Positions 1 through 64,000 of a stretch of 64,000 bases of DNA are shown piece by piece. Under the pieces are notes generated by a model. That model saw nothing but the letters and a program-made list of their open reading frames with translations. It did no database searches and was not told the origin of the DNA. The translations under genes and the position numbers were made by a program. The stretch lies in contig QHSI01000104.1 of the NCBI GenBank assembly GCA_003221515.1, forward strand, positions 32,568-96,567, read 5' to 3'. Each line of letters starts with the position of its first letter. Positions within the stretch are counted from its first letter, which is position 1. Source of the DNA: Candidatus Rokuibacteriota bacterium. GTDB taxonomy: Bacteria; Methylomirabilota; Methylomirabilia; Rokubacteriales; CSP1-6.

Positions 1-500
1 GGCTGGCGCGCACCTTTCAGATCGTCCGGCCGTTTCCGCGCATGACCGTGCTCGAGAACGTGCGGGTCGGCGCGCTCGCCCGCCATCCGCGCGCCGCGGA
101 GGCTCTGGAGCGCGCCCGCGGCGTCGTCGAGCGCGTGGGACTCGGCGCCCGCGAGCGCGTTCCCGCGTCGGCCCTGACGCTGCCCGAGCGCAAACGCCTC
201 GAGCTGGCGCGCGCGCTCGCCACCGAGCCGGCGCTGCTCCTGCTCGACGAGGTGATGGCCGGCCTCAATCCGACGGAGATCGAGACGCTGATCCAGCTGA
301 TCCGGGCCATCCACGCTTCTGGCGTCTCGATTCTCCTGATCGAGCACAACATGCGGGCGGTCATGGCGCTCTCCCAGCGGATCGTGGTGCTGAGCTTCGG
401 CGAGAAGATCGCCGAGGGGACGCCGGCCCACATCGCGCACCACCCGAAGGTGATCGAGGCGTATCTGGGCGACGAGTATGTCGACGCTGCTCCGGCTTGA
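1..500 (+). CDS. Branched-chain amino acid ABC transporter ATP-binding protein (LivG-type), 5' partial, runs in from upstream of the window
   Basis: Translation shows ABC signature region (LSGGMKQ-like 'LPERKRLELARALATEPALLLLDEVMAGLNP', Walker B, 'ILLIEHNM' H-loop, C-terminal 'IEAYLGDE'); no start in window; overlaps next ATPase by ATGA-type coupling. Confidence 0.8.
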   Translation, partial: LARTFQIVRPFPRMTVLENVRVGALARHPRAAEALERARGVVERVGLGARERVPASALTLPERKRLELARALATEPALLLLDEVMAGLNPTEIETLIQLIRAIHASGVSILLIEHNMRAVMALSQRIVVLSFGEKIAEGTPAHIAHHPKVIEAYLGDEYVDAAPA

Positions 501-1188
501 CGGGCTCGACGCCGGCTACGGCGACCTGACGGCAGTGTCCGGCGTCTCGCTCGAGGTGCGGCAGGGCGAGGCGGTGGCGTTGATCGGGTCCAACGGCGCC
601 GGCAAGACCACGACACTCCGGGCGATCACCGGACTGCTGCCGTGCCGCGGCGGGCGCGTCGAGTTCGCGGGCGCGCGGATCGACGGGCTCGGATCGGCGC
701 AGATCGTGGCGCGCGGCATCGCCCACGTGCCCGAGGGGCGCCAGCTGTTCCCGACGCTGACCGTGCGCGACAACCTCGAGCTCGGCAGCCGTGGCGGCGA
801 CAGGCGGCGGCGCGACGAAACGCTCGAGTCCGTCTTCACGCTGTTTCCCCGCCTGCGCGAGCGCCAGCGCCAGCTCGCCGGCACCCTCTCGGGCGGCGAG
901 CAGCAGATGTGCGCGATCGGCCGTGGCCTCATGGCGCGGCCGCGGCTCCTCCTGCTCGACGAGCCGAGCCTCGGCCTGGCGCCGGTGGCGGTGAAGCTCA
1001 TCTTCGAGACGCTCCGTCGCGTGAACGACGCGGGCACCACGCTCCTCCTCGTCGAGCAGAACGTGCCGCGCGCGCTCCAGCTCTCGCACCGGGGCTACGT
1101 GCTCGAGAACGGGCGCATCGCGCTCGCCGGCACCCGGGCCGACCTGCTCGCGAACCCCCACGTCAAGCAAGCGTACCTGGGCCTCTGA
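478..1188 (+). CDS. Branched-chain amino acid ABC transporter ATP-binding protein (LivF-type)
   Basis: Walker A 'GSNGAGKTTTL', signature 'LSGGEQQM', Walker B 'LLLLDEPSLGLAP', C-terminal 'NPHVKQAYLG'; 236 aa. Confidence 0.85.
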   Translation: MSTLLRLDGLDAGYGDLTAVSGVSLEVRQGEAVALIGSNGAGKTTTLRAITGLLPCRGGRVEFAGARIDGLGSAQIVARGIAHVPEGRQLFPTLTVRDNLELGSRGGDRRRRDETLESVFTLFPRLRERQRQLAGTLSGGEQQMCAIGRGLMARPRLLLLDEPSLGLAPVAVKLIFETLRRVNDAGTTLLLVEQNVPRALQLSHRGYVLENGRIALAGTRADLLANPHVKQAYLGL

Positions 1189-1390
1189 GCCTCGCGCCGG
1201 CGCCTCGCCCCGAGAACGGCGTGAGGCTCGACATCAACCCGCCGTAGCCGTCGTGGCCGCGGGCCCTTTGCCTGGGCGCAAGTGCGGTACTCTTGGCTCA
1301 GCCGCGTGGCGGTGCGCGCCCCAGGCCGTCGCGGGGCTGGGGCCCCGCCGGCCGAGGCGCGCGTCGAAATAGAGGAAAGGGGACGTCGGC

Positions 1391-2476
1391 ATGACGAGTC
1401 CGATCATCACCGAAGCCGTCCGGGTTCTCATCGACCGGCGCGACCTCACGCGCATCGAAGCCGCCGCGGCGATGGAAGCGATCATGTCGGGCACCGCGAC
1501 CGACGCGCAAATCGCCGCGTTCCTGACCGCGCTCCGGATGAAGGGCGAGACCGTCGAGGAGCTGATCGGCTTCGCGCAGGTGATGCGGCTCAAGGTGGCG
1601 CGCGTCCACGCGCGCGCCGAGGAGACGGCGGCGCTCAGCGGCACGGACCGCGAGATGCTGATCGACACGTGCGGCACCGGCGGCGACGCGTCCGGGACCT
1701 TCAACGTCTCGACCGCCACCGCGTTCGTCGTCGCCGGCGCCGGGCTCAATGTCGCCAAGCACGGCAATCGCTCGATGTCCGGGCTCAGCGGAGCCTCGCT
1801 CTGCGGCTCCGCCGACGTCGTCGAGACCCTCGGGGTGAACCTCCAGCTCACGCCCGAGCAGGTGGGGCGCTGCGTCGTCGAGGTCGGCATCGGCTTTCTC
1901 TACGCGCCGCTGCTGCACACGGCGATGAAGCATGTGATGACCGCCCGGCGGGAGGTCGGCATCCGGACGGTGTTCAACCTGCTCGGCCCGCTCACCAACC
2001 CCGCGGGCGCCAACGCCCAGATCATCGGCGTCGCCGCCGCCGCGCTGACCGAGCCCATCGCCCGGGTCCTGGCCGAGCTCGGCACGTATCGCGCCTTCGT
2101 GGTCCACGGCGCCGACGGCCTCGACGAGATCTCGAACACCGGCGAGAGCCGCATCTCCGAGGTGCGGGAAGGCACGGTGCGGACCTTCACCGTCCGGCCG
2201 GAAGACTTCGGCCTGGCCCGCGCCTCGATCCGCGATCTGCGGGGCGGCGACCGCGAGCAGAACGCCGAGATCATCCGGACCATCCTCGGCGGTGAGCCCG
2301 GCCCGCGCCGTGACATCGTGCTGATGAACGCCGCGGCCGCGCTCGTGGTCGGCGCCAAGGCGCGCGATCTGAAGGAAGGGGTCGAGCTCGCGGCGCGGTC
2401 GATCGACGGGGGCGCGGCCCGGGCCAAGCTCGAGCGCCTGGTGACCCTTACGCAGAAGCTTGCGCAGCGCGGGTAG
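1391..2476 (+). CDS. trpD: Anthranilate phosphoribosyltransferase
   Basis: 361 aa; glycosyltransferase family 3 motifs 'DTCGTGGDASGTFNVSTATAFVVAGAG' and 'VAKHGNRS'; RBS GAGGAAAGGGGA upstream of ATG. Confidence 0.9.
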   Translation: MTSPIITEAVRVLIDRRDLTRIEAAAAMEAIMSGTATDAQIAAFLTALRMKGETVEELIGFAQVMRLKVARVHARAEETAALSGTDREMLIDTCGTGGDASGTFNVSTATAFVVAGAGLNVAKHGNRSMSGLSGASLCGSADVVETLGVNLQLTPEQVGRCVVEVGIGFLYAPLLHTAMKHVMTARREVGIRTVFNLLGPLTNPAGANAQIIGVAAAALTEPIARVLAELGTYRAFVVHGADGLDEISNTGESRISEVREGTVRTFTVRPEDFGLARASIRDLRGGDREQNAEIIRTILGGEPGPRRDIVLMNAAAALVVGAKARDLKEGVELAARSIDGGAARAKLERLVTLTQKLAQRG

Positions 2477-2576
2477 GTTGGCCTAAGATAGATCCGCGCG
2501 GCAGGCCCAAGTTCCCTTCGGCGTTGCCGTTCCTCTTCCGACCTCGATGCCTCGAGGCCGAGCTTTCCGGAAGAGA

Positions 2577-2586
2577 GTTCTAGAAC
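2577..2586. promoter_or_regulatory. Perfect 10-bp palindrome GTTCTAGAAC (GT-N6-AC, GntR-family operator-like) 12 nt upstream of the gntR-family gene start; putative autoregulatory operator
   Basis: Seen directly in sequence; matches the GT..AC inverted-repeat architecture typical of GntR-family operators; located between RBS-proximal region and ATG 2598. Confidence 0.35.
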
Positions 2587-2597
2587 ACTGAGGTTCT

Positions 2598-3356
2598 ATG
2601 AACGGCGTCAGGATGGACGGCAAGCTCGGCGCTCGCGTTCCGCGCTACCACCGCATCGCGGAGGCGCTGCGCGAACGGATCGGTAGCGGCCAGCTCGCGG
2701 CAGGCGCCAGACTCGACAATCAGCGAAAGCTCGCGCGGAGTTTCGGCGTTACGCTCATGACGTTGCGGCAGGCGCTCGAGCTGCTCGAGCGCGATCACCT
2801 GATCACGCGGCGGCACGGGCTCGGCACGTTCGTCGCCGCGCCGTCGATCGACTACGACATCCTCCAGCTCCGGCGCTTCGCCGGCGACCTCTCGGGCAAG
2901 GGCGAGCATGTCGCGACGCGGCTCCTGGGGACGCGGTTCGCGACGGCCGACCGGCGCGTCGCCGTGGCGCTGCGGCTCTCCCCGAACGCGCGAGTGCTCG
3001 GCCTCGAGCGGTTGCGGCTGGTCGACGGCCACCCGATGAGCCTGCAGCGGTCGTTCCTGCCGTCGCCGATCGGCGACGAGGTCGTGCGCGCCGACCTGGC
3101 GCTGACGCCGCTCCATCAGGTGCTCGAGTTCAAGCTCGGCGTCGTCATCACGCACGCGCGCGAGACCGTCTCGGCGGTGCGGCTCGGCCGGCGCGAAGCG
3201 CGCGACCTCGGCTGCCGCGCCGGGGAGCCGGCGTTCGAGTCCGAGCGCGTCTCGTTCAACGCCACCGGCGCGCCAATCGTCTTCGACCGCGTCTTCATTC
3301 CGGGCGACCGCTTCCGGATCACCAGGGAACTCCACTACGAAGGAGCGTCGGCATGA
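2598..3356 (+). CDS. GntR/HutC-family transcriptional regulator (N-terminal wHTH + UTRA-like effector domain)
   Basis: 252 aa; N-terminal 'YHRIAEALRERIGSGQLAAGARLDNQRKLARSFGVTLMTLRQALELLERDHLITRRHGLGTFV' is the classic GntR HTH; stop overlaps etfB start (ATGA). Confidence 0.8.
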   Translation: MNGVRMDGKLGARVPRYHRIAEALRERIGSGQLAAGARLDNQRKLARSFGVTLMTLRQALELLERDHLITRRHGLGTFVAAPSIDYDILQLRRFAGDLSGKGEHVATRLLGTRFATADRRVAVALRLSPNARVLGLERLRLVDGHPMSLQRSFLPSPIGDEVVRADLALTPLHQVLEFKLGVVITHARETVSAVRLGRREARDLGCRAGEPAFESERVSFNATGAPIVFDRVFIPGDRFRITRELHYEGASA

Positions 3357-4132
3357 AGATTCTCGTGACCATCAAGCAGGTGCCCGACACGGCGACCCAG
3401 GTGAAGATCGCCGCCGACGGCAAGACGATCGACCCCACCGGCATCACGTGGATCGTCTCGCCGTACGACGAGTTCGCCGTCGAGGAGGCCTTGCGGATCA
3501 AGGAGAAGCGCGGCCAGGGCGAGGTCGTGGCGGTGTCGCTCGGCCCCGATCGCGTGAAGGAGGCGCTGCGCTCCTGCCTTGCGATGGGGTGCGATCGCGC
3601 GATCCATCTGAACGACCCGGCGTGGGCGGCCGCCGACACGCTGGTGACGGCGCGGGCGCTGGCCAAGGTGATCGAGCAGGAAAGCGCGCAGCTCGTGCTG
3701 TGCGGTCGGCAGGCGATCGACGACGACATGGGCGCGGTGACGGCGCAGCTCGCCGAGCTGCTCGGCTGGCCGTGCGCGTACTGGATCATGGAGGAAACGA
3801 TCGACGCCGACGCCAAGTCGGTGCGCGCGGCCCGTCAGGTCGAGGGCGGGCTCGAGGTCTTCGACCTCCCGCTGCCGGCTGTGCTGGCCGCCCAGAAGGG
3901 GCTCAACGAGCCGCGGTATCCGACGCTGAAGGGGATCATGGGCGCGAAGAAGAAGGAGATCAAAGACCTGAAGGCGTCCGACCTCGGGGGGGCGGTCGAG
4001 CCGCCTCAGCTTTCCGTGGTCGGGCTCCAGGCGCTGCCGCCCCGACCGCCCGGGCGCATCATCCAGGGTGACGTTCCCACTGCCGTGAAGGAGCTCGTGC
4101 GCAGCCTGCGTGAAGACGCCAAGGCGATCTAG
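3353..4132 (+). CDS. etfB: Electron transfer flavoprotein beta subunit
   Basis: 259 aa; 'MKILVTIKQVPDT...KIAADGKTIDP...SPYDEFAVEEALRIKE' typical EtfB N-terminus. Confidence 0.9.
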   Translation: MKILVTIKQVPDTATQVKIAADGKTIDPTGITWIVSPYDEFAVEEALRIKEKRGQGEVVAVSLGPDRVKEALRSCLAMGCDRAIHLNDPAWAAADTLVTARALAKVIEQESAQLVLCGRQAIDDDMGAVTAQLAELLGWPCAYWIMEETIDADAKSVRAARQVEGGLEVFDLPLPAVLAAQKGLNEPRYPTLKGIMGAKKKEIKDLKASDLGGAVEPPQLSVVGLQALPPRPPGRIIQGDVPTAVKELVRSLREDAKAI

Positions 4133-4144
4133 GGGGATCGGGAC

Positions 4145-5125
4145 ATGCCCGGAGCATTCTGGTGCATCGTTGAAGACGATCGAAACGGCTCGCCGAAGAA
4201 AGTCATGGCCGAGGTCATCGGCGAAGCCGCGCGCCTGGCGCCGGGCCGCGTCGAAGCCGTGTGGCTCACCGACAAGGCGAGCGAGGCCGGGCTGAAGCAG
4301 CTCGGCGAGTGGGGCGCCGCGCGGGTGCTGCTGCTCGAGAACGCGGCGTTCGCTCCGTACCGGAGCGAGGTGTGGGTGGCCTCGGCCGCCGAGCTCGCCG
4401 GCAAGGAAAGTCCGCAGGCGATCCTCGCGCCGGTCACCAGCCGCCAGCGGGAGTTCGTGGCCAGGCTGGCCGCGCGGCTCGGCGTTGGGCTCGCCGCCGA
4501 CTCCGTCGGCTTCGCGCTCGAGGGCGACAAGCTCGTCGCGACCCGTCCGGTGTATGCCGGCAAGCTCCTCTCGAAGGTGACGTGGGCGAAGGCGCCGTGG
4601 GTCGCGACGCTGCGGCCCAACGTGTTCCGTCCCGCCGCGTCGCAGCCGGGCAAGACCGCGTCGGTCGAGCGCCCGACGGTGACCGCGGCCGGCGCGCTGA
4701 TGAAGTTCGTCGAGCGACGCGAAGAGGTCTCCACCGGGTTGCCGGAGCTGACCGAGGCCGAGACGGTCATCTCGGGTGGGCGCGGGATGAAGGGGCCCGA
4801 GAACTACGTGATCCTCGAGGACCTGGGCCGCGTCATCGGCGCCGCGGTGGGCGCCTCGCGCGCGGCGGTCGACGCTGGCTGGCGGCCGCACCGGTTCCAG
4901 ATCGGCCAGACCGGACGGACCATCTCGCCCAAGCTCTACCTGGGGTTCGGCGTCTCGGGCGCGATCCAGCACCTGGCCGGCATGCGGACCTCCAAGGTCA
5001 TCGTCGCGATCAACAAGGACCCGGAGGCGCCGATCTTCAAGATCGCCGACTACGGGATCGTCGCGGATCTGTTCGAGGTCGTCCCGGAGCTCACGAAGGA
5101 ATTCAAGAAGCTCCTGGAGAAGTAG
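4145..5125 (+). CDS. etfA: Electron transfer flavoprotein alpha subunit
   Basis: 326 aa; C-terminal FAD-binding region '[13 protein letters not shown]...[13 protein letters not shown]...[29 protein letters not shown]'. Confidence 0.9.
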
Positions 5126-5142
5126 GGCGTCGCCCAAGAGTC

Positions 5143-6285
5143 ATGAAGCTTGAGCTGAGCGCGGAGCAGCAGATGATCCAGGCGATGGCGCGGGAGTTCG
5201 CCGACTCGGCGATCAAGCCCATCGCCGCCGAGATCGACCGCGACGCGCGGTTCCCGCACGAGACCGTCAAGCGCATGGGCGAGCTCGGCCTCATGGGGAT
5301 CGCGGTTCCGGAGCGATGGGGAGGCAGCGGCGCCGACGCGGTGTCCTACGTGGTGGCGCTCGAGGAAATCGCCCGGGCGTGCGCGAGCCACGCCGTGGTG
5401 ATGTCGGTCAACAACTCGCTCTACGGTGACCCGCTGTTGCGCTACGGCACCGACGTGCAGCGCGAGCGCTTTCTGAAGCCCGTGGCCTCCGGCCACACCC
5501 ACGGGTGCTTCGCGCTCACCGAGCCCCAGGCCGGGTCGGACGCGACGAACCAGGCGACGCTGGCGGTCCGCGACGGCGCTGACTACATCGTGAACGGTCG
5601 CAAGCGCTTCATCACCACGGGTCGCGAGTCGTCGTTCGCGCTGGTCTTCTGCCAGACTGACCGCGCCGAGGGGCATCGCGGCATCTCCGCGTTCGTGGTC
5701 GAGAAGGGCGCGCCCGGCTTCACGGTCGGCAAGACGGAGGACAAGCTCGGCATTCGCGCCTCCGACACCGCCGAGCTGATCTTCGAGGATTGCCGCGTGC
5801 CGGCGGCGAATCGGCTCGGCGACGAAGGCCAGGGATTCAAGATCGCGATGACGGCGATCGACGGCGGACGGATCGGGATCGCCGCCCAGGCGGTCGGGAT
5901 CGCGGCCGGCGCGTACGAGCGCTCGGTCGCCTATGCCCGCGAGCGGAAGGCGTTCGGTGTTCTCATCGGCCAGCACCAGATGGTCCAGTGGATGCTGGCC
6001 GACATGGCGACGGCCATCGACGGCGCCCGGCTCCTGACCCTGCGCGCCGCCACGCTCAAGGACGGCGGCCGGCCCTACCGGACCGCCGCGGCGATGGCCA
6101 AGCTCTTTGCTTCCGAGACGGCGATGAAGGTCGCGACGGACGCGATCCAGGTCCACGGCGGCTACGGCTTCATCAGGGAGTACGAGGTCGAGCGCGCGTT
6201 CCGCGACGCGAAGGTCACGCAACTCTATGAAGGCACGTCGCAGATCCAGAAGCTCGTCATCGCGCGCGACCTCCTGGGAGACCAC

Positions 6286-6300
<15 letters not shown>
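5143..6300 (+). CDS. Acyl-CoA dehydrogenase (short/branched-chain type; likely butyryl/isobutyryl-CoA dehydrogenase)
   Basis: 386 aa; ACAD N-, middle- and C-domain motifs ('[13 protein letters not shown]', '[13 protein letters not shown]', '[15 protein letters not shown]'); ATG at 5143 after etfA. Confidence 0.9.
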
Positions 6301-7900
<1,600 letters not shown>

Positions 7901-7972
7901 GAAATCAGCTGAAGGGTTGCCGCCCGACCGCCGGGCGCGGATGCGCCCCGGCGGCGAACAAGAGGACAGAAC

Positions 7973-9040
7973 ATGAGTGAGCCGATCAGGATCAGTCGCG
8001 CGAGCGTGAAGAAGCCGAAGCCGAAGGACCGCGAGCTGTCGTTCGGGACGGTCTTCACCGACCACATGTTCGTCATGGACTTCCAGGAGGAGAAGGGCTG
8101 GTACGATCCGCGGATCGAGCCCTACGGGCCCCTCTCCCTGGACCCGGCGGCGGCGGTACTCCACTATGCGCAGGCCGTGTTCGACGGGCTCAAGGCCTTC
8201 CGCGGAAACGACGGCAAGGTCCGGCTGTTCAGACCCCAGAAGCACCTGGATCGCATCAATATCTCGGCCAAGCGGCTCTGCATCCCGCCGCTCGACCCCG
8301 AGCTGGCGCTCAAGGCGCTGGTGACGCTCGTCGGCATCGAGAAGGACTGGGTGCCGTCGACGGTGGGGACGTCCCTCTACGTCCGGCCGACGATCATCGC
8401 GAACGAAGCGTTCCTGGGTGTGCGCCCGGCGAAGTCCTACCTCTACTACGTCATCCTGTCGCCGGTGGGCGCGTACTACCCCGAGGGGATGAACCCGGTG
8501 AAGATCCTCGTCGTCGACCAGTTCGTGCGCGCGGTCGAGGGCGGCGTGGGCGGCGTCAAGACGGGCGCCAACTACGCGGCGAGCCTCTACGCGTCCGAGG
8601 ACGCCAAGCACGAGGGCTTCACGCAGGTGCTGTGGCTGGACGGCCGCGAGCGCAAGTACATCGACGAAGTCGGCACGATGAACATCATGCTGAAGATCGA
8701 CGGCGAGGTCATCACGCCTCCGGCCGGCGGCACGATCTTGGCCGGCGTCACCCGCGATTCGGCGCTCGCGCTGATGCGCGAGTGGGGCCTGCGGGTCAGC
8801 GAGCGGCAGATCGCGATCGACGAGGTCGCCGCGGCGGCTCGCCGGGGAACGCTCGAGGAAGTCTGGGGCACCGGGACCGCCGCGGTCATCTCCCCGGTGG
8901 GCGAGCTCGCGTACAAGGGCGAGCGCATCGTGGTCAACGGCGGCAAGATCGGTGCGCTCACCAAGAAGCTCTACGACGCGATCGTCGGCATCCAGTACGG
9001 CACCGCGCCGGACACCCACGGTTGGACGGTCGTGGTCTAG
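7973..9040 (+). CDS. ilvE: Branched-chain amino acid aminotransferase (class IV PLP enzyme)
   Basis: 355 aa; 'FTDHMF...[33 protein letters not shown]' and '[14 protein letters not shown]' typical BCAT. Confidence 0.9.
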
Positions 9041-9049
9041 GAGATTCCG

Positions 9050-9472
9050 ATGGCCGACTGCGTGTTCTGCAAGATCCGCGACGGGCAGATCCCCTCGACC
9101 AAGATCTACGAGGACGAGCGGACGCTCTGCATCATGGACATCAATCCGCTCAACGCCGGCCACTGCCTGGTGCTCACCAAGACGCACGCGGCGACGATCT
9201 TCGAGGCCGAGCTCGTCGATCTGCAGGCCGCGATCACGACGGCCCAGCGCGTGGCCACGGCCCAGCGGCGCGCGCTCAAGCCGGACGGCCTGAACATGCT
9301 GCAGGCCAACGGCCCCGCCGCCTTCCAGTCCGTGCCCCACTTCCACCTGCACCTGATCCCGCGCTGGACCAACGACGGCAAGGGATTCGACTGGAAGCTG
9401 GTGCCCGGCGACCGCGACCGGATCGCCAAGGTCGGCGAGCAACTGCGCGCCGAGCTCGGAGGTGGCCGTTGA
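9050..9472 (+). CDS. HIT-family (histidine triad) nucleotide hydrolase
   Basis: 140 aa; '[12 protein letters not shown]' N-terminus and 'HFHLHLIPR' histidine triad. Confidence 0.8.
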
Positions 9473-9876
9473 TGGCCGAGCGCTCGATCCGGGTCGTCGT
9501 CGCCAAGCCGGGCCTCGACGGGCACGACCGCGGCGCCAAGATCGTGGCGCGGGCGCTGCGCGACGCCGGGTTCGAGGTCATCTACACGGGGCTCCACCAG
9601 ACGCCGGAGCAGATCGTGGCCACGGCGGTCCAGGAAGACGCCGACGCCATCGGGCTCTCCGTGCTCTCCGGCGCCCACAACTACCTCTTCAAGCGCGTGC
9701 TCGATCTGCTCGCGGAGCAGGGCGCCGGGGACATCGCGGTCTTCGGCGGCGGGATCATCCCGCCCGAGGACATCGCCGCCCTGAAGGCGATGGGCGTGAA
9801 GGAGCTGTTCACGCCCGGCACCTCGACCCAGGACATCGTCCGCTTCGTCCGCGAGCACATCCGCGCCGCGGTCTGA
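9472..9876 (+). CDS. icmB: B12-binding small subunit of the split acyl-CoA mutase (IcmB-type)
   Basis: 135 aa; '[33 protein letters not shown]' contains the DxHxxG cobalamin-binding motif; ATG overlaps HIT stop (TGATG). Confidence 0.8.
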
Positions 9877-9877
9877 C

Positions 9878-11023
9878 GTGGACTTCGAGCTGACGCCCGA
9901 GCAGCGGCAGGTGCGCGCCGTCGCGCGCGAGTTCGCCCAGGCCGAGCTCGGCGACAAGATCGCCCCGTACGACGAGCGCCACGAGTTTCCCCACGAGATC
10001 GTGCAGAAGCTCGGCCCGCTCGGCTTCCTCGGCGTGCTGGTGCCGGAGGAGTACGGCGGCGCCGCGCTCGACTACGTGTCCTACGCGTTGATCGTGGAAG
10101 AGCTGTGCCGCGGCGACGCCTCGGTCGGCATCACGATGTGGGCCCACAACTCGCTGTGCACGAACCACATCGCCAGCTTCGCGTCGCCCGAACAGAAGGC
10201 GAAGTATCTGCCCGCGCTCGCGACCGGCCGCGGGTTGGGCGCGTGGGGTCTCACCGAGCCGGGCTCGGGCTCCGACGCCGCGGCGTTGCGTACGCGCGCG
10301 GAGCTGAAGCAAGGCGAGTGGATCCTGAACGGCAGCAAGGCGTTCATCACGAACGCGTCGGTCGCGTCCACGACGGTGGTCATGGCCCGGACCGAGTCCG
10401 ATCCGAAAGCCAAGGGCGTCTCGGCCTTCATCCTCGACAAGGGCGTGCCCGGCTTCACCGTCGGCAAGCCCTATCGCAAGCTCGGGCTCCACGCGTCGAA
10501 CACCGCCGAGCTGATCTTCGAGGACGCGCGCGTTCCCCAGACGGCCTTGATGGGCGCGCGCGGCGCCGGCTTCGCGCAGTCCATGAAAGTCCTCGAGGGC
10601 GGACGCATCGCGATGGCGGCGATGGGCGTGGGCATCGCGCAGGCGGCGATCGACCAAGCCGTGAAGTACATGAAGCAGCGGTCCGCGTTCGGACGGACCC
10701 TGGCCGAGTTCAACGGGCTCCAGGGGATGGTCGCGGACCTGGCGACCGAGGTCGAGGTGGCGCGTCTCCTCACGCTGCGCGCCGCCACCCTGAAGGATGC
10801 CGGGCAGCCCGCCTCGCACGCGGCGGCGATGGCGAAAGTGTTCGCGTCGGAGACCGCGATGAAGGCGGCGACCAAGGCCGTGCAGATCCACGGCGGCGCC
10901 GGCTACATCACGGAGTTCCCGGTCGAGCGCATCTTCCGCGACGCGAAGCTGACCGAGATCGGCGAGGGCACGTCCGAGATCCAGCGCATGGTCATCGCTC
11001 GGGAAATCCTCCGGCTCTCGTGA
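9878..11023 (+). CDS. Acyl-CoA dehydrogenase
   Basis: 381 aa; ACAD motifs ('[14 protein letters not shown]', '[13 protein letters not shown]', '[18 protein letters not shown]'); GTG start directly after icmB stop. Confidence 0.9.
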
Positions 11024-11808
11024 CCGCCGCGGGCGGCGCGCTCATCGCCATCGAGTCCGTCGCCAAGCGCTACGTCACGAGCTCGGGTCCAGTCGACGCG
11101 CTCGACGACATCTCGCTCTCGGTCGCCGAGGGCGAGTTCTGCACGCTGATCGGCCCCTCCGGTTGCGGCAAGTCGACGCTCCTCGGCATGCTCGGCGGCC
11201 TCGTGATGCCGGACCGCGGGCGGCTGCTGGTCGCGGGCGCGCCGGTGACGGGCCCGGATCCGCGCCGGGTCGCCACCGTGTTCCAGGACGCCGGCCTCTT
11301 CCCGTGGCGCACGGCGCTCGAGAACGTCGAGTTCGGGCTCGAGCTGCAGGGCGTCTCGGCCGAGCGCCGGCGCCGGACGGCCAGCGAGCTCCTCGGCCCG
11401 CTCGGGTTGCGCGGCTTCGCCGAGCGCTACCCGCGCGAGCTCTCGGGCGGAATGAAGCAGCGGGTCGCCATCGGGCGCGCGCTGGCCATCGACACGAAGA
11501 TCCTCTTGATGGACGAGCCGTTCGGCGCCCTCGACGAGCAGACGCGCGTGCTCATGGGCGAGTGGCTCCTCGACATCTGGCGGCGCACGCGAAAGACCGT
11601 CATCTTCGTGACCCACAGCCTGCACGAGGCGCTGTTCCTGTCGACGCGCGTCGCGGTCATGACGGCGCGGCCGGGACGGATCAAGTCGGTGCTCGAGCTG
11701 ACGATGGAGTACCCGCGATCGATGGAGTCGCCCGAGATGGTCGCGCTGCGGGCCAAGCTCTGGAGCGAGATTCGCGAGGAGTCGCTGCGGGCGATGCAAT
11801 CGACGTGA
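11020..11808 (+). CDS. ABC transporter ATP-binding protein, NitT/TauT (nitrate/sulfonate/bicarbonate) family
   Basis: Walker A 'GPSGCGKST', signature '[15 protein letters not shown]', '[11 protein letters not shown]'; GTG start overlapping ACAD stop. Confidence 0.8.
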
Positions 11809-12551
11809 AGGTCACCGTCCTTCGACTGGCGCTGCTGGCGGCGCTCCTGGCGGCGTGGGAGCTGGCCGGCCGCGCGGCCAACCCGCTGCTCGCCGTCCCG
11901 CCCTCGGCGGTCTTGCCGGCGCTACGCGATCTCCTGCTGCTTCGCTCGTACCCTCGGTTGCCGGCGAGCCTCTGCCTGACCGTGCGCGAGATCGGCGTGG
12001 CGTACGCGCTGGCGGTCGCGGCCGGCCTGGGCTGCGGCTTTGCGCTCGGGATGAACCGGCTGCTCGGCCGCGCCTGGGGGCCGATGATCGCGGCGCTCTA
12101 CGCGGTGCCCGCGGTGGTCTGGTACCCGTCGCTCATGCTCTTCTTCGGCCTCGACGCGGCGTCGAAAATCGCCTTCGGCTTCCTGCTCGGATTCTTCCCG
12201 ATCACGCTCGCGGTGCTCGCCGGCGTGCGCCAGGTGAACCCGCAGCTGGTCCTCGTCGCGCGGGCGTACGGCGCGGGCGTGGTGACGGTGTTCTTCCGCG
12301 TCATGCTGCCTTCGATGCTCTTCACGCTCGTCGGTGGGCTCCGGACCGGGCTCGCGCTGAGCGTGATCGGGGTCGTCGTCGGCGAGATCCTCGGCGCGAA
12401 GGACGGGATGGGCGCCCTCATCAACCACGCCTACGGCCTGCTGCGAACGGGAGACTACGTCGCGCTCGTGCTCGTCACGCTGGCCATCGTTGTCGGCTCC
12501 GACGTGCTGGCGAGCCTCCTCGAGCGCCGCGCAAAGGCGTGGACGGAGTGA
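11805..12551 (+). CDS. ABC transporter permease (NitT/TauT family) 1
   Basis: ~248 aa, six predicted TM helices; GTG overlapping ATPase stop. Confidence 0.8.
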   Translation: MKVTVLRLALLAALLAAWELAGRAANPLLAVPPSAVLPALRDLLLLRSYPRLPASLCLTVREIGVAYALAVAAGLGCGFALGMNRLLGRAWGPMIAALYAVPAVVWYPSLMLFFGLDAASKIAFGFLLGFFPITLAVLAGVRQVNPQLVLVARAYGAGVVTVFFRVMLPSMLFTLVGGLRTGLALSVIGVVVGEILGAKDGMGALINHAYGLLRTGDYVALVLVTLAIVVGSDVLASLLERRAKAWTE

Positions 12552-12555
12552 AACG

Positions 12556-12625
12556 GAGCCGGCTCGCGCCTACCTCAGGCCACCCTCGATCCGAGCCGGC
12601 CTCACGGGCCCCGCTACAATAATCA
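12556..12625 (+). repeat. Copy A of dispersed ~65-bp repeat core (GGAGCCGGCTCGC..CTCAGGCCACCCTCG..CCGGCCTCACGG..CCCCGCTACAA) immediately 5' of permease-2 start
   Basis: Near-identical core also at 19905-19975, 25115-25190, 55651-55720 (reverse) and, partly duplicated, inside uvrA at 58385-58485. Confidence 0.6.
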
Positions 12626-12627
12626 GG

Positions 12628-13353
12628 TTGCTCCAGCTCGCGACCGTGCTGGCCGGGCTCGCGGCTTGGGAGCTCGCCGCGAGATCTGCCTGGGTCGACC
12701 CGCTGTTCATCCCGGCGCCGAGCGCCGTCGCCCGCGCCCTGGCCGCGATCTCGGGTCCCGCGCTGGCGGGCCTCGCCGACACGCTGGCCAAGACGGCCGC
12801 CGCCTACGTGCTGTCGGTCGTGCTGGGCGTCAGCGCCGGGGTCGCCGTCGGCTCGGTCAGGCTGCTGCGAGACGTGCTCTCCCCGTATGTGATCGCGCTC
12901 TACGGGATGCCGAAGATTCTGGTGCTGCCCTGGATCGTTCTTCTGCTCGGCTACGGCACGGCGCCGGCGGTCTTCTACGGCACCCTCCACGGTCTCTTCC
13001 CGATCCTGGTCCTGGTCACGGGGGCGGTCCGCGACGTCGATCGCACCCTCGTGACGGTGGCCCGATCCCTCGGCGCCACGCCCTGGCAGCTCTATTGGAA
13101 GGTGCTGCTCCCGGCCATCGTCCCCTCGGTGCTGGCCGGGATGCGGCTGGGCATCGTGTTCTGCCTCCTGGGGGTCCTGGTCGTGGAGATGTTCGCCGGG
13201 GTTCGGGGCATGGGGTACGTGATGGGCTCGCTGGCCAACGGATTTCAGGCGCCCGAGCTCTTCGCCGCGACCGCGCTGGTGTCGGCGACGTCGATCGCGA
13301 TCGTTCTGGGCCTCGATCAACTGAACGAAAGGCTCTCGCGCTGGCGCGGCTGA
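12628..13353 (+). CDS. ABC transporter permease (NitT/TauT family) 2
   Basis: Paralogous to permease 1 ('LAAWELAARSA..' vs 'LAAWELAGRAA..'); proposed TTG start at 12628 (GTG 12646 alternative); the upstream in-frame ORF extension is repeat-element sequence. Confidence 0.75.
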   Translation: MLQLATVLAGLAAWELAARSAWVDPLFIPAPSAVARALAAISGPALAGLADTLAKTAAAYVLSVVLGVSAGVAVGSVRLLRDVLSPYVIALYGMPKILVLPWIVLLLGYGTAPAVFYGTLHGLFPILVLVTGAVRDVDRTLVTVARSLGATPWQLYWKVLLPAIVPSVLAGMRLGIVFCLLGVLVVEMFAGVRGMGYVMGSLANGFQAPELFAATALVSATSIAIVLGLDQLNERLSRWRG

Positions 13354-13460
13354 TCCGAGCCGGTACAGCGCTTCCCACCTAGACCGCCCAGTTCCTGAAC
13401 ACCCCCGGCCCGCGTCGAGCGCGCAATCTTATATATCGTGCGGTTACAACGCGGCCATTC

Positions 13461-13477
13461 CTGGAACGCCGTTTGCT
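13461..13477 (+). promoter_or_regulatory. sigma54-type (-24/-12) promoter-like motif cTGGaacgccgtTTGCt
   Basis: GG and GC dinucleotides separated by exactly the consensus spacing (TGGCAC-N5-TTGC); lies ~30 nt upstream of RBS AGGAGGG / ATG 13506 in a locally AT-richer intergenic stretch. Confidence 0.35.
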
Positions 13478-13505
13478 GTTTCTTCGGTGCAGGAGGGCAA
13501 CGTCA

Positions 13506-13709
13506 ATGAGCGCCTCGGTCGAAGCGGAAGTCGTGACGGTGTATCTCGCTCTCGATGGCGGGATTCATCACGCTCGCTGCAGCCAGCGCCTCACGCTGCA
13601 CGGGCAGCGCGGGGGCCTGGAGCTGGACTTCTATTGCCTGGCCTGCGCCGAGACGGTGACGATTCCGTTCTGCGTCCTGTCCCGCATTCCCGTCGCTGAC
13701 GGGGTGTAG
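13506..13709 (+). CDS. Small hypothetical Cys/His-containing protein (67 aa; HHxRC...CxxC...C)
   Basis: Strong RBS GGAGGG 8 nt upstream of ATG; genome-typical codon usage; no recognisable family. Confidence 0.35.
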   Translation: MSASVEAEVVTVYLALDGGIHHARCSQRLTLHGQRGGLELDFYCLACAETVTIPFCVLSRIPVADGV

Positions 13710-13713
13710 AGAG

Positions 13714-14622
13714 CTACTCGCCCCGTAGGGTGGGGTCGAGCAGGTCGCGGAGCCAGTCGCCCGTACGGCTCACGACGATCGACGTCACCATCAGCACGAT
13801 GCCCGGCGCGGTCGAGATCCACCACGCCGTGTCGAGGTACTCCCGCCCCTCGTGAACCATCCCGCCCCAGGACGGCGTCGGCGGCTGGATGCCCAGCCCC
13901 AGGAACGAAAGCGTCGCCTCCAGCACGATCGCCCGCGCCAGCTCGAGCGTCGCGATCACGACCAGTGACGAGAGCACGTTCGGCAGGATGTGGCGGCTCA
14001 CCATGCGCGTCACCGACCCGCCCAGGGCCCGGATGGCGTCCACGAACTCCCGCGAGCGGAGGACCAGCACCTGCGACCGGAGGATCCGCGCGTAGTTGAC
14101 CCATCCGGAGAGGCCGATGACCACGATCAGGGTGGGAAAGCTCGGCCCGAGCACGGCGATGATGCCGATCGCCAGCAGGATGAAGGGAAACGCGAGCTGC
14201 GCGTCGGCGATGGTCATGATCGTGCTGTCCGTCCAGCCGCCGCGAAATCCGGCGACGATGCCGAGCGTGGCCCCGATCAGGCCGCCCACCACCACCGCCG
14301 CGAAGCCCACCAGCAGCGAGACGCGCGCCCCATAGACCATGCGCGAGAGGACGTCGCGCCCGAGGTGATCCGTCCCCAGCACGTGCGCCTTGCCGTCGGC
14401 GGCGGAGAGCGTGGGCGCCGCCAGCCGTGCCCGCAGTGACTGTCGAATGGGATCGTGCGGCGCGATCGCCGGCGCCGCCAGCGCCGCCACGACCAGCAGC
14501 AGGACGAAGGCGCCGCCGGCGAGCGCGAGCACCCGCGTGCGCCGCGAGCGGCCGACGGACGTCGCCGTCGCCGCGGGCGACGCCAGCTCAGCCCGAGCGG
14601 ACGCGGGGATCGAGGACGCCAT
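13714..14622 (-). CDS. Peptide/nickel-type ABC transporter permease (OppC/DppC-like)
   Basis: 302 aa; conserved permease EAA-loop region; N-terminal extension typical of OppC. Confidence 0.85.
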   Translation of the reverse strand: MASSIPASARAELASPAATATSVGRSRRTRVLALAGGAFVLLLVVAALAAPAIAPHDPIRQSLRARLAAPTLSAADGKAHVLGTDHLGRDVLSRMVYGARVSLLVGFAAVVVGGLIGATLGIVAGFRGGWTDSTIMTIADAQLAFPFILLAIGIIAVLGPSFPTLIVVIGLSGWVNYARILRSQVLVLRSREFVDAIRALGGSVTRMVSRHILPNVLSSLVVIATLELARAIVLEATLSFLGLGIQPPTPSWGGMVHEGREYLDTAWWISTAPGIVLMVTSIVVSRTGDWLRDLLDPTLRGE

Positions 14623-15514
14623 AGAGCAGGTCGATGCAGAAGTTGATCACGATGAAGAGCACGGCCGAGAGAAACACCGTGCACTGCACCACCGGATAGT
14701 CGCGGTTGTAGATCGACTGGATGGCGAGCCGCCCGATGCCCGGCCACGCGAACACGGTCTCGGTCACGACGGCGCCGCCCAGCAGCGTGCCGAACTGCAG
14801 CCCGGTGATCGTCACGATCGGGACGGCGGCGTTCTTGAGCGTGTGCTTGGCGACCACCAACCCCTCCGACAGGCCCTTCGCGCGCGCCGTGCGCACGTAG
14901 TCGGCACGCAAGACCTCGAGCACCGACGAGCGGGTGAGCCGGGCGATCGAGGCCATAGCGAAGGCGCCGAGCGTGAGCGCGGGCAGGACGAGATGACGCC
15001 AGCCCTCGCGGCCCGAGGTCGGCAGCAGGCCCAGGTTCAGCGAGACGATCAGGATCAGGAGAATGCCGATGAAGAAGGTCGGCGCCGACTGTCCGACCAG
15101 CGCCAGCCCCATCGCCGTCTGGTCGACGGCGGAGTTGCGCCGCACCGCGGAGATCACGCCGATCGGGAGCGCGACCACGATCGCCAGCGCGAAGGCTGTG
15201 AGGCCGAGCTCGAGCGTCGCCGGCAGGTAGCCGACGACCACGCGGAACGCGGGCTGGCGGAAGTGGATCGACCGGCCGAAATCGCCGCGGAGCGCGTTGC
15301 CGAGGAAGACCGCGTACTGCACCGGCAGCGGGCGATCCAGGCCGAGCTCGGCGCGCACGCGGAAGATCTCGCTGCGCGGCGCGTCCGGCGGCAGCAGCAG
15401 CGGCACCGGATCGCCCGACAGGCGCATGACGACGAAGACCACGGTGGAGACGAGCCACAGCGCGACGGCGGCGCGGACGAGGCGGGAGGCGAGGAACGGG
15501 AGCAGACTGCGCAT
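14588..15514 (-). CDS. Peptide/nickel-type ABC transporter permease (OppB/DppB-like)
   Basis: 308 aa; 'MRSLLPFLASRLVRAAVALWLVSTVVF' N-terminal TM and binding-protein-dependent transport signature. Confidence 0.85.
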   Translation of the reverse strand: MRSLLPFLASRLVRAAVALWLVSTVVFVVMRLSGDPVPLLLPPDAPRSEIFRVRAELGLDRPLPVQYAVFLGNALRGDFGRSIHFRQPAFRVVVGYLPATLELGLTAFALAIVVALPIGVISAVRRNSAVDQTAMGLALVGQSAPTFFIGILLILIVSLNLGLLPTSGREGWRHLVLPALTLGAFAMASIARLTRSSVLEVLRADYVRTARAKGLSEGLVVAKHTLKNAAVPIVTITGLQFGTLLGGAVVTETVFAWPGIGRLAIQSIYNRDYPVVQCTVFLSAVLFIVINFCIDLLYGVLDPRVRSG

Positions 15515-15559
15515 GCGCGACGGGGCGGAGCCGGACGGCGCCGCCCCGGGAACGCGGGT

Positions 15560-17110
15560 CTACGCGCGACGGAACTTGAAGTTGAACTTCCGGATCTCGA
15601 GCTGCTGGAGCGGATCCGGCGTCCACTCGACGTACTTCTGCAGGCCGTAGTCCTCGTACGGCTGGATCACCGGGATCCAGGGCAAGTGCTCGAGGAAGAT
15701 CTTCGTCATCCTCTTGTAGGCGTCACCGCGGAACTTCTCGTCGACCGAGAAACGGGCGGCGTTGCCGAGCTCGTCGAACTCCGCATGCCGCCAGTAGTCC
15801 TGCGGCCCGCCCGGGCCCAGGAGCCGCCACATCATGCCGTCCGGATCGCGCAGCGTGGACGTCGGGTCCGACCACCACAGGCCCTTGAAGGTCTTGTCGC
15901 GGTTCTTCTGGGCACGGACCGAATACTCGAAGATCTCGACCTTGGCATTGACGCCGACGTCCCGCCACATGGCCTGGATGGCCTCGCTCATGGGCTTGTC
16001 GCCGGCCATGTAGCCCGAAGTGGTCTCGATGACGATCTCCTCGCCCTTGTAGCCGGACTTCTTGAGGCGGTCCTTCGCCTCGGCCGGCTTGAACGCGAGC
16101 GGGGGCAGCGAGGCCTCGAAGTGGTTGTCGCCCTGGGCGACCATCGAGTTCGGGACCACGCCGCGGCCGCGCCACAGCTCCTTCACGATCGCCTCGCGGT
16201 CGATGGCCAGGGACAGCGCCTGCTTCAGCAGCGGATTGTCGAGCGGGGGCCGCTGCGAGTTCACCGCGAGCACGTAGAGGCCGCCGTAGAGCGCACCGGC
16301 CACCGCGGTCGAGGCGTTGGCCTTGATCCGCTCGCCCTGATCCGGGGGCACCTGGGTGATCAGGTCGACCTCGCCCTTGAGCAGCGCGGCGACCCGGGGC
16401 GCCATCTCGGGAAGCGCCCGAACGACGAGCCGGTCGAAGTCCACGCGGCCGCCCCAGTAGCTCGGGTTCGCCTCGAGCACGATCCGATCGTCTTTCGTCC
16501 ACGACACGAAGCGCACCGGCCCGGTCCCGATCGGCTTCTGGTTGAAGGTGTCGGGGCCGACTTGTTCCACGTACTTCTTGGGGATCATCTGTCCGCCGTA
16601 GAAGCCCAAGCGCGCCGGCAGCAGCGGATCGGGCTTCTTCGTGTGAACGACCACGGTGCTCGGGTCCGGCGCCTCGACGCGATCGACCGTCGTCAGGACG
16701 GTGCTCACGCGGTTGCCCTTCAACGTCTTGTCGAGCGAGCGGTCGATGCTGAACTTGACGTCGGCCGACGAGAACGACTCGCCGTCGTGCCACTTGACGC
16801 CCGAGCGGAGCTTGAACACCCACGTCGTCTGGCCCTGCAGCTTCCACTCCGTCGCGAGACCGGGGGCGAGCTTGCCGTCGGGCCGGCGACTGGTGAGGTT
16901 GTCGAAGATGTTGAACGAGATGCGGATGTCGTTCGACGACGTGCTCTGGTGCGGATCGAACGCCGCGACGTCACCGCCCTGGGCGACGACCAGCTCCTTC
17001 TTCTGCGTCGTTTGCGCGGCCGCCGGGCGCGGAAGACCGGCCGGGAGCGCGGCCATCGCGCCCGCCGCGGCGGCGGTCTTGAGCACGTCACGTCGGGTGA
17101 TCTCTGCCAT
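15560..17110 (-). CDS. ABC transporter substrate-binding protein, family 5 (peptide/nickel), Tat signal
   Basis: Start taken at MAEITRRDVLKTAAAAGAMAALP (twin-arginine motif) rather than upstream ORF-track Met; ~516 aa. Confidence 0.85.
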   Translation of the reverse strand: MAEITRRDVLKTAAAAGAMAALPAGLPRPAAAQTTQKKELVVAQGGDVAAFDPHQSTSSNDIRISFNIFDNLTSRRPDGKLAPGLATEWKLQGQTTWVFKLRSGVKWHDGESFSSADVKFSIDRSLDKTLKGNRVSTVLTTVDRVEAPDPSTVVVHTKKPDPLLPARLGFYGGQMIPKKYVEQVGPDTFNQKPIGTGPVRFVSWTKDDRIVLEANPSYWGGRVDFDRLVVRALPEMAPRVAALLKGEVDLITQVPPDQGERIKANASTAVAGALYGGLYVLAVNSQRPPLDNPLLKQALSLAIDREAIVKELWRGRGVVPNSMVAQGDNHFEASLPPLAFKPAEAKDRLKKSGYKGEEIVIETTSGYMAGDKPMSEAIQAMWRDVGVNAKVEIFEYSVRAQKNRDKTFKGLWWSDPTSTLRDPDGMMWRLLGPGGPQDYWRHAEFDELGNAARFSVDEKFRGDAYKRMTKIFLEHLPWIPVIQPYEDYGLQKYVEWTPDPLQQLEIRKFNFKFRRA

Positions 17111-17185
17111 ACACGCCTCCTGGAAAATCGATCGGTGGGGGTCTATATGGGGGCGCTTCGCGGCTCCTGTCAAGGCCCCGGCGGT

Positions 17186-18511
17186 CTAGCTCGGCTCCGG
17201 CTGCACGAGGTACGAGCGGCGCACGCGGGCCTGCACGTCGACGACGACGTCGCGCTCCAGCGTGATCTCGACCTCGTGCTGCTCGGCGGACCAGCGGCTC
17301 ACCGTCGCGAGCCAGCCGAGGCTCCGCCCGGCCTGCGGCGCGATGCGGCGCCCGCGATAGACCAGCGTCCGTCGCTCGGGCGCGTTGAGCTCCTCGCGCT
17401 CCTCGGTGTTGGGTCCGCAGAGCCGCAGCACCTCCTGGGACGTCGTCGACCCGGGCGTGACCCGGGCGAGGGTGTCGCGCGAGAGGACCACGCCGGTCTG
17501 CCGCACGGCGCCCGGGCCGAGCCGGACGCGGCCGGCGAGCCTCGCGCCGAAGCGCCGCACCAGCGCCATGACCAGCGGGGTCGCCAGGTTGCCGAGCGCG
17601 AAGAAGACGATCGGGATCAGGACGGGCATCCACGCGCGCCAGCCGTGGAAGTACGCGAACCGTACCGTGAGCACCTGCGGGCTGAGGCCCTCGGACGGGT
17701 CGATGAAGAGCGAGACCTCCTCCGTGGTGTCGAGCGTCTCGCTGAGCCGGCGGCGGGCCGAGCTGGGAAACACCTCGTGGATTTTCAGGTGCTCGGAGTC
17801 GCGGAGATTCACGATCAGCTGCGACGGATCGGCGGCCAGACGGATGATCCGATCCCGCTTCTCGAAGTAGAGGGGGAACAGCGCGCGGGGTCGGACGTCG
17901 TTGAAGGTGAGCGACAGCGCGTGCGTCGGGCCCCAGAACGCGTCCTCGATCCAGGTCGCTTGCCGCCGGCGGAGGAGGTTCGGCTGCTCGATGCGGAGAT
18001 CCATCAGGAACGTGCGATTGGCGAGCATGGGGGTCCACGGGATCCGCACGTAGGTCGCCGGCGACGTCAGGCCGAGCGGCCCGCCCTCCTGGATGAACGT
18101 CACGAACGGGGCGCCACCCGCGGTGGGCTGCGGGGGGACGTCGTCGCCGGCGCGGTAGAGACTCTCGGCGAAGAGCGGCAGCCGCCCCTCGGCGATCGGC
18201 ACGAAGCCGCGCGCCTTGATGGAGGCGACCAGCGCCGCGTCAGGTGCCGCGCCCGTCAGCGCGCCGCCGACCGGGCCGGGCCAGAGGAGGTAGAGGTCCT
18301 GCTCGATGGCGGCCCCGCTCTTCGCCGGCGGAATCACGAGACTCCACAGGACGTCGACCGTGACCGCGTGCAGCTCCGGCGTCACGTTCGCGCGGACGAA
18401 GAGCGGGCCGATCGTGAACTCGGGGCTCGGCCGCGACGCGAGGAAGATCTGGCCCTCCGCGACGGTGGGCGCCGCGGCCAGGACCAACACCGCGAGCCAG
18501 GCGCGGCGCAT
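17186..18511 (-). CDS. Hypothetical membrane-anchored protein (signal peptide, ~300-aa extracytoplasmic domain, one TM, ~120-aa C-terminal domain); paralog of 18524-19867
   Basis: 441 aa; cleavable signal 'MRRAWLAVLVLAAAPTVAEGQIF'; TM 'WMPVLIPIVFFALGNLATPLVMAL'; no known family recognised. Confidence 0.6.
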   Translation of the reverse strand: MRRAWLAVLVLAAAPTVAEGQIFLASRPSPEFTIGPLFVRANVTPELHAVTVDVLWSLVIPPAKSGAAIEQDLYLLWPGPVGGALTGAAPDAALVASIKARGFVPIAEGRLPLFAESLYRAGDDVPPQPTAGGAPFVTFIQEGGPLGLTSPATYVRIPWTPMLANRTFLMDLRIEQPNLLRRRQATWIEDAFWGPTHALSLTFNDVRPRALFPLYFEKRDRIIRLAADPSQLIVNLRDSEHLKIHEVFPSSARRRLSETLDTTEEVSLFIDPSEGLSPQVLTVRFAYFHGWRAWMPVLIPIVFFALGNLATPLVMALVRRFGARLAGRVRLGPGAVRQTGVVLSRDTLARVTPGSTTSQEVLRLCGPNTEEREELNAPERRTLVYRGRRIAPQAGRSLGWLATVSRWSAEQHEVEITLERDVVVDVQARVRRSYLVQPEPS

Positions 18512-18523
18512 CCGCGGCGCGCC

Positions 18524-19867
18524 TCAGGCCGGGTTGGGCTGGGTCAGGCGGGTGCGGTGCACCTGGGCCTGAACGTCGCGCACGCGATCGCCGTCGAGCT
18601 CGATCTCCAGCTCGTGGTGCTCGACGTCCCAGCTCTGCACCGTCGCCAGCCATCCGAACTGCCGGCGCCGGTGGGGGACCGTGCGGCGCCCGCGATAGAC
18701 CAGCGTTCGCCGACCGGGCGCGTTGAGCCGCTCGCGCTCCTCCGGATCGGGTCCACAGATCTTCAAGATCTCGTCGTACGTCGTCTCGCCCGGGGCGATC
18801 CGGGTCAGCGTCTCGCGCGGGACGATCGTGCCGACATGCTGCTCGGCGCCGGCGCCGCTGCGCGGCCCGAAGCGGATGCGTCCCTGGAGCCGCGCGCCGA
18901 GCCGCCTGGCGAGGGTGGCGACGAGGGGGCCAGCGACGTTGCCGAGGACGAAGAACAACGTCGCGAAGAGCACCGGCGCCCACGACTGCCAGCCGGAGAA
19001 GTAGCCGTACTGCACGGTCAACACTTGAGGGCGGAGACCCTCCGACGGATCGATGTAGGTCGAGACGATCTCGGTCCCCCGGCGCGACTCGCTCGTGCGC
19101 CGTTGGCTCGAGCCCGGAAAGACTTCGTGGATCTTGAGGTGGTCGGAGTCCGCGAACGTGATGGTGAGTGTCGATGGATCGTCGGAGAGGTGGACCACCC
19201 GATCGCGATACGCGAGGTACATGGGGAACGTGGCGCGCGTGCGCACGTCGTTGAAGCTCAGCGTGACCAGGTGACGCTCGCCCCAGAGGAAGTTCTCCAG
19301 CCAGGTGGCCTGCTTCGGCCGCCTGAGCCCGGTGAGACGCATCCTGAGGTCGATCAAGAACGAGCGGTCGACGAGCCGCGGCGTCCACGGGATCCGGATC
19401 CAGGTGGCCGGCGTGGGCAGGCCGAGCGGCCCCGCCTCTCGAGTGTAGGTGACGAACGGCGCGCCGCCAGGGAGCGGCTCCGGCTTCGCGCGCTGAGGGC
19501 CGGAATACACGGCGCGGGCGGACAGCGGCAGGCGGCCCTCGCGGGCGACCTGGAACCCACGTTCCTCCACGGTCCGGCGCAGTGCCGGGTCCGGTTCTCC
19601 CGCGACCATCTCGCCGTCCACCGCGCCCGGCCACAGGAGATAGAGATCTTGCTCGAGCGCAGCGGCGCCGACGTTCGGCGGCACCACGAGACTCCAGAGC
19701 AGGCTGACTTCGACCGGACCACCGGCCGGCACCACGTTCGCGCGGATCGACAGCGGACCGATCGTGAACTCCGGCTTCGGCTTGGACGCGAGAAAGATCT
19801 GAGCGTGCGCCGGCGCCGCGACCAGCGCCAGCAGCACGGCGACGAGCAAGACGAGCAAACGGCGGGT
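18524..19867 (-). CDS. Hypothetical membrane-anchored protein, tandem paralog of 17186-18511; start uncertain (no in-frame ATG before the signal peptide; CTG 19867 or TTG 19849 candidates)
   Basis: Highly similar along its length to the neighbour ('QIFLASKPKPEFTIGPLSIRANV'); the 5' end of the ORF reads through a 21-bp tandem repeat and repeat core B. Confidence 0.55.
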   Translation of the reverse strand, partial: TRRLLVLLVAVLLALVAAPAHAQIFLASKPKPEFTIGPLSIRANVVPAGGPVEVSLLWSLVVPPNVGAAALEQDLYLLWPGAVDGEMVAGEPDPALRRTVEERGFQVAREGRLPLSARAVYSGPQRAKPEPLPGGAPFVTYTREAGPLGLPTPATWIRIPWTPRLVDRSFLIDLRMRLTGLRRPKQATWLENFLWGERHLVTLSFNDVRTRATFPMYLAYRDRVVHLSDDPSTLTITFADSDHLKIHEVFPGSSQRRTSESRRGTEIVSTYIDPSEGLRPQVLTVQYGYFSGWQSWAPVLFATLFFVLGNVAGPLVATLARRLGARLQGRIRFGPRSGAGAEQHVGTIVPRETLTRIAPGETTYDEILKICGPDPEERERLNAPGRRTLVYRGRRTVPHRRRQFGWLATVQSWDVEHHELEIELDGDRVRDVQAQVHRTRLTQPNPA

Positions 19868-19902
19868 TGTCCGCAGACCGGCGCGGGTTGTCCGCAGACC
19901 GG
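19862..19902 (+). repeat. 2 x ~21-bp tandem repeat (GCGGGTTGTCCGCAGACCGG) abutting repeat core B
   Basis: Direct tandem duplication seen in sequence. Confidence 0.7.
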
Positions 19903-19904
19903 TG

Positions 19905-19975
19905 CCCCGAGCATCTATCTCAGGCCACCCTCGGTTCAAACCGGCCTCACGGTCCCCGTTACAACATTCCCGCGA
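19905..19975 (+). repeat. Copy B of dispersed ~65-bp repeat core
   Basis: CCCCGAGCATCTATCTCAGGCCACCCTCGGTTCAAACCGGCCTCACGGTCCCCGTTACAACA; between the SBP stop (19982) and the paralog gene 5' end. Confidence 0.6.
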
Positions 19976-19981
19976 CAATAA

Positions 19982-20959
19982 CTACAGCTTCACCGGGGTG
20001 AAGTCACGCGTGTAGTGCTCGTCGAGCGCGAGCTTTTTCTTGATGAGCCCGTGCTCGATGAGCGCGTCCTGCATCGCGGCGAGCGCGTCCACGTTGATGC
20101 GCCCGTCGACGGGCAGCAGCGGGCCGGAGATCTTGTGGGCGCCGAGCACCGCCTCGGCGCTCCAGCCGAGCTTCTTGCCGACCACCTCGGCGATCTCGCC
20201 CGGCTTGTCGCGCATGATCTTGATCGCGCGGAACAGCGCGCGCTGGCTCTTCTGGATCGTGTCGGCCTGCTTCTTGATGGCGTCCTCGGACGCGTACTGG
20301 ATCTGGCTGATCCACTTGGGCGTCACGGCGTCCAGGCGCAAGAGCACTTTGGACTTACCCTGGAGCTCGGTGACCGCGCCGCCGTCGCCCCAGACGTAGG
20401 CGGCGATCTCCTTGCGAGCCATGGCGGCGAGCTGAGCGTCGAGGCCGCCGAGCCCCACGACCTGCACGTCCTTGTCGGGATCCCACCCTTCCTTCTTCGC
20501 GAGCATGCGGGCGAAGACCCACGTCGTGGCGCCGGCCCGGGTGACGCCGATCGCCTTGCCCTTGAGGTCGGCGATCTTCTGCACGTCGGCCGCGACGTTG
20601 AGCGTGAAGTGGTTCCCCTCGGTGTGGGTGGCGATCATCTTCATCGGCGAGCCGGCCTCGCGGAAGACGAGGATGTCGGTGCTGCCGGTGATCCCAACGA
20701 GGCACTCGCCCGCCATCACCGCCTTGAGCAGATCGGGACCGCCGCGGAACGGCACGAACTCGGCGGCGAGCCCCTCGCTCTTGAAGAAGCCGCGCTCGAG
20801 CGCGACGATCACCGGCCCGGCCATCGAATAGTCGCCCAGCACCGCGGTGCCGATCTTGACCGACGTCTGCGCACGGGCGGCGCGCGCGAGTGCGGGCACG
20901 GTGCCCGCCGCGGCGGCGGCGGCCAGGAATCGACGCCGTGAGATCACGAGCATGAACAC
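19982..20959 (-). CDS. ABC transporter substrate-binding protein, NMT1/SsuA/TauA-like (NitT/TauT family), Tat signal
   Basis: 325 aa; 'SRRRFLAAAAAAGTVPALARA' twin-arginine signal; likely the missing SBP partner of the 11020-13353 transporter. Confidence 0.75.
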   Translation of the reverse strand: MFMLVISRRRFLAAAAAAGTVPALARAARAQTSVKIGTAVLGDYSMAGPVIVALERGFFKSEGLAAEFVPFRGGPDLLKAVMAGECLVGITGSTDILVFREAGSPMKMIATHTEGNHFTLNVAADVQKIADLKGKAIGVTRAGATTWVFARMLAKKEGWDPDKDVQVVGLGGLDAQLAAMARKEIAAYVWGDGGAVTELQGKSKVLLRLDAVTPKWISQIQYASEDAIKKQADTIQKSQRALFRAIKIMRDKPGEIAEVVGKKLGWSAEAVLGAHKISGPLLPVDGRINVDALAAMQDALIEHGLIKKKLALDEHYTRDFTPVKL

Positions 20960-21020
20960 GCCTCCTTACGAGACCGGGCGGCCTTGACTTTCCTCTGACA
21001 CCCGGTGATCGTACAACTTC

Positions 21021-21827
21021 GTGAGCGTCGTCGACAACGTTAGCGGCGCCGCGCCGGTCACCTACGAGGCGAAGGACGGCGTCGGCTGGATCACGCTGAA
21101 CCGTCCTGAGGTTCTCAACGCGCTCTCCACCGAGCTGGCCGCCGCGCTCGCCGACTGCGCCGCGACGGCGGCCGCCGACGCCTCCGCCAGCCAGGTCGTC
21201 GTCCGTGGCGCCGGACGCGCGTTCTGCTCGGGCATGGACCGCACGGCGATGTCCGCCGGGTCGATCGGTGACGCGTTCTACCGCCACTGGAACCGGGCGC
21301 TCGACGGCCTGGAGGACATGTCGAAGATCACGCTCGCGGTGCTGCACGGCTACTCGATCGGCGGCGGCCTGCAGCTGGCGCTGGCATGCGATCTCCGCCT
21401 CGCCACCGACGACGCCGTCCTCGGTCTGGGCGCGACGCGCCACGGCCTCGTCCCCGACGGCGCGGTGCTGCGGCTGGCGCGGGTGGTCGGCGTCGGCCGC
21501 GCCAAGGAGCTCGCGCTGCTCAACGACACCCTGAGCCCCGCCGAGGCGCGGGCCATCGGTCTCGTCAACTGGGTGTGCGCGCCGGCCGACCTCGACGCGA
21601 CGCTGGCCGCCGTCGTCGCCAAGGCCCGCGCCGCCTCGCCGACCGCCACCGGCCACACCAAGCGCCTCCTGCACGAGTCGTTTCACCGCGACCCGCGCAC
21701 GCTGCTGGAGGACGTGCTGGCGGCGCAGGACGAGTGCATGTCGTCGTGGGAGATCGACGAGGCCAACCGGGCGTGGCAGGAGAAGCGGGAGGCGCGCTTC
21801 TACCCGCCGCCGCCGGCCCGTCCTTAG
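21021..21827 (+). CDS. Enoyl-CoA hydratase/isomerase (crotonase) family protein
   Basis: 268 aa; 'GAGRAFCSGMD' and 'LHGYSIGGGLQLALACD' crotonase oxyanion-hole motifs; GTG start. Confidence 0.85.
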   Translation: MSVVDNVSGAAPVTYEAKDGVGWITLNRPEVLNALSTELAAALADCAATAAADASASQVVVRGAGRAFCSGMDRTAMSAGSIGDAFYRHWNRALDGLEDMSKITLAVLHGYSIGGGLQLALACDLRLATDDAVLGLGATRHGLVPDGAVLRLARVVGVGRAKELALLNDTLSPAEARAIGLVNWVCAPADLDATLAAVVAKARAASPTATGHTKRLLHESFHRDPRTLLEDVLAAQDECMSSWEIDEANRAWQEKREARFYPPPPARP

Positions 21828-21829
21828 AA

Positions 21830-22577
21830 ATGGCCGACGACGTCATCCTCGAGACGGAGGCGCTGACCAAGGAGTTTCGCGGGTTCGTGGCGGTGAAGGA
21901 CGTGAAGCTCCGTGTCCGCCGCGGCACCATCCACGCGCTGATCGGTCCCAACGGCGCCGGCAAGACGACCTGCTTCAATCTGCTGACGCACTTCCTCACG
22001 CCGACGCGCGGCCGAATCCGGTTCAACGGGCGCGACATCACCGGATCGCGGCCGGCCGACATCGCGCGGCTCGGGCTCGTCCGCTCGTTCCAGATCTCGG
22101 CGGTGTTCCCCCATCTCTCGGTGCTCGAGAACGTGCGCATCGCGCTCCAGCGCGAGCGCGGCGGCTCGTTCGATTTCTGGCGCTCGGCGCGCGCGCTCGA
22201 CCGCCTGAACGGCCGCGCGCTCGAGCTGATCGAGGCGGTCGGCCTCGCCGCGTTCGCGGCGACGCCGGCGGTCGAGCTGCCGTACGGGCGCAAGCGCGCG
22301 CTCGAGATCGCCACCACGCTCGCGCTCGCGCCGCAGATGATGCTGCTCGACGAGCCGACCGCCGGCATGGCCCACGACGACGTCGACCGCATCTCGGCGC
22401 TGATCAAGCGGGTGGCGGCGAACCGCACCGTCCTGATGGTCGAGCACAATCTGCGAGTGGTCGAGAACCTCTCGGACACCATCACGGTGCTGGCGCGCGG
22501 CGAGATTCTCGCCGAGGGCGACTACCGGAGCGTGTCGCGCAACGCGGACGTGATCCAGGCCTACATGGGGTCGGGCC

Positions 22578-22585
<8 letters not shown>
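21830..22585 (+). CDS. Branched-chain amino acid ABC transporter ATP-binding protein (LivG-type)
   Basis: 'GPNGAGKTT', 'LPYGRKRALEIATTLALAPQMMLLDEPTAGM'. Confidence 0.85.
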
Positions 22586-23282
<697 letters not shown>

Positions 23283-23340
23283 TGCCGCCGTACGCGGCCG
23301 CCCTCGAGCGCAGCCGGCGATCGCCAAAGGAGCAGAGCGC

Positions 23341-24555
23341 ATGACCATCGCTCGCATCGCCGCCGCATTCATCGTCGTCTTGAGCCTGGCCGTCGGCCCG
23401 GCGCACGCCCAGATCTCCGATGGCGTCGTCAAGATCGGCGTCCTCAACGATCAGTCGAGCCTCTACGCCGACCTGGCCGGCCAGGGCTCGGTGGTCGCGG
23501 CACGCATGGCCGTCGAGGATTTCGGCGCCGCCGCCAAAGGGCTGAAAGTCGAGATCGTGTTCGCCGACCATCAGAACAAGGCCGATGTCGGCTCGCAGAT
23601 CGCGCGCCAGTGGTACGACGCCGAGAAGGTCGATCTCATCCTCGACGTACCGAACTCGGGCGTGGCGCTGGCCGTCAATCAGATCACCCGCGACAAGGGC
23701 AAGGCGTTCATCGTTTCCTCCGCGGCGTCCTCGGATCTCACCGGCAAGGCGTGCTCGCCCAACACCGTCCACTGGACGTACGACACGTGGGCGCTCGCCA
23801 ACGGCACCGGTAACGCGGTCGTGAAGACCGGCGGCGACACGTGGTTCTTCATCACCGCCGACTACGCGTTCGGCCACGCCCTCGAGCGCGACGTCGAGGC
23901 GGTGGTGCTGAAGAACGGCGGCAAGGTGCTGGGCAAGGTGCGCCACCCGCTCAACACGCAGGACTTCTCGTCGTTCCTCCTCCAGGCCCAGGCTTCGAAG
24001 GCCAAGGTCATCGGGCTGGCCAACGCCGGCGGCGACACGACCAACGCGATCAAGCAGGGCGCCGAGTTCGGCATCGCGAAGGGCGGGCAGATCTTCGCGG
24101 GCCTGCTGGTGTTCCTCACCGACGTGCACGCGCTCGGCCTCGAGAAGGCCCAGGGGCTCACGTTCACCGAGACCTTCTACTGGGACATGAACGAGAAGAC
24201 GCGCGCGTTCGCCAAGCGGTTCGCCGAGCGCAACCGGCAGATCCATCCGACGATGATCCACGCGGGCGCCTACGCGGGCACGCTGCACTACCTGAAGGCC
24301 GTCGAGGCGCTCAAGAGCGACGACGGCGCCAAGGTCATCGCCAAGATGAAAGAGATGCCGACGGACGACCCGCTCTTCGGCAAGGGGACGATTCGTGTCG
24401 ACGGCCGCAAGATTCATCCGGCGTATCTCGTCGAGGTCAAGAAGCCCTCCGAGTCCAAGTACCCGTGGGACTACTACAAGATCCGCGCAACTATCCCCGC
24501 TGAGCAGGCGTTCCGGCCTCTGGATCAGGGGGGCTGTGAGCTCGTGAAGAAGTAG
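23341..24555 (+). CDS. Leu/Ile/Val-binding-protein-family ABC substrate-binding protein (type I periplasmic binding fold)
   Basis: 404 aa; signal 'MTIARIAAAFIVVLSLAVGPAHAQ'; 'VKIGVLNDQSSLYADLAG' LivK/LivJ-like; RBS AAAGGAG. Confidence 0.85.
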   Translation: MTIARIAAAFIVVLSLAVGPAHAQISDGVVKIGVLNDQSSLYADLAGQGSVVAARMAVEDFGAAAKGLKVEIVFADHQNKADVGSQIARQWYDAEKVDLILDVPNSGVALAVNQITRDKGKAFIVSSAASSDLTGKACSPNTVHWTYDTWALANGTGNAVVKTGGDTWFFITADYAFGHALERDVEAVVLKNGGKVLGKVRHPLNTQDFSSFLLQAQASKAKVIGLANAGGDTTNAIKQGAEFGIAKGGQIFAGLLVFLTDVHALGLEKAQGLTFTETFYWDMNEKTRAFAKRFAERNRQIHPTMIHAGAYAGTLHYLKAVEALKSDDGAKVIAKMKEMPTDDPLFGKGTIRVDGRKIHPAYLVEVKKPSESKYPWDYYKIRATIPAEQAFRPLDQGGCELVKK

Positions 24556-24565
24556 GCGCGTTGCG

Positions 24566-24725
24566 GCGGGCCCGGGGGCGGGGGTGCGAGAGGGGTGCGG
24601 CGACCACGAGGCACGCGAGCGCATTGCCCGGTGCGGCTGGGCTCCATCTGGGTGCGGCTCGCACGACGCTCGCTTGGAGGGAACGGGTCGGCGCACCCCT
24701 CTCCCACCCCCACCCCCGGGCCCTC
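24566..24725. mobile_element. MITE-like element family 1, copy 1 (~160 bp, ~29-bp terminal inverted repeats CCCGGGGGCGGGGGTGCGAGAGGGGTGCG / CGCACCCCTCTCCCACCCCCACCCCCGGG)
   Basis: Starts 11 nt after livK-like stop; internal ~90 bp conserved with copies at 45134-45295 and 45426-45594. Confidence 0.5.
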
Positions 24726-24920
24726 ACACAGCGACGCTTCGTCTACGTATTGCCGCACCTGATCCAACCCCGGCTCCGGCTGCATCGGCGCGTGAAATCA
24801 CTGCGCACCGTGCACGAGTCGTCGGACCTACGCGGCATTCGCATCCTTCGCAACGCACGTTTGGGCGCGTCGACGCCATGCCGCTCCCCGCACCGGGGAT
24901 GAACGGGCGGATCGGAGCCA

Positions 24921-25114
24921 CGGCGCGTCGAGCGCGCGGGTTGTGCGGGCGGGTCGGCGCCGGCGCGCGATCGCCGCGTGGGTTGGCCGGGCGGGTCGGC
25001 GCCGGCGCGCAATCGCCGCGTGGGATGGCCGGGCGGGTCGGCGCCGGCGCGCAATCGCCGCGTGGGATGGCCGGGCGGGTCGGCGCCGGCTGGCAATCGG
25101 CGCGCGGGTTGTAC
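24921..25114 (+). repeat. Minisatellite: ~4.6 tandem copies of a 42-bp unit (GGGCGGGTCGGCGCCGGCGCGCAATCGCCGCGTGGGATGGCC) fused to repeat core C
   Basis: Units at 24947, 24989, 25031, 25073 (42 nt each, few substitutions), partial unit before; contiguous, no unique spacers. Confidence 0.8.
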
Positions 25115-25190
25115 GGGCGTGTCGGAGCCGGCTCGCATCTACAGCAGGCCACCCTCGGCATGAGCCGTTCTCAAGCTCCTATACAATGAC
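25115..25190 (+). repeat. Copy C of dispersed ~65-bp repeat core, ending at/overlapping the livH start codon
   Basis: GGGCGTGTCGGAGCCGGCTCGCATCTACAGCAGGCCACCCTCGGCATGAGCCGTTCTCAAGCTCCTATACAATG. Confidence 0.6.
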
Positions 25191-26052
25191 GCAGGCGTTG
25201 TTCGGGCAGCTGCTGATCGGGCTGATCAACGGCTCGTTCTACGCGATGCTGAGCCTCGGGCTGTCGGTCATCTTCGGGTTGCTCAACATCATCAACTTCA
25301 CGCACGGCGCCCAGTACATGATGGGCGCGTTCGTCGCCTACTTCCTGTTGAACTGGGCCGGGCTCGGCTACTGGTGGGCGCTGCTCATCGCGCCGGTCGT
25401 GGTAGGGATCACCGGGGTCGTGCTCGAGCGCACGACGCTCAAGCGGCTCTACCAGCTCGATCACCTGTACGGCCTGCTGCTCACGTTCGGCTTCGCGCTG
25501 ATCATCCAGGGCCTGTTCCGGCACGAGTACGGCTCATCGGGCTTGCCCTACGCGATGCCCGCGCAGCTCGGCGGAGGCCGCAACCTCGGGTTCATGTTCC
25601 TGCCCAACTACCGGGCGTGGGTCATCGTATTCTCGCTCGCGGTGTGCCTGGCGACCTGGTACGTGATCGAGCGCACGCGCCTGGGCGCGTACCTGCGCGC
25701 CGCGACCGAGAATCCGTCGCTGGTGCAGGCGTTCGGGATCAACGTGCCCCGGATGATCACGCTGACCTACGGGTTCGGCGTCGGCCTCGCGGCCCTGGCC
25801 GGCGTGCTGGCGGCGCCGATCTACCAGGTGAACCCGCTCATGGGCGCCGATCTGATCATCGTCGTCTTCGCGGTGGTCGTCATCGGTGGGCTGGGCTCGA
25901 TCTTGGGCTCGATCGTCACGGGCTTCGCGCTCGGGGTGGTCGAGGGCTTCACCAAGGTCTTCTATCCGGAGGCGTCCAACACGGTGATCTTCGTCATCAT
26001 GGCGCTCGTGCTGCTGGTGCGGCCCGCCGGCCTCTTCGGGCGAGCCACGTGA
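25186..26052 (+). CDS. Branched-chain amino acid ABC transporter permease (LivH-type)
   Basis: 289 aa; 'MTQALFGQLLIGLINGSFYAMLSLGLSVIFG' canonical LivH N-terminus; no SD, start codon embedded in repeat core C. Confidence 0.85.
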   Translation: MTQALFGQLLIGLINGSFYAMLSLGLSVIFGLLNIINFTHGAQYMMGAFVAYFLLNWAGLGYWWALLIAPVVVGITGVVLERTTLKRLYQLDHLYGLLLTFGFALIIQGLFRHEYGSSGLPYAMPAQLGGGRNLGFMFLPNYRAWVIVFSLAVCLATWYVIERTRLGAYLRAATENPSLVQAFGINVPRMITLTYGFGVGLAALAGVLAAPIYQVNPLMGADLIIVVFAVVVIGGLGSILGSIVTGFALGVVEGFTKVFYPEASNTVIFVIMALVLLVRPAGLFGRAT

Positions 26053-27029
26053 CCACGGCTGCCGACGCCCCCGCCGCGGCCGTCGGCATCGGGGCGGTGA
26101 CACCCGTGCCCGCGCATCAGATCGTCGTCTTCGGCGTAATGGTGGCGGCGCTGGCGGCGGCGCCGTTCTTCGTGTACCCGGTGTTCCTCATGAAGGCGCT
26201 CTGCTTCGCGCTCTTCGCGTGCGCCTTCAACCTCCTGATCGGCTACGTCGGGCTCCTGTCCTTCGGTCACGCCGCTTTCCTGGGCGCGGCCGGCTATGGC
26301 GCGGCCCACTCGGCGAAGGCGTGGGGCTTCCCGCCGGAGCTCGCGATCCTCTTCGGCACGGCCGTCGCGACGGGCCTCGGGGTGGTCATCGGCGCCCTGG
26401 CGATCCGCAGCAAGGGCATCTACTTCGCGAACATCACGCTGGCCTTCGCCCAGATGGCGTACTTCTTCAGCCTGCAGGCCAAGTTCACGGGCGGTGAGGA
26501 CGGCATCCAGTCGGTGCCGCGCGGCACGTTCTTGAGCGTGCTCGATCTCCGGCAGACGCTGACCCTCTACTTCGTCGTGCTCGCGATCTTCCTGGGCGGC
26601 TTCCTCCTGATCTACCGGGCGATCCATTCGCCGTTCGGTCAGGTGTTGAAGGCGATCCGCGAGAACGAGCCGCGCGCGATCTCGCTCGGCTACCGCGCCG
26701 AGCGATACAAGCTCGTCGCATTCGTGCTCTCCGCGACGTTCTCGGGGCTGGCCGGCGCCACGAAGGCTCTCGTCTTCCAGCTGGCGTCCCTCACCGACGT
26801 CCACTGGACGATGTCCGGCGAGGTCGTGCTGATGACGCTGCTGGGCGGCCTCGGCACCGTGTTCGGTCCCGTGGTCGGCGCGGTCATCGTGGTGACGCTC
26901 GAGAACTATCTGGCGCAGCTGGGCGCGTGGGTCACGGTGGTGCAGGGCGCGATCTTCGTGATCTGCGTGCTGACGTTCCGCCGCGGCGTGATCGGCGAGC
27001 TCGGCCACCGCTTCAAGAAATCGCTCTAG
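26049..27029 (+). CDS. Branched-chain amino acid ABC transporter permease (LivM-type)
   Basis: 326 aa; GTG start overlapping livH stop; 'LLIGYVGLLSFGHAAFLGAAGY'. Confidence 0.85.
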   Translation: MTTAADAPAAAVGIGAVTPVPAHQIVVFGVMVAALAAAPFFVYPVFLMKALCFALFACAFNLLIGYVGLLSFGHAAFLGAAGYGAAHSAKAWGFPPELAILFGTAVATGLGVVIGALAIRSKGIYFANITLAFAQMAYFFSLQAKFTGGEDGIQSVPRGTFLSVLDLRQTLTLYFVVLAIFLGGFLLIYRAIHSPFGQVLKAIRENEPRAISLGYRAERYKLVAFVLSATFSGLAGATKALVFQLASLTDVHWTMSGEVVLMTLLGGLGTVFGPVVGAVIVVTLENYLAQLGAWVTVVQGAIFVICVLTFRRGVIGELGHRFKKSL

Positions 27030-27044
27030 CCGGTCGGAGGTCCC

Positions 27045-27827
27045 ATGGCCTACACGGACATCCTCTACGAGAAAAAGAACGGGGTCGCGTGGATCACGAT
27101 CAACCGTCCCGAGGTGCGCAACGCCTTCCGCACGATCACGGTGGCAGAGCTGACCGACGCGTTCCTGGACGCGCGCTGGGATCCCGCCGTCGGGGTGGCC
27201 GTGCTCACCGGCGCCGGTGACAAGGCCTTCTGTTCCGGCGGCGACCAGAAGGAGCGGGGCGAGGGGGGCTACGCGCCCGGCGCTCGTCCCATGGACGTCG
27301 AGGCGTTGCACAGCGCGATCCGCCACATCCCGAAGCCGGTCATCGCGATGGTCAACGGTTTCGCGATCGGGGGAGGCCACGTGCTGCACGTGCTCTGCGA
27401 CCTCTCGATCGCCTCCGAGAACGCGATCTTCGGCCAGACCGGCCCTCGTGTGGGCAGCGTCGACGCCGGCCACGGTACGGGGTTCCTGGCACGGGTCGTG
27501 GGCGAGAAGAAGGCGCGCGAGATCTGGTACCTCTGCCGGCAGTACTCGGCGGCGGACGCTCTCGCGATGGGGCTCGTGAACAAGGTCGTGCCGTTGAAGG
27601 ACCTGCGGGCGGAGGTCGAGAAGTGGTGCGCCGAGCTCCTCGAAAAGAGCCCGACGGCGCTCGCGCTCGCCAAGCAGTCGTTCAACATCGACTCCGAGCC
27701 GCGCGCCGGCGTGGCGCAGTTCGCTCACACGGCGCTCGGGCTCTACTACCAGACGGCGGAAGCGATGGAGGGCCGCAACGCGTTCGTGGAAAAACGGCCC
27801 GTCGACTTCAAGAGATTCCGGAAGTGA
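27045..27827 (+). CDS. MenB/BadI-subfamily crotonase (1,4-dihydroxy-2-naphthoyl-CoA synthase / 2-ketocyclohexanecarboxyl-CoA hydrolase-like)
   Basis: 260 aa; '[16 protein letters not shown]' and '[22 protein letters not shown]' match the MenB-type active-site segments. Confidence 0.75.
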
Positions 27828-27963
27828 CAAGCGGCCCCGCGATGACAAGCCGGCGTCGGCGAGGTGACCCCGGAGCCGGCCGCCGAAGACCGATTTCGCA
27901 GACCTTTCGTAGGCTTCACGGCCAGCGGATCCTGGCAGCGCCCTCGCCTATCACGAGTGGTAT

Positions 27964-28198
27964 GGCAACTCGTCTCGGCTCGCTCTTCGTCACGCTCACC
28001 CTCGGGCTGACCGTGGCCGGCGCTACCGGCCAAACGATCCTGATGCCCGCGGCGCCGGTGCTGGTGCCCGCCGTGCTCGGCGACGGTACCGGCGAGCTGA
28101 TCAGGGTGTTCGAGGAAGGCAAGGACGCCGCCGAGAAGGTGGATCCGCCGGAGATCAGCCTCGGCCCCGCCTTCGAGCCGCCACCAGAATACCGATAG
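27964..28198 (+). CDS. Small hypothetical secreted protein (78 aa, signal peptide MATRLGSLFVTLTLGLTVAGATG)
   Basis: Genome-typical codon usage; weak RBS; no family recognised. Confidence 0.3.
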
Positions 28199-28226
28199 CT
28201 CCTCGCTCGATGTAAACTGCGGCCCG

Positions 28227-28407
28227 GGCGTCACGACCTTCATGGTGATGGCCTACATCATCTTCGTGAACCCCGTGATCCTCGGGTTCACCGGCGTTCC
28301 CCTCGCGCTCGCGGCCGGCATGGGGCTCAACGCGGTCGTCGCCTTCGAGCCAACGCCGCCTTCGTCGTCTACTTCTGCCTGCCCCTGATCGAGACCGCAC
28401 TGAAGTA
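28227..28407 (+). pseudogene. Decayed remnant of an AzgA/PbuG-type (NCS2) purine permease gene
   Basis: Fragments translate to 'GVTTFMVMAYIIFVNPVILG...AAGMGLNAVVAFE' (hallmark N-terminal TM1/TM2 motifs of AzgA-family permeases) then frameshift to '...AFVVYFCLPLIETALK*'; about 400 codons missing. Confidence 0.4.
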
Positions 28408-28465
28408 ACCGCCGGCGGCCCGCTCCCCGGCGCTTCGTAAGTCCTTGTCATTCCGGTCTGATTTC

Positions 28466-28500
28466 TTGACAGTCCTGGAGGGCTTGGCTAGACTCGGGCC
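28466..28500 (+). promoter_or_regulatory. sigma70-like promoter TTGACA-17 bp-TAGACT upstream of the first acyl-CoA ligase / ABC cassette
   Basis: Perfect -35 hexamer with 17-bp spacer and 4/6 -10 in a 70% GC background; followed by GGAGG RBS (28544) and TTG 28553. Confidence 0.4.
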
Positions 28501-28552
28501 GCTCGACCCTGCCCTCCTCACGTGGCAGCACTCGGAGCATCGCGGAGGCGAT

Positions 28553-30526
28553 TTGAACGCACCGGCGCGGCGCAGCGACGCTCACGGGCTCGACGACGGG
28601 CTCGACACCTTTCCCAAGCTCGTCCGGCTCAACGCCCGCCGCCGTCCCGACAAGATCGCGATCCGAGAGAAGGACCTGGGGATCTGGCAGTCGTACACGT
28701 GGTCCGCGTACTTCGAGCAGGCCCGCCTCATCGCGCAGGGCCTCGCCTCGCTCGGGTTCGCGCGCGGCGACCGGGTCGCCATCATCGGCGACAACCGACC
28801 GCAGCTCTACTGGGCGGTCATGGCGACCCAGGCTCTGGGCGGCGTCCCGGTACCCATCTACCAGGACTCCATCGAGAAGGAGGTCGAGTTCGTCATCGAT
28901 CACGCCGAGGCCCGGTTCGCCGTCGTCGAGGACCAGGAGCAGGTCGACAAGCTCCTCAACGTGAAGGCGCGATGTCCGCGCCTTCAGCACGTCGTCTACG
29001 ACGATCCACGCGGGATGCGCCGCTACGGCGATCCGTGCCTGATGAGCCTCGCCGAGCTGCAGGAGCTCGGGAAGAAGTTCGAGGCCGGCCATCCGAATCA
29101 CTTCGACGACGAGATGGCCCGAGGCGGCGCGGACGACGTCGCCATCATCTGCTACACCTCGGGGACGACCGGCACGCCGAAGGGCGCGATGCTGTCCCAT
29201 CGGAACTTGATCGTGACCGCGCGCAACGCGGCGCGCTTCGAGGGTCTCGGAGCGGACGAGGAGATCCTCTCGTACCTGCCGATGGCCTGGGTCGGCGACC
29301 ACATCTTCTCGTACGCGCAGGCCATCATCACCGGGTTCGCCATCAACTGCCCGGAGAGCGCGGCGACCGTCCTGCACGACCTCAAGGAGATCGCCCCGAC
29401 CTATTTCTTCGGCCCGCCGCGCATCTGGGAGAGCATCCTCACCAGTGTCATGGTCCGCGTCGAGGACGCGCTATGGGTCAAGCGCGCGACGGTGCAGCTG
29501 TTCCTGCGCCTCGCGCAGGACATCGAGCGCCGGCGGCTCGGCCGGCAGCCGGTCGCGCTCTGGCAGCGTCTGCTCTATCCGCTGGGGAACCTCCTCGTGT
29601 ACGGCCCGCTCAAGGACAACCTCGGCCTTCGACGCGTGCGCCGGGCCTACACCGCCGGCGAGGCGATCGGCCCCGAGATCTTTCTCTTCTTCCGCGGGCT
29701 GGGGGTCAACGTCAAGCAGCTCTACGGCATGACCGAGGCCAGCGTGTTCGTCACGATCCAGCGCGACGGCGACGTCCGCCTCGACACCGTCGGGACCCCG
29801 ATCACCGACGTGGAGATCCGACTCTCGGAGCAGGGCGAGGTGCTCTTCAGGAGCCCGGGAGTCTTTCTCGGGTACGCCAAGAATCCCGAGGCCACGCGCG
29901 AGACCCTCGAGGACGGCTGGATCCATTCCGGGGACGCCGGCTTCCTCGGCCAGGACGGACACCTGAAGATCATCGACCGGGCCCGGGACGTGGGCCGCCT
30001 GGCCGACGGCACGCTGTTCGCGCCGAAGTTTCTCGAGAACAAGCTCAAGTTTTCCCCCTACGTCCGGGAGGCCGTGTGCGTCGGCCAGACGCGGCCCTGG
30101 GTGACCGCGCTCGTCAACATCGATCTGGCGGCGGTCGGGAACTGGGCGGAGCGCCGGAACATCGCCTACACGAGCTACACCGACCTGGCCCAGAAGCCGG
30201 AAGTCTACGAGCTGATCCAGCGTGAAGTGGAGCGGGTGAACCGGAGCCTCGCCGAGGACCAGGCGCTGCGAGGAGCCCAGGTCAGGCGCTTCCTGATCCT
30301 TCACAAGGAGCTGGATCCGGACGACGAGGAGATCACACGGACGCGGAAGATCCGGCGCGGGTACATCGGGCAAAAATACGCGCCGCTCATCGAAGCCCTC
30401 TACTCCGACCGGGACCACGTCCCGGTCGAGGCGAAGGTGACGTACGAGGACGGGCGCGCCGGCACGATGCGCGCGGACGTGAAGATCCGTGACGCGTCGG
30501 TCTTCGCCGTGCCGGAGGCGCGGTGA
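28553..30526 (+). CDS. AMP-dependent acyl-CoA synthetase/ligase (long-chain-fatty-acid--CoA ligase-like, transporter-associated type)
   Basis: ~657 aa from proposed TTG start (ORF track extends to 28445 without a credible start); AMP-binding motif 'ICYTSGTTGTPKGAML', 'YGMTE', 'GWIHSGDAGF'. Confidence 0.85.
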   Translation: MNAPARRSDAHGLDDGLDTFPKLVRLNARRRPDKIAIREKDLGIWQSYTWSAYFEQARLIAQGLASLGFARGDRVAIIGDNRPQLYWAVMATQALGGVPVPIYQDSIEKEVEFVIDHAEARFAVVEDQEQVDKLLNVKARCPRLQHVVYDDPRGMRRYGDPCLMSLAELQELGKKFEAGHPNHFDDEMARGGADDVAIICYTSGTTGTPKGAMLSHRNLIVTARNAARFEGLGADEEILSYLPMAWVGDHIFSYAQAIITGFAINCPESAATVLHDLKEIAPTYFFGPPRIWESILTSVMVRVEDALWVKRATVQLFLRLAQDIERRRLGRQPVALWQRLLYPLGNLLVYGPLKDNLGLRRVRRAYTAGEAIGPEIFLFFRGLGVNVKQLYGMTEASVFVTIQRDGDVRLDTVGTPITDVEIRLSEQGEVLFRSPGVFLGYAKNPEATRETLEDGWIHSGDAGFLGQDGHLKIIDRARDVGRLADGTLFAPKFLENKLKFSPYVREAVCVGQTRPWVTALVNIDLAAVGNWAERRNIAYTSYTDLAQKPEVYELIQREVERVNRSLAEDQALRGAQVRRFLILHKELDPDDEEITRTRKIRRGYIGQKYAPLIEALYSDRDHVPVEAKVTYEDGRAGTMRADVKIRDASVFAVPEAR

Positions 30527-31311
30527 GCCAGCCCGCGCCGGCGCGGCCGCTGCTCGAGGTCGACGGCGTCAGCGTGCGGTTCGGCGCCCTCGTCGCGGTC
30601 AACCGGGTGAGCCTGGCGATCGCTCCGGGGGAAATTCTGGCGATCATCGGGCCCAACGGCGCCGGCAAGACGACGCTGCTCAACGCCATCAGCGGGTTCT
30701 ACCATCCGTACGAGGGACGGATCGCGTTCGACTCCACCGACCGAACGATGCTGAGTCCCCCGGATGTCGCCGCGCTCGGCATCGCCCGGACCTTCCAGAA
30801 CGTCGCCCTCTTCAAGGGCATGACCGTGCTCGACAACATCATGACCGGTCGCCTGCTGAAGATGCGGGGGAACTTCCTGCTGGAAGCGCTCTACTGGGGC
30901 CCAGCCCGGCGCCAGGAGCTGGAGCATCGCGCCTTCGTGGAGCGCATCATCGACTTTCTCGAGATCCAGGCGATCCGCAAGACACCGGCGGGCCGGCTGC
31001 CGTACGGGCTGCAGAAACGGGTCGAGCTCGCCCGGGCGCTCGCCGCCGAGCCCAAGCTCCTGCTGCTCGACGAGCCGATGGCGGGGATGAACGTCGAGGA
31101 GAAGGAGGACATGTGCCGCTTCGTCCTCGACACCAACCAGGAGTTCGGCACGACCATCGCGCTGATCGAGCACGACATGGGCGTGGTCATGGACATCTCC
31201 GACCGGGTGGTGGTCCTCGACTACGGGCGCAAGATCGCTGACGGCGCGCCGGAGCACATCCGGAAGGACCAGGCGGTCCTCGACGCGTACCTGGGCGTGG
31301 CCCATGACTGA
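30523..31311 (+). CDS. LivG-type ABC ATP-binding protein (cassette 1)
   Basis: 'GPNGAGKTTLL', 'LPYGLQKRVELARALAAEPKLLLLDEPMAGM'. Confidence 0.85.
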   Translation: MSQPAPARPLLEVDGVSVRFGALVAVNRVSLAIAPGEILAIIGPNGAGKTTLLNAISGFYHPYEGRIAFDSTDRTMLSPPDVAALGIARTFQNVALFKGMTVLDNIMTGRLLKMRGNFLLEALYWGPARRQELEHRAFVERIIDFLEIQAIRKTPAGRLPYGLQKRVELARALAAEPKLLLLDEPMAGMNVEEKEDMCRFVLDTNQEFGTTIALIEHDMGVVMDISDRVVVLDYGRKIADGAPEHIRKDQAVLDAYLGVAHD

Positions 31312-32242
31312 CCTCCTCTACCTGGTGGCCGTCGCGCCCTTCACGGATATGGCCGGCTCGCCCGCCTTCCTGGTGGAGGTGCTGCTGGGCGGCGTCTTCG
31401 CCGGGTTGATGTACTCCCTGGTCGCGCTCGGCTTCGTGCTGATCTTCAAGGCCTCGGGCGTGTTCAACTTCGCCCAGGGCGTGATGGTGCTGTTCGCGGC
31501 CCTCACGCTCGTCGGGCTGCTCGAGCGGGGCGTGCCGGTGGTCGTGGCCCTCGCCCTGACCACCGCCGTCATGGTGGCGTTGGCGTTCGCGATCGAGCGG
31601 CTGGTGCTCCGGCCGCTCGTCAACCAGGAGCACATCATCCTGTTCATGGCGACGATCGGGTTGAACTTCTTCCTCGAGGGCTTCGGCGAGATGGTGTGGG
31701 GCGCCAACGTCAAGCGGCTCGACATCGGGATTCCGGACCGATCGTTCATCGTGCGGGGCGTCCAGATCAACCAGCTCGAGCTGACGGCGGCGCTGACGGC
31801 CGCCGTCCTCGTCACGGTGCTGGCGCTGTTCTTCCAGAAGACGCGGATCGGCCGAGCCTTACGCGCGGTGGCCGACGACCACGAGGCCGCGCTCTCCATC
31901 GGCATCCCGCTCAAGACGATCTGGGTGGTCGTGTGGTCGGTGGCGGGCGTCGTCGCGATCGTCGCCGGCGTGATGTGGGGCGCCAAGAGCGGCGTGCAGT
32001 TCAGCCTCTCGCTCATCGCGCTCAAGGCGCTGCCGGTGCTCATCCTCGGCGGGTTCGAGTCGGTGCCGGGCGCCATCGTCGGGGGCCTGATCATCGGCGT
32101 CGGCGAGAAGGTCGGCGAAGTCTACTGGGGCCCGCTCGTCGGCGGCGCCATCGAGAACTGGTTCGCGTACGTCCTCGCCCTGGCCTTCCTGCTGGCGAGG
32201 CCGCAAGGCCTCTTCGGCGAGAAGATCATCGAGCGCGTGTGA
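31304..32242 (+). CDS. LivH-type permease (cassette 1)
   Basis: 312 aa, multi-TM, 'MYSLVALGFVLIFKASGVFNFAQG'. Confidence 0.85.
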   Translation: MTDLLYLVAVAPFTDMAGSPAFLVEVLLGGVFAGLMYSLVALGFVLIFKASGVFNFAQGVMVLFAALTLVGLLERGVPVVVALALTTAVMVALAFAIERLVLRPLVNQEHIILFMATIGLNFFLEGFGEMVWGANVKRLDIGIPDRSFIVRGVQINQLELTAALTAAVLVTVLALFFQKTRIGRALRAVADDHEAALSIGIPLKTIWVVVWSVAGVVAIVAGVMWGAKSGVQFSLSLIALKALPVLILGGFESVPGAIVGGLIIGVGEKVGEVYWGPLVGGAIENWFAYVLALAFLLARPQGLFGEKIIERV

Positions 32243-32255
32243 CGGGCGTCGCACC

Positions 32256-33332
32256 GTGATCTATCGAGAGGCCGGTCAGTTCAAGACGAGCTACGCGAGC
32301 GACCAGGCCATCTTCCCGATCGCGCAAGATCGCGCCGTGGTGTTGCTGGCGCTCGCCGCGGCGTTCGTCGGGCCGCCGCTGCTGGCCAGCGAGTACTGGC
32401 TCCAGGCGATTCTCATTCCGCTCCTGATCTATTCGCTGGCCGCGATCGGCTTGAACCTCCTCACCGGCTACGCCGGGCAGCTCTCGCTCGGTACGGGCGG
32501 GTTCATGGCCGTCGGGGCCTACGCCGCGTTCAAGCTCACCACGGCGTTCCCTCAGGTCAGCATCGTTCTCGTCTTCCTGCTCTCGGGGCTCGTCGCGGCC
32601 GGCGTCGGGCTCGTCTTCGGCATCCCCTCGCTCCGTATCAAGGGCTTCTACCTCGCCGTGGCGACCCTCGCGTCGCAGTTCTTCCTCGTCTGGCTTTTCA
32701 ACAAGGTCGCGTGGTTCTCCAACTACGCCTCGTCCGGCACCATCACCGCCCCCGACCGCGCCGTGCTCGGCGTGACGGTCACCGGCCCCAGCGCCACCGC
32801 CTCCGCGCGCTACCTGACCGCGCTGGCGCTCGTCACCGTCTTCGCGCTGGTCGCGAAGAACCTGGTGCGCGGACGCGTCGGCCGGTCGTGGATGGCGATC
32901 CGCGACCGCGACATCGCCGCCGAGATCATCGGCGTGCGGCCGTTGCGGACGAAGCTGCTGGCCTTCGGGATCAGCTCGTTCTATTGCGGCGTGGCCGGCG
33001 CCGAGCTGGTGTTCCTCTACCTCGGCAGCGCCGAGACGCAGGCGTTCGACATCGGCCTCTCGTTCCTCATCCTGTTCATGGTGATCATCGGCGGGCGGGG
33101 CAGCATCCTGGGCTCCGTCCTCGGGGCGGTGTTCATCGTGCTGGTCCCGATCTTCCTGACGAACGCGCCGCACGCGCTCGGGCTGAGGCTGCCGGTCGCG
33201 CTCCAGAAGCAGATCGAGCTGATGGTCTTCGGCGGGCTCATCGTCTTCTTCCTGATCGTCGAGCCCCGCGGCCTCGCCCGGCTCTGGCAGATCACGAAGG
33301 AAAAGCTGCGACTCTGGCCCTTCCCCCACTAA
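32256..33332 (+). CDS. LivM-type permease (cassette 1)
   Basis: 358 aa; 'LTGYAGQLSLGTGGFMAVGAYAAF'. Confidence 0.85.
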   Translation: MIYREAGQFKTSYASDQAIFPIAQDRAVVLLALAAAFVGPPLLASEYWLQAILIPLLIYSLAAIGLNLLTGYAGQLSLGTGGFMAVGAYAAFKLTTAFPQVSIVLVFLLSGLVAAGVGLVFGIPSLRIKGFYLAVATLASQFFLVWLFNKVAWFSNYASSGTITAPDRAVLGVTVTGPSATASARYLTALALVTVFALVAKNLVRGRVGRSWMAIRDRDIAAEIIGVRPLRTKLLAFGISSFYCGVAGAELVFLYLGSAETQAFDIGLSFLILFMVIIGGRGSILGSVLGAVFIVLVPIFLTNAPHALGLRLPVALQKQIELMVFGGLIVFFLIVEPRGLARLWQITKEKLRLWPFPH

Positions 33333-33348
33333 CCCTGAGGAGACAACG

Positions 33349-34665
33349 ATGAACGCTCGGACCCTCTTGACCATGGCGCTGGCCGCCGCCGTCGCGGCCG
33401 GGCCCGCGGTGACGACCGCCCTGGCCGCGGGTGAAATGTTCGTGCCGCTCCTGGTCTATCGCACCGGACCGTACGCGCCGAACGGCATCCCGTTGGCCAA
33501 CGGCTTCAACGACTACTTCAACCTGATCAACGATCGGGACGGCGGCGTCAACGGCGTCCGGATCGCCTTCGAGGAGTGCGAGACCCAGTACGACACCAAG
33601 CAGGGCGTCGAGTGCTACGAGCGCCTCAAGGGGCGGAGCCCGGTGCTCGTCAATCCCTTCAGCACCGGCATCACCTATCAGCTGATTCCCAAGGCGCCGG
33701 GCGACAAGATCGTCGTTCACTCCTCGGGGTACGGCATGACGGCGTCCGCCGACGGGCGCTGGTTCCCCTGGGTCTTCAACTTCCCGATGACCTACTGGAG
33801 CCAGGCCTCGGCGTTCGTCAAGTACGTCGCCCAGCAGGAAGGCGGGACGGACAAGCTCAAGGGCAAGAAGATCGTCCACGTGTACCACAACAGCCCGTAC
33901 GGCAAGGAGGCGAACCCGACGCTCGAGACGCTGGCCCGCGATCTCGGGTTCGAGCTGACGCTGCTGGCGGTCGACCACCCTGGTCAGGAGCAGAAGGCGA
34001 CGTGGCTGCAGGTGCGCCGGCTCAATCCGGCGTGGATCTACGTGTCCGGCTGGGGCGTGATGAACCAGGTGGCGGTGAAGGAGGCAGCCGCGATCGGCTT
34101 CCCCATGGACCACGTGGTCGGCAACTGGTGGACGGGGACCGAGGCGGACGTGGTTCCGGCCGGCGAGGGCGCCAAGGGCTACAAGTCGATGACCTTCCAC
34201 GCCCCCGGCCACGGGTTCAAGGTGCATCAGGACATCTTCAAGCACGTCTACGACAAGGGGAAGGGCGCCGCGAAGCGGGAGGACGTCGGCGAGGTCCTCT
34301 ACAACCGCTCGATCATCAACGCGATGCTCGACACCGAGGCGATGCGCCTCGCGATGACGAGGTTCGGCAACAAACCGCTGACGGGTGAGCAGCTCCGCTG
34401 GGGCATGGAGAACCTCAACGTCACCGAGAAGCGCCTGGAGGAGCTGGGCATGAAGGGCATGCTGCGCCCCCTCCGGATGACCTGCGAGAACCACGAGGGC
34501 AACGGCACGGCGGCGGTGCAGCAGTGGGACGGCAAGAAGTGGACGATCATCTCGGACTGGATCGAGCCCATGCGCGACGTCGTCCGCCCGAAGCTCGAGG
34601 CCGCCGCGGTCGAGGAGGCCAAGAAGCTCGGCTACGTGATGCGCGACTGCGCCAAGGAGAAGTAG
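33349..34665 (+). CDS. ABC substrate-binding protein (type I fold, Liv-like family) of cassette 1
   Basis: 438 aa; signal 'MNARTLLTMALAAAVAAGPAVTTALAAG'. Confidence 0.85.
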   Translation: MNARTLLTMALAAAVAAGPAVTTALAAGEMFVPLLVYRTGPYAPNGIPLANGFNDYFNLINDRDGGVNGVRIAFEECETQYDTKQGVECYERLKGRSPVLVNPFSTGITYQLIPKAPGDKIVVHSSGYGMTASADGRWFPWVFNFPMTYWSQASAFVKYVAQQEGGTDKLKGKKIVHVYHNSPYGKEANPTLETLARDLGFELTLLAVDHPGQEQKATWLQVRRLNPAWIYVSGWGVMNQVAVKEAAAIGFPMDHVVGNWWTGTEADVVPAGEGAKGYKSMTFHAPGHGFKVHQDIFKHVYDKGKGAAKREDVGEVLYNRSIINAMLDTEAMRLAMTRFGNKPLTGEQLRWGMENLNVTEKRLEELGMKGMLRPLRMTCENHEGNGTAAVQQWDGKKWTIISDWIEPMRDVVRPKLEAAAVEEAKKLGYVMRDCAKEK

Positions 34666-34673
34666 CGCGCGCC

Positions 34674-35492
34674 GTGGCGAGCGACGCGACCCGGCCGCTT
34701 CTGTCGGTCAAGAACGTCGAGGTGATCTACGACCACGTGATCCTCGTGTTGAAGGGCGTGTCGCTCTCGGTCCCGGAGGGGGGCATCGTCGCCCTCCTCG
34801 GGGCCAACGGCGCGGGCAAGTCGACGACGCTGAAGGCCATCTCCGGCCTCCTGCGGACCGAGCGCGGCGAGGTGACGAAGGGGGTCATCGAGTTCCGGGG
34901 CGATCCGACGCTGCGCCGGGATCCGTCCGAGGTGGTGCGGCGCGGCATCGTCCAGGTGATGGAGGGGCGGCACGTCTTCGAGCACCTGACCGTCGAGGAA
35001 AATCTCCTCACCGGCGCCTACACCCGCCGGGATGGCCACGCCGCCCAGCGGGACCTCGATCTCGTCTACCGCTATTTTCCCCGGCTGGCCGAGCGCCGCG
35101 GCTTCGCGGCGGGCTACGTCTCCGGGGGCGAGCAGCAGATGGTCGCGATCGGCCGCGCGCTGATGGCCCGGCCCACCCTCATGCTCCTCGACGAGCCCTC
35201 CATGGGCCTGGCGCCAATGCTCGTGAAGGAGATCTTCGATATCGTCGCCCGCCTGAACCGGGAGGAGGGGCTCGCGGTGCTGCTCGCCGAGCAAAACGCG
35301 ACCATGGCATTGCGGGTTGCCCAATACGGCTATGTCATGGAAAATGGCCGGATCGTGCTCGACGGCGACGCCAGGACGATCAGCGAGAACGAGGACATCA
35401 AGGAGTTTTATCTGGGCCTGACCGGGGTTGGCCAGCGGAAGAGCTATCGGGACGTCAAGCACTATCGCCGGCGGAAGCGGTGGCTGTCGTGA
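34674..35492 (+). CDS. LivF-type ABC ATP-binding protein (cassette 1)
   Basis: GTG start; 'GANGAGKSTTL', 'VSGGEQQMVAIGRAL', C-terminal 'KSYRDVKHYRRRKRWLS' shared with cassette-2 LivF. Confidence 0.85.
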   Translation: MASDATRPLLSVKNVEVIYDHVILVLKGVSLSVPEGGIVALLGANGAGKSTTLKAISGLLRTERGEVTKGVIEFRGDPTLRRDPSEVVRRGIVQVMEGRHVFEHLTVEENLLTGAYTRRDGHAAQRDLDLVYRYFPRLAERRGFAAGYVSGGEQQMVAIGRALMARPTLMLLDEPSMGLAPMLVKEIFDIVARLNREEGLAVLLAEQNATMALRVAQYGYVMENGRIVLDGDARTISENEDIKEFYLGLTGVGQRKSYRDVKHYRRRKRWLS

Positions 35493-36286
35493 GCGGCCTC
35501 CTCGAGATCCGCGACGCGTCGAAGTCCTTCGGCGGCGTGCAGGCCGTGACCAGGGTGTCTCTCGAAGCCCAGAAGGGCGAGATCCTCTCGGTCATCGGTC
35601 CGAACGGTGCCGGCAAGACGACCGTGCTCAACATGATCAGCGGCTTCTATCACCCTGACAGCGGCCGGATCTCGCTCGAAGGACGCGACGTCACCGAGCT
35701 GGCGCCGAGCCGCATCGCCGAGCTCGGCGTTGCGCGCACCTTCCAGAACATCGCGCTGTTCAGGGGCATGACCGTCCTCGACAACTTGATGCTGGGGCGC
35801 CACGTGCACATGAAGACCGGCGTCTTGAGCGCCTGCGCCTACTGGGGCCTGGCGCAGAAGGAAGAGGTGGTCCACCGCCGACGGGTCGAGGACATCATCG
35901 ACTTCCTGCGCATCCAGGATCTGCGCCGCCGGCCGACGGGCTCGCTCCCCTACGGCCTGCAGAAGCGCGTCGAGCTGGGACGGGCGCTGGCGCTGGACCC
36001 GAAGGTGCTCCTCCTCGACGAGCCGATGGGCGGCTGCAACCACGAAGAGAAGGAAGACATGGCGCGCTTCATCCTCGACGTCAACGAGGAGTGGGGCGTC
36101 ACCGTGATCCTGATCGAGCACGACATGGGCGTGGTCATGGACATCTCGGACCGCGTGGCCGTGCTCGACATGGGGCAGAAGATCGCCGAGGGCACCCCCG
36201 ACGAGGTCCGCGCGAACCCGCGCGTGATCAAGGCCTACCTGGGCGAGACCAAGGCGGTGCCGAGCACTGGAGGGTCGCGTGTCTGA
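35480..36286 (+). CDS. LivG-type ABC ATP-binding protein (cassette 2)
   Basis: 'GPNGAGKTTVL', 'LPYGLQKRVELGRALALDPKVLLLDEPMGG'; alt start 35489. Confidence 0.85.
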   Translation: MAVVSGLLEIRDASKSFGGVQAVTRVSLEAQKGEILSVIGPNGAGKTTVLNMISGFYHPDSGRISLEGRDVTELAPSRIAELGVARTFQNIALFRGMTVLDNLMLGRHVHMKTGVLSACAYWGLAQKEEVVHRRRVEDIIDFLRIQDLRRRPTGSLPYGLQKRVELGRALALDPKVLLLDEPMGGCNHEEKEDMARFILDVNEEWGVTVILIEHDMGVVMDISDRVAVLDMGQKIAEGTPDEVRANPRVIKAYLGETKAVPSTGGSRV

Positions 36287-38198
36287 GGCGACGACGCTCG
36301 CGAGAATGCTGCGGCGGAACGCCCGCGATCTTCGTGACCGGCCGGCCATCCGGGAGAAGGACCGCGGCATCTGGCAGACCTGGACGTGGGGACAGTACTA
36401 CGAGCAGGTCCGCGATTTCGCGCTCGGGCTCGTCGCCCTCGGCTTCAAGCGGGGCGAGCGGCTGTCGGTGATCGGCGACAACCGCCCGCGGCTCTACTGG
36501 GCCCAGGTCGCCGCGCAGTGTCTCGGCGGGGTGCCCGTGCCCGTCTACCAGGACTCGATCGCCAAGGAGCTGGCGTTCGTCTGGAACCACGCGGAGTGCT
36601 CGGTGATCGTCGCCGAGGACCAGGAGCAGGTCGACAAGGTGCTGGGTCTCCGGGACCAGCTCCCGGCCTTACGTCTCGTCGTCTACGACGACCCCCGTGG
36701 TCTCGTGCACTACAAGCACGAGTGGTTGCGCTCCTACCAGGAGGTCCAGGAGCTCGGGCGCGCGTTCGCCGCCCGGCACCCCCACGACTTCGAGGCGGAG
36801 ATCGAGAAGGGGAAGCCGGAGGACGTCGCCATCATCTGTTACACCTCCGGCACCACCGGCAACCCGAAGGGCGTCATGCTGACCAACGCCAACGCGATCG
36901 GCATCGCCGACGCGTTCCGCAGGGCGGAAGACGTCCGCGCGGATGACGACGCCCTCGCGTACCTGCCGATGGCGTGGGCCGGAGACGCCGCCTACACGCT
37001 GTTCCTCAGCCTGGTCGTGGGCTTCTGCTCGAACTGCCCGGAGAGCCCGGAGACCGTCCAGCGCGACCTGCGCGAGCTGGGGCCGACGACGGTGCTGGCG
37101 CCACCGCGCATCTGGGAGAACATGCTGACCGGCGTGCAGGTGAAGGCCGCCGACGCCCCCGCCCTCAAGCGCTGGGTCTTCGAGCGCTTCCGCGCCGCCG
37201 CCGAGCGTGCGGAAATCCGACGTTCTGACGGCAAGCCGATCCCACTGGGGCTGCGTCTGGCGTGCATGCTGGGCAACGTCCTGGTCTACACGCCGATCCG
37301 CGATCAGCTCGGGCTGCGCCGCGCGCGGTGGGCGCTCACTGGCGGCGCCCCCCTCGGGCCGGACACCTTCCGCTTCTTCCGGTCGATCGGCGTCAACCTC
37401 AAGCAGGTCTACGGGTCGACCGAGACGACCGGCCTGGTGTCGCTGCAGCCGAGCGCCGAGGCCAACCCGACGACCGCCGGGCGCCCGTGCCCGGGCATCG
37501 AGGTGAAGATCGCCGACCGGGGCGAGGTGCTGGTCCGCGGTCCCGTCATCTTCAAGGGCTATCTCAAGAACGAGGAGGCGACGCGCGAGGTCATCGACCC
37601 CGAGGGCTGGTTCCGCACCGGCGACGCCGGCTTCATGGATCCGCGCGGCCACCTGGTCATCATCGATCGCGCGAAGGACGTGGGCGCCCTGCGGGACGGC
37701 ACGCCGTTCGCGCCGCAGTTCATCGAGAACAAGCTGAAGTTCAGTCCGTTCATCCGCGAGGCGGTCGCCTTCGGCAACGAGTACCCGTTCGTCAGCGCGA
37801 TGGTCGCCATCGACCTGAACACGGTCGGGAACTGGGCCGAGCGCCGGGGGATTCCCTATACGAGCTACATGGACCTGAGCCAGAAGCCGGAGGTGTGCGA
37901 CCTGATCCGCGAGGAAATCCGGAAAGGCAACGAGACCTTGCCGGCGTCCACGCGCATCCGCCGCTTCTTGCTCCTCACCAAGGACCTGGAGGCCGACGAC
38001 GCCGAGATGACGCGCACCCGCAAGGTGCGGCGGAAATTCGTTGCCGAGAAGTACGCTTCGGTGATCGATGCGTTCTACGCGGGCGGCCACGCGGTGGAGC
38101 TGGAAGCGAGCATCACCTACGAGGACGGCCGCACGGCCATCATGAAGTCGCACGTGCGCGTCGAGGACGTCGAGGCGGAGACCACGGCCCGTGTCTGA
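36279..38198 (+). CDS. AMP-dependent acyl-CoA synthetase/ligase (cassette 2 paralog)
   Basis: 639 aa; 'ICYTSGTTGNPKGVML', 'YGSTE', 'GWFRTGDAGF'; collinear with the 28553 ligase. Confidence 0.85.
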   Translation: MSEATTLARMLRRNARDLRDRPAIREKDRGIWQTWTWGQYYEQVRDFALGLVALGFKRGERLSVIGDNRPRLYWAQVAAQCLGGVPVPVYQDSIAKELAFVWNHAECSVIVAEDQEQVDKVLGLRDQLPALRLVVYDDPRGLVHYKHEWLRSYQEVQELGRAFAARHPHDFEAEIEKGKPEDVAIICYTSGTTGNPKGVMLTNANAIGIADAFRRAEDVRADDDALAYLPMAWAGDAAYTLFLSLVVGFCSNCPESPETVQRDLRELGPTTVLAPPRIWENMLTGVQVKAADAPALKRWVFERFRAAAERAEIRRSDGKPIPLGLRLACMLGNVLVYTPIRDQLGLRRARWALTGGAPLGPDTFRFFRSIGVNLKQVYGSTETTGLVSLQPSAEANPTTAGRPCPGIEVKIADRGEVLVRGPVIFKGYLKNEEATREVIDPEGWFRTGDAGFMDPRGHLVIIDRAKDVGALRDGTPFAPQFIENKLKFSPFIREAVAFGNEYPFVSAMVAIDLNTVGNWAERRGIPYTSYMDLSQKPEVCDLIREEIRKGNETLPASTRIRRFLLLTKDLEADDAEMTRTRKVRRKFVAEKYASVIDAFYAGGHAVELEASITYEDGRTAIMKSHVRVEDVEAETTARV

Positions 38199-39087
38199 CG
38201 ACCTGAGCTTCTTCTTCCTCCTGATGTCGAACGGCCTCCTGATCGGCCTGATGTACTCGCTGATCGCGCTGGGGTTCGTGCTGGTCTACAAGGCGACCGA
38301 CGCCATCAACTTCGCCCAGGGCGAGTTCGTGATGATCGCGGGCTTCGTGACGGCGGGGGCCCTCATGGTGTGGGGGGCGCCGCTCTGGGTCGCCGTCGCG
38401 CTGGCGCTGGTGAGCCTGGTCGCCTTCGGCTTCGTCCTCGAGCGCGTGATGCTGCGACGACTCATCGGGCGACCCGTGATCGCCGTGGTCATGGCGACCA
38501 TCGGGCTGGCGGCGATCCTGCGCGGCGTCGGGCCGTTCGTCATCTTCTCCGGGACCAAGCCGCTGCCGCTGCCCATTCGCGACGAGCCGTTCATGCTGGG
38601 GCCGATCTTCATCCCGCCCATCCAGCTGCTCGGGGCCGGGGTGAGCCTGGCCTTCCTGGCCGGCTTCGGCTGGTTCTTCCTGAAGTCTCGCAAGGGCATC
38701 GCCATGCGGGCGGTGGCCGACAACCAGCAAGTCGCCATGGCGATGGGCATCGACGTCGAGCGCTACTTCGGCGTGGCGTGGGCGATGACCGGCGTCGTGT
38801 CGGCCCTGGGCGGGATCCTGTGGGGTAACCTGCTCGGCGTCGACGTGAACCTGGCCCTCGTCGGCTTCAAGGTGTTTCCCGTCGTGATCCTGGGCGGGCT
38901 GGACTCGATTCCGGGCGCGATCATCGGCGGCCTCATCGTCGGCGTCGTCGAGAACATCGCGGCCGGCTACGTCGATCCCTACGTCGGCGGCGGCACCAAA
39001 GACTTCGCCCCCTACGTCCTGATGATTCTCGCCCTCATGATTCGCCCATATGGAATCTTCGGGAAGCGAATCATTGAGCGGGTCTAG
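38191..39087 (+). CDS. LivH-type permease (cassette 2)
   Basis: 298 aa. Confidence 0.85.
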   Translation: MSDDLSFFFLLMSNGLLIGLMYSLIALGFVLVYKATDAINFAQGEFVMIAGFVTAGALMVWGAPLWVAVALALVSLVAFGFVLERVMLRRLIGRPVIAVVMATIGLAAILRGVGPFVIFSGTKPLPLPIRDEPFMLGPIFIPPIQLLGAGVSLAFLAGFGWFFLKSRKGIAMRAVADNQQVAMAMGIDVERYFGVAWAMTGVVSALGGILWGNLLGVDVNLALVGFKVFPVVILGGLDSIPGAIIGGLIVGVVENIAAGYVDPYVGGGTKDFAPYVLMILALMIRPYGIFGKRIIERV

Positions 39088-39234
39088 GGCGACGATAACG
39101 GCGCATCTGCTTCGTTGCCTCGTCGCTGCCTCCCTGCGGCGTATGCGGCATACGCCTCAGTCGTCAGCTCCTCGGCGCCTCGCATCTGCACCGTTCTCGT
39201 CGCCCTGCCCGGCGCTCTTCAGAAAGGGGGCGCG

Positions 39235-40302
39235 TTGATTCATCGGGAATGCGGCGTTCTCAAGACGACGTACGAGGCGGATATGGGACTCTATCCGCTT
39301 CCGATTGCCAAGTGGACGGTGGCGGCGTTGGGCGTGCTGTTCGTCGTGGTGATCCCGCTCTCGCTGCACGAATATTACCTGTCGGTGGCGAATCTCGTCT
39401 GGATCGCCGTCATCGGCGCGCTCGGGCTCAACATCCTGGTGGGCTACACCGGGCAGGTGTCCATCGGTCACGGCGCCTTCATGTCGGTGGGCGCCTACAC
39501 CGCGGCGAATCTCGCGAACCGCCTGGGCTCGCCCTGGCCGGTCAATTTGTTGGCCGGCGGACTGATGGCGGCGCTCATCGGCGCGATCGTCGGGATCCCG
39601 TCGCTTCGCATCAAGGGGCTCTACCTGGCCATCGCCACGCTGGCCGGCCAGCTCATCATCGAGTGGACCATCAACCACGTGACGTTCATCAGCGGTGGCG
39701 TGCAAGCCTCGATCGAGGTCGCGCGCCCGCGTCTGGGCCCGATGGTCCTCAGCAGCCAGCGGGACATGTACTACTTCCTGCTGGTGTTCGTCGTCCTGGG
39801 CATCGCGGGCACCATGAATCTCATGCGGACCCGAGTCGGGCGCGCCTTCATCGCCATCCGCGACCATGACATCGCCGCCGAGATCATCGGCATCAACATC
39901 TTCCGCTACAAGCTGCTGGCGTTCGCGATCTCGTCGTTCTACGCCGGGGTCACCGGCGTGCTGTACACGTACTTCCTCGGCATCGCCAACTACGAGCAGT
40001 TCCAGATCGGGGTGTCGATCGACTACCTGGCCATGATCATCATCGGCGGCCTCGGCTCGGTGCTGGGCTCGATCTTCGGCGCCATCTTCGTCACCCTGCT
40101 GCCCATCGTCATCCGCTACGCCATGGAGGCCTTCGGCGGGATCTTCTTCGCGCCGCAAACCGTGCTCAACCTGATTCCCAATCTCCGCCTCATGCTGTTC
40201 GGCGCCCTCATCATCTTTTTCCTGATCGTCGAGCCCGAGGGACTGAACCGGCTCTGGCGGAACATCCGCAGCTACTTTCGGGTCTGGCCATTCGCGTACT
40301 GA
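39235..40302 (+). CDS. LivM-type permease (cassette 2)
   Basis: Proposed TTG start with RBS AAAGGGGG (ORF-track Met at 39115 lies in a non-conserved leader); 'LVGYTGQVSIGHGAFMSVGAYTAANLA'. Confidence 0.8.
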   Translation: MIHRECGVLKTTYEADMGLYPLPIAKWTVAALGVLFVVVIPLSLHEYYLSVANLVWIAVIGALGLNILVGYTGQVSIGHGAFMSVGAYTAANLANRLGSPWPVNLLAGGLMAALIGAIVGIPSLRIKGLYLAIATLAGQLIIEWTINHVTFISGGVQASIEVARPRLGPMVLSSQRDMYYFLLVFVVLGIAGTMNLMRTRVGRAFIAIRDHDIAAEIIGINIFRYKLLAFAISSFYAGVTGVLYTYFLGIANYEQFQIGVSIDYLAMIIIGGLGSVLGSIFGAIFVTLLPIVIRYAMEAFGGIFFAPQTVLNLIPNLRLMLFGALIIFFLIVEPEGLNRLWRNIRSYFRVWPFAY

Positions 40303-40327
40303 CGTACGCGAGGGAAGGAGAGCATTC

Positions 40328-41581
40328 ATGAAACAGTTCCTGGCGATCGCAACGGCGCTGGTGCTGGCAGCAGGCAGCCTGCTGACGGCCGCGCCGTCTC
40401 ACGCGCAAGCAAAGGGCGACGTCGTCATCGGCCTGCAGTGCGACCGCACCGGCCCCACGCAGATCGTGGGCACGGTCCTCTGCCCCGGCTTCCACGACTA
40501 CATCGCCCTCATCAATTCCAAGGGCGGCGTCGAGGGCCGCCAGATCAAGGCCCTCGAGATCGACCATGAGTACAAGGTGCCGCCGGGCATCGAAGCCTAC
40601 GAGCGCCACAAGAAGGAAGGCGCGGTCACGATGGCGGTGTACGGCACGCCGCACATCTACGCGATGGCCGCGAAGCTGACGGAAGACCGGATCCCCGGGA
40701 CCTCGCCGGGCTTCGGCAGCGCCGCCGCCGCCGATGGCATCCGGTACCCGTACATCTTCCCGATCGCCGCCACGTACTGGTCGCAGGGCGCCGCGGCGGT
40801 GGACTTCGTCAAGAAGCAGCTCGGCGGCAGCCTGAAGGGCAAGAAGATCGCGTTCATCTTCTACGACAACCCGGCCGGCCGGGAGCCGATCGAGGTGCTC
40901 GAGGATCTCTCGGCTCTGGAAGGCTTCCAGCTCAAGACCTTCGCGGTGCCGCCGCCCGGCGTCGAGATGGGCGCCCAGGTGCTCGACATCGCTCAGCGCT
41001 ATCGCGCGGACTTCGTGATCGGGCACCTGTTCGGCGGCGCGCCGTCGGTGTCGATCAAGGAGTTCAAGCGGGTCGGCTATCCGCTGCGCAAGTTCGTCTC
41101 GTTCGTGTGGGGCGCCGGGGAGGCCAACATCGAGGGCGCCGGCGGCTTCGCGGTGGCCGAAGGGTACTACGTGATGCAGTTCGCCGGCGTGGGTACCGAC
41201 TACCCGGTGCTCAACGAGATCCGCGAGATGTACAAGAAGCAGGGCAAGCCGGCGCCGAAGGAAATGGCGTCGACCGTGTTCTACAACCGAGGCGTGCTGA
41301 TCGCCGCGCTGCACGTCGAGGCGATCCGCAACGCCTTGAAGGCCAAGCCCGACGGCAAGATCACGGGCGAGGACACCAAGAAGGGTTTTGAGAAGATCTC
41401 GAACTTCACGCTCGGCGGGCTGGTGCCGCCGCTCAAGGTGACGCCGACCGACCACGAGGGTGGTGGGCTCGTTCAGATCTGGCAGGTCAAGGGCGGGAAG
41501 TTCGAGAAGGTCACCGACTGGTTCGCGGCGTACCAGGACGTCGTCGCCAAGCACATCAAGGAGGCTGGCGCTAAGAAGTAA
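40328..41581 (+). CDS. ABC substrate-binding protein (type I fold, Liv-like) of cassette 2
   Basis: 417 aa; signal 'MKQFLAIATALVLAAGSLLTAAPSHAQA'. Confidence 0.85.
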   Translation: MKQFLAIATALVLAAGSLLTAAPSHAQAKGDVVIGLQCDRTGPTQIVGTVLCPGFHDYIALINSKGGVEGRQIKALEIDHEYKVPPGIEAYERHKKEGAVTMAVYGTPHIYAMAAKLTEDRIPGTSPGFGSAAAADGIRYPYIFPIAATYWSQGAAAVDFVKKQLGGSLKGKKIAFIFYDNPAGREPIEVLEDLSALEGFQLKTFAVPPPGVEMGAQVLDIAQRYRADFVIGHLFGGAPSVSIKEFKRVGYPLRKFVSFVWGAGEANIEGAGGFAVAEGYYVMQFAGVGTDYPVLNEIREMYKKQGKPAPKEMASTVFYNRGVLIAALHVEAIRNALKAKPDGKITGEDTKKGFEKISNFTLGGLVPPLKVTPTDHEGGGLVQIWQVKGGKFEKVTDWFAAYQDVVAKHIKEAGAKK

Positions 41582-41604
41582 CCCGCGCGGGGCCGGCGCC
41601 CGCT

Positions 41605-41749
41605 GACGGGGCCGGCGCCGTGGGGGTGGGACGGACCTGGAAATCCGCGAGCCGCTGTGCTCGACGACATTGTCGATCGCGGCAGCCTTCGGCAACGGTG
41701 CCTACACGGATTTCCAGGACCGTCCCACCCCCACGGCGCCGGCCCCGTC
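41605..41749. mobile_element. 145-bp element with 43-bp near-perfect inverted-repeat arms (GACGGGGCCGGCGCCGTGGGGGTGGGACGGACCTGGAAATCCG ... CGGATTTCCAGGACCGTCCCACCCCCACGGCGCCGGCCCCGTC) around a 59-nt loop; MITE-like or large RNA hairpin between SBP and livF of cassette 2
   Basis: Arms 41605-41647 and 41707-41749 are reverse complements with a single mismatch. Confidence 0.5.
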
Positions 41750-41863
41750 CGTGGGAGGTCGGCGAGCCCGGCGGTTGCTCCTCGCAAGACCGTTACTGCT
41801 GGTCGTCGAAACGGGCGGCTCGTCGAACCGATGCAAGCGCTTCTCGAAGAGGTGGCGTAGGCA

Positions 41864-42658
41864 ATGCTGGGTTTGAATAATGTCGAGGTGATTTATGACG
41901 GGGTGATCCTCGTGCTCAAGGGCGTGTCGTTGAACGTCCGTGACGGTGGGATCACCACGCTGCTCGGGGCCAACGGGGCGGGGAAGACGACGACGCTCAA
42001 GGCGGTGTCGGGGCTGCTGCGCTCCGAGCGCGGCGACGTCACGAAAGGTTCGATCGAGTTCAGCGGGGAGCGGATCGATCGTTTGCCGCCGCACGCGGTC
42101 GTCCGGCGCGGCATCGTGCAGGTGTTCGAGGGCCGACGCGTCTTCGAGCACCTGACCACCGAGGAGAATCTGATCGCCGGCGCGCACATCCAGAAGGACC
42201 GGCAGCGCGTGGCCGGAGGAATCGAGCGCGTCTACGAATACTTCCCGCGGCTCAAGGAGCGGCGCTCCGTGCAGTCCGGGTACCTGTCGGGCGGGGAGCA
42301 GCAGATGCTCGTGATCGGGCGAGCGCTGATGGCGAACCCGCACGTCATGCTCCTCGACGAGCCCTCGCTCGGCCTGGCGCCGATGCTGGTCGAGGAGATC
42401 TTCGGCATCGTCCAGCAGCTGAACCGGCAGGAGAAGCTGACCGTCCTGCTGGTCGAGCAGAACGCCGCGCTGGCGTTGACCATCGCCGAGCACGGCTACG
42501 TGATGGAGAACGGACGGATCGTGCTCGACGGCAGCGCGGATGCGCTCCGGGAGAACCCCGACATCAAGGAGTTCTATCTCGGGCTGACCGAGGTCGGCGC
42601 CCGCCGATCGTACCGGGACGTCAAGCACTACAAGCGCCGGAAACGCTGGCTCTCCTAG
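41864..42658 (+). CDS. LivF-type ABC ATP-binding protein (cassette 2)
   Basis: 264 aa; 'GANGAGKTTTL', 'LSGGEQQMLVIGRAL'. Confidence 0.85.
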   Translation: MLGLNNVEVIYDGVILVLKGVSLNVRDGGITTLLGANGAGKTTTLKAVSGLLRSERGDVTKGSIEFSGERIDRLPPHAVVRRGIVQVFEGRRVFEHLTTEENLIAGAHIQKDRQRVAGGIERVYEYFPRLKERRSVQSGYLSGGEQQMLVIGRALMANPHVMLLDEPSLGLAPMLVEEIFGIVQQLNRQEKLTVLLVEQNAALALTIAEHGYVMENGRIVLDGSADALRENPDIKEFYLGLTEVGARRSYRDVKHYKRRKRWLS

Positions 42659-42673
42659 CAAGGAGCGCGTGCC

Positions 42674-43126
42674 ATGGGACGCACTCGTGCGATCGGACTG
42701 GGACTCGTGCTGCTCATCGGGGCGTTGAACCTCGTCGCGTGCGCGACGACGGCGGATCAGGGGCCGTCGCTCTACAAGCGCCTGAACGGGCGCGAGGGCA
42801 TCGCGCTCGTCGTCGGCGACTTCGTCGCCAACATGGCCGGCGACGCCCGCGTCAACGAGCGCTTCAAGGCCATGAAGCCGGCGGATATCGAGAAGCTCAA
42901 GTCGTATCTGTCCGACCAGATCTGTGACGCGACCGGCGGGCCCTGTTCGTACGTGGGCCGCGACATGAAGACCACGCACAAGGGCATGCAGATCAGCGAC
43001 GCCGAGTGGAACGCGACCGTCGAGAACCTGGTCAAGGCCCTGGACAAGAACAAGGTCGCCGCCAAGGAGAAGAGCGAGCTGCTGGGCGTGCTCGGACCGA
43101 TGAAGGCGGACATCGTCGGTCAGTGA
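42674..43126 (+). CDS. Truncated (2/2) haemoglobin, group I-like, lipoprotein (lipobox LVAC)
   Basis: 150 aa; 'SLYKRLNGREGIALVVGDFVANM..D.RVNERF' and 'THKGMQISDAEWNATVENLVKAL' match trHb helices B-E and G-H; signal ends 'LNLVAC'. Confidence 0.7.
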   Translation: MGRTRAIGLGLVLLIGALNLVACATTADQGPSLYKRLNGREGIALVVGDFVANMAGDARVNERFKAMKPADIEKLKSYLSDQICDATGGPCSYVGRDMKTTHKGMQISDAEWNATVENLVKALDKNKVAAKEKSELLGVLGPMKADIVGQ

Positions 43127-44280
43127 CGGACTCGTCGACGTTCGCCGAGCACCACCACATGTTTCGCGCGGCGGTGCGGGCGTTCGTCGACCGTGAGGTG
43201 GCGCCGCAGGTCGAGGCGTGGGAGGCGGCCGGCCGCATCCCGAAGACGATCTGGCCGCGCATGGGCGAGCTCGGCTTCCTGGGCGTCGAGTACGAGGAGA
43301 AATACGGGGGCGCCGGCGCCGACCTCTTCACCACGGTGGTCCTGCACGAGGAGTGCGCGCGCTCCCGCAGCGGCTCGTTCGCGATGGCGGTCGGCGTCCA
43401 CACCGACATGGCCTCGCCGCATCTCTACTGGACCGGCAGCGAAGCGCTGAAGGAGAAGTACCTGCCGGCGATCTGCCGCGGCGAGAAGCTGTGCGCGATC
43501 GCCGTCACCGAGCCGGGCGGCGGCAGCGACGTCGCGGCGATCCGCACCCGCGCGGTCCGCGACGGCGATCACTATGTCCTGAACGGCTCGAAGATGTTCA
43601 TCACCAACGGCGCGCTGGCGGACCTCTACTTCGTGGCGGCGCGCGTCGAGGCCGGAGACGAAACCCGGCGTCACCGGGGCATCTCGATGTTCCTGGTCGA
43701 GCGCGAGACGCCGGGCTTCGCCGTCAGCCGGACGCTCGACAAGATGGGGATGCGCGCCTCCGACACGGCGGCGCTGTCGTTCCAGGACGTGCGCGTACCG
43801 GCCGGAAATCTCCTCGGCCGCGAGGGCGTCGGCTTCTACGAGGTCATGCGCGTGTTCCAGCGCGAGCGCCTGGTGGCCGGCGTGCATGCCGTCGCCATGG
43901 CCGAGCGCGCGCTCGAGGACACGATCGCGTACGTGCGCGAACGCCAGGCCTTCGGCGGCCCGCTGTCCGAGAAGCAGGTGGTGCGCCACAAGCTCGCCGA
44001 CCTCGCCACGCTGATCGAAGCCGGCAAGCGGCTCACCTACGCCGCCTGGCAGAAGCACGCGGCCGGTGAGGACGCGGTGCGCGAGGCGTCCATGGTGAAG
44101 CTGTTCACCGCCGAGATGGCCAACCGGGTCGCCTACGATTGCGTCCAGCTCCACGGCGGCTACGGCTACATGCGCGAGTACGCCATCGAGCGCTTCGCCC
44201 GCGACGTCCGGCTGTTCACGATCGGCGGCGGCACGAGCGAGATCATGAAAGAGATCATCGCCAAGGAGCTCCGGCTCTGA
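43123..44280 (+). CDS. Acyl-CoA dehydrogenase
   Basis: 385 aa; GTG start overlapping trHb stop; 'AVTEPGGGSDVAAI', 'YVLNGSKMFITNG', 'IGGGTSEIMKEIIAKEL'. Confidence 0.85.
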   Translation: MTDSSTFAEHHHMFRAAVRAFVDREVAPQVEAWEAAGRIPKTIWPRMGELGFLGVEYEEKYGGAGADLFTTVVLHEECARSRSGSFAMAVGVHTDMASPHLYWTGSEALKEKYLPAICRGEKLCAIAVTEPGGGSDVAAIRTRAVRDGDHYVLNGSKMFITNGALADLYFVAARVEAGDETRRHRGISMFLVERETPGFAVSRTLDKMGMRASDTAALSFQDVRVPAGNLLGREGVGFYEVMRVFQRERLVAGVHAVAMAERALEDTIAYVRERQAFGGPLSEKQVVRHKLADLATLIEAGKRLTYAAWQKHAAGEDAVREASMVKLFTAEMANRVAYDCVQLHGGYGYMREYAIERFARDVRLFTIGGGTSEIMKEIIAKELRL

Positions 44281-44287
44281 TCCGGGC

Positions 44288-45154
44288 GTGAGCGCGCCTG
44301 ACTTCGTCGCCATCGGGCACGTCACCCTCGACCGCATCGGCGACGCCACGCGCCCGGGCGGCGCCGCGCTGTTCGCCGCCATCACCGCGTACCGGCTCGG
44401 GCTTTCGGTCGGGCTCCTCACGAGCTACGGCGACGACTTCCCGCTCGACCTGATCCCGTCGCAGATCGAGGTCGTCAGCGTCCCGGCCGCGGACACGACG
44501 CGCTTCGAGCACCGGCAGGATCCCCAGGGGCGCGTGTCGCACGTCCGTGCCGCAGCCGGTCCGCTCGCGAAGGCCGACGTGCCGGACGACTGGCGCGGAG
44601 CCGCGCTGACGCTGCTGGCCCCGGTCCTCGACGAGGTCGAGCCTATGATCGCGACCCTCTTCACCGACGGCGCGGTCGGCGCCGCGGCGCAGGGATGGCT
44701 ACGGACCACGGCGCCCGACGGGCTCGTCGTCGGTCGGCCCTGGCAGACGCCGGAGCCCCTGTTGCATTCGGTGCAGGCCCTGTTCCTGAGCCGCGAGGAC
44801 ATCCGCGGGCAGGAGGCCGCCGTCGTCCAGTGGTTCCAGCGCATCCCGGTCGGCGTCCTGACCGCCGACCGCGACGGCGCGCTCCTGTTCGTCAACGGCG
44901 AGCGCTACGACGTTCGGCCCCGCCCGGCGCGCGAGATCGATCCGACCGGCGCCGGCGACGTCTTCGCGGCGACCTTCATGGTCCAATACCAGCGCGACGG
45001 CGACCCCTGGCTGGCCGCCGCCGCCGCCGCCTGCGCCGGCTCCCTCGCCGTCGAAGGCATAGGCTGGTCCTCGCTCGCCGACCGTCCCACCCTCGACGCC
45101 TTGCTCGCTTCCTACCAGCGCCACGAGGAAGCGCCCGGGGGTGGTGCGGGGTAG
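44288..45154 (+). CDS. PfkB/ribokinase-family carbohydrate kinase; last 7 codons and stop lie inside the MITE terminal repeat
   Basis: 288 aa; 'DPTGAGDVFAATFMV' PfkB signature 2. Confidence 0.7.
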   Translation: MSAPDFVAIGHVTLDRIGDATRPGGAALFAAITAYRLGLSVGLLTSYGDDFPLDLIPSQIEVVSVPAADTTRFEHRQDPQGRVSHVRAAAGPLAKADVPDDWRGAALTLLAPVLDEVEPMIATLFTDGAVGAAAQGWLRTTAPDGLVVGRPWQTPEPLLHSVQALFLSREDIRGQEAAVVQWFQRIPVGVLTADRDGALLFVNGERYDVRPRPAREIDPTGAGDVFAATFMVQYQRDGDPWLAAAAAACAGSLAVEGIGWSSLADRPTLDALLASYQRHEEAPGGGAG

Positions 45155-45295
45155 TGGGGGCGGGGTCGCGCGACCACGAGGCGCGCGTGCGCTGCCCCGG
45201 GCGGCTGGGCTCCATCCAGGTGCTCCACCTCCGACGCCGCGTGGAGGGAACGGGTCTCGTCGACCCCGCCCCCACTACCCCGCACCACCCCCGGG
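45134..45295. mobile_element. MITE-like element family 1, copy 2 (162 bp; perfect 35-bp terminal inverted repeats CCCGGGGGTGGTGCGGGGTAGTGGGGGCGGGGTCG)
   Basis: Arms 45134-45168 and 45261-45295 are exact reverse complements; interior matches copies 1 and 3. Confidence 0.55.
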
Positions 45296-45425
45296 CGCCG
45301 TTGCGGTGATTCAAGCGCGCGCGCATGACGACGGCCGCAGGCGCGCGCGTGACGGCGGTGCACGTGGGTGACTTGAGTGCTTTCATGCTCGCGCGTGACG
45401 GAGTGTCAACCGCGCGGGTGAACTG

Positions 45426-45594
45426 GTGGTGGGCGGGGACGGCGCGGGTGCGGTGGGGCTCGAAGGAACCCGTTCCCTCCATGCGGCGACGGGAGTGGAG
45501 TGCCCGGATGGAGCCCAGCCGCCTCGGAGCAGCGGACGCGTGCCGCGTGGTTCTCTCGAGCCCCACCGCACCCGCGCCGGCCTCGCCCACCGCC
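45426..45594. mobile_element. MITE-like element family 1, copy 3 (inverted orientation relative to copy 2; ~40-bp imperfect terminal inverted repeats)
   Basis: Interior is the reverse complement of copy-2 interior (GGCTGGGCTCCATCC..TGGAGGGAACGGGT) with ~85% identity. Confidence 0.5.
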
Positions 45595-45646
45595 AGCCTC
45601 GAGCGCGTTCTTGACACACCTCGGAAGCACGGCCTAGGCTGGCCTT

Positions 45647-45903
45647 GTGAGTCAGACGATCGTGATCACGGCCGGGAACGTCGCGGCGTCGGCGCGGCTC
45701 AACGACTCGTCGACGGCGCGCGCGATCTGGGACGCGCTCCCGATCGAGGCGAAGGGCGAGACGTGGGGCGACGAGATCTACTTCGACATCGGCCTCACGG
45801 CAGAGCCCGAGGCCGCGATGTCGTGGGCAAGGTCTTCGGCGATGCGACAATCTTCAAGCAGGTGCGCGCGGGCACACGCGTTTCCCTGAGGAGGGCGGAA
45901 TGA
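45647..45903 (+). pseudogene. Disrupted DUF3830/cyclophilin-like-family gene: N-terminal ~57 codons in one frame, C-terminal ~27 codons in another, middle missing
   Basis: 'MSQTIVITAGNVAASARLNDSSTARAIWDALPIEAKGETWGDEIYFDI' then frame switch to 'VVGKVFGDATIFKQVRAGTRVSLRRAE*' whose stop overlaps tal ATG (ATGA); family assignment from memory, unverified. Confidence 0.35.
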
Positions 45904-46550
45904 AGATCTTCCTGGACACGGCCAACGTCAGCGAGATCAAAGAGGGCGTGGCGATCGGCGTCGTCGACGGGGTGACCACCAACCCCTCGCTGATCGCGAA
46001 GGAGAAGCGCCCGTTTCGTCCACTCATCGAGGAGATCTGCTCGATCGTCCCCGGCGACGTGAGCCTCGAGGTGATCGCGACCAACTTCGAGGGGATGGTG
46101 AAAGAGGGCGAGGAGCTGGCCCAGGTCGCGCCCAACGCGGTCGTGAAGTGCCCGCTGACCAAGGACGGCCTCAAGGCCGTGAAGTATCTCTCGAGCAAAG
46201 GGATCCGCGTCAACCAGACCCTGTGCTTCTCGGCGACCCAGGCGCTCCTGTCCGCGAAGGCGGGCGCCTTCTATATCAGCCCGTTCCTCGGCCGCCTCGA
46301 CGACATCGCCCACGTCGGCATGGACCTGATCCGCGACATCTGCGAGATCTACCGGGTCCAGGGATATCGGACCCAGGTGCTGGCGGCGTCGATCCGCAAC
46401 CCGCTCCACGTCGTGGACGCGGCGAAGGCCGGCGCGCACGTCGCCACGATGCCGTTCAACGTGCTCGAGCAGCTCATGAAGCATCCGCTCACCGACATCG
46501 GGCTCAAGAAGTTCCTCGACGACTGGGCGAAGCTCGGCGAGAAGATCTAG
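45900..46550 (+). CDS. tal: Transaldolase (short, Fsa/TalC-type)
   Basis: 216 aa; 'MKIFLDTANVSEIKEG..GVTTNPSLI' and 'KCPLTKDGLKA..GIRVNQTLCFS' canonical. Confidence 0.9.
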   Translation: MKIFLDTANVSEIKEGVAIGVVDGVTTNPSLIAKEKRPFRPLIEEICSIVPGDVSLEVIATNFEGMVKEGEELAQVAPNAVVKCPLTKDGLKAVKYLSSKGIRVNQTLCFSATQALLSAKAGAFYISPFLGRLDDIAHVGMDLIRDICEIYRVQGYRTQVLAASIRNPLHVVDAAKAGAHVATMPFNVLEQLMKHPLTDIGLKKFLDDWAKLGEKI

Positions 46551-46580
46551 CCCCGACGCGGCCCTCGATCGCCGTCGACC

Positions 46581-47588
46581 ATGAAGGCGATGGTGATTCG
46601 CGAGTGCGGCCCGCCGGAGGTGATGCGGCTCGAGGAGATCTCGACGCCGACGCCCGGCCCGGGTGAGGTGCTGATCCGCGTTCACGCGGTCTCGGTGAAT
46701 CGCACGCTCGACCTCGCGGTCCGCGCCGGCACCTACGCGGTGCGACCCACGCTCCCGCACATCCTCGGGGTCGATCCGTCCGGCGTGGTCGCCACCGTCG
46801 GTGCCGGCGTGGTCGGACGCCGCGTCGGCGACCGCGTCGTCACCCGTCAAATAGTTCGCCCGGCCACCGCGTCCCAGGGGCCGGGGATCCTCGGCGTCCA
46901 CGCGTGGGGCGGCTATGCCGAATACGTGAAGGTGCACGCCGACGCCACGCACCCGATGCCCGACGGCCTCGATTTCGTCACGGCGACGGTCGTCGCGCGG
47001 CACGGGCCCACGGCGCTCAGCATGCTCCGGGACGTCGCCAGGCTTGCGGCCGACGAGTGGGTCCTGGTGATGGGCGCCTCGGGCGGGCTGGGCATCGCCG
47101 GCATCCAGGTGGCGAAGTCACTCGGAGCCCGGGTGATCGCGGCGGCGGGCGCCGACGCGCGCGTGCGCGCGGCACTCGACTTCGGCGCCGACGTGGGCGT
47201 GAACTATCGCGCGCGCGACCTGACGGACGAGGCGCGCCGGATCACGAACGGCCTCGGCGTCGACGTCGTGTTCGAGAACATCGCCGACGTCGACCTCTTT
47301 CCCAAGGCCTTCGCGAGCCTGGCGCGCAACGGCCGGCTCGTCACCGCCGGCGCCCATGGGGGCGGCACGGTGCCGCTCGACGTCAAGCACCTCTACCTGA
47401 ACGGGATCTCGGTGATCGGCTCGGTGGGGCGCATCACCGCCGAGGACCTCAAGCTCACGCTCGCGTGGGCGGCCGAGGGCCGCTATCGGGTGCTGGTGGA
47501 CCGAGTGCTCCCGCTGGCCGAGGCGGCCCACGCTCATCGCATCGTCGAGGATCGATCCGGCATCGGCAAGGTGATGCTCCAGCCCTAA
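46581..47588 (+). CDS. Zn-independent MDR-family NAD(P)H:quinone oxidoreductase / alcohol dehydrogenase-like
   Basis: 335 aa; 'VLVMGASGGLGIAGIQVAKSLGARVIAAAG' Rossmann motif. Confidence 0.8.
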   Translation: MKAMVIRECGPPEVMRLEEISTPTPGPGEVLIRVHAVSVNRTLDLAVRAGTYAVRPTLPHILGVDPSGVVATVGAGVVGRRVGDRVVTRQIVRPATASQGPGILGVHAWGGYAEYVKVHADATHPMPDGLDFVTATVVARHGPTALSMLRDVARLAADEWVLVMGASGGLGIAGIQVAKSLGARVIAAAGADARVRAALDFGADVGVNYRARDLTDEARRITNGLGVDVVFENIADVDLFPKAFASLARNGRLVTAGAHGGGTVPLDVKHLYLNGISVIGSVGRITAEDLKLTLAWAAEGRYRVLVDRVLPLAEAAHAHRIVEDRSGIGKVMLQP

Positions 47589-47796
47589 GGGATTTCCCCG
47601 GTGTCAATCCACTCGGTTTTCGACACGGAGACTTACACCTTGTAGAAGAAATACGCGTGGTGCTCCGACCCTGGCGCCCGCAACGTCCTGAGTTTGCGCG
47701 CGTCGCTCACGTGGCAGGCCCCTTGCTCTCGCACACCTTGGCGCTCAGTCCGTCGGGCCGAGTTGGTAGTACGGCGACAAAGCGAGGAGACTGGCA

Positions 47797-48714
47797 ATGC
47801 AGCTGTCGCGCCGGGACTTTCTGCGTAGCTCACCACCGACCCCGGCCATGAGCGCTCCAATGGCCACCAGGCTCGCCGACCTCGCCCGCGATCATCCGGA
47901 GTGGCGGCCGTGGCTGGCGCTCCTTTCCGTCGCGCAAGGAACGTTCGGCGATCCGCTCTGGCTTCGAGCCGTTCCGGATGGCCCGGCCACCGTGGAGCCG
48001 GAGCCGTTGCCGGCGCCGCTCCTGGAGGGCGCCGTGCTCATGATCGACCCTGACGGTGCGGACCGCTTCGTTCGCCAGATCTTCGACGTCGCCAAGAGCA
48101 ACGGCGGATCCGCGGCGCCGCTCGAAGCCGCGGCGGGCGACGCGCGCCTGGACGCGCTCGCGATCCTGGAAGCGGCGATTCGTCAGGACGGGCGTGGCTT
48201 GAACCGGTGGGCGACCTCGCTGGCCGTCGAACCCTCGGCGCTTCGCGTCGTCTCGGCCGTCGTGGCCACGCCGCTGCTCCACGCTTGCCGCGGCGCCTGG
48301 CACGACCGGCTGCCGCATGGATGGACGCAGGGCTACTGCCCCGTGTGCGGCGCCTGGCCGACGCTCGCCGAGGCCCGCGGCGTGGAACAGAGCCGTCATC
48401 TTCGCTGCGGCCGCTGCGGCGGCGACTGGCGCGGGGACGGGCTGGGTTGCCCCTTCTGCGCCAACGCGGACCACGCGATGCTGGGCTCGCTGGTCGGCGA
48501 CGAGCCGCGGGAGAGCCGAAAGATCGAGACGTGTGGCGCGTGTGGCGGCTATCTGAAGTCGATCGCCACGCTCGGGGCCACGCCAGCCGACGCGCTCACG
48601 CTCGTCGACCTGGACACGGTCGAGCTCGACATCGCCGCGCTCGAGCACGGATACGTGCGGCCCGAGGAGCCGGGCTATCGCGTGAGGGCGCGGGTGGTCG
48701 GCGCGTCCCAGTGA
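47797..48714 (+). CDS. fdhE: FdhE-like protein (formate dehydrogenase accessory protein family; four CxxC motifs)
   Basis: CPVCG, CGRCG, CPFC, CGACGGY arranged as in FdhE; true start may be the internal Met at ~47848; curious Tat-like 'SRRDFLR' in the upstream in-frame extension. Confidence 0.55.
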   Translation: MQLSRRDFLRSSPPTPAMSAPMATRLADLARDHPEWRPWLALLSVAQGTFGDPLWLRAVPDGPATVEPEPLPAPLLEGAVLMIDPDGADRFVRQIFDVAKSNGGSAAPLEAAAGDARLDALAILEAAIRQDGRGLNRWATSLAVEPSALRVVSAVVATPLLHACRGAWHDRLPHGWTQGYCPVCGAWPTLAEARGVEQSRHLRCGRCGGDWRGDGLGCPFCANADHAMLGSLVGDEPRESRKIETCGACGGYLKSIATLGATPADALTLVDLDTVELDIAALEHGYVRPEEPGYRVRARVVGASQ

Positions 48715-48786
48715 GGCGTGGAGCCAGGAGCGACCCGGCTCCGCACGCCCGTTTTCGTCGGTGAGGTCTGCGAGCCCGGCACCTGG

Positions 48787-50421
48787 CTAGTCCCCATACA
48801 CGATGCGCTCGCCGAGCTCGCCCTCCTGGATCATCTGCGCCAGCCGCGAGTGCTGGATCTTGCCGCTCGACGTCTTGGGGATCGTGCTCGATCGGACGAG
48901 GATGACCCGGGCCGGCCGGTGGCCGCGCGCCTTGTGGACGCGGCTGGTGATCTCGCGCACGAGTCCGTGGTAGTCGTCGGGCGACGCGTTCTCGCTGCGC
49001 ACCTCCGCGACGACGTGGAGCCGCTGGGTGCCGGTCCGCTCGCTGTCGATGCCGACGGCGGCCGAGTAGCGCACGCCCTCGATGTGGTCGACGACCTCCT
49101 CGATGTCGGCCGGCAGCACGTTGACGCCGCCGAGGATGATGAGGTCCTTGAGGCGCCCGGTGATGTAGAGGAAGCCTTCGGCGTCGACGAAGCCGAGGTC
49201 GCCCGTGCGGAGCCAGCCGCCCGGCATCAGGACCTTCGCCGTCGCCACCGGGTTGTTGTAGTAGCCCTTCATGACGCCGGGGCTCTTGACGCAGATCTCG
49301 CCTTCCTCGCCCATCGGACGCTCGGCGTTCGGCGCCTCGTCCTGCGGCGCCAGGATGCGGACGGAGACGCCGCGGCACGGCCGCCCGACCGAGAGGAAGC
49401 GCCGGTTCGCGTCGAGCCGGAGCGGCGCTCCACGCGGCACGATGGCCACCGCCAGCGTCGCCTCGGCCAGGCCGTAGCAAGGCCGGACGATTCGCTCCAG
49501 GCCGAAGTGCGACTCGAACGCCGCGATCGTCGACGTGCGCACGGGCTCGGCCCCGGAGAGCGCCGCCTTGAGGCTGCTGAGATCGATCCCGGTCGTGTCG
49601 CGGACGTTGCGCACGCAGTTCCGATATCCGAAATCGGGCGAGACGGTGAACGTCGCACGCACTTCCGTGCACAGCGTGAGCCACTGGCGCGGGTTGCGAA
49701 GGTCAGGCGGCAAGAGCCAGAGCGGCGTGGCGGTGAGCGGCGGCGTGAAGGAGCAGCCGATCAGGCCCATGTCGTGGTAGAGCGGCAGCCACGACACGAC
49801 GCGGTCGTCGGCGGTGAGCCCGGCGGCCTCGGCCATGAAGTGGATGGTCGACACCACGTTGGCGTGCGTCAGCATCACGCCGCGTGGCTGGCCCGTGCTC
49901 CCCGACGTGTACTGCAGGAACGCCAGGTCCTCGGCCTTCACCTCCACGAACGGCGACGAGGACGTGTCGACGTCGAGGTCGGACGGCTCCAGGACCATGC
50001 GGACGTTGGACGCCAGCGCGCGGCTCTCGTCCACGCCGGTGCGGAACCAGCCGATGGTCGCGACCGCGATCGCCTGGGAGTCGCGAAAGATGTTGGCCGT
50101 CATCTCCACGCCGAGCGTGGGATAGAGCGGGACCGGGATCGCACCGAGCCGTAGCGCGCCGAAGAACGTGTAGAAGAACTCGGCGCAGGTCGGATAGATG
50201 AGGCAGACCTTGTCGCCGACGCCCACGCCGGCGCGCGCAAGCCCGGCGGCGTACCGCGCGCTCTGCGCCCAGAGCTTGCCGTACGTCACCGTCTCGTCGA
50301 ATAGATGGAAGTACTGCTGGTCGGGTGAGCGATCGGCGCGCCGCCGCATCATCTCGGTGAGCGTGGTGGCGGCTCTCACGTCGGCATCGGCCAAGCGGGA
50401 CTCTTCCTGGCGGCCTTCCAC
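48787..50421 (-). CDS. AMP-dependent synthetase/ligase, fatty-acyl-AMP ligase (FAAL/FadD-like)
   Basis: 544 aa; 'LQYTSGSTGQPRGVMLTHANV', 'YGLAEA', 'GWLRTGDLGFV'. Confidence 0.8.
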   Translation of the reverse strand: MEGRQEESRLADADVRAATTLTEMMRRRADRSPDQQYFHLFDETVTYGKLWAQSARYAAGLARAGVGVGDKVCLIYPTCAEFFYTFFGALRLGAIPVPLYPTLGVEMTANIFRDSQAIAVATIGWFRTGVDESRALASNVRMVLEPSDLDVDTSSSPFVEVKAEDLAFLQYTSGSTGQPRGVMLTHANVVSTIHFMAEAAGLTADDRVVSWLPLYHDMGLIGCSFTPPLTATPLWLLPPDLRNPRQWLTLCTEVRATFTVSPDFGYRNCVRNVRDTTGIDLSSLKAALSGAEPVRTSTIAAFESHFGLERIVRPCYGLAEATLAVAIVPRGAPLRLDANRRFLSVGRPCRGVSVRILAPQDEAPNAERPMGEEGEICVKSPGVMKGYYNNPVATAKVLMPGGWLRTGDLGFVDAEGFLYITGRLKDLIILGGVNVLPADIEEVVDHIEGVRYSAAVGIDSERTGTQRLHVVAEVRSENASPDDYHGLVREITSRVHKARGHRPARVILVRSSTIPKTSSGKIQHSRLAQMIQEGELGERIVYGD

Positions 50422-50429
50422 GGGCTCAG

Positions 50430-52178
50430 CTAGTCCGCGCGCGCGCCGAGCGTCGCCGTCGTGGCGTGTGCTTCGCCGTCCCTGAGATAGAGCACCGAGA
50501 CGACGTCGCCGGGCCGCCGGTCGCGGAGCAGCGTTCTCACGTCCTCGAGCCCGTCGATCAGCGTCCCGGCGATGCGGACGATCACGTCGCCTTCGCGCAA
50601 TCCCGCCTGCGCGGCCGCTGTTCCCGCGACCACACTGGCCAGCCGCAGACCGTCGCTGCCGCTAGGCGGCGCGGCGATGCCGAGGAACGCGCCGCCCGGT
50701 GCGGTGGCGGCGGGCGCCCGGCGCCCAGCCGGTCGAGGGACCTGGGCGTAGACGGGCCGCGCGCCGTCGCTCGCGAGCTGCTCGATCATCCGTACCGCGA
50801 CGGCGGCCAGGCGCGCCATGCCCCCTGCGTTGATCTTGTCCGCCGTGTCCGTCGGGCGATGGTAGTCGCCGTGACCGCCGGTGTAGAAGAACAGCACCGG
50901 AACCCCCGCCTCGTAGAAGCGGCCGTGATCAGACGGCCCGTGGGGATTGCCGAGGAGCTCGGCCGTCACGCCTTCGTGCTGGGCCGCGTCGCCCGCCATC
51001 GCGCGGAGGCCGCTGCCGCTGTCGCCGCCGGCGATGGTGACGCGCGTCCCTTGCATCCGCCCGACCATGTCGAAGTTGAGCATCGCGACGGTCCTCGTGA
51101 GCGGGATCGGCGGATGGCTCACGTAGTGGCGCGAGCCCAGCAGCCCGAGCTCCTCGCCGCCGAACAGCACGAAGACCAGCGTTCGCTGGGCGCCGCCCGC
51201 CGCCCCGAACGCGCGCGCCAGGCCGAGGACGACGGCGCTGCCTGATGCATTGTCGTCGGCGCCGGGGTGCACGACGCCGTCGACGCGACCGAGATGATCG
51301 TAGTGGGCGCCGATCACGATGGCCTCGCCCGCGCGCGCCGGATCGGTGCCGGGGAGGATTCCCACGACGTTCGCCGCCCGGATCTCGTCCGCGGCCATCT
51401 CGACTCGAATCTTGACGCGCGCGCCCGTCGTGAACGACGCCGGCGCCCGCGCCGCGACCAGATCCTTCACGGCCGCGGCCGTGGTTTGGCCGGCCGGCGC
51501 CAGCAGGACGTCGGCCGTCTGGCGCGTGAGCGCAGCCGACACGAGGCCTACCCGGGCCGCGGTCGCCGGGGACGTCGGCACGCCGTCGCCGGCGATCAGC
51601 AGCGCGGCCGCGCCGTGCCGCTTCGCGGCGATCAGCTTGTCGAGCCGGCTCACGCGTGTTCCGCCGAGGTGCGGCGGCGCCCCTTCCAGCGCGAGCGCGA
51701 TCTTTCCGCCGACGTCGACGGACGCGTAGTCGTCGTACCCGGCGTCCGGAAGGTCCGCGCTGTAGCCGACGAAGACGACATCGCCGCCGGCCTCGCCGGC
51801 CAGCGACCCACCGTGCGGGGCCCACTCGCGGCCGGACTCGAAGCGCCGCGACGACGGCGCGGCGAGCTCCAGGCTGCTCGATGCCGCCGGGCGCGTCGTG
51901 GTCTCGAGGACGAACGTCTGGAGATACGATCCCGCGTCGCCGCCGGGCCGAAGGCCCGCGGCCGCGAGCCAGTCGGCGATCTGACGCGCGGCGCGATCGC
52001 CGCCGGCGGTGCCCGAGCGGCGGCCCTCCATTTCCGGAGCCGCCAGCGTCTCCACGTCGGCGCCGAGCCGCGCAGCGTCGGGCGGGACGACGGCGGCGCG
52101 CGCGAAAGCGCCCACGGCGGCGACCAGCAGAGACGCGAGCAGCAGGAAGGGGACAACCAGGCGGCGAGTCACACTCAC
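50430..52178 (-). CDS. Secreted M28-family aminopeptidase with PA and C-terminal PDZ domains
   Basis: 582 aa; signal peptide; 'HYDHLG...DDNASGSAVVLGLARAF' and 'FGGEELGLLGSRHY' M28 metal-binding motifs; C-terminal 'GLREGDVIVRIAG' PDZ. Confidence 0.8.
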   Translation of the reverse strand: MSVTRRLVVPFLLLASLLVAAVGAFARAAVVPPDAARLGADVETLAAPEMEGRRSGTAGGDRAARQIADWLAAAGLRPGGDAGSYLQTFVLETTTRPAASSSLELAAPSSRRFESGREWAPHGGSLAGEAGGDVVFVGYSADLPDAGYDDYASVDVGGKIALALEGAPPHLGGTRVSRLDKLIAAKRHGAAALLIAGDGVPTSPATAARVGLVSAALTRQTADVLLAPAGQTTAAAVKDLVAARAPASFTTGARVKIRVEMAADEIRAANVVGILPGTDPARAGEAIVIGAHYDHLGRVDGVVHPGADDNASGSAVVLGLARAFGAAGGAQRTLVFVLFGGEELGLLGSRHYVSHPPIPLTRTVAMLNFDMVGRMQGTRVTIAGGDSGSGLRAMAGDAAQHEGVTAELLGNPHGPSDHGRFYEAGVPVLFFYTGGHGDYHRPTDTADKINAGGMARLAAVAVRMIEQLASDGARPVYAQVPRPAGRRAPAATAPGGAFLGIAAPPSGSDGLRLASVVAGTAAAQAGLREGDVIVRIAGTLIDGLEDVRTLLRDRRPGDVVSVLYLRDGEAHATTATLGARAD

Positions 52179-52231
52179 ATTTTACTCCAGCGGTGGTGCG
52201 GCGTACCCTCTCCAGCACGGGAGGAGTCGTA

Positions 52232-53650
52232 ATGAAAATGTACGTGGCCGGCCAGTGGATCGACAAGGACCAGAAGATCGAGGTGCGCAACTCCTACGAC
52301 AACAGCGTCATCGACACCGTGCCGCGCGCCGATCGGAGCGACATCGAGCGCGCGCTCCAGTCGGCCGAGCGTGGCGCCCGGGCGATGGCGAAGCTGACGA
52401 GCTACGAGCGCTGGAAGATCCTCCATCGCGCGGCCGAGCTGCTGGCCGCGCGCGTCGAGGAGCTCGGCACGCTGATCTCGAAGGAGGAAGGAAAGATCCT
52501 CGCCGAGGGACGCAGCGAGGCGCTGCGGGCCGTCGACACGATCATGGAGTCGGCCGAGGAGGCCAAGCGGGTCCACGGCGAGACGGTCGCGCTCGACGCG
52601 GCGTCCCACGGCAAGGGGAAGTTCGGCGTGACGATCCGCGTGCCGTGCGGCGTCGTGGTCGCCATCAGCCCCTTCAACTTTCCGCTGAACCTCGTGTGTC
52701 ACAAGGTCGGCCCCGCGATCGCGGGCGGCAACGCCGTGATCGTGAAGCCGGCGACCGACACGCCGCTGTCGGCGATCCGGCTGACCGAGATCCTGCTCGA
52801 GGCCGGTCTGCCCCCCGAGGGCATCAACACGCTCACCGGGTCGGGTGGGGACATCGGCGACGCGCTGGTGGCCGATCGCCGCGTGCGCAAGATCACCTTC
52901 ACCGGGAGTCGCGACGTCGGCGAGCACATCTGCAAGACGGCCGGCATCAAGCGCGTGACGATGGAGCTCGGCTCGAACGCGCCGGTGATCGTGATGCCCG
53001 ACGCCGACCTGGACAGGGTCGCCGCCGCGGTCGCGTCGACCGGTTACGCGAACGCGGGGCAGGTCTGCATCTCCACCCAGCGCGTGCTGACCGCGTCGCG
53101 CGTCTACGACGACTTCCTCTCCGCGCTTCGGCCCAAGGTCAGCGGGCTCAAGGTCGGCAACCAGCTCGACGCCAGCGTCCAGATCGGCCCGATGATCCGC
53201 GAGAAGGAGGCGGTCCGGGTGGACGAGTGGGTGCGCGAGGCGGTGGCGAGCGGCGCGCGGGTCGTCACCGGCGGCACGCGCCAGGGCGCCATGTACGCGC
53301 CGACCATCGTGGCGGACGTCAAGCCGGACATGCGCATCTCGTGCGACGAGCTGTTCGGTCCGGCCGTCGCCGTCTCGCCGTTCACCGACATCGACGAGGC
53401 GATCGCGCTCGCCAACGACACGAACTACGGGCTCGCCGCCGGGATCTTCACCGAGAACCTCGAGTGGGCGTGGAAATTCGCGCGCGAGGTGCAGTCGGGG
53501 AACCTGCACGTGAACTGGGGCCCGCAGTGGCGCGCCGATCGCATGCCGTACGGCGGCCTCAAGGAGTCGGGCTTCGGAAAGGAGGGGCCGGCCTACGCGA
53601 TCGAGGAGATGACCGAGCTGAAGATGGTCATCTTCCACCTCCAGTCCTGA
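52232..53650 (+). CDS. NAD(P)+-dependent aldehyde dehydrogenase
   Basis: 472 aa; 'MELGSNAP' (catalytic Glu region) and 'GQVCISTQRV' (catalytic Cys); RBS GGGAGGAG. Confidence 0.9.
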   Translation: MKMYVAGQWIDKDQKIEVRNSYDNSVIDTVPRADRSDIERALQSAERGARAMAKLTSYERWKILHRAAELLAARVEELGTLISKEEGKILAEGRSEALRAVDTIMESAEEAKRVHGETVALDAASHGKGKFGVTIRVPCGVVVAISPFNFPLNLVCHKVGPAIAGGNAVIVKPATDTPLSAIRLTEILLEAGLPPEGINTLTGSGGDIGDALVADRRVRKITFTGSRDVGEHICKTAGIKRVTMELGSNAPVIVMPDADLDRVAAAVASTGYANAGQVCISTQRVLTASRVYDDFLSALRPKVSGLKVGNQLDASVQIGPMIREKEAVRVDEWVREAVASGARVVTGGTRQGAMYAPTIVADVKPDMRISCDELFGPAVAVSPFTDIDEAIALANDTNYGLAAGIFTENLEWAWKFAREVQSGNLHVNWGPQWRADRMPYGGLKESGFGKEGPAYAIEEMTELKMVIFHLQS

Positions 53651-54116
53651 CGGGCGCGACGCGGCCGCCAGTCATCCGCACGAGGTCGTCGGGCGTGAGC
53701 TTGAAGACCGTGTTCGGGTGACCGGCCGCCGCCCAGATCTCCGGCCACTGCATCAGGTCTTCGTCGATCAGGATCGTGAGCGGCTCGGTGTGGGCGATCG
53801 GCGGGACGCCGCCGATCGCGTAGCCCGTCTTGGCGCGCACGAAGTCGGCGTCCGCGCGCGCGATGGGCTCGGCGAGGAGCCCGGCGACCTTCAGCTCGTC
53901 GACGCGATTGGCGCCGCTCGCGACGACCAGCACGGCGCGCTGGCTCTGGGCGCCGCGGAACACGAGCGACTTCGCGATCTGCTCGACGCGGCAGCCGACC
54001 GCGCGCGCCGCCTCGGCCGCCGTCCGCGCCGGCTGCTGCAGCGCGACCACGGAGTGGCCGCCGCCGACCGCGGCCAGCGCGTCCTGCACTCGCTGAACGC
54101 TGGCATTTGGGATCAT
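53628..54116 (-). CDS. YbaK/ProX-type aminoacyl-tRNA deacylase domain protein
   Basis: 163 aa from 'MIPNASVQRVQDALAA'; 'VKSLVFRGAQSQRAVLVVASGANRVDELKV'; ORF-track N-terminal extension is the 50-bp tandem duplication. Confidence 0.65.
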   Translation of the reverse strand: MIPNASVQRVQDALAAVGGGHSVVALQQPARTAAEAARAVGCRVEQIAKSLVFRGAQSQRAVLVVASGANRVDELKVAGLLAEPIARADADFVRAKTGYAIGGVPPIAHTEPLTILIDEDLMQWPEIWAAAGHPNTVFKLTPDDLVRMTGGRVAPVRTGGGR

Positions 54117-54212
54117 TGATAGACTCGCCTCGTCGGAGGCACCGTCTCGGCTCGTACGACCATCATTGATAGACTCGCCTCGTCGGAGCACCGTCTCGGC
54201 TCGTACGACCAT
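54114..54212. repeat. 2.2 x tandem ~49/50-bp direct repeat filling the redoxin-ybaK intergenic region
   Basis: CATTGATAGACTCGCCTCGTCGGAG(G)CACCGTCTCGGCTCGTACGACCAT twice, copies differ by one base; begins with the last codons/stop of the upstream gene. Confidence 0.7.
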
Positions 54213-54949
54213 CACTTGATCGCGCGCACCGCGCGGGCGACGTCGGTCGGGTCGGGTCGCACCTGGTAGTTGTCGGCCACCGTGAGCCAGCGGACGATCC
54301 CGTCGCGGTCGAGGACGATGGTCGCCGGCGCCGGCACGTCCTGGCCCTTGTCGCCACCGCGAGCGTGGAGGAGGCCGTACCGCTGCGTCACCGCGAGGTC
54401 GCGGTCGGCGAGAAAGCGGTAGCGGGCCTTCAGCCGCTCGGCGAGCCCCTGGCTCCGCTCGTTCGTATCGGGGCTGATCGCCAGGATCTGCACGCCCTCG
54501 TCACCCAGCTCTGTGAGCACCGCTCCAAGCCCTTGGAGCTCCGACACGCAGAAGGGTCACCAGTAGCCGCGGTAGAAGACCACCACGACCGGCGTGCGGC
54601 CGCGGAACGACGCGAGCGCGACGGGCGTTCCCTTGGCGTCCGGCAGCGTGAAGTCCGGCGCGGGCTGGCCGACGCGCAGTATGGGCGGACCCAGCGGGAT
54701 CCTCGCCATGACGAAATTGAAGTAGCCGCCGAGCCCCAGGAGCGTCACCGAGAGCGCGAGCGCAATCAGATTGGGCCAGCGGGGCGCTCGCACCGTGGCA
54801 ACGGCCGCGATCGCCGCCGCGAGCGCGAACGCGGCGACGTAGAGCGCCGGGTGGTTGCGAATGACGGGCACGCGCAGGAAGGAGAAGTAGCCGACGATGG
54901 CCCCGATCGAGAGCGCCACGCTGAACAGCGCCGGGCCGTACTTGCTCAT
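54212..54949 (-). CDS. Membrane-anchored thioredoxin-fold thiol:disulfide oxidoreductase/peroxiredoxin-like ('redoxin') with in-frame TGA at the first position of the W-[TGA]-P-F-C active-site motif: candidate selenoprotein (UxxC) or, alternatively, a nonsense pseudogene
   Basis: Two ORF-track pieces (54557-55075 and 54212-54547) are the same frame separated only by TGA at 54557-54559; combined 245 codons: 3 TM helices, then 'GQPAPDFTLPDAKGTPVALASFRGRTPVVVVFYRGYW*PFCVSELQGLG...'; 7-bp hairpin GCTCCAA-GGGC-TTGGAGC begins ~17 nt after TGA. Confidence 0.5.
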
Positions 54950-55644
54950 CGCCCGAGAACGATCCGGTCGAAGGTCTCCGCGAACGCGTAGCCCTTCGGC
55001 TTGCCGAGCTCGGCCGAGCGTTCGCGCACGCGCTTCTCGACCCCCTCGAAGTCCTTGAACTGGCTCGCGTGGCACGCCAGCGCCTTGATCTTCAGATCGA
55101 TGACGTCGGTGATGTCAACCACGAGGTTCGGGGTCTCCCACTGCATCAGGTAGACCTCGAGCACCTTGTGCGGCTCGTAGTCGGGCATGAGCTCCGGGAA
55201 CGACATGTGGTCGCGGGCCAGCGGATAGACGCAGTCGAGGGCGACGCCGGCGGTGACGCGATGATCGCGGTGCGAGCCGCCGAGGTTGTACGTGCGATTC
55301 GGGTTCATCGCGATCAGAAGGTCCGGACGCCACTTGCGGATCTGTCGCGTCACGTCGCGGCGCAAGTCGCGGGTGTCCTCGACCTCACAGTCGGGATAGC
55401 CGAGGAACTCGATGCGCGACACCCCGAGCGTGCGGGCGGCGTTGCGCTGCTCCTCCGCGCGAATCAGCGCCAGGCGCTCGGGCGTCATCGTACGGTCGCT
55501 CGAGCCCTTGTTGCCGTTCGTCACGATCACGTACGTGACCTCGCAGCCGTCCTTGACCAGCTTGGCGATGGTTCCACCGGCGCCGAACTCGGAATCGTCG
55601 GGGTGCGCCGTGACGACCATAGCGCGTTGGATCTTCTCGGACAC
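54946..55644 (-). CDS. LmbE/PIG-L-family N-acetylglucosaminyl deacetylase (MshB/BshB-like)
   Basis: 232 aa; 'AMVVTAHPDDSEFGAGGTIAK' and 'GGSHRDHR' zinc-binding motifs; GTG start with AGGAGG RBS. Confidence 0.8.
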   Translation of the reverse strand: MSEKIQRAMVVTAHPDDSEFGAGGTIAKLVKDGCEVTYVIVTNGNKGSSDRTMTPERLALIRAEEQRNAARTLGVSRIEFLGYPDCEVEDTRDLRRDVTRQIRKWRPDLLIAMNPNRTYNLGGSHRDHRVTAGVALDCVYPLARDHMSFPELMPDYEPHKVLEVYLMQWETPNLVVDITDVIDLKIKALACHASQFKDFEGVEKRVRERSAELGKPKGYAFAETFDRIVLGR

Positions 55645-55650
55645 TTTCGC

Positions 55651-55720
55651 CGCCTCCTGTTGTAGCGGGGTCCGTGAGGCCGGCTTGCACCGAGGGTGGC
55701 CTGAGATAGATGCGACCCGG
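55651..55720 (-). repeat. Copy D of dispersed ~65-bp repeat core (reverse orientation), immediately 5' of the LmbE-like gene
   Basis: Reverse complement reads CCGGGTCGCATCTATCTCAGGCCACCCTCGGTGCAAGCCGGCCTCACGGACCCCGCTACAACAGGAGG. Confidence 0.6.
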
Positions 55721-55924
55721 CTCCGCTCGCCCGGTCAACCCTTTGATGCGACCCGGCTCCGCTTGCCCGGTCAACCGTTCGATGCGATTCCGGCTCCGCT
55801 TGCCTGGTCAACCCTTTGGTGCGACCCGGCTCCGCTCGCCCGGTCAACCGTTCGATGCGATTCCGGCTCCGCACGCCCGCTCATCCCTTCGATGCTGGTC
55901 GAACCCGCTTAGATGCGTGGGTCC
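55711..55924 (-). repeat. Minisatellite: ~5.8 tandem copies of a 36/37-bp unit (TGCGACCCGGCTCCGCTCGCCCGGTCAACCCTTTGA) attached to repeat core D
   Basis: Units start 55711, 55747, 55783, 55820, 55856, partial 55893; same position relative to the core as the 42-bp array at copy C. Confidence 0.8.
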
Positions 55925-55958
55925 AGGATACTGATTCTGGGGGTGGGGTGGGAACGGC

Positions 55959-55964
55959 TATAAT
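55959..55964 (+). promoter_or_regulatory. TATAAT -10 box 6 nt upstream of ATG 55971 (possible leaderless transcript)
   Basis: Perfect hexamer in 70% GC DNA; no convincing -35. Confidence 0.25.
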
Positions 55965-55970
55965 CGCGCG

Positions 55971-57654
55971 ATGCCGACGGCCGCTCGGCGCCGGGCGGGA
56001 GTCGTGGCCCTGCTCGGTCTCCTCGCCGGCGCGCTCCTTCTGATGCCGGCGCCGGGCAACCCGGGAGCACTCAGGCTCGCCGGGATCAGCCTGCTCTGGT
56101 GGTACGCCGCTCTCGTCGCTCCGCTCGCCGCCGTGCTCGTGGTGGTCGCCGTCGAGCGGGGGGCCGCGGCCGAGGGCGCGGCGCCCGCCGGCTCCGCCGC
56201 GGTCAGCGTCGCGGCGTGGGCGTCACCCATCGTCCTCGCGGTCGTCGCGGCCTCCGTCTTCACCGGCGCCGTCGAAGCGCCGGCCGCGATTCTCGCGATC
56301 ACGGTGGCGCCGCTGATCGCGCTGCTCGTCCCGTCCACGCGCGAGACGATACGCGAGAATCCCGTCGCGCCCGTGGCGACGGGCCTGAGCATCGGGCTGA
56401 TCCTCTGGGCGAACCTCTCGCTGCTGGGTGACGTCGCGGGCGCACTGGGCTATCCACGGCGCACGTCGAGCCTGCTGGCCGCGGCGCTCGCCCTGGTGGC
56501 CGTCCGCTTGCGCGCCGACTTCGTCGCCGGCGGTAAGGGGCTCGTCCTGCTCTACGCCGGCGTTCTCGGCTTCGTCGTCCCGGTGGCGTTCGTCGCGCCG
56601 ACGGTGGCGGTTGCTCCTTGGAACGCGTGGCGCGACGTGGCGTCGAGGCCGGCACTCACGTTCGGCGAGCGCCATGCGTGGGTGACCGAGGGTCGGACCC
56701 TCGTGATGCCGGTCGCCCTCGACTTCACGGAGGCGCATCGCGTCACCGCGCTCGCGCCGGCGACGTTTCGAGTCTTCGAGCTCGACCGGCTCCGCGAATG
56801 GCAGCTGCGCGCGGGCGACTCGCTCTCGCTGCGCCCCGGCGACCGGCTGGTGCTGGACGCCGGGGCGCGCTTGAAGTTCGAATCGGGCAAGCGTGTCCCG
56901 GGGGCGGCGGCCTCGGGTATCACGTGGGCCGATCCGCCGGAGCGGGGAACCGCGTCGACGGCGGCGCGGGCGCTCGGGGCGGTGTTCTCGCTGGTCGGAG
57001 GCGCGCTCGCGCTGTTCCGGTCGCGCCGGGCCGCGTCCGGTGAGGGCCTGCCGACCGGCGCGGGACTCATGCTCTCGCTGGTGCTCGTGGCCGCCTGCCT
57101 CGGTATCTACGCCGCCTATGCCGCGCCAGGGCTTTCCATCGGGGTACCGCCGCTCGCCGCGGTGTTCGGCTTGCCGGCGGCGGTGGTTCCGGGCGCTGCC
57201 GGCCGGACCCTCGCCCTGGTGGGCGCCGCCGGGCTCCTCGTCCTCTTCCTCGCCACCGCGACCGCGTTGAGCGACATCCTCGACGCGACGCTCGCGGGTT
57301 CGGGCCGACGGAAGTCGGGCTTCTCCATCGGGTCGCCCCTGGTGCGAACGTTGCTCTCCGATCCACCGACCGTGATCCTGGTCCTGTCGGCCGGCGCCGC
57401 GGTCGTGTCGCCGGACGACGCTTCGCGCATCCTGTTCGCCGGGCTCGGGCTGACGGCGTCGACGATCGTGGCGCCCCGTCTCGCGGGCGACGGCCGCTGG
57501 GCGCGGCTGGTCGGCTCGCTCGTCGGCATGATCGCGTTCGCCGCGGTCGCCTTGTACGGTAGGCACCTGCCGGGGTGGGCCGGCGCGGTGTGGACCTACC
57601 CGGCGCTCGCCGCCGCCCCCTTGGCGTGGACCGCGAGCCGTATAATAGAGCGCC

Positions 57655-57665
<11 letters not shown>
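55971..57665 (+). CDS. Hypothetical polytopic integral membrane protein (Ala/Leu-rich, ~12 predicted TM segments)
   Basis: 564 aa; GC3-consistent; no family recognised; overlaps uvrA start by 11 nt. Confidence 0.55.
57641..57646 (+). promoter_or_regulatory. TATAAT -10 box 8 nt upstream of uvrA ATG, inside the 3' end of the preceding gene
   Basis: Perfect hexamer; same geometry as 55959. Confidence 0.25.
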
Positions 57666-60537
<2,872 letters not shown>

Positions 60538-60540
60538 CGC

Positions 60541-61974
60541 ATGCGCCGGACCAAGATCGTTTGCACGATCGGTCCCGCCAGCAGCAGCACCGCCGAGCTC
60601 GACCGGCTGGTCGCGGCCGGTCTGGACGTCGCGCGCCTCAACTTCTCGCACGGCACGCACGAGGAGCACGCCGAGGTCATCCGTAGAATTCGCGAGGGCG
60701 AGGCGCGGTGGGGCCGGCCGGTCGCGATCTTGCAGGATTTGCAGGGGCCCAAGATCCGGCTGGGCACGTTCGGGCCCGGCGGCGGCGCGCGCGTCGACCT
60801 CGAGCCGGACGGCGTGTTCGCGCTCAGCATGCGATCGGTCGTCGGCACCGCCGAGCGCGCGTCGATCACCCATCCCGAGTTCTTGAAGGACTTGCGGCCG
60901 GGCGATCAGCTCTGGATGGACGACGGGATGATCCAGCTTCGCGTCGAGGCCGTGCTGGCGGACGAGGTCCGCTGCCGGGTGGTCGTCGGCGGGCGCATCA
61001 GCGACCACAAGGGGCTCTCGCTGCCGCACGTGTCGCTGCCGATGTCCTGCCTGACCGACAAGGACCGCGAAGATCTGAAATTCGGCCTCCGGCAGCGCGT
61101 CGACTTCGTCGCGGTCTCGTTCGTGCGCTCGGCCGGCGACATCGAGGAAGTGCGGAGCTTCCTGCGGGCCGAGGGCGCCGACGACGTGCCGCTGGTCGCC
61201 AAGCTCGAGCGGCACGAGGTCCTCGCCAACTTGCCCGGCATCCTGAACGTCGTCGACGCGGTCATGGTCGCCCGCGGCGACCTCGGCGTGGACGTGCCGC
61301 TGGAGGACGTGCCGCACATCCAGAAGGAGATCATCCGCCAGGCGCGCGGCGCCAAGGCCGCCGTGATCGTCGCCACCCAGATGCTCGAGTCGATGGTGAC
61401 GCATCTGCGCCCGACCCGCGCCGAGGTCTCGGACGTCGCGACGGCGATCTTCGACGGCGCCGACGCGGTCATGCTGTCGGCCGAGACGGCCACCGGACGG
61501 TATCCGGCCGAGGCCGTCGCGGTCATGGCGCGGATTGCCGAGCGCGCGGACGGCGCCGTGCTGACCATCGACCGGGAGCGGCGACGGCGTCCGAGCGCGA
61601 GCTTTCCGGAGGCGATCTCGGACGCGGCGGCGACCGCGGCGCAGGCGCTCGACGCGCGCGCGATCGTGGCGTTCACCGAATCGGGCTTCTCGGCTCGCCT
61701 CATCTCCCAGGCGCGCCCGAGCGTGCCGATCATCGCGCTCACGCCGTTCGTCGAGGTCCAGCGACGGCTGGCCCTCTCGTGGGGAGTCGCCTCGCGTCTC
61801 ATCCGGAAGGTCGAGACGACCGACGAGATGATCGAGGAGGTCGAGGCGACCCTGCTCGGCGACGGCGCGGTGCGCGCCAACGACGTGATCGTCATCATCT
61901 CGGGCTCGCCGATGTGGGTCCGGGGCACGACGAATCTGCTCAAGCTCCATCGGGTGGGCGAGCGCCGCACGTGA
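60541..61974 (+). CDS. pyk: Pyruvate kinase
   Basis: 477 aa; 'MRRTKIVCTIGPAS', 'NFSHG', 'MVARGDLGVDVP' canonical. Confidence 0.9.
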   Translation: MRRTKIVCTIGPASSSTAELDRLVAAGLDVARLNFSHGTHEEHAEVIRRIREGEARWGRPVAILQDLQGPKIRLGTFGPGGGARVDLEPDGVFALSMRSVVGTAERASITHPEFLKDLRPGDQLWMDDGMIQLRVEAVLADEVRCRVVVGGRISDHKGLSLPHVSLPMSCLTDKDREDLKFGLRQRVDFVAVSFVRSAGDIEEVRSFLRAEGADDVPLVAKLERHEVLANLPGILNVVDAVMVARGDLGVDVPLEDVPHIQKEIIRQARGAKAAVIVATQMLESMVTHLRPTRAEVSDVATAIFDGADAVMLSAETATGRYPAEAVAVMARIAERADGAVLTIDRERRRRPSASFPEAISDAAATAAQALDARAIVAFTESGFSARLISQARPSVPIIALTPFVEVQRRLALSWGVASRLIRKVETTDEMIEEVEATLLGDGAVRANDVIVIISGSPMWVRGTTNLLKLHRVGERRT

Positions 61975-64000
61975 GGCTCGCGCTCGGACACCGATCCGTG
62001 CGCGGCCTGATCCTCCTTCTCGTCGGTCTCCTCACGCTCTGGTCCGTCGCCGGCTTCCTGCTGTCGCGCCAGCTCGCGTCGCGCCAGGCGACCACCGTCG
62101 GCGCCGCGCTCGCGTCTGTCCAGGCCATCGTGGCGACCGCGTTCGAGGACGTGCGCCGCGAGGCGTGGCTTCTGTCCCAGGACCCGGCGGTCGTCGAGGG
62201 CACGAACCGAAGCGACTGGGCCACGCTCGCACGCGGCGCGGGGCCGCGGATGCAGGCGTTGACGCGAGAGCGCTTCGCCGACCTGCTGCTCATCGTCGAC
62301 GCGACCGGCACCCCGCTGGTCCAGGTGCCGGTGGCGCGGCCCGTCCTCGTGCCGGCGATGGCCCGGCCGCGGGAGACCGTCGCGCGCCTCGCCGTCGTCG
62401 ACGAGCGGCTCTACGTCCTCGGCATCGCGCCGCTGCCCTCCGGCATGGTGGTCGTCGGCCGGCGCTTCGAGGCGCTCGAAGCCTCGCTGGCGCGCTTGCC
62501 GGCGCGTGCCGCGCTCGTGGTGGTCTCGGGCGACCGGGCTCTCGGCTCCACGCTGGCCGGCGCGCCGACGCAGGGCTGGGAGGCCGTCGTCCGGGCCGGG
62601 CAGATGAGCATCAAGGGCGAGTCGTGGACCTTACGTCCGGTCGCCGAAGCCGGCGGCGGCCTCTGGGTGCTGGTGTCCGAGCGCGAGCATCACGGTGAGA
62701 GTCGGCGGCTCTGGTTCTGGTGGGCGGTCTCGCTCTGCGGCGCGGTGGCCGCCGCGGTCGGCGTGGTCGTCGTCGGCATGGTCGGGGGGCGGTCGAGCGC
62801 CCCGACCGACGGCGAAGCGCGCAAGGGCTCGCCGCGCGAGGCGCCGTCGCGAGAGCTGCGCGGGCCTGAGGGACGCGAGGCGCCGGCCGCGCGGCGCAGC
62901 CGCGAGCTGGAGGCGCTGCACGCCATCGCGGTGGCGACCGGCAGCGGCGACGACCTCGGCGTCACCGCCGAGCGCACACTCGAAGTGGCGTGCGCGCTGG
63001 CGCGGACGCCCGCCGGGGGCGTGCTCCGCTACGACCGCGCGGCGGAGACGCTCGTCCTGGTCGGCCATCGCGGTCTTCCGCCCGCCGACGTGGAGCGGCT
63101 CCGCGTCCGCCCGCTCGAGGGGAGCCACGTCGGCGAGGTGATCCGCACCGGCCGTCCCGTCGTCGCGGACCTCGCGGCGTCGCACGTGCTGACGCCCGAG
63201 CTCGCCGAACGAGTCACGGCCGAAGGCTACCGGACCCAGCTCGCGCTGCCGATCCCGGTGAGCGGCCGGACGTGGGGCGTGATGGCGTTGATCTCACGGG
63301 ACGTGCTCGCCTTCGACGCCGACGAGCTGAATTTGTTCCAGGCGGTCGCGCATCAGGTGGGGCAGGGGGTCGCCCGCGCCACCCTCCTGGCCGAGAGTCG
63401 CGAGAAGAGCCGCCGGCTCGAGACGCTCGCGCGCCTGGCCCACACGCTGACCGCCACGCTGTCGCTCGACGAGGTGTTCCAGCGCGTGGTCGACGCCGCG
63501 GTCGAGCTGTTCGGCTCGAGCGCCGCGCAGCTGTGGATCGTGGACGACGACGAGCGTCACGTCTCGCTCCGGACCGAGGCGGGGACGACCGGTCGAGCGA
63601 ATCTGGTCGCGCGTCTGCCGGTGGGCGACGGGCTGGTCGGGAGCGTCGTCGCCACGGGCGAGCCGCTCGAGGTCCTGGACGTGCTCAACGACCCACGCTC
63701 CCGTTTCGTCGAGCGTGTCCGCGCCGAAGGCGTGGTCAGCGTCGTCATCGTGCCGCTGGAGGTCGGAGTCCGAGCCCTCGGCGCGCTCGCCCTCGGCGCC
63801 CGCGTCCGGCACGCCCACACCCTCGAAGAGATCCAGCTCCTGGGCTCCCTGGCCTCGCACGCCGCGAACGCGATCAACAACGCCAAGGCGTTCGCCGACG
63901 AGCGCGCCCGGCGCGCGTACCTGGCGGCGCTGCTCGAGATCAACAAGAAGATCGGCGGGGTGACGCCGACCGCCGGGCTGCTCTCCTCGATCGCCGAGGA
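61971..64000 (+). CDS. Membrane-bound sensor protein with periplasmic domain between two TM helices and tandem GAF domains (probable sensor kinase/signal-transduction protein), 3' partial - continues beyond window
   Basis: Open frame verified codon by codon from GTG 61971 (GTGA overlap with pyk) to window end; not in ORF track because no stop in window; GAF-like 'RTWGVMALISRDV.AFDADELNLFQAVAHQVGQGVA' and 'VVSVVIVPLEVGVRALGALALGAR'. Confidence 0.7.
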   Translation, partial: MRLALGHRSVRGLILLLVGLLTLWSVAGFLLSRQLASRQATTVGAALASVQAIVATAFEDVRREAWLLSQDPAVVEGTNRSDWATLARGAGPRMQALTRERFADLLLIVDATGTPLVQVPVARPVLVPAMARPRETVARLAVVDERLYVLGIAPLPSGMVVVGRRFEALEASLARLPARAALVVVSGDRALGSTLAGAPTQGWEAVVRAGQMSIKGESWTLRPVAEAGGGLWVLVSEREHHGESRRLWFWWAVSLCGAVAAAVGVVVVGMVGGRSSAPTDGEARKGSPREAPSRELRGPEGREAPAARRSRELEALHAIAVATGSGDDLGVTAERTLEVACALARTPAGGVLRYDRAAETLVLVGHRGLPPADVERLRVRPLEGSHVGEVIRTGRPVVADLAASHVLTPELAERVTAEGYRTQLALPIPVSGRTWGVMALISRDVLAFDADELNLFQAVAHQVGQGVARATLLAESREKSRRLETLARLAHTLTATLSLDEVFQRVVDAAVELFGSSAAQLWIVDDDERHVSLRTEAGTTGRANLVARLPVGDGLVGSVVATGEPLEVLDVLNDPRSRFVERVRAEGVVSVVIVPLEVGVRALGALALGARVRHAHTLEEIQLLGSLASHAANAINNAKAFADERARRAYLAALLEINKKIGGVTPTAGLLSSIAE

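Follow-up and report, generated by a model that had tools for sequence, protein, structure and literature searches.

A predicted selenoprotein gene for a membrane-anchored Prx-like UxxC redoxin in a Rokubacteriales genome

The locus described here lies in a 64-kb stretch of DNA from an uncultured Candidatus Rokuibacteriota bacterium, which was analysed over its whole length and is referred to below as the window. On the minus strand, positions 54949..54212 form a single continuous reading frame of 245 codons, the sole break in which is a TGA at 54559–54557. The frame runs from an ATG (54949–54947) through 245 sense positions, codon 131 included, to a terminator at 54214–54212, and 114 further codons lie between the internal UGA and this terminator. 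The ORF tool reports the frame as separate pieces (54557..55075 and 54212..54547); a preliminary description of this DNA had treated them as one frame broken only by the TGA, and reading and translating the sequence bears this out. Codon 131 is preceded by VVVFYRGYW and followed by PFCVSELQGLG, which places the TGA at the first Cys of a W-C-P-F-C active site, again as the preliminary description had it. The features of the locus are as follows.

54212..54949, minus strand: predicted complete selenoprotein gene, 245 residues with Sec at 131, plus the terminator TGA; a membrane-anchored Prx-like/Trx-like UxxC redoxin.
54557..54559, minus strand: predicted Sec codon UGA, codon 131, first position of UxxC (conserved TGA; Cys in distant homologues; alignment with the peroxiredoxin T/SxxC motif).
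54548..54550, minus strand: Cys134 (TGC), predicted resolving partner of Sec131, equivalent by alignment to the peroxidatic Cys of BCP/PrxQ.
54522..54539, minus strand: predicted bSECIS core of 18 nt, GCUCCAA-GGGC-UUGGAGC, a perfect 7-bp stem with the apical loop GGGC.
54287..54673, minus strand: AhpC/TSA (peroxiredoxin-fold) domain, residues 93–221 (Pfam, PDB sequence match, Foldseek of a proxy model, invariant columns).
54704..54931, minus strand: N-terminal membrane anchor, three hydrophobic helices at residues ~7–25, 34–53 and 60–82 (Kyte–Doolittle peaks).
54212..54214, minus strand: true terminator, likewise TGA (sequence read and translation; a TGA end is common among homologues).
54946..55644, minus strand: upstream gene for a PIG-L/LmbE-family deacetylase, BshB-like (Pfam PIG-L, E = 9.2e-34).
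53628..54116, minus strand: downstream, co-directional gene for a YbaK/EbsC-like aminoacyl-tRNA editing domain (Pfam tRNA_edit, E = 1.7e-27).
47770..48711: 'fdhE-like' gene, an isolated, sub-threshold match.

TGA is also the final stop in 24 of 53 complete homologues of the redoxin gene, and window genes with full-length Pfam coverage, among them those for an aldehyde dehydrogenase, pyruvate kinase and UvrA, end in TGA too. As the redoxin gene and many genes of the window terminate at TGA, TGA is a normal stop here and points to no genome-wide reassignment. The idea that UGA has been reassigned to sense throughout the genome (code 4 or code 25 type) has nothing in its favour beyond the in-frame TGA itself, and it is opposed by these gene ends, by the GC content of 69% and by a systematic scan in which codon 131 was the sole TGA of the 64-kb window to combine a redox motif with flanking coding signal on either side; we regard its probability as negligible. 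Two same-frame ORF pairs joined by a TGA were considered and rejected as cases of recoding: UvrA followed by pyruvate kinase is simply two genes, and the second pair are paralogues in tandem, both of which have a start of their own.

The same codon is TGA in ∼85 related loci at 34–100% identity, 60 of which were found with a strict motif (L001, L002 and 58 more) and ∼25 with a relaxed motif covering U-P-(S/L/A/F)-C variants. L001 (85% identical; GenBank QHSL01) and L002 (62% identical; GenBank QHRW01), both from Rokuibacteriota MAGs, have the same gene structure and the same TGA; the related TGA loci differ throughout and are not assembly copies of one sequence. Among the 60 strict-motif loci, every one that is complete at the 3' end has an open frame of 109–122 codons past the TGA, and the entropy by codon position is coding-like on both sides (0.57/0.37/1.02 past the UGA versus 0.41/0.30/0.87 ahead of it). 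Among more distant homologues, 18 have TGC or TGT there instead. The nearest Cys homologues, from Gemmatimonadaceae and Pyrinomonadaceae, read YRGYW-C-PFC, and the Cys forms P0167 and P0256 share the same TM anchor. The Cys-versus-Sec comparison of orthologues proposed earlier gives TGA in L001, L002 and the related loci, with a frame that stays open in the complete ones checked, and a Cys codon in the distant homologues. The preliminary description had also offered a very recent nonsense pseudogene, in which TGC or TGT has become TGA and the gene is dead, and a single point mutation would be expected to leave just such a lone in-frame stop at a Cys codon. The comparative data exclude this for practical purposes: besides the TGA shared over this range of identity, all complete loci that were checked keep an intact frame downstream, with third positions the most variable, as in coding sequence, and the same end residue is shared by 106 clusters (50% identity) out of the best 149. 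Independent nonsense mutations at one codon over such divergence are not credible.

That last figure comes from a database search with residues 1–130 as the query. The N-terminal part of the redoxin matches 1143 representative clusters; of the best 149 among them, 106 stop exactly at RGxW and five continue as W-C-P-x-C. None of the 275 database proteins that were retrieved contains a U. Of 17 contigs with an identical PIG-L protein, the four near-identical ones listed, from the ENA CRIT18-1 soil metagenomes, all carry gene callers' products of 130 and 102 amino acids. Such products would be expected if the UGA were a true stop ending a 130-residue membrane protein, perhaps with a separate C-terminal fragment starting at GTG 54547, and a GTG-initiated ORF of 111 amino acids does exist. 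A stop at this point would, however, cut the AhpC-TSA domain, leaving an N-terminal piece that stops a single residue short of the active site and a C-terminal piece without that site. Each Cys homologue is one polypeptide, all of the loci keep the two parts in the same frame relation and the hairpin downstream of the UGA is under synonymous-site selection (see below), and we thus consider a true stop to be very unlikely.

The hairpin at 54539..54522 starts 17 nt past the UGA, with a distance of 24 nt from the UGA to the loop. Both the perfect 7-bp stem and the likeness in position and size to a bacterial SECIS had been pointed out in the preliminary description, and both observations hold. 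The published bSECIS model has an upper stem of 4–16 bp and a small apical loop with a G in the first two positions, 16–37 nt from the UGA (PMC13188914); the 7-bp stem, the GGGC loop and the 24-nt distance all fall within it. As a measure of chance, perfect hairpins of 7 bp or more with a G in the first two loop positions, 16–37 nt past the TGA, occur at ∼2% of TGA trinucleotides on the minus strand (16 of 783), and the minimum-free-energy fold of a 76-nt segment is unexceptional for GC-rich sequence (z = −0.64). The hairpin on its own is thus only suggestive, and it is the comparative data that carry the case. A search of Rfam returned nothing relevant; that database is not known to include a generic family for the bacterial SECIS.

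Three subfamilies of the redoxin have three different hairpins, and all three fit the published model. RNAalifold analysis of 31 subfamily A sequences showed that seven of seven stem pairs are kept, the only changes being U–A to U–G (three sequences) and A–U to G–U (one sequence). The 7-bp stem carries a GGNC loop, most commonly GGUC (13 of 26). The stem codons GAG/CTC/CAA/CTT/GGA are frozen and the third position of the loop Gly codon, GGN, has an entropy of 1.71 bits. Subfamily B has the stem CUCCG/CGGRG and the loop AGUUR, which every B sequence satisfies; position 28, which varies, is paired with U16 in every case (26 U–G and 15 U–A). A different model for subfamily B, GCAAC/GUUGC, gave C–A mismatches in most sequences and was dropped. 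The subfamily C hairpin is CAGCU-CGGGA-AGCUG. At synonymous sites the loops vary freely and the stems are frozen: codons of invariant residues are frozen at four of five stem positions versus 0 of 26 elsewhere in subfamily B (Fisher, p = 1.6e-4) and at three of six versus four of 43 in subfamily A (p = 0.03), although both significances are overstated because the related sequences are not independent. The RNAalifold alignments contain no both-sides compensatory covariation within a subfamily. With stems that hardly vary, the RNA evidence lies in the freezing of synonymous sites and in the differing hairpins between subfamilies. A rule-based hairpin is present in all 79 unique TGA sequences versus four of the 18 Cys sequences.

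Pfam scans of the ∼50 coding segments of the window gave no SelA, SelB, SelD or formate dehydrogenase. The sole tRNA that ARAGORN predicted was a tRNA-Val in the 60 related loci; the window gave none, so that neither set yielded a tRNA-Sec, and the flanks of these 60 loci contain no selA, selB, selD or tRNA-Sec. As the search covered the window and the flanks of related loci, support for the Sec machinery is at the level of the phylum and comes from the literature. The Rokubacteria, as the order Rokubacteriales, belong to Methylomirabilota (PMC8780371), a phylum reported to use Sec, with 63 selenoprotein genes predicted in one MAG (PMC13188914), and for which [NiFeSe] hydrogenase variants are reported (PMC13582414). 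A literature search on Rokubacteria and selenocysteine found nothing specific. The fdhE-like gene had been read as a hint at formate dehydrogenase, but the matches are sub-threshold (FdhE_C, 24.2 bits against 27; TIGR01562, 42.7 against 187.65) and the window has no formate dehydrogenase, so the gene adds no evidence.

Phylum-level support for the machinery would also accommodate read-through of the UGA by a near-cognate or suppressor tRNA that inserts Trp, Cys or Arg, the hairpin merely stimulating the event, and one homologue, P0087, is recorded with a W at the codon 131 position. Against this, Trp or Arg at the position of the nucleophile would inactivate the motif, the position is a redox-active Cys in homologues, the classic Cys/Sec pair, all three hairpin types obey SelB-type bSECIS geometry, and the phylum is reported to be rich in selenoproteins; we consider read-through without Sec to be unlikely. 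The signs by which a selenoprotein gene is recognised are present at the locus: an in-frame UGA within a recognisable domain with a normal stop after it, a Cys/Sec pair, and a conserved UGA with coding selection downstream. Together with the SECIS-like hairpins, these uphold the Sec-containing redoxin of the preliminary description, and we infer with high confidence that selenocysteine is inserted at codon 131.

With U replaced by C, the protein matches Pfam AhpC-TSA (PF00578) over residues 93–221, spanning the TGA, with E = 2.2e-30 and 105.6 bits against a cut-off of 26. The best match in a sequence search of the PDB is the BCP structure 2cx3 (E = 2.5e-12), with ResA and TlpA at lower scores. 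The AlphaFold (AF2) model of P0084, a Cys homologue with 30% identity, has the CxxC at the N-terminus of a helix, and Foldseek matches this proxy to BCP/PrxQ with a target-normalised TM-score of 0.8–0.9. Cys134 is invariant in 70 family members and is aligned with the peroxidatic Cys of PDB entry 2cx3, Sec131 is aligned with the Thr/Ser of the peroxiredoxin T/SxxC motif, and an invariant Pro208 (54326–54328) occupies the position of the catalytic Arg. The canonical peroxiredoxin triad is therefore absent (Sec131 for Thr/Ser and Pro208 for Arg), and the W-U-P-F-C motif is a thioredoxin-like UxxC with Sec first, in place of TxxU/TxxC. The NCBIfam peroxiredoxin equivalog models are all far below their cut-offs (20–56 bits against 123–272), the ResA, TlpA and DsbE models give 17–41 bits against 123–230, and the curated selenoprotein redoxin models are likewise under cut-off: SelL-related NF040769 at 47.3 against 120, PrxU NF040737 at 32.9 against 270 and WAxxUGC NF041054 at 32.4 against 300.

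The three-TM anchor, also part of the preliminary description, is found both in the hydropathy scan and as three N-terminal helices in the AlphaFold model of P0084. It is conserved across subfamilies, with the conserved loop motifs R31, P34 and P85. The K+R count is greater for the N-tail and loop 2 (4.8) than for loop 1 (1.3), and the closest Cys homologues have signal peptides or lipoboxes. Judged from the sequence, the redox domain would, on balance, face the outside of the cytoplasmic membrane.

The best NCBIfam match of the upstream deacetylase is BshB1, at 105 bits and under the cut-off of 182.5. Its stop overlaps the ATG of the redoxin gene (ATGA), so that the two genes are probably co-transcribed and translationally coupled, and a PIG-L gene lies directly upstream of the redoxin in ∼20 subfamily A loci. 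The YbaK-like gene is syntenic in the lineage, and synteny alone links it to the redoxin. Synteny with both genes is limited to subfamily A, and no partner gene in the flanks of the related loci is conserved between subfamilies. The Pfam scans of the window gave no cytochrome-maturation or CcdA/DsbD genes nearby. By eye, a subset of subfamily B loci share ECF-sigma, YCII-like and DoxX-like neighbours.

The region is thus very probably one selenoprotein gene, encoding a three-TM-anchored Prx-like UxxC redoxin and containing the hairpin as its bSECIS. The ribosome would read the UGA at 54559–54557 as selenocysteine owing to the hairpin within the coding sequence, which, by analogy with known Sec decoding, would recruit SelB–GTP–Sec-tRNA(Sec); translation would then proceed through the remaining codons to the real stop. 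The predicted product has its three TM helices at the N-terminus, followed by the peroxiredoxin-fold domain, with Sec131-Pro-Phe-Cys134 at the start of a helix. Sec131 may attack a disulfide, sulfenate or peroxide as its oxidised substrate and then form a selenenylsulfide with Cys134, which an external reductant would resolve. With Sec and Pro in place of the catalytic Thr and Arg, the protein is most likely a selenol/thiol oxidoreductase and not a canonical peroxidase; whether its chemistry would be that of a thiol-disulfide reductase rather than a peroxidase is, in our estimate, evenly balanced.

What is known of Sec decoding and of the Prx-like selenoprotein class is unchanged by this gene. 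It does add direct evidence, at the level of a gene, for selenocysteine use in soil bacteria of the Rokubacteriales type, and it suggests that their characteristic selenoproteins include a membrane-anchored selenol redoxin, probably facing outwards. Gene callers routinely split the gene, as seen in the four near-identical contigs and in >100 shortened protein clusters, and the locus is a clean example for correcting the annotation of selenoproteins in soil metagenomes. The three subfamily hairpins, which share one SECIS geometry, are a natural data set for SECIS evolution inside constrained coding sequence. More tentatively, the three-helix-anchored UxxC redoxins may be a distinct, large, uncurated family that almost always contains Sec, is typical of soil Rokubacteriales and other soil lineages and exposes its selenol site on the external side of the cytoplasmic membrane. 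The data are compatible with this, given the 1143 clusters, the preponderance of ends at the UGA over Cys among the best 149, the sub-threshold NCBIfam selenoprotein models and the lack of U in all 275 proteins. If this were true, the redoxin would be more than another cytoplasmic Prx-like protein: it would be an extracytoplasmic selenoenzyme with its own substrate, used for example in the repair of oxidised envelope proteins or the reduction of external oxidants.

Among known systems, the SECIS of Escherichia coli fdhF resembles the window hairpin: both lie within a coding sequence, shortly 3' of the UGA, and have a small apical loop whose first base is G. The fdhF loop is GGUC, the same four bases as the commonest subfamily A loop, and is slightly nearer to the UGA than the 24 nt of the window hairpin. 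The window hairpin differs in having no evident bulged U and is otherwise unrelated in sequence.

By sequence and by the fold of the proxy, the closest relatives of solved structure are BCP/PrxQ proteins (Aeropyrum pernix BCP, PDB entry 2cx3, and Xanthomonas PrxQ), from which the window redoxin differs in its membrane anchor and in the replacement of Thr/Ser and Arg noted above. With TlpA, ResA and CcmG it has in common an N-terminal anchor, a thioredoxin-fold domain, the W-C-x-x-C pattern and a conserved Pro ahead of a β-strand (IVLD); these proteins have one TM helix and Cys, whereas the window redoxin has three and Sec. Its predicted outward orientation would also resemble theirs. By analogy, such extracytoplasmic thiol-disulfide oxidoreductases would be the best functional comparison.

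The redoxin is a predicted member of a known selenoprotein class, 'Prx-like, UxxC', known since 2004–2008, the match being made by class description (reference member WP_010940744.1). A review (PMC13188914) credits Kryukov & Gladyshev (2004) with the description of Prx-like thiol:disulfide oxidoreductase selenoproteins (PF00578, UxxC). The Sargasso Sea survey (PMC1088965) used the name 'Prx-like protein' for the same class, and the GOS survey (PMC2398784) used 'Prx-like 1'. The class is described as distantly homologous to peroxiredoxins, with a thioredoxin-like UxxC instead of the TxxU of Sec-peroxiredoxins (PMC1088965). Common to the class and the window redoxin are the AhpC/TSA-fold domain, the UxxC, the Cys homologues and a SECIS directly past the UGA. 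The differences are that the window redoxin has a conserved three-helix anchor, a feature unmentioned in the marine surveys (the word 'transmembrane' occurs 0 times in PMC2398784), and comes from soil Rokubacteriales-type organisms. The GOS Prx-like 1 proteins are mostly Cys forms (225 Sec versus 2,740 Cys; PMC2398784), whereas the anchored clade is mostly Sec, at 106 versus 5 among the best 149 clusters.

The minus strand from 54949 to 54212 translates into a single frame of 245 positions, which starts with MSKYGPALF, runs through FYRGYW-stop-PFCVSELQGLG and ends with AVRAIK before its terminator. The sole internal stop is a TGA at 54559-54557 (codon 131), within the FYRGYW/PFC motif where the preliminary description had placed it, and the halves on either side appear as two ORFs in the ORF listing. 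With Cys substituted for Sec, the protein matches Pfam AhpC-TSA with an E value of 2.2e-30 over residues 93-221 (Redoxin is also matched); this match covers both sides of codon 131 and the domain therefore spans the stop. If the TGA were a real stop between two genes, one domain would be cut one residue before its active site, and we regard this reading as very improbable. The three membrane segments described previously correspond to hydrophobic peaks at approximately residues 7-25, 34-53 and 60-82. It is highly probable that the gene genuinely encodes a selenoprotein and has been split in two by automatic annotation; the features given in the preliminary description are all present and its main interpretation appears to be correct, judging from the conservation of the TGA, the pairing of Cys with Sec, the downstream coding pattern and the constraint on the hairpin.

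When a single genome of each species was scanned, two Candidatus Rokuibacteriota MAGs emerged as close relatives, L001 (85% identical) and L002 (62% identical); each has TGA at the codon equivalent to 131 and an intact frame beyond it. TGC or TGT is found at this codon in 18/18 more distant homologues with the motif, which is the Cys-versus-Sec exchange that had been suggested as informative among orthologues; the nearest Cys homologues, in Gemmatimonadaceae and Pyrinomonadaceae, read YRGYW-C-PFC. A protein search gave ∼50 clusters of 134-150 residues, each terminating at ...FYRGYW, with the gene-caller stop at the equivalent codon. The alignment of these clusters was used to scan metagenomes, giving 577 relatives; 80 were retained, and W-TGA-P-x-C is present in nearly all of these. 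The strict motif with TGA is present at 60 loci and U-P-(S/L/A)-C at ∼25 more, with identities of the TGA-bearing loci to the window redoxin from 34% upward. Residues 1-130 have 1143 matches among 1.84 billion representative proteins; among the best 149 of these, 106 end exactly at ...RGxW and only five go on as W-C-P-x-C, two of which (P0167 and P0256) have a hydrophobic N-terminal region that matches that of the window redoxin. A very recent nonsense pseudogene, the alternative previously put forward, is excluded by this conservation of the TGA across relatives and retains a minimal probability.

Two homologous database proteins are unusual. P0087 (JGI metagenome, 202 aa) is recorded with Trp at the Sec/Cys position (FYRGYW-W-PYC); the codon may truly be TGG, or else a gene caller applying another code rendered a TGA as Trp. 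P0109 (JGI contig, 1664 bp) is 98% identical to the window redoxin over approximately its first 40 residues and then gives way to unrelated sequence that contains a PF22580 domain; a chimeric assembly or a rearrangement in a close strain would explain this.

Among the 60 strict-motif loci, the frame after the TGA remains open for 109-122 codons in every 3'-complete locus, and the 53 complete genes terminate with TGA (24), TAG (25) or TAA (4). In the TGA-containing family group of the window redoxin (subfamily A), the entropies of the three codon positions are 0.57/0.37/1.02 bits after the UGA and 0.41/0.30/0.87 bits before it; the patterns match, and the downstream part is therefore translated. 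Genome-wide reassignment of UGA to sense has next to no probability, as TGA terminates the window redoxin gene itself and many full-length genes in the window. Elsewhere in the window, two same-frame tandem paralogues of ∼440 residues each (17189-18523 and 18527-19981, minus strand) were considered for read-through at the TGA between them; this was rejected, as a separate start is present in each. The two proteins carry signal-peptide-like N-termini (…QIFLAS(K/R)P.PEFTIGPL…) and a hydrophobic stretch at the C-terminal end, and no Pfam or NCBIfam model matches either of them.

The perfect 7-bp hairpin reported 3' of the TGA was found:
54539-54522, minus strand: hairpin GCUCCAA-GGGC-UUGGAGC, starting 17 nt after the UGA
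An equally good hairpin follows ∼2% of the TGA trinucleotides on the minus strand of the window (16/783) and the energy of the local fold does not stand out at 69% GC (z = -0.64); taken alone, the window hairpin is weak evidence for Sec. The TGA genes form three groups with three different hairpins in one shared place.

Hairpins of the three TGA-containing subfamilies
Subfamily A (window, L001, L002 and ∼30 metagenome loci): UGA-N17-GCUCCAA-GGNC-UUGGAGC
Subfamily B (41 unique sequences): stem CUCCG/CGGRG, loop AGUUR
Subfamily C (2 loci): CAGCU-CGGGA-AGCUG

In all three a G lies within the first two loop positions and the loop is 16-24 nt from the UGA, which fits the bacterial SECIS model published in PMC13188914. 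RNAalifold recovered the 7-bp stem of subfamily A in 31/31 sequences, with U-A to U-G (three sequences) and A-U to G-U (one sequence) as the only changes; in subfamily B the stem has a single variable position, G or A, whose partner is always U16, and the second variable base is in the loop. Double-sided covariation was not found within any subfamily stem. The stem codons GAG, CTC, CAA, CTT and GGA of subfamily A are fixed in 25-26 of 26 sequences, CAA, CTT and GGA despite their A/T endings in genes of ∼90% GC3, and the loop Gly codon has the most variable third position of the region (1.71 bits). Similarly, AAC, TCC, GAG and CGG are fixed in subfamily B and the loop Leu codon alternates between TTA and TTG. 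Codons for invariant residues are frozen in 4/5 cases near the UGA versus 0/26 elsewhere in subfamily B (p = 1.6e-4) and in 3/6 versus 4/43 in subfamily A (p = 0.03), both p values being generous because the sequences are related. Frozen stem codons with free loop codons are the standard signature of RNA structure overlaid on coding sequence, here a putative SECIS. A simple rule-based search found a SECIS-like hairpin in 79/79 unique TGA sequences versus 4/18 Cys sequences. One Cys form, from a Pyrinomonadaceae MAG (L016, ∼6131-6147), has such a hairpin (GCAGCUGGCGGAGCUGC, 6 bp, -8.9 kcal/mol) at the position of the Sec-form hairpin; this could have been left over from a Sec ancestor or have arisen by chance from palindromic CAGCUG codons.

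Read-through that inserts a residue other than Sec would be compatible with the searches for Sec machinery: the window contains no tRNA genes, the ∼50 proteins scanned from it include no SelA, SelB, SelD or formate dehydrogenase, and no tRNA-Sec was found in the flanking regions of 60 related loci. We consider it unlikely. Sec use in this lineage is supported by phylum-level literature: Rokubacteria are now placed in Methylomirabilota as the order Rokubacteriales (PMC8780371), one Methylomirabilota MAG has 63 predicted selenoprotein genes (PMC13188914) and Sec-type hydrogenases are reported from this phylum (PMC13582414). The gene previously taken as a hint of formate dehydrogenase gives a sub-threshold match and has no fdh genes nearby, and the hint is dropped:
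47770-48711, plus strand: 'fdhE-like' gene; FdhE C-terminal domain only, 24.2 versus 27 bits; TIGR01562, 42.7 versus 187.65
It is flanked by genes for a Zn-dependent dehydrogenase and an AMP-binding enzyme, one on each side.

The gene preceding the redoxin is:
54946-55644, minus strand: PIG-L/LmbE-family deacetylase; closest model the bacillithiol enzyme BshB1 (105 bits; sub-threshold, cut-off 182.5)
The ATGA where the two genes meet holds both its stop and the redoxin ATG, and ∼20 related loci have this deacetylase gene immediately 5' of the redoxin; it may be linked to low-molecular-weight thiol metabolism. The subfamily A order of PIG-L/BshB-like deacetylase, redoxin and YbaK-like editing-domain gene is shown by ∼20 loci and by 4/4 of the near-identical contigs listed, and does not extend to subfamily B. 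This synteny may be lineage inertia, and therefore no partner is proposed. Upstream (1-3 kb) of a subset of the subfamily B loci (L073, L079, L089, L104, L105 and L114) are an ECF-type sigma factor, a YCII-like protein and one or two DoxX-like membrane proteins, assigned by eye from the sequence and not by profile. A 50-nt tandem repeat (54112-54220; 2.2 copies, 96% matches) reaches from the stop codon of the redoxin as far as the YbaK-like ATG (54116) and duplicates the junction of the two genes (ATCAAGTGATGG and ATCAATGATGG); the related contig L116 has a scaffold gap of Ns exactly at this site (11433-11688), and the copy number may therefore vary or the repeat resist assembly. Between uvrA and the PIG-L gene is a very hydrophobic 564-residue protein (55971-57665, plus strand) with no Pfam or NCBIfam match, which is kept there in the Rokubacteria-type loci L001, L036-L041 and L116-L119.

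Among solved structures the best matches to the redoxin are BCP/PrxQ peroxiredoxins (2cx3, E = 2.5e-12), with thioredoxin-family, ResA and TlpA proteins next. An AlphaFold model of P0084, a Cys homologue with 30% identity, served as a proxy (pLDDT 82.8): it shows three helices at the N-terminus and a confidently predicted Prx-fold domain in which the CxxC lies at the N-terminal end of a helix; Foldseek with this model returned BCP/PrxQ. Residues F125, Y126, R127, G128, W130, U131, P132, C134, D161, D182, P208, D214, W221 and R231 are invariant in 70 family members. The window redoxin scores far below the cut-offs of the NCBIfam peroxiredoxin, TlpA, ResA and DsbE models and of the curated selenoprotein models SelL-related, PrxU and WAxxUGC. 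The BCP/PrxQ matches and the UxxC motif therefore indicate a peroxiredoxin fold with a thioredoxin-like active site. Given the motif and established thioredoxin-fold chemistry, the selenolate of Sec131 would most likely make a nucleophilic attack, a Sec131-Cys134 selenenylsulfide would form and a partner would re-reduce it.

This combination of fold and site is the 'Prx-like protein, UxxC' of selenoproteome surveys (PMC1088965; PMC2398784; PMC13188914), a class known for some two decades; a specialist would not find it surprising. Mildly new are, in soil organisms, a clade of this size with so strong a Sec preference, and the conserved three-helix anchor with its probable outward orientation. 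Signal peptides or lipoprotein boxes are present in the nearest Cys homologues, those of the YRGYW-C-PFC type, and K+R counts in the anchored family are higher for the N-tail plus loop 2 (4.8) than for loop 1 (1.3), which suggests that the redox domain faces outward, as it does in TlpA and ResA. With BCP/PrxQ the window redoxin shares the peroxiredoxin fold and, in the alignment to 2cx3, the peroxidatic Cys (Cys134), but Sec131 takes the place of the Ser/Thr of T/SxxC and Pro208 that of the catalytic Arg.
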